DNA of 29,657 bases from the IMG/VR virus record IMGVR_UViG_3300021976_000059. One strand, written 5' to 3'. The stretch is from a virus (lineage: Duplodnaviria; Caudoviricetes). Below are positions 1 through 29,657 of the stretch, one piece after another (position 1 is the first letter of the stretch; each line of letters begins with the position of its first letter). Under the pieces are notes generated by a model. It was not told the origin of the DNA. It was given only the letters and a program-made list of their open reading frames with translations, and did no database searches. The position numbers and the translations under genes are program-made.

Positions 1-126
1 AACGGCGGGCGTCGCGCTGATCGCATCGGCGATGTGGCGCAGTCGGTCACCACCGCGTCCTCGGCTTCGGTTGAGGGTCGGGTGCCTTGGTCGGATCGCC
101 GGTCGACAGGTTGCACCACTCGCACG
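1..126. repeat. Terminal direct repeat, copy 1 (circular assembly overlap)
   Basis: 1-126 is identical to 29524-29649. The HNH gene runs across the join towards cos/TerS as expected for a circular map. Confidence 0.95.
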
Positions 127-304
127 CGGCGACCAGGTGCGCGGGGTCGTCGCCCGTGACTGCCCTGCCATGGACGTGGTGCACGTGGGTGGCCACGCCG
201 GTGCAGCCGTCGAGCTGGATGCGGCAGCGGTACCCGTCACGGGCCAGGACCTGGGCGCGGGTACGGCGCCATCGACGAGTGCTGCCCTTCGCCCATGAGC
301 TCAC
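47..304 (-). CDS. HNH endonuclease (terminase-associated type)
   Basis: WRRTRAQVLARDGYRC...GC...HVHH...HLVAACEWCN motif. GTGA overlap with the upstream gene. Lies immediately before cos/TerS on the circle. Confidence 0.9.
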   Translation of the reverse strand: MSSWAKGSTRRWRRTRAQVLARDGYRCRIQLDGCTGVATHVHHVHGRAVTGDDPAHLVAACEWCNLSTGDPTKAPDPQPKPRTRW

Positions 305-573
305 GCTGGCGACCAGGCGCCGGCGGTGATGAAGCCGTGCAGCCCGCAGTCTGGGCACAGGATCGACGGCACGACGGTCAGCGGATCCGACGACACCACC
401 GAGTGGCCGTCGCCGAGGCGTAGGGCCGGGGCGCACACGATCTGCGTGTCGTCGATCACCCTGCAGGCATGCTCGATGCGGATCGAGCCGTCCTCGTAGT
501 AGAGGACGATGACGGCGCCCAGCGGCTGCGACCGCACCCAGCCCGGTGGCACTAGCCGAGCCGTGGTGGTCAT
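301..573 (-). CDS. Small Cys/His protein, DUF6527-like
   Basis: C-terminal PLTVVPSILCPDCGLHGFITAGAW resembles my recollection of the DUF6527 signature. Coupled to HNH. Confidence 0.65.
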   Translation of the reverse strand: MTTTARLVPPGWVRSQPLGAVIVLYYEDGSIRIEHACRVIDDTQIVCAPALRLGDGHSVVSSDPLTVVPSILCPDCGLHGFITAGAWSPA

Positions 574-653
574 GGGTCACCCCTCGGTAGGTGGTGGCCT
601 CAGCCCACTAGCCACCGGGCCGGGCCCTCCTGTTTCGTCCCGGTCCCATCGGT

Positions 654-920
654 TCAGTAGGTGGCCACCGACATGACCCGCACCGGCCGTCCCTGGAGCA
701 CCGAGTGCAGCCACTGCGCCCGGAGCTCCGACATCTCCCAGGTCGTCCGGATCCCATCCCGGCCCTCGATGACCAGGCGCACGCCCTGCGCCGGCGGCGG
801 GCTGAGGAAGTACGCAGGCGACAGCAGGTCCTCGAGGGCGAAGTACGCCGACGCCGGCGAATGGGCCTCGGGTGGCTGGCCGGGGAAGATCCCGCCCTGG
901 TGCATCTTCGGGGAGCCCAA
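654..920 (-). CDS. Hypothetical protein beginning with a tape-measure-like MHQGGIFPG motif (start uncertain: TTG 920 or ATG 905)
   Basis: Open frame fills the operon gap with GC-rich codon usage. PKMHQGGIFPGQP matches tape measure PSMHQGGIFPGAP. Confidence 0.6.
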   Translation of the reverse strand: MGSPKMHQGGIFPGQPPEAHSPASAYFALEDLLSPAYFLSPPPAQGVRLVIEGRDGIRTTWEMSELRAQWLHSVLQGRPVRVMSVATY

Positions 921-937
921 TCTTCGTGCCGACGGGC

Positions 938-1162
938 CTAGAGCAGCATCCGCATTGGGTAGGCCTCGATGTCCCGGTTGCGTGGTGGCCGGCACTGGGC
1001 CAGCTCCTCCTCGAACTGGGCCTGGTCCTCGGCGACGTCGACGGCGATGCGGGTGATCATGCAGTGGATCGGGATGCCGCTCTCGGTGTGGCCCTCCCAG
1101 ATGCGGGCGGGCACGCCGTTGACCTCGACGACCTTGGTGGTGGACTCGATCCTGATCCTCAT
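938..1162 (-). CDS. Hypothetical protein (74 aa)
   Basis: MRIRIESTTKVVEVNGVPARIWEG... has globular composition. ATGA overlap with the upstream gene. Confidence 0.8.
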   Translation of the reverse strand: MRIRIESTTKVVEVNGVPARIWEGHTESGIPIHCMITRIAVDVAEDQAQFEEELAQCRPPRNRDIEAYPMRMLL

Positions 1163-1404
1163 GGGTGCACCATGTCGGGGCAGCCGCACGCCCGGCCAGA
1201 TGGAGGGACGGGGCCGTCGGCGGTGCAGTCGTAGCCGAGGCACCGGTACGGGCACTCCGCGCCCTCGCCGACGTTCTCGCCGTGGCTGTTGTGGCCGCCC
1301 TCGTTGGGGTGCGAGGTGTCGTCGTGGCGATGCCAGTCGGCGGGGTGTTCGCAGCGCTGGCACAGGTCCACGTCGGTGCGCGTGTGCGTGACGGTGCGGG
1401 TCAT
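1159..1404 (-). CDS. Cys/His-rich hypothetical protein (81 aa)
   Basis: CQRCEHPADWH...CPYRC...C...CGC. Starts 2 nt after the previous stop and overlaps the next gene by ATGA. Confidence 0.7.
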   Translation of the reverse strand: MTRTVTHTRTDVDLCQRCEHPADWHRHDDTSHPNEGGHNSHGENVGEGAECPYRCLGYDCTADGPVPPSGRACGCPDMVHP

Positions 1405-1406
1405 GG

Positions 1407-1676
1407 CTACATGCTCAACCCGGAGGGGTTTGGACGCTCGATGGCCGGGTGGAAGTCGCCGACGAGGGACCGGACGAAGCAGTCCTTGGCCTCGAGCAGC
1501 TTGCGCAGGCCGGTGGTGAGCTCGGGCCCGTCGGGCAGCCGGCCGATCATCTCTTCGGCGAGGCCTGCGCACTCGGCGGCGACCGGCTGCAGGTGCTCGG
1601 GCAGGTGGTCATGCTCGAACCAGCGGGCGATCTGCCGGGTGCTGGGGTGCCGTTCGCTGAGGTCCAGGTTGATCAT
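1407..1676 (-). CDS. Putative Acb2/Tad1-like helical-hairpin protein (candidate anti-defence sponge)
   Basis: FEHDHLPEHLQPV...LPDGPELTTGLRKLLEAKDCFVRS is a conserved small phage family pattern. The link to the Acb2/Tad1 fold is from recall. Confidence 0.6.
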   Translation of the reverse strand: MINLDLSERHPSTRQIARWFEHDHLPEHLQPVAAECAGLAEEMIGRLPDGPELTTGLRKLLEAKDCFVRSLVGDFHPAIERPNPSGLSM

Positions 1677-1734
1677 GGTCGCGAGTTTCGTACCGCTTTG
1701 CTCCGGAGTGGGGCATCTAGGCAGCGAGAGAGGA

Positions 1735-1754
1735 CCGCTTCCCTTGAGAAGCGG
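1735..1754 (-). terminator. Hairpin after the methyltransferase stop
   Basis: ccgcttc-N6-gaagcgg 7-bp stem directly downstream of the stop. No clear U-tract. Confidence 0.35.
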
Positions 1755-1756
1755 CA

Positions 1757-2473
1757 CTATCTGGGCGCAGCCAGGGCTGCGAGGTCTCCCGCCGCCTTCT
1801 CGCAGTGGCGTTCGTCGATCTCCATACCGATCGCCTGGCGTCCCTCGGCCTGGGCCGCGAGCAGGGTGGACCCACGACCAGCGAACGGGTCGAGGACGGT
1901 CTCGCCGAGCATCGACGACGACTCGATGAGCTGCCGCAGGAGCACTACCGGCTTGGGCGTCGCATGCGGGCTGTGACGGTCCTCCAGCTGCCCGGCGTTC
2001 GCCCGTGGCACACGCACGATGCTGCCGCGCCGCAACCGGGCTGCGAGACGCCCATCGCCTGCCGCTCGGCCCGACGGCCGGGACACATAGACCCCGAAAG
2101 TGATCGGCTCCCAGCTCGGGCCCCAGGGCAGCGAGAGATCGCCCATGCCCAACATGGCCTTGTCCCAGACGAGCTCGGCGGTGGTGCCGATCGGCAGGCC
2201 GGACAGGTCAGGTCGACCGAAGACGTACAGGTGCCGGTGGCTGCGGAGCAGCCGGAGGCTCGCCGCCAACCCGGCCTCGACGAGCTCGTCGGCCTTGTCG
2301 CCGTCGCCGTTGATCCGCGCCAGCTTGTTGGTGCGGTGGTTGCTCTGCCAGTTCACGCCGTAGGGCGGGTCGGTGACGATGAGGTCGACCGAGTCGCGAG
2401 GAAGGCTCGGGAGCACCTCGCGGCAATCACCGTGGTAGAGCGTGATCTGGCCGTCGTCGTAGTACGGGGTCAT
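1757..2473 (-). CDS. DNA methyltransferase, N6-A/N4-C, beta class
   Basis: LYHGDCREVL, DLIVTDPPYG (motif IV), HATPKPV and VLDPFAGRGST (motif I). ATGA overlap with the recombinase. Confidence 0.95.
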   Translation of the reverse strand: MTPYYDDGQITLYHGDCREVLPSLPRDSVDLIVTDPPYGVNWQSNHRTNKLARINGDGDKADELVEAGLAASLRLLRSHRHLYVFGRPDLSGLPIGTTAELVWDKAMLGMGDLSLPWGPSWEPITFGVYVSRPSGRAAGDGRLAARLRRGSIVRVPRANAGQLEDRHSPHATPKPVVLLRQLIESSSMLGETVLDPFAGRGSTLLAAQAEGRQAIGMEIDERHCEKAAGDLAALAAPR

Positions 2474-3252
2474 GCCGCGGCGTGCGCCCGCTCGAGGGCA
2501 CCGTTTCGACGTGGCCGGGCCCCAGCGGCCGCCTGGTCGACGTCGAGGACCTGACGGAGGACCTCGAGGACCTGGCCGAGGCCTTCGACGGCCTGGCGCA
2601 GGGCGACGTCCCGGCTGCCGGCGCCGACGGTGTCTGGCTCGTTCCAGCTGCGCTGGCGCATGTGGTCGAGCAGCACGGTCGGGCGCAGGTCGTGGATGTA
2701 GCGGTCGGTGGTGGCGAGCGACTTGTGGCCGAGCTGGTCCTTGATCTCGTACACCGATGCTCCGGAGTCGGCCATGTCCGAGGCCAGCGAGTGGCGCAGG
2801 CCGTGCGGGTGGATCCGCTTCGTCAACCCCGCCCGGGCGCCAATCCGGGCCAGCGCGGCCCGCACGTAGCGGGGCTGCAGCGGCCGGCCGTGCTGACCGG
2901 CCGAGTAGGTGGCGAACACGCGGTGGTGGGCGCCGAGGCCGAGGGCCTGGCGCGTGGCCATCCACAGGTCGATCAGGGCGCAGCTGTAGGCGTCGATGCC
3001 GACCGTGCGGGCCCGGCGGCCCTTGCCCTCCCGGACACGCACCGTCTGGGCGACGGTGTCGATGTCCCGGGGCTCGAGATCGAGGCACTCCTGCAGGCGC
3101 AGCCCGGCCCCGAACAGCACGGCGATCAGGGCCCGCATCCGGATCCCGGTCAGGCTCCGGCGCGACGCCGCGGCGAGCAGCTGCAGCACCTCGTCGCGCG
3201 TCAGCGGCTCGGCCGGGAACTTCCGGCCCTTGTTCGTCGGCGGCCTGGTCAT
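2470..3252 (-). CDS. Tyrosine recombinase, catalytic domain only
   Basis: GLRLQE (R), GKG (K), HGLRH (HxxR), LGH and TDRY (Y). Strong SD GGAGG before ATG 3252. No N-terminal core-binding or arm-binding domain. Confidence 0.93.
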   Translation of the reverse strand: MTRPPTNKGRKFPAEPLTRDEVLQLLAAASRRSLTGIRMRALIAVLFGAGLRLQECLDLEPRDIDTVAQTVRVREGKGRRARTVGIDAYSCALIDLWMATRQALGLGAHHRVFATYSAGQHGRPLQPRYVRAALARIGARAGLTKRIHPHGLRHSLASDMADSGASVYEIKDQLGHKSLATTDRYIHDLRPTVLLDHMRQRSWNEPDTVGAGSRDVALRQAVEGLGQVLEVLRQVLDVDQAAAGARPRRNGALERAHAAA

Positions 3253-3400
3253 GGCGCCTCCCCTCCCCCAGCGGGGGCTGATGGCGACCGGCCCCCAAAC
3301 GCGCAACAGCCGCCCGAGCGGTCATGTCTCGGACGGCTGAAGCATCGACGTACGTGTCGAACCTGCCGGCACCGTAACACGCCACCTGCGTTTGTCCAGC
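3253..3400 (-). promoter_or_regulatory. Putative promoter and dyad-rich leader of the recombinase
   Basis: Minus strand TGGACA-N16-TACGGT. TCGAC-N6-GTCGA dyad. 12-bp inverted arms at 3307-3318 and 3328-3339. Confidence 0.45.
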
Positions 3401-3429
3401 TAGACGCTGGTTTGGAGTTTGGAATTCGC

Positions 3430-4107
3430 TCAGGTCACGTGGATGCGCCAGCGGCCTCGTTGTTCGTGGTCGCTGATCTGCTTGTCGCTCGGGAGGTACC
3501 CGGCCCGGGAGCCGGCGGCCGCCGTCTGGCGCACGAAGCTGTGGCAGGCCTCGCAGAGCGCCTTGGCGCGTTCGAGGCGGTCGCCGACGGTGCCGGTGGC
3601 GTAGATGGGGCGATCCCAGCCCTTGCCGCGCTTGCGGGTGCAGTGGTCGCAGGTCTTCGGCGCCGGCGGCCCGGTCTTGAGGAGGTCGTCGAGCGACGCC
3701 AACGCGCCGAACGCCCTCTGGACGCCGGCGACAGCGGAGTCGACCGCCTGGACGGCGCGGACGGTGAGCTCGTGATGGCGGTCACGAAGCTGTCTCACTG
3801 CCCGCTCGTCAGGCTCGATCCGCGCTATCACCGTGCCCTCGACGGAGGTCACCGCGACGACGTCGGCCGGCCCGTTCTCATCCGCCTCGACGGCGACGAC
3901 CGGCCCGCCACGGCCGCCGCCGCCGAGAGTCCCGGTCGGGTAGCCATCCGGGACCGACACGCCTGTGCCGTCCCGTTGGACCGCCCGGACCAGCCGGGCC
4001 TCGAGGTCGTCGATGCGGCGCGGCTGCCCCTTGGCGGGCGCTTCGCCCAGCGCGCGCAGGGTCTCGGTGAGGCGTTGGATGGAGACCGTCGTTGGGAGCA
4101 GCGCCAC
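3430..4107 (-). CDS. Hypothetical protein with C-terminal CxxC...CxxC zinc finger
   Basis: CDHC...CEAC, helical middle region, good codon usage. Confidence 0.8.
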   Translation of the reverse strand: MALLPTTVSIQRLTETLRALGEAPAKGQPRRIDDLEARLVRAVQRDGTGVSVPDGYPTGTLGGGGRGGPVVAVEADENGPADVVAVTSVEGTVIARIEPDERAVRQLRDRHHELTVRAVQAVDSAVAGVQRAFGALASLDDLLKTGPPAPKTCDHCTRKRGKGWDRPIYATGTVGDRLERAKALCEACHSFVRQTAAAGSRAGYLPSDKQISDHEQRGRWRIHVT

Positions 4108-4119
4108 GCCGCACCGGGC

Positions 4120-4332
4120 TCACGCCGCGCCCGACGGCCGGTACTGGCGTTGCCGTCGAAGGAAGCGCACGAGCTCGACCCGCTCGATCAACGTCCGGGA
4201 ACCGGTCTTGCGGGCGAGCAGCTCGCCGGTGGCCAGGAGCCGGTAGACCTGCCGGCGGGACATCGACAGCTCACGGGCCGCGTCCTCAACCCGGTAGGCG
4301 AGCAACGAGGGAGCGCTACCCGACCGATCCAT
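4120..4332 (-). CDS. Excisionase-like HTH DNA-binding protein
   Basis: LAYRVEDAARELSMSRRQVYRLLATGELLARKTGSRTLI is a typical HTH_17/Xis pattern. Confidence 0.9.
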   Translation of the reverse strand: MDRSGSAPSLLAYRVEDAARELSMSRRQVYRLLATGELLARKTGSRTLIERVELVRFLRRQRQYRPSGAA

Positions 4333-4475
4333 GGGTGAAGGCTGCCAGCGGCGCACCCGGTTGGCTAGTAAACACGCTGATCAGACACCGTCTTGACCAA
4401 CTTGTAGTGCCTGGCCGTGCCATAGCGTGCCACGCTCCGTGGCGGCGGGGAGCCGATCGTAAGCTCCGCGACGTC

Positions 4476-5052
4476 ATGCCGTTCTCCGGCCCCGATGTGC
4501 GCCCCTGGCACGAGGCCGTCGACTGGTCGCAGGTCGCCGGCGCCGGCCACCGCCTCGGCTGGTGCCCCGCCACCACGGGCATCGCCGGCGTCGACCCGCG
4601 GTTCGAGTCGAACTGGCCCGCGATGGCGGCCGCCGGGATGGTGCGCGGGGCCGTGCACACCCTCAGCACGTCCTATGTCGGCCGCAGCGAGGCCCGCCAC
4701 TTCGCCAACGTCCTCGGCGACCCCACCGGCATGCTCACCGCCGTCGCGGTCCAACCCGACGGCCACCGCCTCGACGATCGGCTCCCCGCCATCGAACAGG
4801 TCGCCGACTTCGCCACCGAGTGGCAGCACCTCACCGGCCACCCGCTCATCCATCTGGGGCGCGCCTCGCAGTGCGTGCGCCGGCGTCGCCGGCCTCTGCG
4901 GACTCACCCTGTTCACCGGCCACCAGGACGCCCTGCACGGGCTCCTGGGCCTCGAACCGGCGCCCGAGCCCTTCACCCGCCGGCTGCTGCGCCGCATCGT
5001 CCTCGGCGGCCTCAAGCTCCCACGGAGACGCCCACCCGCCGGCGGCCCGTGA
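4476..5052 (+). pseudogene. Degenerate GH25 muramidase with frameshift and apparent internal deletion
   Basis: GPDVRPWHEAVDWSQV, ATTG...DPRFESNW...AAGMVRGAVH. The catalytic D-x-E reads A-V-Q. The GH25-like C-terminus (IW...GVAGLCGLTLFTG...L) continues in another frame after ~4851. Confidence 0.75.
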
Positions 5053-5101
5053 CGAGCTCCCCTCGAGGGGGGTCCCACAGCGACCGCCTCGTAGAGCCAC
5101 A

Positions 5102-5218
5102 TCACGAGCCCCTCACCGTTGCCCGGATGCCGGCGATGAACACGACGACGAAGACGACGGCGGCGGCGATCACCAGAAACGTCAGGGCGTACGAGCCGAG
5201 GTGGCGGATCACCTTCAT
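5102..5218 (-). CDS. Small single-pass membrane protein (38 aa)
   Basis: MKVIRHLGSYALTFLVIAAAVVFVVVFIAG. ATGA overlap. Confidence 0.65.
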   Translation of the reverse strand: MKVIRHLGSYALTFLVIAAAVVFVVVFIAGIRATVRGS

Positions 5219-5451
5219 GATCCCTCGAGGTCCTGGAGCGGCACCCAGTAGCCGTCCACCAGCTCGATGAGGCAGCCCTTCACCAGCTCGTAGCGATGCC
5301 CCAGGCCGAGCTCGTCGCCGCGCTGGCCGCACCTCCGGGCATCCCACCAGAACATGCCCGTCGCCCCCACCAGCGTGATCACGGCGACCAGCACGATGTT
5401 GCTGAGCACCGACCAGAAGTCGTCGCGGTGCTTGACGCCTCGGGCCCTCAC
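5215..5451 (-). CDS. Membrane-anchored hypothetical protein (78 aa)
   Basis: One transmembrane segment followed by a C...GC pair. GTGA overlap. Confidence 0.75.
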   Translation of the reverse strand: MRARGVKHRDDFWSVLSNIVLVAVITLVGATGMFWWDARRCGQRGDELGLGHRYELVKGCLIELVDGYWVPLQDLEGS

Positions 5452-5756
5452 GACGGCCGTGCTGCGAGGACTGCCCGTTCCAGGGGCGTGAGGTCCCAGG
5501 TGGCCACGACGGACCACAAGTCGCCCCGGATGTGGCGGAGCAGCGCGGGGTCGACCGGCGGGGTCGGGTCCCACTTCTCGACCTCCCACAGGATGTGGAA
5601 CAGGTGCAGGCGTCGCCGGTTGGGGCGGTGCTGCGGAGGGATGAGCGGAACGACCGTCCGGCCACGGTGGCGCCGCTCGCCGGCGAGCTGCGCCTCGTAC
5701 TCCTTGAGCCGCTCGGCGGCATCCTCAGGGCTCATCTCGAGGGTGCTCAGGTTCAT
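5448..5756 (-). CDS. Conserved phage hypothetical protein (102 aa)
   Basis: SD AGGAGG. HILWEVEKW...DPALLRHIRGDLWSVVATWDLTPLERAVL motif. Confidence 0.85.
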   Translation of the reverse strand: MNLSTLEMSPEDAAERLKEYEAQLAGERRHRGRTVVPLIPPQHRPNRRRLHLFHILWEVEKWDPTPPVDPALLRHIRGDLWSVVATWDLTPLERAVLAARPS

Positions 5757-5790
5757 GCGCTGGCCTCCTGCTGTCCCCGGTGTCCGACTC

Positions 5791-6078
5791 TCATGCCGGG
5801 CCCGCCAGGTCGTAGCGGCGGAGCTCGAACCGGCGGCCCATGCGGGGAAGCTGGGCGACGGCCAGGGCGAAGTGACCACGGGCCAGGCTCTCGCTGCCGG
5901 TGACGAGTGCCACGGCGCCTAGCCCGGGGAGCTGGGCCCCGATGATCCCCTCTCCGCCCATGGCGTCGATCGCCACCCACGCCCAGAGGGACGGGATGCC
6001 GTCGGGGGTCCCGGGTGCGTCGTCGACGATCGGCTCCCTCTTGACGTCCCACACATCGCCGCCGCTCCGGCCCGCCAT
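5791..6078 (-). CDS. Hypothetical protein (95 aa)
   Basis: LWAWVAIDAMGGEGII globular pattern. TGATG coupling. Confidence 0.75.
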   Translation of the reverse strand: MAGRSGGDVWDVKREPIVDDAPGTPDGIPSLWAWVAIDAMGGEGIIGAQLPGLGAVALVTGSESLARGHFALAVAQLPRMGRRFELRRYDLAGPA

Positions 6079-6566
6079 CAGGCTGCGACTCGCGATCGCC
6101 AGCCATCCACGTTCTGTAAAGCTGCCGTCGCCGCCTCCCGTGGATCCGCAGAGTGCTCGAACGCGCACGGCAGGTCAGCCAGCACGCCGTCGACGTCGTG
6201 CGCCGGCTCGTGGTCGACGTTGAGCTCGTAGAGGAACCGCCGGTACTTGGCCAGCGCTGCGGCGCCACGTGGCACACCGATCATGTGCTCGCCGGTGAAC
6301 TCGGACTCGACCCAAGCGAGGAACCGGAACACGTCGATGCCGTCAGGGTTCGTGGCCATTGCTCGAGCACGCAAGTCGTCGAGCTCGCAGACGCACGTCG
6401 GGCCGTAGTCGCGCCAAGCCCATCGTCCCGCGATCGGCTCCTTGATGTGTCGTACTTGCGCTGCTCCGCTCATAAGGAACCCGCCATTTCCGTGGGGTTT
6501 TCCACTGACCGCATCGTAGTCGAAGAGTGTGACAGTGAAGCCTGTCGCAGGACGCTCTGTGGTCAT
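6078..6566 (-). CDS. Hypothetical protein (162 aa)
   Basis: Starts 1 nt after the initiator stop and is coupled to the next gene. Confidence 0.7.
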   Translation of the reverse strand: MTTERPATGFTVTLFDYDAVSGKPHGNGGFLMSGAAQVRHIKEPIAGRWAWRDYGPTCVCELDDLRARAMATNPDGIDVFRFLAWVESEFTGEHMIGVPRGAAALAKYRRFLYELNVDHEPAHDVDGVLADLPCAFEHSADPREAATAALQNVDGWRSRVAA

Positions 6567-6567
6567 C

Positions 6568-7710
6568 TCATCCGGTTTTCGTGCGCTGGGTGGGGAAGTT
6601 CGCAGCTCGCTGGAGCAGCTGACCCGCGGAGCTCTCGGGAGCCGGAGCCGGCACCGGCGCATCGTCGGCGAGCACGATGAGAGGCGGCTCGGGTGACACG
6701 GGACGTTCCATGTCGGTGGCCGACGGAGACCGATCGGCGCCGGCGCCAGCCGCAAGGACATCGGCGAGCAGCTCCACGAATCGAGGCGGAAGCTCCATGC
6801 CAGAAGGGATCTGAGCGGCTGCGGATGCGACGTCGACAACGCCATAGCGGCCCACGAGGTCGTAGAGCTGTTCAGCTGGCCAGCCCTTCAGGAACGGGCG
6901 CCGGCCGGCTTGGCCGACGCACCGGGTCAGCACGGCTCCACGAGCCTTCTCCTCATCCGGTGTCAGCTGCCGCTTCCGACCGCTGTCGATGTTCACCACC
7001 GGAGCCGGCGACGAGTCGGAAGAAGAGGAGTCCGTATCGCGTGAACAACTAGATATCTCCTCTTCTTCACGACTGCCCTGATTTGGCGCGCGCCCCAGCG
7101 CGCGCGACTCGGATATGGCGCGCGCCCCAGCGCGCGCCACTTCCTTTGGGTCAGCACCTATTACCGGTTTGGCGCGCGCCTCACCGCGCGCCATTGCCGC
7201 CTTGACTGCCCTTTGACCCCTTTCGTCATTGGGGTGGCGCGCGGTGAGGCGCGCGCCAATAGCGGTATGGCGCGCGCTGGGGCGCGCGCCGAAAATGTCA
7301 ATCGGGTCTTCGCTTATCCGCCATTTCCAATCGCTCAAGAGCTCACCGACCCGCGCGATTGAATGACGCCAACGGACTTCCCACTCCCACCAACGTGGGT
7401 TCACCCGGTACCAGAACTGGCTGCTGCTGCCGCCACCGTCATCGCGATCGAGCACACGGGCCGAGACCAGCTCGGTCAGCGGCCTGCGCGCCCACTTCAC
7501 CCCGGTCAGCTCGGCGAGCTCGTCTCCGCCAAGCCAGGTGCCCTCGGGAAAGCTCACGAGCAGGGTGACGATCCCCCACTTCTGAGGCGACTGCTCTGCT
7601 GTCATCGGCATCAGCACCGCCCAGTCGGAAGGTGCCATCGGTTCGTCCGCGAACATTCCACGAGAAGTTAATCCCTTCGCTTGGGGAAGGGGTGTGATAC
7701 CGTCCCTCAC
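6568..7710 (-). CDS. Putative replication initiator (N-terminal wHTH, iteron-containing linker)
   Basis: GDELAELTGV...LTELVSARVL...YRVNPRWWEW resembles lambda-O-type N-domains. Internal iteron array. Ser/Glu-rich linker. Start uncertain. Confidence 0.75.
   Translation of the reverse strand: MRDGITPLPQAKGLTSRGMFADEPMAPSDWAVLMPMTAEQSPQKWGIVTLLVSFPEGTWLGGDELAELTGVKWARRPLTELVSARVLDRDDGGGSSSQFWYRVNPRWWEWEVRWRHSIARVGELLSDWKWRISEDPIDIFGARPSARHTAIGARLTARHPNDERGQRAVKAAMARGEARAKPVIGADPKEVARAGARAISESRALGRAPNQGSREEEEISSCSRDTDSSSSDSSPAPVVNIDSGRKRQLTPDEEKARGAVLTRCVGQAGRRPFLKGWPAEQLYDLVGRYGVVDVASAAAQIPSGMELPPRFVELLADVLAAGAGADRSPSATDMERPVSPEPPLIVLADDAPVPAPAPESSAGQLLQRAANFPTQRTKTG
7084..7290. repeat. Iteron array / putative replication origin
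   Basis: Five copies of TGGCGCGCG-N6-CGCGCG(CCA) at 7084, 7116, 7170, 7235 and 7268. The last two are inverted relative to the first three. Confidence 0.85.
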
Positions 7711-7810
7711 GCATGGTGCGGGAGCGTGGCGGCGGCGGAGGCATGGGGACCCAGGGTCAGTGGGTTCCGCTTCGTGTCGTCGTGGCGCTGGGTACCGCCC
7801 GCGCCGGTGA

Positions 7811-7963
7811 GGGCCGGACGGTCAGCGGGGCCGTCCGGCCCGTGCACCTGGGTCCACCCTTCGGCCGGCCTCTGGTCGCGGAGGGTAGCGATGTTCTCCG
7901 ATGGGGGGCGGGTTCGGCAACCGCCTCGTCGGGCCTGTCCCCCATCGGTGCTCTCGGCCGGCC
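7811..7963. promoter_or_regulatory. Hairpin-rich non-coding region upstream of the initiator
   Basis: Perfect 11-bp stem 7811-7821/7831-7841. 10-bp stem 7898-7907/7939-7948 enclosing an inner hairpin. Confidence 0.5.
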
Positions 7964-8075
7964 CCGTGCCATCGCGGCTGGCCGAGCAAGTGCCGAGGTG
8001 GGCCGTCGGCCGGTTACGCCCCGCCCGACCGGCCCCCTCGGCACGCCCATGGTCGTCGACCTGTCCGGGGGCGCG

Positions 8076-8129
8076 GCGTGTGTAGAGCGCGCACACTCTC
8101 GGTGGCCATGTGTGTGCGCAGCGTGTGTA
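8076..8129. promoter_or_regulatory. Putative operator array in the divergent control region
   Basis: GCGTGTGTA at 8076 and 8121. Inverted pair GCGCACAC (8089) and GTGTGCGC (8112). Upstream of an RHH gene. Confidence 0.5.
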
Positions 8130-8264
8130 TGCGCGGCTGACCCGCTGGTCGTCGCCCCTGATGCGGTGTCGGTGCGGAGCGCGCGCTGGGTGGGCGCTCT
8201 GGTGCCGTGGCGTAGGTGGTCCCACCCTGAGTGTGAGAGACCACGACACAGGGAGGGCGACGCG

Positions 8265-8774
8265 ATGCCCAGGGTGAACGTGTATCTACCCGACACCGTG
8301 CTCGAGACGCTGGACGCACTGCGGCGCGAGCGACCGACCTTCAACCTCTCGAAGCTCCTGCAGCAGGCGATCGAGGAGGCCGAGAACTGCCGGCACGATC
8401 AGCTGGCGTGCGCCCGTTGCGGCTGCCAGGTCGACCACCAGTACCTGCTGTCCCACGGCATCACCCACTTCTACAACGACGCCCACCTCGCCGTCGGGGA
8501 GCTGGTGCTACGGGGCGGCGGCACCGCTGAGGGCGCCCAGCGCGTCCTCCAGGACGTCGCCAAGCTCTGGCACGGCCACGGCCTCGTGCACTGGGACGCC
8601 GCCCACGCGCCGCTCAACCGGCCATCGCGGTCGGTCCGCGAGGCCATCTGGGAACGCCGCCACCAAGGCCGGCCGATCATGCCCACCACGCACGGGCAGC
8701 TCGCCGACGACAGCCGCCGGGCTGCGCAGGCGAAGGCTGCGCAGGCGAAGGCCCGAGACGAGGAGATCGCATGA
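8265..8774 (+). CDS. Ribbon-helix-helix regulator with Cys motif
   Basis: MPRVNVYLPDTV...NLSKLLQQAIEE (RHH) followed by C-H...CARC. SD GGGAGG. Confidence 0.85.
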   Translation: MPRVNVYLPDTVLETLDALRRERPTFNLSKLLQQAIEEAENCRHDQLACARCGCQVDHQYLLSHGITHFYNDAHLAVGELVLRGGGTAEGAQRVLQDVAKLWHGHGLVHWDAAHAPLNRPSRSVREAIWERRHQGRPIMPTTHGQLADDSRRAAQAKAAQAKARDEEIA

Positions 8775-9595
8775 CCATGACCGACTCTCCCACCACGCCC
8801 GCCGGCGACCGTCCGAAGGTCGTGCATCAGCTGCGCCGGGCCCGGCAGCTCGCCGACCTCCTGGCCGTCACCTACCCGAACCCGGCCGAGGCGCTGGCCG
8901 CGGCCGAGGTCCTGCCTCGCGACGGTTGGGCGGTCGTCGCCCAACACGCCCGCCTCACCGCGCCGTCGCCCGATACCGCGCTCCTTGCCATCGAGCTGCT
9001 GCGCCACGATCACGACGACGTCCTCTCCGATGCCCGACGACCCAAGGAGCCCGAGGTCCATCAGGCGTGCGGTCACGCGCACCGCCTCAACGACGAGTGC
9101 CCGGTGCCACCGGACAGCGCGCGGGGCCTGCTGCAGCGGGCGCTGTACTCGACCTCGACCGACCCGGAGCGGGCCCTGGACCGCCTGTGCGCCGTGCACC
9201 AGCTGCAGGGGCGGCTGAACGACGAAGAGTCGGAGGCGGTGCTGGGCGCCCGCATGGCGGGCTGCACCTGGATCCAGATGGGCGAGGCGATCGGCTCGAC
9301 CAGGATGCTGGCCCGGGCCCGCTGGGCCGCCATGGTGCGCCGCTTCGAGGCGGCCGGGATGCTGCGCCCCGAGCAGCTGCCGCCGCCGGTGCCGCCTCGC
9401 GACCCGACCGCTGGAGCCCTCAACGACGCGCGGTCGTGGTGCCGGTGGTGCGGGCACCGCATCGTCCTCGATGGGAGTTCCGGGAGTGTCGCCGACAGTT
9501 GGGCGCACCACGTGCTCGACGGCGGCGCTCGCCACGACGGCCTGATCGACGTCGACTGCCCCGGCCCTGAGCCTTGGCCGGCCCAGGAGGACTGA
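8771..9595 (+). CDS. Hypothetical protein with HTH-like segment
   Basis: ARMAGCTWIQMGEAIGSTRMLARARW plus CRWC. ATGA overlap with SD GAGGAG. Confidence 0.8.
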   Translation: MTMTDSPTTPAGDRPKVVHQLRRARQLADLLAVTYPNPAEALAAAEVLPRDGWAVVAQHARLTAPSPDTALLAIELLRHDHDDVLSDARRPKEPEVHQACGHAHRLNDECPVPPDSARGLLQRALYSTSTDPERALDRLCAVHQLQGRLNDEESEAVLGARMAGCTWIQMGEAIGSTRMLARARWAAMVRRFEAAGMLRPEQLPPPVPPRDPTAGALNDARSWCRWCGHRIVLDGSSGSVADSWAHHVLDGGARHDGLIDVDCPGPEPWPAQED

Positions 9596-10023
9596 TGGTC
9601 GAGCAGCTGAACGAGACGGCCTGCAGCCTCGCCGGCGAGCACGGTACCACCGCGATCTACGCGTATCCCCTCCCTGACCCCCCAGGAGAGTGCATGAACC
9701 AGACCACCAACGACGACGTCATCGACCGCGCCCAGGCGTACCTCAAGGGTTACGACGACGAACGCCGCCGCATCGTCGAATCCGGCGGCGCCGGCGTCGA
9801 GCCCCACCACGTGACGCTCATCTCCGAGCTCGTCGACGAGGTCCAGGCCCTGCGCTGGGGCACCTCCTCCCCCGCCGCCAGCACCTCCCCCGTGGTCGAC
9901 GGCCAGACCTCGATCGACGACCACCTCGACGACCCCGACGACTACGGCGCCTGCGCGCGCCGCCACCGCGAGAACCAGCTCGCCGTCCGGGCCCGCGAAG
10001 CACTGGCTGGGGGGTGCTCGTGA
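9595..10023 (+). CDS. Hypothetical protein (alternative start 9694)
   Basis: TGATG coupling with SD AGGAGG. A second SD AGGAGA precedes ATG 9694. Confidence 0.75.
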   Translation: MVEQLNETACSLAGEHGTTAIYAYPLPDPPGECMNQTTNDDVIDRAQAYLKGYDDERRRIVESGGAGVEPHHVTLISELVDEVQALRWGTSSPAASTSPVVDGQTSIDDHLDDPDDYGACARRHRENQLAVRAREALAGGCS

Positions 10024-10850
10024 CGCCGGCGTTCGAGGACGTGCCGCCGGCGTCGCTGTGGCCGGGGTTCAGCGTCGACAACCAGGGCATGTGGTGGCAG
10101 CTGCGCTGCATCAACTGCACCAAGGCGACGTCGCTGGCATCCATGAACGAGCCGTTGATCGACCAGCTGGTGCGCGAGCACCAGTGCGGGCCCCCACTGA
10201 GCACCCACTGGCGGGAAGGCGTGAGCCTCGGCGCCGCCCGCGCACGGGCGTTGACCTCGTACGCCATGGACGTCGAGCAGATGGCCAACGGGCTCGGCGC
10301 GGAACCCGACGTTCGAGCCGCGCTCGACCGGTTGGGCGCGGCGGTCGAGTCGCATCGCCAGGCTGCTGACGACATCGTCGAGCGCTACGACCGGTACGCC
10401 CGGCAGTCGCTGGGCGTCGGCATGAGCGACGACCGCATGCCGACGATCTGCCCCAGCTGCAGCGAGGCGATCCCAGCGGCCGAGTACATGGAGCACCGCC
10501 GCCGCTGCCAGGCCGACGTCGTGGCCGACAACCAGCGCCTCAGTCTCGGCGCCGAGCCGCTCGACGCCCGCCGGACGGTCAGCGACCCCGAGAACATCGT
10601 CGAGATCTCGGTCGCGGAGGTGTGCCGCCTGGGGGCGTTGGGCTTGCCCCGTCAACCGGTCACCGGCGCTCTGCCGGTCGGTGTCGTGTGGGCGCCCGGA
10701 GCGATGTGCCTGAGCCACCTCGTCGACCAGCGCAGAGACGGCCGGCTCGTTGAGCAGCTCGGCCTCGACGAGGTGGGCGTGGTGGTCTACGCCTGGACCG
10801 ACATCGCCGCGTGTGGCGAGTGTCCCGCCGGGCCCGAGGCGAGGCCATGA
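10020..10850 (+). CDS. Multi-zinc-finger hypothetical protein
   Basis: CINC...HQC, CPSC...HRRRC and C..H...CGEC. GTGA overlap. Confidence 0.75.
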   Translation: MTPAFEDVPPASLWPGFSVDNQGMWWQLRCINCTKATSLASMNEPLIDQLVREHQCGPPLSTHWREGVSLGAARARALTSYAMDVEQMANGLGAEPDVRAALDRLGAAVESHRQAADDIVERYDRYARQSLGVGMSDDRMPTICPSCSEAIPAAEYMEHRRRCQADVVADNQRLSLGAEPLDARRTVSDPENIVEISVAEVCRLGALGLPRQPVTGALPVGVVWAPGAMCLSHLVDQRRDGRLVEQLGLDEVGVVVYAWTDIAACGECPAGPEARP

Positions 10851-11542
10851 GCGTCTCCGATATGGAGCTGGTCAGCCGGGTGCGCGACGGCCACGAAGCG
10901 GCGTTCAGCGAGTTGTTCGTGCGACACAAGGCCGTGGCCCGGCGGATCGCGTTGACCTACTGGTGCCCGGGCGACCCCGACGATCTGGTCAACGAGGCCT
11001 TCGAGAAGGTGCTGGCCGCGACCCGCCGCGGCGCGGGCCCGACCGAAGCGTTCCGCGCCTACCTGCTGGCGACGCTGCGGCGGCTGGCCGCCGACCACGC
11101 CGAGGCGCCCCGGGATGAGCCCCTCGACGACATCCCCCCTGGGGCGGCGGCCGCTCCCCCACTGCCCGACGTCGGCGACCGTGACCTGATCACCCGGGCG
11201 TTCGAGTCGCTGCCCGACCGCTGGCAGGCCGTGCTCTGGTACACGGCCGTCGAGGGCCGCAACCCCCGCGAGCTGGCCCCGCTGCTGGGCGTGTCGCCCA
11301 ACGCCGTGGCCGCTCTCGCCTACCGGGCCCGGGAGCACCTGCGCCGGGCGTTCCTCCAGGCGCACCTCCAGACCTGGGCCCGGCCGCAGTGCGAGCCCCA
11401 CCGGTCGCTCCTCGGCGCCTACGTGCGCGACGGGCAGAGCCGCCGGGTGCGGGCCGCGACACAGCGTCACCTCGACGACTGCGCGGTCTGCCGTGGCCTC
11501 GTGGCCGAGCTGACCGACATCGACTCGATGCTCGTCGGATGA
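10847..11542 (+). CDS. ECF sigma-70 factor fused to a zinc-binding anti-sigma (zf-HC2) domain
   Basis: Region 2 (AFSELFVRH...DDLVNEAFEKV...FRAYL), region 4 (AFESLPDRWQAVLW...ELAPLLGVSPNAV..LAYRAR) and C...HLDDCAVC. Confidence 0.92.
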   Translation: MSVSDMELVSRVRDGHEAAFSELFVRHKAVARRIALTYWCPGDPDDLVNEAFEKVLAATRRGAGPTEAFRAYLLATLRRLAADHAEAPRDEPLDDIPPGAAAAPPLPDVGDRDLITRAFESLPDRWQAVLWYTAVEGRNPRELAPLLGVSPNAVAALAYRAREHLRRAFLQAHLQTWARPQCEPHRSLLGAYVRDGQSRRVRAATQRHLDDCAVCRGLVAELTDIDSMLVG

Positions 11543-12399
11543 GCCTCGTCCTCAACGACCACCGGCAGCCGGGCCCGGCCAGCGGCCAGGACGACGAGTG
11601 GGCGTCGCCGGAAGAGCGCAAGGCGGCCGCCCAGGCGGCGGCCGAGGCGGCAGCGGCCGCCGGCACTCCCCTCTCCGGGGCCGAGCTCGGCCGCCGGTTC
11701 GACATCCCTGAGCGCACGGCACGCAACTGGCTGACCGCCTGGGCCCGCGACACCGGCATGCCGCGGCCGGCCACCGGCAACCCCCAGCGGCCGCCGGCCG
11801 GCCATGACCAGGGCCCCGGCCCGGCCACCGGCAACGGCCATGCCGGCCGGCCACCGGCAACGGCCATGCCGGCCGGCCACCGGCAACCCCTGGCGCCGGC
11901 CACCGGCAACACGACCGGCTTGCCGGCCGGCCGCGGCCGAGCCCTGCCGGCCGCCGGCCATCGGCCGACCCGGGCCGTTGCTGGCCACGCCCGGCCGGCG
12001 GCGCCGGCCATGACCGCGGCAATGACGCTGTGGCTGCGGTGGCTGGCGACGGTGGCCGTCGTGCTGGTGGCCGGGGTGGCCGCGGCCACGTCCTACGAGC
12101 ACCAGCACGAGCTGCTCCTGATGGTCGGCGAGACCGGCTGGCGGGCCCGGCTGCTGCCGCTGAGCGTCGACGGGCTCATGGTCGCGGCATCGCTGTGCCT
12201 GCTGGTGCGCCGCAACACCGGCAAGCCCGCCCGGCTCGCCTGGCTCGGCCTCGTGCTGGGCGGCGTCGTCTCGGTGGCCGCCAACATCGCCACCGCCGAG
12301 CCGACGATCGTGGGCCGCCTCGTCGCCGCCTGGCCGCCCATCGCCTTCGCGCTGGCCTACGAGCTGCTCATGCAGCTCCGCACCGAGGGCGACCAATGA
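11539..12399 (+). CDS. DUF2637-family membrane protein with N-terminal HTH
   Basis: AAATSYEH...LLPLSVDGLMVAAS...SVAANIATAEPT..GRLVAAWPP.A..LAYELL. N-terminal LSGAELGRRFDIPERTARNW. Confidence 0.88.
   Translation: MSLVLNDHRQPGPASGQDDEWASPEERKAAAQAAAEAAAAAGTPLSGAELGRRFDIPERTARNWLTAWARDTGMPRPATGNPQRPPAGHDQGPGPATGNGHAGRPPATAMPAGHRQPLAPATGNTTGLPAGRGRALPAAGHRPTRAVAGHARPAAPAMTAAMTLWLRWLATVAVVLVAGVAAATSYEHQHELLLMVGETGWRARLLPLSVDGLMVAASLCLLVRRNTGKPARLAWLGLVLGGVVSVAANIATAEPTIVGRLVAAWPPIAFALAYELLMQLRTEGDQ
11767..11910 (+). repeat. Five perfect copies of CCGGCCACCGGCAAC
   Basis: Copies at 11767, 11821, 11847, 11873 and 11896. The middle three form a 26-nt tandem unit. Confidence 0.9.
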
Positions 12400-12587
12400 C
12401 CGCGACGTTGGTGGTCGTGCTCTTCGCCTTGTTCTGTTGCGCGATGGCCCTGTGGGTCATCCTCGCCGACCGCAACTGGCAGCCACCCACACGGACCGGC
12501 CGCCTGGACCCGCTCGCCGGCATGACCGACGCCGCCCTCGACCTCGTGCGCCAGGCGAACCGCCGGCAGCCGGGATCTACGCGTTGA
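12396..12587 (+). CDS. Small membrane protein (63 aa)
   Basis: N-terminal hydrophobic helix. ATGA overlap. Confidence 0.7.
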   Translation: MTATLVVVLFALFCCAMALWVILADRNWQPPTRTGRLDPLAGMTDAALDLVRQANRRQPGSTR

Positions 12588-12897
12588 CCGGGTGGTGGGG
12601 GTCGGCCTTCATCTCGGCTGCGATGCGGAGCCGGCCTCGGAGGCTCTCGATGAGGTGGGTGGCGCAGTCCAGGGTGAGGTGCAGGGCGCGGCCGCCGGTG
12701 TCGTCGATGACGTCAATCAGGTAGGTGTTGGTGGCCCGGTCGGCGTCGAGGCTGCCGTCGTTGACCTCGACCCGGAGGAGTACCCGGAGGTCCTCGACCC
12801 AACGTGGCGGCGCGGCGCGAGGGACGGGGCCGTGCACGGTGGGCTCGTCGTGCTGTGTACCGGTGTCGGTCGGATCGCCGTGGTGGTTGCTCGCCAT
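12577..12897 (-). CDS. Hypothetical protein divergent from the XRE regulator (106 aa)
   Basis: Globular C-terminal half. CAGACT -10-like hexamer 8 nt before the ATG suggests a leaderless start. Confidence 0.65.
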   Translation of the reverse strand: MASNHHGDPTDTGTQHDEPTVHGPVPRAAPPRWVEDLRVLLRVEVNDGSLDADRATNTYLIDVIDDTGGRALHLTLDCATHLIESLRGRLRIAAEMKADPHHPVNA

Positions 12898-13014
12898 GGT
12901 TGGCCAGTCTGAGCGTCGTGCCGGCAGCCGACCACGGAGCGGGCGCAGCGTGGGCTCCGCGTTGGCTCCGCATCGTGGCCCCTGACCTGCACGAATCGCC
13001 CTAAGGTGGGTGTC
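12898..13014. promoter_or_regulatory. Divergent promoter/operator region
   Basis: TAAGGT 7 nt before GTG 13015. Tandem GGCTCCGC repeats and an inverted CGGAGC. Confidence 0.5.
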
Positions 13015-14259
13015 GTGGCACGGCGAAGCCGTCTGGCGGCGGCTCGGAAGGCGGCGGGGTTGACCCAGGAGCAGCTCGCCGAGGCGCTCAAGGTCGACCG
13101 CACCACGCCTGGCCGCTGGGAGCAGGGCGTGTCGCCACCGCAGGCGTGGCAGCGCCCGGCACTCGCACGGGCGCTGAACGTGTCGCTGGCCGAGCTCGAC
13201 GACCTGCTGGTCGAGGACCTGCCGGAGGTCGGCTCGGACTGGACGACGGTGACCCCGCCGGCGCTCGACGACATCGAGGCGATCGAGCTGATCCGCCGCG
13301 CCGAGATCTCCGACGTCGGCGCCTCGACCATGGCCGCGGTAGAGACCGGCGCCGATCTGCTCTGCAGGTCGTACACGTCGACGCCACCAGCGGAGCTGCT
13401 GGTGCCGCTGCGGGCGTACCGGGCCTACACCGTCGGGCTGCTCGAGGGGCGCGCCACCCTCGGGCAGCGACGTCAGCTCACCGTCACCGCCGGGTGGTTG
13501 TCGCTGCTCACCGCGATCTGCCACATCGATCTACACCAGTACCGGGCCGCCGCCTTGAACCTCGAGGCCGCCCGCACCATGGCGGTCGAGACCGACGAGC
13601 CGCAGCTCGTCGCCTGGGTGCTCGAGACGCAGGCATGGCAGACACTCACCGACGGCCACTACCGCGATGCCCTGGAGTACTGCCAGGCCGGCCGCGAGCT
13701 CGTGACCGCCGGGACATCAGCGCATGTGCAGCTCGCCGTGCAGGAGGCCCGGGCCTCCGCGCGGCTCGAGCTCGTGACCGACACCCACCGGCTGCTCGAG
13801 GCGGCCGCCGCGTCGCTCGACCGGATGGGACAGCCGGAGCACCCCGAGCACCACTTCCAGTTCGACCCCCGCAAGCTCGTCGGCTACACCGCCACCACCC
13901 TCGCCTGGCTCGGCGACGACCACGCCGCCGCCGAGGCCGCCGCCCGCCTCGCGGTCGACCAGTACGACGTCGACGCCATCGACGGCCGGTGGGCGCGGCG
14001 CCTCGCGCTCGCCCGCATCGACCTCGCCCTGGTGCTCGCCGGCGCCGACCAGCCCGACGAAGCCGTCCACCTCACCGGCCTCGCCCTCGACTCCGGGCGC
14101 ATGGTCACCTCCAACCTGTGGCGGCTCACCGAGCTCGACCACCGGCTGACCGGCCGCTACGGCCGCACAGCGGACGTCGTCGACATCCACGACCGCTACA
14201 TCGACCTCCACCGCCAGCTCGTCGGCACCCCTCCCCGAGGGGCGCTCGGCCCCGCCTGA
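13015..14259 (+). CDS. XRE-family HTH regulator with long helical (TPR-like) C-terminal domain
   Basis: LAAARKAAGLTQEQLAEALKVDRTTPGRWEQG followed by Ala/Leu-rich helical repeats typical of actinobacterial mobile-element regulators. Confidence 0.9.
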   Translation: MARRSRLAAARKAAGLTQEQLAEALKVDRTTPGRWEQGVSPPQAWQRPALARALNVSLAELDDLLVEDLPEVGSDWTTVTPPALDDIEAIELIRRAEISDVGASTMAAVETGADLLCRSYTSTPPAELLVPLRAYRAYTVGLLEGRATLGQRRQLTVTAGWLSLLTAICHIDLHQYRAAALNLEAARTMAVETDEPQLVAWVLETQAWQTLTDGHYRDALEYCQAGRELVTAGTSAHVQLAVQEARASARLELVTDTHRLLEAAAASLDRMGQPEHPEHHFQFDPRKLVGYTATTLAWLGDDHAAAEAAARLAVDQYDVDAIDGRWARRLALARIDLALVLAGADQPDEAVHLTGLALDSGRMVTSNLWRLTELDHRLTGRYGRTADVVDIHDRYIDLHRQLVGTPPRGALGPA

Positions 14260-14301
14260 CGGGGCCCCCACGTCGCCGCCGGCGTCAGTATCCGGACGCG
14301 A

Positions 14302-14355
14302 CGATGCCCCGCCGACTTCGCCGGGTTAGGGGCCGGGTCCGTCGACGGGGCATCG
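14302..14355 (-). terminator. Long hairpin between convergent operons
   Basis: 15-bp stem 14302-14316/14341-14355. Its single mismatch is a G-U pair only in the minus-strand (late) transcript. Confidence 0.6.
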
Positions 14356-14403
14356 CACGCTTGTGGTTCGAGCGCCGAGAGGGGGCTCAAGGCACCCCGA
14401 ATC

Positions 14404-14652
14404 CTACGTTGGGGGTGGCAGCAGGCCGCGCTCTTCGGTCGGTACGGCGGTGACCCGGCGGACGGCCCTGGACGCGATCAGCAGCACCGAGGTGACCGCC
14501 GCGCCGATGGCCGCGGCGTTGTCCTGCCAGCCGTCGGGCAACGAGGGGGTGACCTCGGCGACGAAGGCGTTGAAGAGCACGGCGAGGCCGGTGACGAGGG
14601 TGACGACCGAGGTGGCCACCGCGGTGATGCGGCGGGTGAGGTCAGGGAGCAC
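14404..14652 (-). CDS. Putative holin (2 TM)
   Basis: Two hydrophobic helices, basic tail RRVT.V, SD AGGAGG, lysis-module position. Confidence 0.75.
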   Translation of the reverse strand: MLPDLTRRITAVATSVVTLVTGLAVLFNAFVAEVTPSLPDGWQDNAAAIGAAVTSVLLIASRAVRRVTAVPTEERGLLPPPT

Positions 14653-14682
14653 GGGGGTTTCCTCCTGGGGGGAGCGATCAGG

Positions 14683-15036
14683 TCAGGGAGCGCAGGTCGC
14701 GGGGTGGGGGAGCTCGGCGTAGGCGTCGTGGATCGTGTCGACGATCTGGGGGCGGCCGCCGAGTGCGGTGACCATGTCGACGAGCAGCTGCTCCTGCTCG
14801 GCCCGGGTCTGCAGGGCCGTCTGGCAGCCTTGGATCTCGCGGTGCCTGGTCTCGCCGGCGAGTGCCCGTACGAGCTCTTCGACCCGATCGTCTCGGGCTT
14901 CGCCGGCACGTTGGGCGTCGAACGCCACCCAGCTCGACCCGGCGGACAGCAGGGCCGAGACGACCACCAGCACCGCGGCGAAGGCCATGAGGGGCTGACG
15001 GCGCAGCTGGGCCCACGCGGTGCGCCAGGCGCTCAT
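14683..15036 (-). CDS. Membrane-anchored lysis-module protein
   Basis: N-terminal TM, coiled region, two Cys. ATGA overlap. Confidence 0.75.
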   Translation of the reverse strand: MSAWRTAWAQLRRQPLMAFAAVLVVVSALLSAGSSWVAFDAQRAGEARDDRVEELVRALAGETRHREIQGCQTALQTRAEQEQLLVDMVTALGGRPQIVDTIHDAYAELPHPATCAP

Positions 15037-15320
15037 TGGATCGCCCTTCGCAGGTCAGCGATTTCTGCGGACATGGCCTGGCGCTCCTCGGTGCAGCCCC
15101 TCAGCTGGCCGCGCAGCTCCCCGAGGTCGCCTTCCTGGCGGGTGATGGTCGTCTGCAGGGCGGCGAGCGCCTTCTCGAGGTAGTTGAGGCCCACGCCGGT
15201 GGCGTCGGCGCTGCGGCGCGCGTCTTCAGCGCGGGCCGAGCGCACGAACCCGGCGATCCCGACGCTGCCACCGGCGATCGCTGTGAGGAGCGCCGCCACC
15301 GATGCCGCCGCCTGCCACAT
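15033..15320 (-). CDS. TM plus coiled-coil lysis-module protein
   Basis: Hydrophobic N-terminus and heptad-rich C-terminus. Directly after the endolysin. Confidence 0.8.
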   Translation of the reverse strand: MWQAAASVAALLTAIAGGSVGIAGFVRSARAEDARRSADATGVGLNYLEKALAALQTTITRQEGDLGELRGQLRGCTEERQAMSAEIADLRRAIQ

Positions 15321-15322
15321 GG

Positions 15323-16231
15323 TCAGCCCGTAGCGCCGGCGGCAGCGGCGCCGAACACGGCGGTGAGCACCTGACGGAACCGGTCCTCGACGTCGTCGGT
15401 GGTGGCGAGGTCCGTGACCCCGGGGATGGCGGCGATCAGCGCGGCGGTGAGTCCGGGGGCCAACGCGGTGGCGATCATGGCCTCGTCGACGTCGACACGG
15501 GGGACGACGGGGAGGGGGATCAGCGACGCGAGGGCGTCGTGGGTCGCGGTGTCGATCGTCTCGCCGACGATGTCGAGGGCACGGATGGCGCCGCGCTGGG
15601 CGGCGTTGAGGCGCTTGGGGTCTCCGGCACCGAAGAGCAGGGCGGGTCGGCCGGCGCAGTCGAGCAGTCGTACATCGGGCATCTCAGGTGGCTCCTCTTC
15701 GATGAGTGCAGGGGTGGGTGCTGGGCCGCTGACGATCTCGTGGCGGAGGTCGGCCAGGCGGGCGTAGAGGTAGCGGCCGGGGCAATCGGTCGAGGCGCCG
15801 GGGGCGTCGAGGTGGCCGCCGCAGGTCGGCTTCCACCAGCCGCGATCGCGGCCGTGGCGGGCCAGGTCCACCGTCGCCCGCCACGCGGCAGCGGTGACCG
15901 GCCGGTTCTCGAAGTTGCCGAGCAGGCAGAGGGCGTGGGCGCGGGTGTTGTCGCCGGCTGTCGCCCCGCCGGCGATCCCGGCGCCGCGGCCCTCGTAGAT
16001 GGTGCCGTCGTCGTCGACGAGGAAGTTGTAGGCGATGTCCTTCCAGCGCTTGGTCACCTGGTGGTAGCGCTGGATGTCGCGGAGCGCCCGGGCGCCGTGC
16101 TGCTCGGTGCCGGTGTGGTGGATCCACAGCCGGGGCGTGGGCAGCGACGGCATCGGGAAGAACGCCGAGGTGGGCGCCCGGGCGGCCCACTCGGCGCGGC
16201 TGACGTAGGGGTGGCCGGCGAGGGTTCCCAT
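15323..16231 (-). CDS. Endolysin, N-acetylmuramoyl-L-alanine amidase (Amidase_2/PGRP-like)
   Basis: SRAEWAA, IHHTG, IQRYHQ...WKDIAYNFLVD..G.IYEGRG, GHLD and TDCPG. Confidence 0.93.
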   Translation of the reverse strand: MGTLAGHPYVSRAEWAARAPTSAFFPMPSLPTPRLWIHHTGTEQHGARALRDIQRYHQVTKRWKDIAYNFLVDDDGTIYEGRGAGIAGGATAGDNTRAHALCLLGNFENRPVTAAAWRATVDLARHGRDRGWWKPTCGGHLDAPGASTDCPGRYLYARLADLRHEIVSGPAPTPALIEEEPPEMPDVRLLDCAGRPALLFGAGDPKRLNAAQRGAIRALDIVGETIDTATHDALASLIPLPVVPRVDVDEAMIATALAPGLTAALIAAIPGVTDLATTDDVEDRFRQVLTAVFGAAAAGATG

Positions 16232-16283
16232 GGGCGCGTCTCCTCAGAAGGTCGAAGGGTGGGGAAGTCGCCGGGGGTGCGCG

Positions 16284-18791
16284 CTACGTAGCCAGGGACA
16301 GTTCCCAGGTGACCCGCCACTGCTTGCCGGCGTTGTCGGGCTTGTGGGCGATGGACTCGATGACGAAGTCGGCCTCGACGCCCATGCCGGTGGTGCCGGT
16401 GGCGATCAGGTGGATCTTGTCGCCGACGCGGCGGCGGATCGCCTGGGCCCGGTGGGCGGCGGAGAGGGTCGCGGGGAACGACAGCGTGAAGATGGGGCGG
16501 TCATCGGCGTAGCGGCCGAGGATGGTGCCGGCGTAGTCGGCGGCGTCGCCCTCGGTGGCGAAGAGGTTGGGGACTGCGCTGGGTGAGCGCACGGCCCGCT
16601 GTCCCTGCTGGGAGTCGAGGTCGTCGACGGTGATGAACCGGCCGGCGGGCTGCCCGGGGACCGCCCCAAGACCGGTGGCCTTCGCCAGCTCGCCGTCGTA
16701 GCCGCGCACGGCGATGACCACCGACTCGTTGATGGTGAACCCGGTGAGGGCCGTGAGCGGCCCGGGGTCCTCGGACTCGGTGCAGTCGATCTTGTGGCAC
16801 GCTGTCCAGCCGACCTCGTACTGGTTGGCGCCCGTGGAGACGAATGACCCGCGCGACTCGGTGTAGCCGTGGGGCGCCACGAACGGGTCGGCGAAGGTAC
16901 CGCTGCCGGCCACCGAACCGATCCCGGTAGCGAACAGCATGAACAGTGTCGACTGCCGACCCCACCCGTGGGCGACGCCGGCGGGGTCGAGGCCGGCGGT
17001 GACGGTCCCCACCGACAGACCGCTGGGCGAGCCGTACCAGCCACGGATCCGCCAGAGGGTGGCGACCCACAGCCCGGCGATGGTGCCGAGGTCGTCGAAG
17101 AACTTGGGGGTCGTGGCCGACTCGGTGCCGTCGCAGATGAGCGTGTAGATCCGCATGCCGACGGTGGACTTGAGGTTGCGGTGTTCGGTCCAGAACCGGG
17201 GCACGAACCAGTCGTTGCTGACGCCGCCGATGCCCTTGCTGCTGGCGACGACGAGCACCAGGAGGTCGCGGGCGATGACCGTGGGCAGGAGGATGTCGAC
17301 GTCGGCGCTGCCGAAGTGGGTGCCCGAGGCTGCCACCACGATGCCGCTGGGCGCGGAGGGGGCGACGCCGGCGGTGACCCGGTTGATGATCGCCCGGCGC
17401 TGGTCGTACGGGGTCAGGTCCGAGTACTCGAGCCCGGGGCCGGGGCCGTCGCAGAACGTGACCGCTGCGGTCGTGCTGGTGCTGTCCAAGGTGAGGCCGC
17501 CGTCACGGTTGAAGTAGCCGATGGGGCCCTCGTTGGTCTCGTGCAGGAACCCGATCTCGACCTCCTCGAACAGGCGGGCCAGCGCCAGGGCCTTGCCGTC
17601 CTCGATGCCGACCGGGCCGGTCAGGATGACGCCCTCGTTGATCGGCCCGGGCGGGTGCAGGAGGGCGGCCTTCGCCAGGACATCACCGACGAGCAGCCCG
17701 GTAGCTGCGCCCTCGAGGGGGAGCCGTGGGGCGGCGACGTCGGCCAGGGCGGCGCGGGCGAGCCAGCCTTCACCGGCGATCGACGCTGTCTTGCGGCCGG
17801 CGACAGGGGCGGCGGGGCGGACGTCGGAGATGTCGCCGGTCCACAACACGCCCTCGATCGGCTGGGACACGTCCTCGAACACCCACACGTCGACGAACGA
17901 CGGGGGCTCGGCCTCGGCCGCCTCCCAGATTGCGACCAGACCGGCCCCGTTGCCGCCTACGGCGTCGACGAGCGTGTCGGTGATGACGGGCGCCCCCCCG
18001 ACGTAGGCGGTCGCCTGGTCGCCCTGGACCCGGAGGCCGACGACCATGCCGTCCCAGGGTGTGAGGGGGTGGAAGTCGAGCACCGACGCGACGCCGGCGA
18101 CGACCTCGACGAGCTCGACCATGCCGGCGAGGGTGACCCGCACCATCACGAGCTCGTTGGTGCTGGAGTACCGGGCGACGACACCCGCACCGGTGTCGGG
18201 TCCGATGGGTCCGAGGGTGGCCTGCACGTAGTGGTCGTCGGTGAACCCCACCGCGAGGGCGAACTGCGGGAACGTGGCGCCGTCGTCGGTGGGCCGAGCC
18301 CGACCGCCCGACACGGTCCAGGCGTCGGCCCCGGCCCCGGTGTTCTCCGTGATCCACGCTTGGCCGGTCTCGGCGATCGTCAGCACGCCGTCGGTACCGA
18401 AGCGGTCGCGCAGCAGCAGCGCGGGGTCGACGTCGGTGGCCTCGGTGGTGCGGAGCCGGATCTTGCGGCCGGTGCGCAGCGAGTTGGCGCCCTGGTTCAG
18501 CGGCGAGTCGGCGTTGAAGAAGTTGAACCGGTCGTCGTCGTTGCGGAGCAGGGCCTTGAGGGCGCCGGGGCCGGCGAGCCCGGTGACGCTGGAGGGGAAG
18601 TCGCGGCCCGTCTTGGTCTCGGCGTCGTAGAGGAGGCTGGTGACATCCTCGTCGGGCTGGTCGAAGTCGCCGTCGTTGTCGAAGTCGCACTCGAGGACGA
18701 GGTCGGCGTCGACCTGGCCGCCGCCGGGCGTGAACGTGACGACGGCGGTGCCGCCGAGGGTGACGCCGCCGGTGGTGGGGGCGACCGCCAT
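16284..18791 (-). CDS. Large minor tail / baseplate-hub-like protein (835 aa)
   Basis: DFDNDGDF..EDVT, GR...G...LRNDDDRF, LWTGDI, EVEIGFLHE...G.I.YFNR, IINRVT and GDKIHL...FVIESIAH. ATG 18791 follows the previous stop by 2 nt. Confidence 0.85.
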   Translation of the reverse strand: MAVAPTTGGVTLGGTAVVTFTPGGGQVDADLVLECDFDNDGDFDQPDEDVTSLLYDAETKTGRDFPSSVTGLAGPGALKALLRNDDDRFNFFNADSPLNQGANSLRTGRKIRLRTTEATDVDPALLLRDRFGTDGVLTIAETGQAWITENTGAGADAWTVSGGRARPTDDGATFPQFALAVGFTDDHYVQATLGPIGPDTGAGVVARYSSTNELVMVRVTLAGMVELVEVVAGVASVLDFHPLTPWDGMVVGLRVQGDQATAYVGGAPVITDTLVDAVGGNGAGLVAIWEAAEAEPPSFVDVWVFEDVSQPIEGVLWTGDISDVRPAAPVAGRKTASIAGEGWLARAALADVAAPRLPLEGAATGLLVGDVLAKAALLHPPGPINEGVILTGPVGIEDGKALALARLFEEVEIGFLHETNEGPIGYFNRDGGLTLDSTSTTAAVTFCDGPGPGLEYSDLTPYDQRRAIINRVTAGVAPSAPSGIVVAASGTHFGSADVDILLPTVIARDLLVLVVASSKGIGGVSNDWFVPRFWTEHRNLKSTVGMRIYTLICDGTESATTPKFFDDLGTIAGLWVATLWRIRGWYGSPSGLSVGTVTAGLDPAGVAHGWGRQSTLFMLFATGIGSVAGSGTFADPFVAPHGYTESRGSFVSTGANQYEVGWTACHKIDCTESEDPGPLTALTGFTINESVVIAVRGYDGELAKATGLGAVPGQPAGRFITVDDLDSQQGQRAVRSPSAVPNLFATEGDAADYAGTILGRYADDRPIFTLSFPATLSAAHRAQAIRRRVGDKIHLIATGTTGMGVEADFVIESIAHKPDNAGKQWRVTWELSLAT

Positions 18792-18793
18792 GG

Positions 18794-19852
18794 CTAGAAG
18801 TACTCGGTGATGATGACGACGCCGGGGGCGCCGACCGTGGACACACGCGCAGCGGTCGAGGCGCCGGAGAGGGCACCGGAGGAGCCGCCCCCGTAGTTCT
18901 TGCCGGCGGTGCCGTTGCCGGCGCCGATCGTCTTCGCTGCGCCGGACAGCATCGAGTCGGCGCCCTGACCGGACCGTGCGGCGAGCCCGTCGTTGACGAT
19001 GCCGGTGCCGCCTGCGGAGCCGGGGATGTTCAGGTCTCCGCTCGCCCCGGCGCCGCCTGCGCCGCCAGCGGCCGCGGCGTTGGCGCCTACGGCCACGCCG
19101 CCCATTTGTGTGCCGCCTGCACCACCAGTGGCAGAGCAGTGCGACCCGAACGACGTCGTGCCCCCCGTCGCGCCCGCGGCGCCCGCAGCCGCGGCGACGG
19201 CACCGGCGCCGATCGTGACCGCCACGGTGGCGGCGAGGTTGTCGGCCTGGATCATCTTGCGGGAGTAGCCGCCGGCGCCGCCGCCGGCGCCCTCGGCCTG
19301 TTGGCCCGCAGCGGTCGCGCCGGTGCCGCCACCGGAGCCGCCGCCGCCAACCAGCTCGACGAGGATCGCCTTGAGCCCGACCGGCTTGGTCCAGGTCCCC
19401 GAGCTGGTGAAGATGTCCATGTCGACGCGGTTCCTTCCTGTGTCGTCGTCGAGGGTGAGCCGCGGCGTGACCGTGACGGCATCCGAGGAGACCTCGACGG
19501 GGATCGGTGCGTCGAAGTGCTCGAACCACTGGAGCGCCCCGTCGGAGTTGCGGGTCAGGTAGTAGCCGTAGACCTGCTGCACGACCCCGGTCGTCGAGCG
19601 GGTGAACGTGACGGGTGAGCGCACCGCTTCGGACGGGTCCCCGGCGGTGGTGGTCCACGCTGTCGTCATCGACACGGCGGCGTAGCCGGCGAACGTGGCC
19701 TCGGTGAACGCGGCTTGGGTGAGGGCCTCGATCTGGGTGGCGGTGAGCCCGGAGGTGACGTTGTTGACGTACAGACGCAACGTCATGTCGATGTTGGTGA
19801 TCAGGTCGAGGAACGCTTCCTCGCCCTGGTTGACGACTGTGACGCTGCTCAT
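18794..19852 (-). CDS. Minor tail protein with C-terminal glycine-rich domain
   Basis: LRLYVNN...FTEATFAGYAA N-domain, then FTSSGTWTKP...VELVGGGGSGG...GVVIITEYF. Confidence 0.88.
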   Translation of the reverse strand: MSSVTVVNQGEEAFLDLITNIDMTLRLYVNNVTSGLTATQIEALTQAAFTEATFAGYAAVSMTTAWTTTAGDPSEAVRSPVTFTRSTTGVVQQVYGYYLTRNSDGALQWFEHFDAPIPVEVSSDAVTVTPRLTLDDDTGRNRVDMDIFTSSGTWTKPVGLKAILVELVGGGGSGGGTGATAAGQQAEGAGGGAGGYSRKMIQADNLAATVAVTIGAGAVAAAAGAAGATGGTTSFGSHCSATGGAGGTQMGGVAVGANAAAAGGAGGAGASGDLNIPGSAGGTGIVNDGLAARSGQGADSMLSGAAKTIGAGNGTAGKNYGGGSSGALSGASTAARVSTVGAPGVVIITEYF

Positions 19853-20937
19853 CCGAACGCCCCTCCGAACCCGCCACGGGTCAGCTCGTCACGCACGACC
19901 TTGACCAGGTCCCGCTCGGAGGTGATGGAGCCGGCGACGTAGATGACCACGGTGGGCCCCGACGCTGCACCGGCCGGGCTGACCCGCTCGCCGGCCTGCA
20001 GGAGGGCTAGGCCCTCGCTGCCTGGGGCGCCGGGGAAGATGCCGCCTTGGTGCATCGACGGGATGTGGAACGACTTGCCGCCGACGAACGGCACCCACGA
20101 CGGGGTCGTGAACCCGAACCCGCCGACCGTCGAGTTCCACAGCGACTTCACGGCCCCGAACGCGGAGGTGAAGGGGCTCGAGATGGTGCTCGCCAGCCCC
20201 GAGAAGAACCCGCCGATCTTGCCCGGCAGCCCGCGGAAGAACCCGGTGATGGAGTCCCAGTTGCGGACGATGGCCAGCACTGCGAGCCCGAACGGGCCGG
20301 TCAGGATGGCGAGCACCAGCGGCCAGTTGCGGGCCAGCCAGTCCTTCGCTTTCGACGCCGCGTTGGTGATGAACCCCCACGCCGCGGAGGCGACCGCCTT
20401 CACGTCGTCGAACCCGACGCCCATGGCGACGAGGATGCCGATGACGGCGCCGATGGCGAGGATCACGAGGGCGATCGGGCCGAGCGAGATGAGCCAGGCG
20501 GCGGCCATCACGGCGGCGGAGGCCATGGCCTGGATGCCCATGGCGATCCAGCTGGCGACGGTCGTGGCAGCAGCGGCGACGTGCTGACCGGCGGACAGGA
20601 CGGCCTTGCCACCGTTGGCGAGGAGTGCCGCGCCCTGCTGAGCGAGCGGGACGACGGTGTGCTCGACGGCGTCGCCGAGGTCGGCCATGGCCATCGCGGC
20701 GGTCTCGGCGGTGAGGTCGCCGGACATGAGGGTGTTCACGCCGGAGATGCCGGCGCCGAGCCCGAGGAACCGGGTCTCGGTGTTGCCGCCGGCCTCACCC
20801 AGGCGGTCGAGCCCGCCGGCGCCCGTCTTGGCGTCGCGGCCCATCGTGGTGGCGCCGGCGCCGACGTTCTTCATGGTCTTGTCGAGGTTGGAGGAGTCAC
20901 CGGCGAAGGTGAGCAGCACCTCGTTCTTGCCGGACAT
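19849..20937 (-). CDS. Tape measure protein (362 aa)
   Basis: N-terminal VLLTFAGDS, Ala/Gly helical body with W/F periodicity, C-terminal HQGG...GERV motif, expected position. Confidence 0.88.
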   Translation of the reverse strand: MSGKNEVLLTFAGDSSNLDKTMKNVGAGATTMGRDAKTGAGGLDRLGEAGGNTETRFLGLGAGISGVNTLMSGDLTAETAAMAMADLGDAVEHTVVPLAQQGAALLANGGKAVLSAGQHVAAAATTVASWIAMGIQAMASAAVMAAAWLISLGPIALVILAIGAVIGILVAMGVGFDDVKAVASAAWGFITNAASKAKDWLARNWPLVLAILTGPFGLAVLAIVRNWDSITGFFRGLPGKIGGFFSGLASTISSPFTSAFGAVKSLWNSTVGGFGFTTPSWVPFVGGKSFHIPSMHQGGIFPGAPGSEGLALLQAGERVSPAGAASGPTVVIYVAGSITSERDLVKVVRDELTRGGFGGAFG

Positions 20938-21353
20938 CAGGTCACCTCGATCCGTGCGCTGCGGGCCACCGTCATGAGCCCGTTGGTGAGGGAGTCCTGG
21001 AACCGGCCCGAGCCCTCGGCCCGGAAGTAGACGTTGTAGATGTACCGGCCCTCGACGAGGAACGGCCGCTTCACGGAGCGCCGCCTGCCGACCCGGCCAC
21101 CGAAGTCGAGCCACGGGTAGTACGGGGCCCCGCTGCCGCCACCGGTGACAGTGGCCGAGGTCTCCGTCGACCGGGCCTTGACGGTGCCCTTGGCGCGGCC
21201 GGTACGCGACGGCACCCGGGCCCGGGCGTCGGGGCCGACGATGTCGGCGGCGTCGTTGAACGCCATGTGCAACGCCTTCGGGAGGTCCCGCCTGAGGTCG
21301 TTGAGTCCGCTCTGGAACTCGGTGAGACCGTCGATCTTGACCGTGGCGGCCAC
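20937..21353 (-). CDS. HK97 gp10-like neck/tail-completion protein
   Basis: VKIDGLTEF...ARARVPSRTGR...PYYPWLDFGG pattern. Confidence 0.8.
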   Translation of the reverse strand: MAATVKIDGLTEFQSGLNDLRRDLPKALHMAFNDAADIVGPDARARVPSRTGRAKGTVKARSTETSATVTGGGSGAPYYPWLDFGGRVGRRRSVKRPFLVEGRYIYNVYFRAEGSGRFQDSLTNGLMTVARSARIEVT

Positions 21354-21357
21354 CGGT

Positions 21358-21495
21358 TCAGCCCTTCGACCTGAGCTGCTCGCGTTGCGCCAGGCGCCCG
21401 TAGTAGACGCCCCAGCGGACGTACTCGGCCTGGGCCATCTCAGCCCGCAGGGCCGTCACCGTCATCGCCAGCTTCTGCGCCAGGAAGAACTCGAA
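21358..21495 (-). CDS. Tail assembly chaperone, frameshifted C-terminal extension (+1 frame)
   Basis: FEFFLAQKLAMTVTALRAEMAQAEYVRWGVYYGRLAQREQLRSKG* is entered at TTT-CGA (21496-21491) and fills the gap to the next gene. Confidence 0.8.
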   Translation of the reverse strand, partial: FEFFLAQKLAMTVTALRAEMAQAEYVRWGVYYGRLAQREQLRSKG

Positions 21496-21829
21496 ACTCA
21501 GCGCCGTCCTCCTGCTCGAAGGCGACGTATGCCTCCTTCGCCGCGGTCTCCGTCATGCCCGACAGCTGACTGATCCGCAGCGTCAGCTTCTCCAGCTCAC
21601 CGGCGGGCGAGTTCTCCTGCCAGCGCTTCGCCTCGTTCTCGGTCAGCTCGGGGTCGACGAGACCGAGGGCGATCATGCGCCGCTCGATGGTGACGATGTC
21701 GGGGGTATCGCGGCAGTACAGGGCCTCGGTGCGCGACAGGGCACGCACCCGCACGGTGCCGATGCCGGGCACGTCGACGTCGGCCTCCGGCAGCCGGGCC
21801 CTGAACAGCAGCTCCTTGTCGAAGCCCAT
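21440..21829 (-). CDS. Tail assembly chaperone
   Basis: VDVPGIGTVRVRALSRTE...GLVDPELT...ISQLSGM. Directly after the major tail gene. Confidence 0.88.
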   Translation of the reverse strand: MGFDKELLFRARLPEADVDVPGIGTVRVRALSRTEALYCRDTPDIVTIERRMIALGLVDPELTENEAKRWQENSPAGELEKLTLRISQLSGMTETAAKEAYVAFEQEDGAEFRVLPGAEAGDDGDGPAG

Positions 21830-22230
21830 CAGACCTGGTCCGCCGTGACGACGTCATCGGAGAACTCGACCTCGGCCTCCCACATGATCATGTCGGCCAC
21901 CGCGGAGGTCTCCTTGTAGGAGACGACGAGCACGTTGACGGTGTCCATGGGCTTGCCGGCCCCGGTGCCCTCCGGCCGGAACACCATCGGCACCACGGTG
22001 CCGATCAGCGGTTCGATCACCCCCCTCGGGCCCGTGGCCGTGTCGTCGTAGAACCCGGAGATCTTGGCGGTGCCGTCGAGCAGGCCGCCCTGCTTGACGT
22101 GGGCGTTCTTCCCGTACGTGGTGACGTCATGGGAGTCGCCGGTGCGGGCCCACTCCAGGTTGTTCGAGTGGGTGGACATGTCGACGGCGTTGAGGAGGGC
22201 GACCGTCCCCTTGCCGTGGATCTTGGCCAT
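21829..22230 (-). CDS. Major tail (tube) protein
   Basis: HGKGT...DSHDVTTYG...GLLDGT..ISGFYD...FRPEGT. SD AGGAGG. Confidence 0.88.
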   Translation of the reverse strand: MAKIHGKGTVALLNAVDMSTHSNNLEWARTGDSHDVTTYGKNAHVKQGGLLDGTAKISGFYDDTATGPRGVIEPLIGTVVPMVFRPEGTGAGKPMDTVNVLVVSYKETSAVADMIMWEAEVEFSDDVVTADQV

Positions 22231-22242
22231 GGTGAGGTCCTC

Positions 22243-23337
22243 CTAGGGGGAGCCGGGGCCGGCGATGTCGAGGGTGAGGGTGGCGGCGACGTACTCGACG
22301 CCGGCCATGGAGACGATGTCGAACTCGGCGCTCTGCACCCTGACGGTGTCGAACGCGGTGTCCTGCTCCCAGTACAGGTGCTTGAGCGGGTAGCGGACGG
22401 CGGAGAGCGGGTCGGTGTCGATGCCCAGGTGGGCGGCGGCGATGCCGGCCTGGCCCTCGCCGATCGGCGTGGGGATCGCCTCGGCGTCGCCGGCGTCGGT
22501 CTCGAGGTCGATCTCGCGGGCGAGCACCGGGTCGTCCCATTCCGGCACTGGGTCGTTAATGCCCCGTTGCCGGACGTTGACGACCGTGTCCCGCAGCCGG
22601 GCCTCGACGGTGTAGGGGAAGGCGAGCCCGAACGGGGCCGGGAACCCGGCCGCCTGGCGGTTGGCGAAGCCGCTGAGCCCGTCGAGGCTGGCCTGCCACA
22701 CACCGATCAGCAGCGTCGGTAGACCGAAGACGATGTTGTTCCAGATGACGACCGCGCGCTGCATCGTGTCGCGCTGGTAGCGGAGCACCAGGGCGTGCTG
22801 GGGAAGGATGAACACCCCGTCGCCGCGGTCACCGAAGAACGGCGGGTCGAACGTCGCCTCGGCATGGAAGTCGGCTGCCGTCAGGTCCTCGTGGACGTAG
22901 ACGTCGCGCAGGTTCGAGAAGCCTTCGGTGGTGCCGGCGCTCAGCGTCGCCTGCAGATAGGGCCCGGCGACCACCTCGAGCGTGGACACGTTGGTGCCGT
23001 CCGCGGAGAACGTGTGCTTGACCAGCTTGTCGACGTCGGGCCCGACCCGGCTCGTCGCCTCGATCGCCGCCTTGAGCGACTGCGGACCGGAGCCGTCCAT
23101 GTAGGCGGCGAGCTGGTCCCTGGACTTGCGGTCCGAGACCTTGCCGACCATGACCACCACGGGCAGCGTGAGGCGGTCCATGCCTCGGCCGTAGGTCTCG
23201 TCGAAGGTGTAGGCCTCGGGGTAGGTGACCACCGCGGCGGGCACCTGCACCTGGTCGGGTGGGAAGGCGGAGACGCGCAGCCCGGGGATCGTGTCGATGC
23301 GGGCGGCGACGTCGTCCATGACGTCGGCGAGGTTCAT
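22243..23337 (-). CDS. Tail terminator-like protein with ~230-aa inserted domain
   Basis: MNLADVMDDVAARIDTIPGLRV...PAAVV...DGSGPQSLKAAIEA [insert] TAFDTVRV..AEFD...YVAATLTLDIAG. ATGA overlap. Confidence 0.8.
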   Translation of the reverse strand: MNLADVMDDVAARIDTIPGLRVSAFPPDQVQVPAAVVTYPEAYTFDETYGRGMDRLTLPVVVMVGKVSDRKSRDQLAAYMDGSGPQSLKAAIEATSRVGPDVDKLVKHTFSADGTNVSTLEVVAGPYLQATLSAGTTEGFSNLRDVYVHEDLTAADFHAEATFDPPFFGDRGDGVFILPQHALVLRYQRDTMQRAVVIWNNIVFGLPTLLIGVWQASLDGLSGFANRQAAGFPAPFGLAFPYTVEARLRDTVVNVRQRGINDPVPEWDDPVLAREIDLETDAGDAEAIPTPIGEGQAGIAAAHLGIDTDPLSAVRYPLKHLYWEQDTAFDTVRVQSAEFDIVSMAGVEYVAATLTLDIAGPGSP

Positions 23338-23930
23338 CCGACGCCCCGTGGCCGCTTGTAGTCGCTGAGCATCACGGCGACGTCGGGGTCGACCTTGGCG
23401 AGCAGCCGCATCTCCGAGCCCTGGTCGGGTGAGCCGGCGACACCGAACGGTGCGTTGCGGCGGGTGAAGAACCGCGACGACTGGAGCTTGGTGGCGGTCA
23501 CCACCGTGGCCGGAAAGGCCGTCCAACCCCAGGGGATCGTCACGCCGATCTCGTGACGGGCCCCGCAGGGCGTGAGCTCGGACTCCGCGGTCCACGCCAG
23601 GCGGGTCCAGGGCCGGCCCTTGGCCGGGGCGTTGACGGGCTCCTTGGTGAAGGTCGCCAGGACGTCGCCGGCGACGGTGACGACGAGACCCGTGGCGGTC
23701 TGGAAGTCGTCGACGTCGACCACCCAGTAGCCCCGCTCGAGGTCGGGGCGGGCGGTGTACAGACGCTCCTCCGCGGCGGCCACCTTGCCGAACTGCCGGT
23801 TGGTCGCGTGGTCGATCGCCCTCGACGCGGCCGTGATGGCAGCAGCCAGCTCGAGGTCGTCGACGTCGTCGTCGATGCGGAGGTAGGCGGCCAGCTCCTC
23901 GACCGTCAGGTAGTCCGGTGCCCAGGCCAC
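23334..23930 (-). CDS. Head-to-tail adaptor
   Basis: YLTVEELAAYLRI...AASRAIDHATNRQF...WGWTAFP..V..AT...RR.APFG...DPDV..ML..Y. Confidence 0.9.
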   Translation of the reverse strand: MAWAPDYLTVEELAAYLRIDDDVDDLELAAAITAASRAIDHATNRQFGKVAAAEERLYTARPDLERGYWVVDVDDFQTATGLVVTVAGDVLATFTKEPVNAPAKGRPWTRLAWTAESELTPCGARHEIGVTIPWGWTAFPATVVTATKLQSSRFFTRRNAPFGVAGSPDQGSEMRLLAKVDPDVAVMLSDYKRPRGVG

Positions 23931-23932
23931 CG

Positions 23933-24235
23933 CTACTGCTCCTGGGCGGCCTTGTAGCGGGCGACGACGTCGTCCGGGACGGTGCCCCGTGAGGGCACGT
24001 CGATGCCCTCACCGCGGGCCCAGGCGCGCACCGTCTTGGCGGACGGCTCCGGGGCCGCTGCGGGCCCGGGCTCGGGCTCGAGGTCGTAGTCAACGGCCAG
24101 CGGCCGCCACAGGTCCGGGTTGTCCCGGACGATGGGATGGTCGGCGTGCGCCGTGGTACGCCCTCGACGGACCCGGTGAGGGGTCCCGTCGAGAACGACC
24201 ATGGCGCTGTGCCGAGCGATGCGCAGGTCCGACAT
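23933..24235 (-). CDS. Head-module protein with C-terminal Lsr2-like DNA-binding domain
   Basis: VRAWARGEGIDVPSRGTVPDDVVARYKAA. N-domain ...HPIVRDNPDLW. Starts 2 nt after the capsid stop. Confidence 0.85.
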   Translation of the reverse strand: MSDLRIARHSAMVVLDGTPHRVRRGRTTAHADHPIVRDNPDLWRPLAVDYDLEPEPGPAAAPEPSAKTVRAWARGEGIDVPSRGTVPDDVVARYKAAQEQ

Positions 24236-24237
24236 GG

Positions 24238-27200
24238 TCAGGTGACCGAGTCGTAGGTGACCTGGCGGACACCGCCGATGTCGGTGTTCGCGAACGCCTT
24301 GTAGCCCCAGATGGCGAGGTCGACGTGCGCGACGGGCTTGTACTCGACGCCGGCGGCGGCGCCACCCGATCCGGGGAACTCGAGGCGCTGCGGCGCCGAC
24401 GCCCAACCCCAAACAGTCGCCGGGTCGAACAGCCACGAGTTGTTCAACGCCCCAGGCGTCGAGGGCAGTGCCCACGACGGGGTCCCGACCACGCCGGCGA
24501 GGTCGAGCTGAGTGAACCGGCGGGAGGCGCTGCCGCTGGCGTTCTGCGGGTTGATCTGCGGGACCAGCTTGCGGCCGTCGTTGTCCGAGGCCGCCACGAA
24601 CGTCAGGTACAGCACCTGCTCGACGGCGAACATCGTGAAGTCGTAGCCCCGCACGAATTGCAGCCCGGCGACGGCGGCGTCCCACGCGGCGATCAAGACC
24701 TCGTCGACCGCAGTCGCGCCCACGCCCAGGGTGATGTCGACCGCGGCGGTGAGGGTGTTGAGGAACGTGGCCGCCGCCGACTCGAGGCCTTCGTTCCAGC
24801 CTCGGACCATCTGGTTGAAGATGAGCGTGGACACGGCGGGGTTGCCGCCCATGTCCCACACCTCTCGGGTGATCGACGCCTTCCCGCTGGTCGGCGTGGG
24901 GGTGACGGTCTGCGACGTGGTGATGAACTCGCCGCCGGTGGGCTCGACGCCCTCGGTGTGGTCACCCACCAGCCCGGTCGCCGACAGGAACTTCGGGAAC
25001 ATGAACGGCTGGACACCGTTGGGGGGGCCGCCCCGGTTGATCGACTCCCAGATCGGATACCGGAAGTCGCGTTGGTCGACGTACATGTCGGGCCGGTTGA
25101 TCGTGGGGTTGAGCTCGTTGACGTCGCCGGTGGTGGTGTCGGCGAAGGTGCGCTGGTCGGCGAACACGGCGGCCAGGAACTTCATCACCCGCTTCCCGGC
25201 GTCGGTCTCCTGGCCGCTGTGGTCGCGGGCGAGGGCCATCTCGTGGAGGTCGTTGGAGAAGTCGTGGTCCGACCGGGTGAGGACCCCGGGCCGGCTGAAC
25301 CGGTAGGGCAGGGCCTCGTGGACGAACAGCACCGGGCCACGGGTGGGGTTGACCGGCTCGGGCCCCTCGGGCTCGGGCGTCGGGGCCGCCGGCGCGGGGA
25401 GACCCAGCATCGTGGCGAACTGGCCCGACTGGATCATGTCGTCGACCTGCTGGGTGGTCAGGGTGAGGCCACCGGCCGGGGCGGCCGGGGCCTGCGGGTT
25501 GCCCTGCTGGGCCAGCGCCGCGGTGAGCTGGTCCATGACACCGGGGCGGGTCAGCACCGCGGTCAACTGCTCCTGGGTGAGCGTGAGACCGGTGGGCTCG
25601 GGAGCCGCGGGCGGCTCGGTGGTGGTAGCGGTGCAGGCGACGCCCTCGGCGTGGACCTGACCGCAGGCGTTGCACGGCAGCATGGTGTTGTCTCCTGTTC
25701 GGCTCGCGGCCACGGACGTGACGCGGGCATCGTCGAAAGCGGGCATTGCGGTGAGGGCGACTTCGCGCAGGTCGGCGCGGCGCACCAACGTCACGGCCCG
25801 GTCCTTCGGGTCCGGGGCCGTGTCGGCGGCCATGTCGAAGTCGACGCCGACCGACAGGCCGTCGAGGACGCCGTCCTCGGCGAGCAGCAGCGCCTCGTCG
25901 CCGGCGTCGCCGCGGGCGATCTTGAACTTCACGCGGAGCCCAGCTGGCGAGTCGGTGAGCTTGACGGCACGCCCGATCGCCGGGCCGTGCTCGCGGGTCA
26001 GCTTCACCCGGCCGACCTCGGACCACGACAGGGCGCCCTTCGCGAACCGGAACTTCTGGCCGTACTTGGCGCCGATCTTGCCGTAGGGCAGGGCGAGGCC
26101 CTCGATCGTGCGGCCGGCGAGGTCGACAGAGAACTCGGTGACCGGGACGTCGGTGAAGGTGAGCCCGCGGTCGGTGTCGAACGTCATCGCCGCTGGTTGG
26201 GTTGCGGTCACTGTGTCGTCCTCCTCGGCGGGCGTGTCGCCCTGGCCGGCGTCGGGATCGGGGTCGGTGACGGGGTCGGGCGGCGGGGCTGGTTCCTCGA
26301 TCTCGGGCATCGGCGGCTTGCGCTCAGCCGTGCGGATCTCGTCGACCGTGATCGCCTCGAGGGCCTTCGCCGTGGCGTACGTGGCCCACCGCTCCGTGGG
26401 GTTGGGCTGCAGGTACTCGGTCGTGTTGAAGGCGACCGTGTAGCCGCGGCGGGTCACGTCGCCCATGCTCAGGCGTCCCGTGATCCCCTGCATGTAGGGG
26501 GCGAGGACCTCGTTGAGCTTGTTGCGGCGGCGGTCGACGTCGTTGGCGTAGGTGCGGCTGGTGGTGGAGATCCCGAGGTCTTCGGGGTCGATGCCCAGCG
26601 CGTTGGCGATGTCGAGGTTGACCTGCCGCTGCAGCTCGACGAGCTGCAGGTCACGGGGGGCCGGCGAGTCCACGCTGTGGTAGGTCATCGCCTTCGGCAC
26701 CCACGCTGTCGCCCGCCGCTTACGAGACCACTTCCACTTCGCCAGGATCTCCTGGATCTCGTCGTCGTCTATCTCGTCGGCACCGTCGGCGGGCGCGAAG
26801 TAGTCGGCCGGCCGGGGGTCATCCGCGTACATGACCGCGGCCTTGTCGAGCGCGATGGCTCGGCGGATCTCCCGGCCGGCGTGCTGTAGGACGGCCGGGT
26901 TCGGCGAGTCGAACCGGATGATCCGGTCGCCGCCGACCGCCTTCCCGTCGACCCACACGACGCCGCGACGCGGGTCGATCCCGGACGGGAGCGGCGCCGG
27001 CGACTTGCCGTCGCCCGGCGGCTCCAGGCTGACCGTGCCGACGTCGAGGTGCCGGGCCGACACCGGGAACCCGGCGAAGTCGCTGGACGTGACCAGCCAC
27101 CACCCGATGCCGTCGAACAGCAGGTCCTCGACCGTCTGCGCCAGCGTGACCACGTTTGGTACGTCGGGGTCGATCTGGCGCAGCAGCGCCGACTCGGCGA

Positions 27201-27408
27201 CCGTGAAGTCGGGCTGGTACTGCTCGAGGGGCATCGTCGCCACGCTGCACACGAGGTTCCGGCCACGGCGCACCGCGGGCACCGACAGGGCCTGTCGCCT
27301 GGTCACCGACGTGCCGGTGGCCGAGTACATCTCGGCGAACAGCTCGACGATGTTCCGCGGTGGGCTGTCGAACGTCGCTCTGCGCTTACGGGACCACGGC
27401 CACTTCAC
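24238..27408 (-). CDS. Fused portal - prohead protease - scaffold/major capsid protein (1056 aa)
   Basis: Portal (ALSVPAVRRGRNLVC, VEDLLFDG, IANALGI, DEIR..E), HK97-type protease (RTIEGLALPYG, EH, DGLSVG, LREVALT..PAF..ARV) and HK97-fold capsid (EG..P, ITREVWD, LAIWGY.A) with no intervening stop. SD AAGGAG before GTG 27408. Confidence 0.9.
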   Translation of the reverse strand: MKWPWSRKRRATFDSPPRNIVELFAEMYSATGTSVTRRQALSVPAVRRGRNLVCSVATMPLEQYQPDFTVAESALLRQIDPDVPNVVTLAQTVEDLLFDGIGWWLVTSSDFAGFPVSARHLDVGTVSLEPPGDGKSPAPLPSGIDPRRGVVWVDGKAVGGDRIIRFDSPNPAVLQHAGREIRRAIALDKAAVMYADDPRPADYFAPADGADEIDDDEIQEILAKWKWSRKRRATAWVPKAMTYHSVDSPAPRDLQLVELQRQVNLDIANALGIDPEDLGISTTSRTYANDVDRRRNKLNEVLAPYMQGITGRLSMGDVTRRGYTVAFNTTEYLQPNPTERWATYATAKALEAITVDEIRTAERKPPMPEIEEPAPPPDPVTDPDPDAGQGDTPAEEDDTVTATQPAAMTFDTDRGLTFTDVPVTEFSVDLAGRTIEGLALPYGKIGAKYGQKFRFAKGALSWSEVGRVKLTREHGPAIGRAVKLTDSPAGLRVKFKIARGDAGDEALLLAEDGVLDGLSVGVDFDMAADTAPDPKDRAVTLVRRADLREVALTAMPAFDDARVTSVAASRTGDNTMLPCNACGQVHAEGVACTATTTEPPAAPEPTGLTLTQEQLTAVLTRPGVMDQLTAALAQQGNPQAPAAPAGGLTLTTQQVDDMIQSGQFATMLGLPAPAAPTPEPEGPEPVNPTRGPVLFVHEALPYRFSRPGVLTRSDHDFSNDLHEMALARDHSGQETDAGKRVMKFLAAVFADQRTFADTTTGDVNELNPTINRPDMYVDQRDFRYPIWESINRGGPPNGVQPFMFPKFLSATGLVGDHTEGVEPTGGEFITTSQTVTPTPTSGKASITREVWDMGGNPAVSTLIFNQMVRGWNEGLESAAATFLNTLTAAVDITLGVGATAVDEVLIAAWDAAVAGLQFVRGYDFTMFAVEQVLYLTFVAASDNDGRKLVPQINPQNASGSASRRFTQLDLAGVVGTPSWALPSTPGALNNSWLFDPATVWGWASAPQRLEFPGSGGAAAGVEYKPVAHVDLAIWGYKAFANTDIGGVRQVTYDSVT
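25681..25696 (-). promoter_or_regulatory. Internal in-frame RBS and ATG for scaffold-capsid
   Basis: AGGAGA-N7-ATG(25683) lies exactly at the end of the protease domain. Confidence 0.7.
26209..26226 (-). promoter_or_regulatory. Internal in-frame RBS and GTG for protease-capsid
   Basis: GAGGAGG-N8-GTG(26211) lies exactly at the end of the acidic portal tail. Confidence 0.75.
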
Positions 27409-27517
27409 GCCACCGGCTCCTTGAGCGCGCGGCGGGGTGTCTGCTCTGTGGAGCTCATAGAGGAACCGCCGTTTCTGTCGACGCGGCCACACGAGGTCCC
27501 TCGTGCGGCGGCATGGC

Positions 27518-29020
27518 TCAGGTCCCGACCACCAGCCTCGGCTTGCCCACCGGGGCGGGCAGGGTGCGTGCCAGGTGCACCGCACCAGCGAGGGCGTAGG
27601 CGGCGTCGCAGTGGCCCTCGCCCTTGCGTGAGAACACCCACGCGTCGCCGCGTCTGAGGCGCTCGGCGCCGGTGACGTGGGCGTTCAGTAGAGGGTCGTC
27701 GGAGTGCACCACCAGGCCGGCGGTCACCTGCTCGTCGAGACCCATGCACACCGCCGCGACCTCGCCTCGGATCTCGTCGACGGTGCACCCGGCCGGCGGC
27801 CAGCCGGTGCGGCCCTTGCGCGCTGCGAGGTCAGCGGCCAGCGCCGCGGCGGGCCCGGACGGGAACCAGCCGAGCGCCCTCGGCTTCACGCGGGCCAGCA
27901 GCCGAGGGAGCTCCCGGCGCAGCTTGTCCGTGCAGCCGACGCCGTCCCACGCCTTCACGACCTCGCCCCGCACCCGGCCGTCATCGAGCTTCGCTGCGGC
28001 GGCCAGCGTGGCGTGCGTCTGGTCTGGGGCGACTTCCAAGCACACGGCCACTCGGCCCCGCACACCGGACAGGTCGCCATCCTCGTGGCCTCGATGCCAC
28101 GCCCCGGGGTCGATCGCCGGCGCGAGCTTCCGAACCCGAATGCACATGTTCTCCGTGCGGAACCCGGCGAGCTTGTCGCCCCCCTTGCGCACCGCGGCGG
28201 CAGCGTCGTTGAGGAGGGTCTCCGCGGCGATGCGCCTTCCGAGGTTGGGGTTCGCCTGGGCCAGGGCGTGGACATCCTCGGGGTCGGCGTCCTCCTCAGC
28301 CGACCACTCGAACAGCCCGAGCTGGGTGTCACCGACCCCCGTGGCGATGAACGCCAGGGCCTCGTCCCGGAGGTCGTTCAGCACGACCGACCCGTCGTCG
28401 CCCATGTTGGTCAGGGCCCACGCCTGGAAGGTCGCCACGGCGTTGCCGGCGTTGACCGAGGCGTCCCACGCCGAGTAGTCCCGGTGCTGGCGCAGCTCGT
28501 CGAGGATGAGCCGGTAGACGGTCAGTGACCGGCCGCCCTCGGCGTTGCTGGCAGCGATCTTGTACCGGGAGCCCTCGGTCGTCCAGCTCTCCTGCTCGCC
28601 GTTGGCCTCCCGCTTCCAGCGCCTGGGGCTGTGGGCACGTAGCCCGTCGAGGTCGGGGCTCGCCTCGGCCAGGGCCACGGCCTTGAGCCAGCTCTCCCGG
28701 GCGTAGTCGACCTTGGTGCTCGTGCCGAGGATCAGGGGGACGGCCTCGACGAACTGCCAGTACAGCGACAACACGACGGCTACGAGCGTCTTGCCGTTTT
28801 GGCGGCTGACGCAGACCAGCAGCTTCCGGAACCGGGGAAGCCCGGTGGGGAGCAGCTCGCAGCCGTGGATGACCAGCCACTGCTCCCACGGGTCGAGCGG
28901 GTGGCGCAGCACCGCGTCGGCGAACTCGATGACGTCGAACCCGTAGGACGTGGCGGGGGTCAGCTCGCGCAGTGGCGGCGTCCACAGCCGGGGTGTCGTG
29001 CTACCCAGTACCTGGGCCAC
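27518..29020 (-). CDS. terL: Terminase large subunit
   Basis: LDPWEQW, VSRQNGKT (Walker A), LILDELRQ (Walker B), QANPNLG and DAAYALAGA. Confidence 0.96.
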   Translation of the reverse strand: MAQVLGSTTPRLWTPPLRELTPATSYGFDVIEFADAVLRHPLDPWEQWLVIHGCELLPTGLPRFRKLLVCVSRQNGKTLVAVVLSLYWQFVEAVPLILGTSTKVDYARESWLKAVALAEASPDLDGLRAHSPRRWKREANGEQESWTTEGSRYKIAASNAEGGRSLTVYRLILDELRQHRDYSAWDASVNAGNAVATFQAWALTNMGDDGSVVLNDLRDEALAFIATGVGDTQLGLFEWSAEEDADPEDVHALAQANPNLGRRIAAETLLNDAAAAVRKGGDKLAGFRTENMCIRVRKLAPAIDPGAWHRGHEDGDLSGVRGRVAVCLEVAPDQTHATLAAAAKLDDGRVRGEVVKAWDGVGCTDKLRRELPRLLARVKPRALGWFPSGPAAALAADLAARKGRTGWPPAGCTVDEIRGEVAAVCMGLDEQVTAGLVVHSDDPLLNAHVTGAERLRRGDAWVFSRKGEGHCDAAYALAGAVHLARTLPAPVGKPRLVVGT

Positions 29021-29414
29021 GTCGAGCCCGCAGCTCGTCGAGCTTGCTCGGGCCGCTGACAACCTGGCCACCCTCCTTCGTGCCCCGTGCGGCCGGTGTC
29101 AGCCCCAGCGCCGTCAGGGTCGCCAGGTACTTCGGACCGAGATCCGACGCCACGGAGTGACGCCCGAGGGCGTCGGCGATCTTCCGCAGCGCCCGGTCCA
29201 CCTCGTCGTCAGGCTCATCGCAGCTGGCCACGGCGCGCGCCACCTTGAGCAGGTGCTCCTCGTACGCCGACCGCGGCGCTGACTCGTCGAGTAGCGCAGC
29301 GAGGCGCTTCGCCAGGGCGACCGTGGCGGCGTCGCGGTCGTCGACCGTCGCCGCCCGCAGCGCCTTCGCCAAGGCCCGAGCGATCGGCCCCGATCCTGCA
29401 CGATTCGTGCCCAT
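29001..29414 (-). CDS. terS: Terminase small subunit (actinophage type)
   Basis: DAATVALAKRLAALLD...LGPKYLATLTALGLTPAAR...LDELRARR. Overlaps the TerL start. Confidence 0.9.
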   Translation of the reverse strand: MGTNRAGSGPIARALAKALRAATVDDRDAATVALAKRLAALLDESAPRSAYEEHLLKVARAVASCDEPDDEVDRALRKIADALGRHSVASDLGPKYLATLTALGLTPAARGTKEGGQVVSGPSKLDELRARRGPGTG

Positions 29415-29454
29415 AGGCCACGCTCCGGGGCGATCAGGGGCGATCCGGGCTCAC

Positions 29455-29525
29455 GGGGGCGGGGTGCGGGGAGAGAGAAACTCCGGACAGCTCGGTGTCC
29501 AGGGCCCGGGCCCCATGGGGAAAAA
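29455..29525. other. Putative cos/packaging site region
   Basis: Non-coding gap between HNH and TerS with GGACA-N6-TGTCC, palindromes GGGCCCGGGCCC and CCCCATGGGG, an A5 tract and GAGAGAGA. Confidence 0.55.
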
Positions 29526-29649
29526 CGGCGGGCGTCGCGCTGATCGCATCGGCGATGTGGCGCAGTCGGTCACCACCGCGTCCTCGGCTTCGGTTGAGGG
29601 TCGGGTGCCTTGGTCGGATCGCCGGTCGACAGGTTGCACCACTCGCACG
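29524..29649. repeat. Terminal direct repeat, copy 2
   Basis: Identical to 1-126. Confidence 0.95.
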
Positions 29650-29657
29650 AAGCCGAG

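Follow-up and report, generated by a model that had tools for sequence, protein, structure and literature searches.

One phage gene for portal, protease, scaffold and capsid, with a conserved candidate internal start

How might a phage obtain its portal, its protease and its capsid, parts needed in different numbers of copies, from one uninterrupted gene? The question is raised by a soil phage represented by a single virus record, a stretch of 29,657 nucleotides that we analysed whole and refer to as the window. Its first bases recur at position 29524, so the assembly is a circle of about 29.5 kb. The answer we favour, at a probability of roughly 0.7 and from sequence comparisons, is that there is one head gene, that ribosomes would start on it in bulk at position 25683, that full-length chains would come from 27408 and that the protease would free the portal after Phe410.

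The head gene lies between the terminase pair and an Lsr2-domain gene with a head-tail adaptor (Table 1). Beyond the latter come genes for terminator, major tail, neck and a short tape measure, and farther along the genome are those for an amidase, a repressor, an ECF sigma factor and an integrase. The host is presumably actinobacterial, because relatives occur in Micromonospora, Kribbella, Asanoa, Salinispora and Nocardioides. The head-gene family also turns up as prophage-like regions of cultured strains.

Table 1. Features of the head gene and its neighbours (positions in the window; residues of the 1056-residue chain).
Feature	Residues	Positions	Strand	Remarks
Terminase small subunit gene		29001-29414	-	Directly upstream of head gene; PF23931/phrog_9 for the terminase pair
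Terminase large subunit gene		27518-29071	-	Directly upstream of head gene; PF23931/phrog_9 for the terminase pair
Single head gene	1-1056	24238..27408	-	Order: portal, linker, S78 protease, scaffold, HK97-type major capsid protein
Portal domain	1-365	26314..27408	-	Start GTG 27408; SD AAGGAG, -7.5 kcal/mol
Phe13-Asp14	13-14	27367..27372	-	Near portal N terminus; predicted trimming site; Phe in 134/159 at this column
Pro/acidic linker	366-424	26137..26313	-	Separates portal from protease; aligns poorly among homologues
Internal start 1 (candidate), GAGGAGG-N8-GTG	Val400	26209..26226	-	Putative product 657-aa protease-scaffold-capsid; lineage-restricted
Phe410-Asp411 (T-F-D)	410-411	26176..26181	-	Between portal and protease; fusion-associated motif; predicted portal-release site
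S78/HK97-type prohead protease	425-570	25699..26136	-	PF04586 above cutoff, residues 434-567
V-A-A-S	566-569	25702..25713	-	Protease C terminus; candidate second cut site; V in 156, A568 in 146, S569 in 122 of 159
Internal start 2, AGGAGA-N7-ATG	Met576	25681..25696	-	In frame; putative product 481-aa scaffold-capsid precursor
C-x2-C-x3-H-x5-C	579-592	25633..25674	-	Possible metal site; optional, 73/159 homologues
Two GLTLT..Q repeats	607-614, 647-654	25447..25590	-	Long-scaffold type; predicted helices 612-634, 652-667
Phe749 / Phe755-Ala756	749, 755-756	25141..25164	-	Just before capsid N-arm; predicted maturation site; Phe conserved before L-x-P
Mature major capsid protein (predicted), HK97 family	756-1056	24238..25143	-	301 aa, 32 kDa; phrog_2263
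Lsr2-domain gene and head-tail adaptor		23334..24235	-	Directly downstream of head gene; PF23359, phrog_442

The head gene and its relatives

Translation of the frame 24238-27408 gives 1056 codons with zero internal stops, as the first-pass annotation, made from the letters alone, had claimed. The PF04860 portal profile spans residues 55-362 (E 3e-21, 76 bits against a cutoff of 39), and the same domain matches the portals 3kdr (E 2e-15) and 9lbn in the PDB. At the other end of the chain, the capsid part matches the phrog_2263 major head (E 2e-32) and is placed by Atlas among HK97-family capsids at 0.97. Homologous capsid domains carry PF25209 in 33 of 100 cases and PF05065 in 6 of 100; the query's own capsid part matched neither in the Pfam search, and a PDB sequence search with it gave no solved relative. 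AlphaFold returned a pTM of 0.35 for the full-length chain, too low to inform domain arrangement, with low pLDDT for the capsid part and predicted disorder at residues 376-424 (pLDDT <50) and 563-607. With an HK97-family portal, an S78 protease and an HK97-family capsid profile all found, the module is by its profiles of HK97 type.

Could the open frame be an artefact, a stop codon lost to sequencing error, or the relic of a dead prophage? Relatives with a split portal do occur, in 28 of 199 dereplicated loci, and a search specifically for stand-alone portals found 105. Against an artefact, the portal/protease junction recurs with 0 differences in contigs from one sample (possibly the source of the window itself) and in a 197-nt contig from a different study, which covers 26071-26267. 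More than 150 diverged homologues are fused too, and the catalytic residues are intact. We regard this explanation as vanishingly improbable; the junction-identical contigs and the fusion conserved in homologues led us to rule out a lost stop or an assembly error.

The fusion recurs in relatives. A protein search gave 831 matches among 8000 candidates, and among the matches listed, leaving aside the window's own protein, portal, protease and capsid are all present in 119 of 119 homologues. Across 286 loci, a set that includes the window and was not dereplicated, 215 are fully fused, 30 have a separate portal, in 5 the break falls between protease and capsid, and those remaining are truncated or of other kinds. 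In a genome collection the fusion is found in 33 of 43 loci. Of the 199 loci left by dereplication, 171 join portal to protease. The scans favour close relatives, and the proportions therefore do not give the real balance of fused to split forms in the family. Fusion state takes 13 parsimony changes on the portal tree against 27 with shuffled labels, and fusion or splitting must therefore have happened several times. Throughout what follows, 159 denotes the non-redundant full fusions (211 of the 215 were usable, and these were clustered at 90%). Within this set the protease keeps His474 in 156 and Ser519 in all 159; we take the two to be the catalytic residues of an S78 protease.

By these sequences, the portal-protease-scaffold-capsid fusion is real and a family trait. 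Among 50,697 isolated phages, none covers 80% of the query protein, the closest being small phages of Arthrobacter, Microbacterium and Gordonia in which the portal is separate. A keyword-level look at the literature outside subscription journals found no portal-to-capsid fusion. Databases name these proteins just 'portal' or 'prohead protease', labels that hide the capsid gene from annotation.

Two internal starts

Two in-frame internal starts had been proposed, one at each domain boundary, and both Shine-Dalgarno (SD) signals exist as claimed, opening reading frames of 657 and 481 codons. In synonymous resamplings the amino acids alone (EEDDTV at the first site) produce such an SD in 25% of cases at 26211 and in 7.5% at 25683, so neither is convincing from one genome alone. 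Relatives have to decide.

For start 2, at 25683, they do. A start with an SD of -6 kcal/mol or stronger lies 2-14 codons past the protease in 128 of the 159 fusions, where resampling of synonymous codons leads one to expect 78.8±4.7 (maximum 90); this null is conservative because the amino acids are kept, and the energies rest on a 9-nt anti-SD and thresholds of our own choosing. The first Met or Val past the protease is ATG in 123, GTG in 23 and GTA or GTC in 10, with none in 3, which makes 146 of 159 ATG or GTG; gene-wide, 46% of Val codons are GTG. The positions concentrate at +5 to +7 codons. Start 2 is also present in 27 of 28 split-portal relatives, which puts its origin before the fusion of the portal. 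Compared with the best SD at the portal start, that of start 2 is the stronger in 126 of 147 homologues (medians -8.3 for start 2 and -3.4 for the portal), though coupling, or a start beyond the segment examined, may account for the weakness of the portal SD. In two loci (L216 and L222) the capsid stands in another frame and begins at start 2, which may be an assembly error. Conservation thus makes start 2 convincing as a sequence signal; it is very probably used, and likely makes the 481-residue scaffold-capsid precursor in bulk.

One might instead suppose that only the full-length polyprotein is made and then cut, with surplus portal and protease discarded. Such a scheme requires no internal initiation. 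It leaves the retention of the start 2 codon and its greater age than the portal fusion unaccounted for, though, and would waste about 60% of the translated mass, so we think it highly improbable. Nor did the 171 linkers contain an in-frame XXX-WWW-N slippery heptamer for a programmed frameshift to a portal-only product.

For start 1, at 26211, the record is patchy. With an SD of -7 or stronger it appears in 62 of 171 fused loci against 31.4±4.1 expected, and at -8 or stronger in 40 of 159 against 22.7±3.5. That leaves 109 of the 171 fused genes without it, and one clade has it in 1 of 34 members. In the subclade of this phage an SD of -7 or stronger is found in 7 of 10 against 2.5±1.2 expected, and GGAGG-N8-GTGA stands at an identical offset in four members, the window among them, in clades that were picked after the tree was seen and whose members are not independent. 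Exceptions sit inside the subclade: the aligned Val is encoded by GTC in L098 and L178, and in L099 the codon is GTG but no SD precedes it. Among the 40 relatives of at least 50% identity start 1 occurs in 8, against 5.1±1.7 expected, which is not significant. The start region shows no enrichment of ATG (p 0.22) or of an NTGA overlap relic (p 0.32). The idea of Val400 as a family-wide start codon was rejected, since the aligned codon is GTG in 20 of 51 cases where 23.7 are expected.

Strong starts nevertheless concentrate in the stretch 2-16 codons ahead of the Phe site discussed below (53/73 vs 110/254), Val400 lies 10 codons before Phe410, and for RNA structure the start 1 site falls in the lowest 6% of in-frame windows. 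Start 1 probably descends from an old stand-alone protease start; some lineages have retained it, but in the family it is optional. Of two cultured strains, Kribbella jiaozuonensis (L055) carries it and Micromonospora mirobrigensis (L057) does not.

The first-pass annotation went further and held that three co-terminal products are made, their stoichiometry set by the strength of initiation. One half of that scheme fits the homologues, in which the SD of start 2 usually exceeds that of the portal; the other half does not, start 1 being missing from most of them. In this phage, moreover, SD energies run -11.6 at 26211, -7.5 at the portal and -7.4 kcal/mol at 25683, which is not the order of the copies needed, and SD strength fails as a ranking of copy number. 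The portal start, a GTG, is more structured than the other two (-16.8 vs -8.6 and -10.0 kcal/mol). That start 1 gives a third product in this phage we would put at even odds. That all three products are made and needed here, with start 1 supplying extra protease-capsid chains, has on its side the subclade and its shared motif, the family-wide excess, the clustering before the Phe site and the open structure around 26211; set against the missing starts, the exceptions within the subclade, the unremarkable count in close relatives and the lack of ATG or NTGA enrichment, it falls slightly short of an even bet. As a rule for the family, the three-product scheme is very unlikely.

Predicted cleavage sites

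How might a portal joined to its protease be released? Phe followed by Asp, Ala or Ser is found between the portal and the protease core in 149 of 171 fused loci (145 when the search window is one residue shorter) and in 2 of 22 split loci, six with inserted domains having been left out. In 12 non-overlapping pairs of fused and split loci the motif is confined to the fused partner in 10, to the split partner in 0, and present in both partners in 2 (p=0.002). Of 105 stand-alone portal tails just 2 contain it, a count from which 15 of 120 proteins were dropped and in which some tails may be truncated; split tails are also shorter (28 vs 39 aa) and so have a lower chance of holding a Phe. Release of the portal by the protease, proposed in the first-pass annotation, thereby gains a concrete candidate site: the Phe410 motif, which lies in the part of the linker predicted to be disordered, is where we predict that the protease cuts. 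Of the fused loci that could be scored, 127 of 131 also have a Phe 7-12 residues ahead of the capsid L-x-P motif, as do 19 of 19 split ones.

We know of no Phe-specific S78 protease, and the Phe motif could have other roles, as a docking motif or as a second copy of the strand at the protease N terminus. S78 proteases are kin to assemblin, with its Ala specificity. One may ask whether the portal is released, herpesvirus fashion, at V-x-A/S(T) (Val400-Thr-Ala/Thr) and the protease at V-A-A/S569, the Phe motifs being structural. V-x-A-[SATN] occurs in the linkers of 51 of 159 loci, where codon choice shows no preference for GTG, the V-A-A-S that follows the protease is strongly conserved and, we presume, akin to herpesvirus V-x-A/S sites, and the fusion of Arthrobacter phage Arielagos has repeated L-T-A motifs. 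A competing V-x-A-[S/A/T] motif lies 7-10 residues upstream of the Phe motif in 51/159 loci and 70/119 proteins. Yet that puts the Ala motif in a third to 60% of linkers against 87% for Phe, and it is Phe, not Ala, that marks the position before the capsid N-arm. Ala specificity strikes us as unlikely, and we keep to cleavage after Phe as the prediction.

Known systems, a possible assembly route and the scaffold

The C and Nu3 genes of lambda were reportedly described as nested by Shaw and Murialdo in 1980. In lambda, as in herpesvirus UL26/UL26.5, an in-frame internal start after the protease (an S49 protease in lambda C) yields a co-terminal, more abundant product that is free of the protease. 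The conserved in-frame SD and start directly past the protease are alike in our phage, but the nested product in those systems is the scaffold alone, whereas here the frame runs on through the capsid and a portal is fused in front. Gifsy-2, too, is said to have a tripartite capsid gene (Effantin, in 2010). It and PAJU2, with its capsid polyprotein (PMC8306868), resemble our phage in carrying protease, scaffold and capsid in one chain that the protease processes; unlike ours, the chain is without a portal.

Closer relations are the small actinophages. Protease-scaffold-capsid fusions are described, in the accessible parts of PMC7302621 and PMC5513430, from Microbacterium phages of cluster EE, Arthrobacter AN, AX and FE, Gordonia CW and DM, and Rhodococcus RRH1; those parts make no mention of a nested start. 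Gene order is the same, portal and protease are related to those of our phage at about 28% identity, protease, scaffold and capsid share one frame, and gp5 of Arielagos has a Met at the position aligned to Met576. The differences are that their portal is separate, overlapping the protease start by 4 nt in Arielagos, and that their genomes are about 14-18 kb as against the integrase-bearing circle here; many relatives sit on 15-20 kb contigs. The same two sources describe actinophage portal-MuF fusions, in which the portal C terminus likewise tolerates large interior-facing extensions; that extension is a minor protein and so, unlike here, poses no copy-number conflict. HK97 itself (PMC10275583) shares the HK97-type portal, the S78 protease and a scaffold fused to the capsid N terminus and cut just before the N-arm, but keeps three separate genes, captures its portal via non-covalent scaffold contacts and cuts after Lys103; our Phe before the N-arm appears, by analogy, to sit at the equivalent of this K103/S104 cut. 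The head gene might best be likened to C/Nu3-like nesting superimposed on a small-actinophage protease-scaffold-capsid fusion, yet it departs from each on a feature we tested.

Conservation is established for the fusion, for start 2, for the catalytic His and Ser and for the Phe motifs. The crown of the portal, the protease, the scaffold and the N-arm of the capsid protein are all turned toward the inside of the shell, and a ring built of full-length chains would hence carry its own protease and twelve capsid domains. In the scheme we favour, ribosomes would start mostly at 25683, giving hundreds of copies of the scaffold-capsid precursor; less frequent starts at 27408 would give the full-length chains, twelve of which would build the portal ring, and from the ring's capsid domains shell growth could begin at a single vertex. 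Cleavage by the protease would follow, after Phe near the portal N terminus, in the linker that joins portal to protease and ahead of the N-arm, and it would free portal and mature capsid; V-A-A/S may be a further cut site. If true, a complete portal-containing head would come from one gene. Placement of a 12-fold portal at a single vertex and nucleation of the shell are still hypothesis even in HK97 (PMC10275583), and a covalent portal-protease-capsid chain opens both to direct experiment.

The scaffold itself varies. The first-pass annotation had given the 481-residue product a Cys/His motif near its N terminus and two GLTLT..Q repeats. The repeats are as described, each running into a predicted helix; the motif is present, with three residues rather than two before the His, and is optional in the family. 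The stretch that separates the protease from the capsid profile comes in two size classes, most members measuring 60-89 or 107-133 aa. Long forms, which have both repeats, make up 20 of the 22 proteins whose contigs measure 24-45 kb and 9 of the 29 on contigs of 15-21 kb, a comparison that leaves 69 of 120 proteins outside both bins and in which a short contig could be only part of a genome. The doubled scaffold helix thus goes with genomes of about 30 kb. Since the T-number of a shell scales with the length of its genome (PMC8814770), control of shell size by the scaffold is plausible. A fuller version, with three nested starts, a portal covalently loaded with twelve proteases and twelve capsid subunits that nucleates exactly one vertex, a Phe-specific site that co-evolved with each fusion event and a doubling of the scaffold helix that switches capacity from about 17 kb to about 30 kb, we put forward tentatively and think doubtful as a whole. 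The long scaffold occurs in at least two capsid clades, with 6 changes on the tree.

A candidate nested start in relatives

Portal and protease are fused in two loci homologous to the head gene of the window (L216:1688-4853 and L222:169-3277), and there the capsid gene lies in a different frame, beginning at the position of start 2, the internal start candidate directly after the protease (Met576 in the window). This change of frame between protease and capsid is either a natural split or an assembly error. A cultured system in which the nested start could be tested is Arielagos, whose gp5 carries VAASRKDLT immediately before Met176, the residue that aligns with Met576 of the window. By our own scoring, Shine-Dalgarno pairing at Met176 falls short of the -6 kcal/mol threshold.

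Portal, scaffold and capsid modules

Within the fused clade, the portal of some loci (L067:1929-4805, L118, L271, L119:608-3844 and L181) has an extension of 550-650 aa, followed by a stop. The C-terminal end of this extension is an ADP-ribosyltransferase domain (PF03496 in both members scanned), and protease-capsid is a separate gene. Split-portal forms, in which the portal is encoded separately, can have an additional stretch ahead of the protease (L214, L219, L225, L226 and L242), which in the first three is small and contains Cys and His.

Scaffold length is bimodal among the homologous proteins, with the two-repeat stretch at 25447-25590 in the window. The long, two-helix form goes with contigs of ~30 kb (20/22 vs 9/29), and scaffold length is a candidate determinant of capsid size. 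In L018:3681-4997, L019:1590-2903 and L236:2815-4308 a related capsid follows either another type of scaffold or an N-terminal part that is protease-like but of another kind; these arrangements are module exchange.

Other genes and the form of the assembly

Genes of the window and the Arielagos homologue
Feature	Location	Strand	Remark
Integrase	window 2470-3306	-	
ECF-type sigma factor	window 10811-11542	+	weak zinc-finger match
XRE repressor	window 13006-14259	+	
Amidase	window 15323-16231	-	
Tail-region ORF, 837 aa	window 16284-18797	-	no match in Pfam or PHROG searches
Tail terminator ORF, about 364 aa	window 22243-23338	-	PHROG match
Lsr2 DNA-binding-domain gene	window 23933-24235	-	immediately follows capsid, within head operon
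Arthrobacter phage Arielagos gp5	L287:3317-4945		isolated phage

The PHROG match of the tail terminator ORF is confined to its first 116 residues, and what lies beyond is either a long insertion or an extension. Because the ends of the window overlap (1-126 and 29524 onward), its assembly is circular; the virus record is classed as linear despite this overlap.
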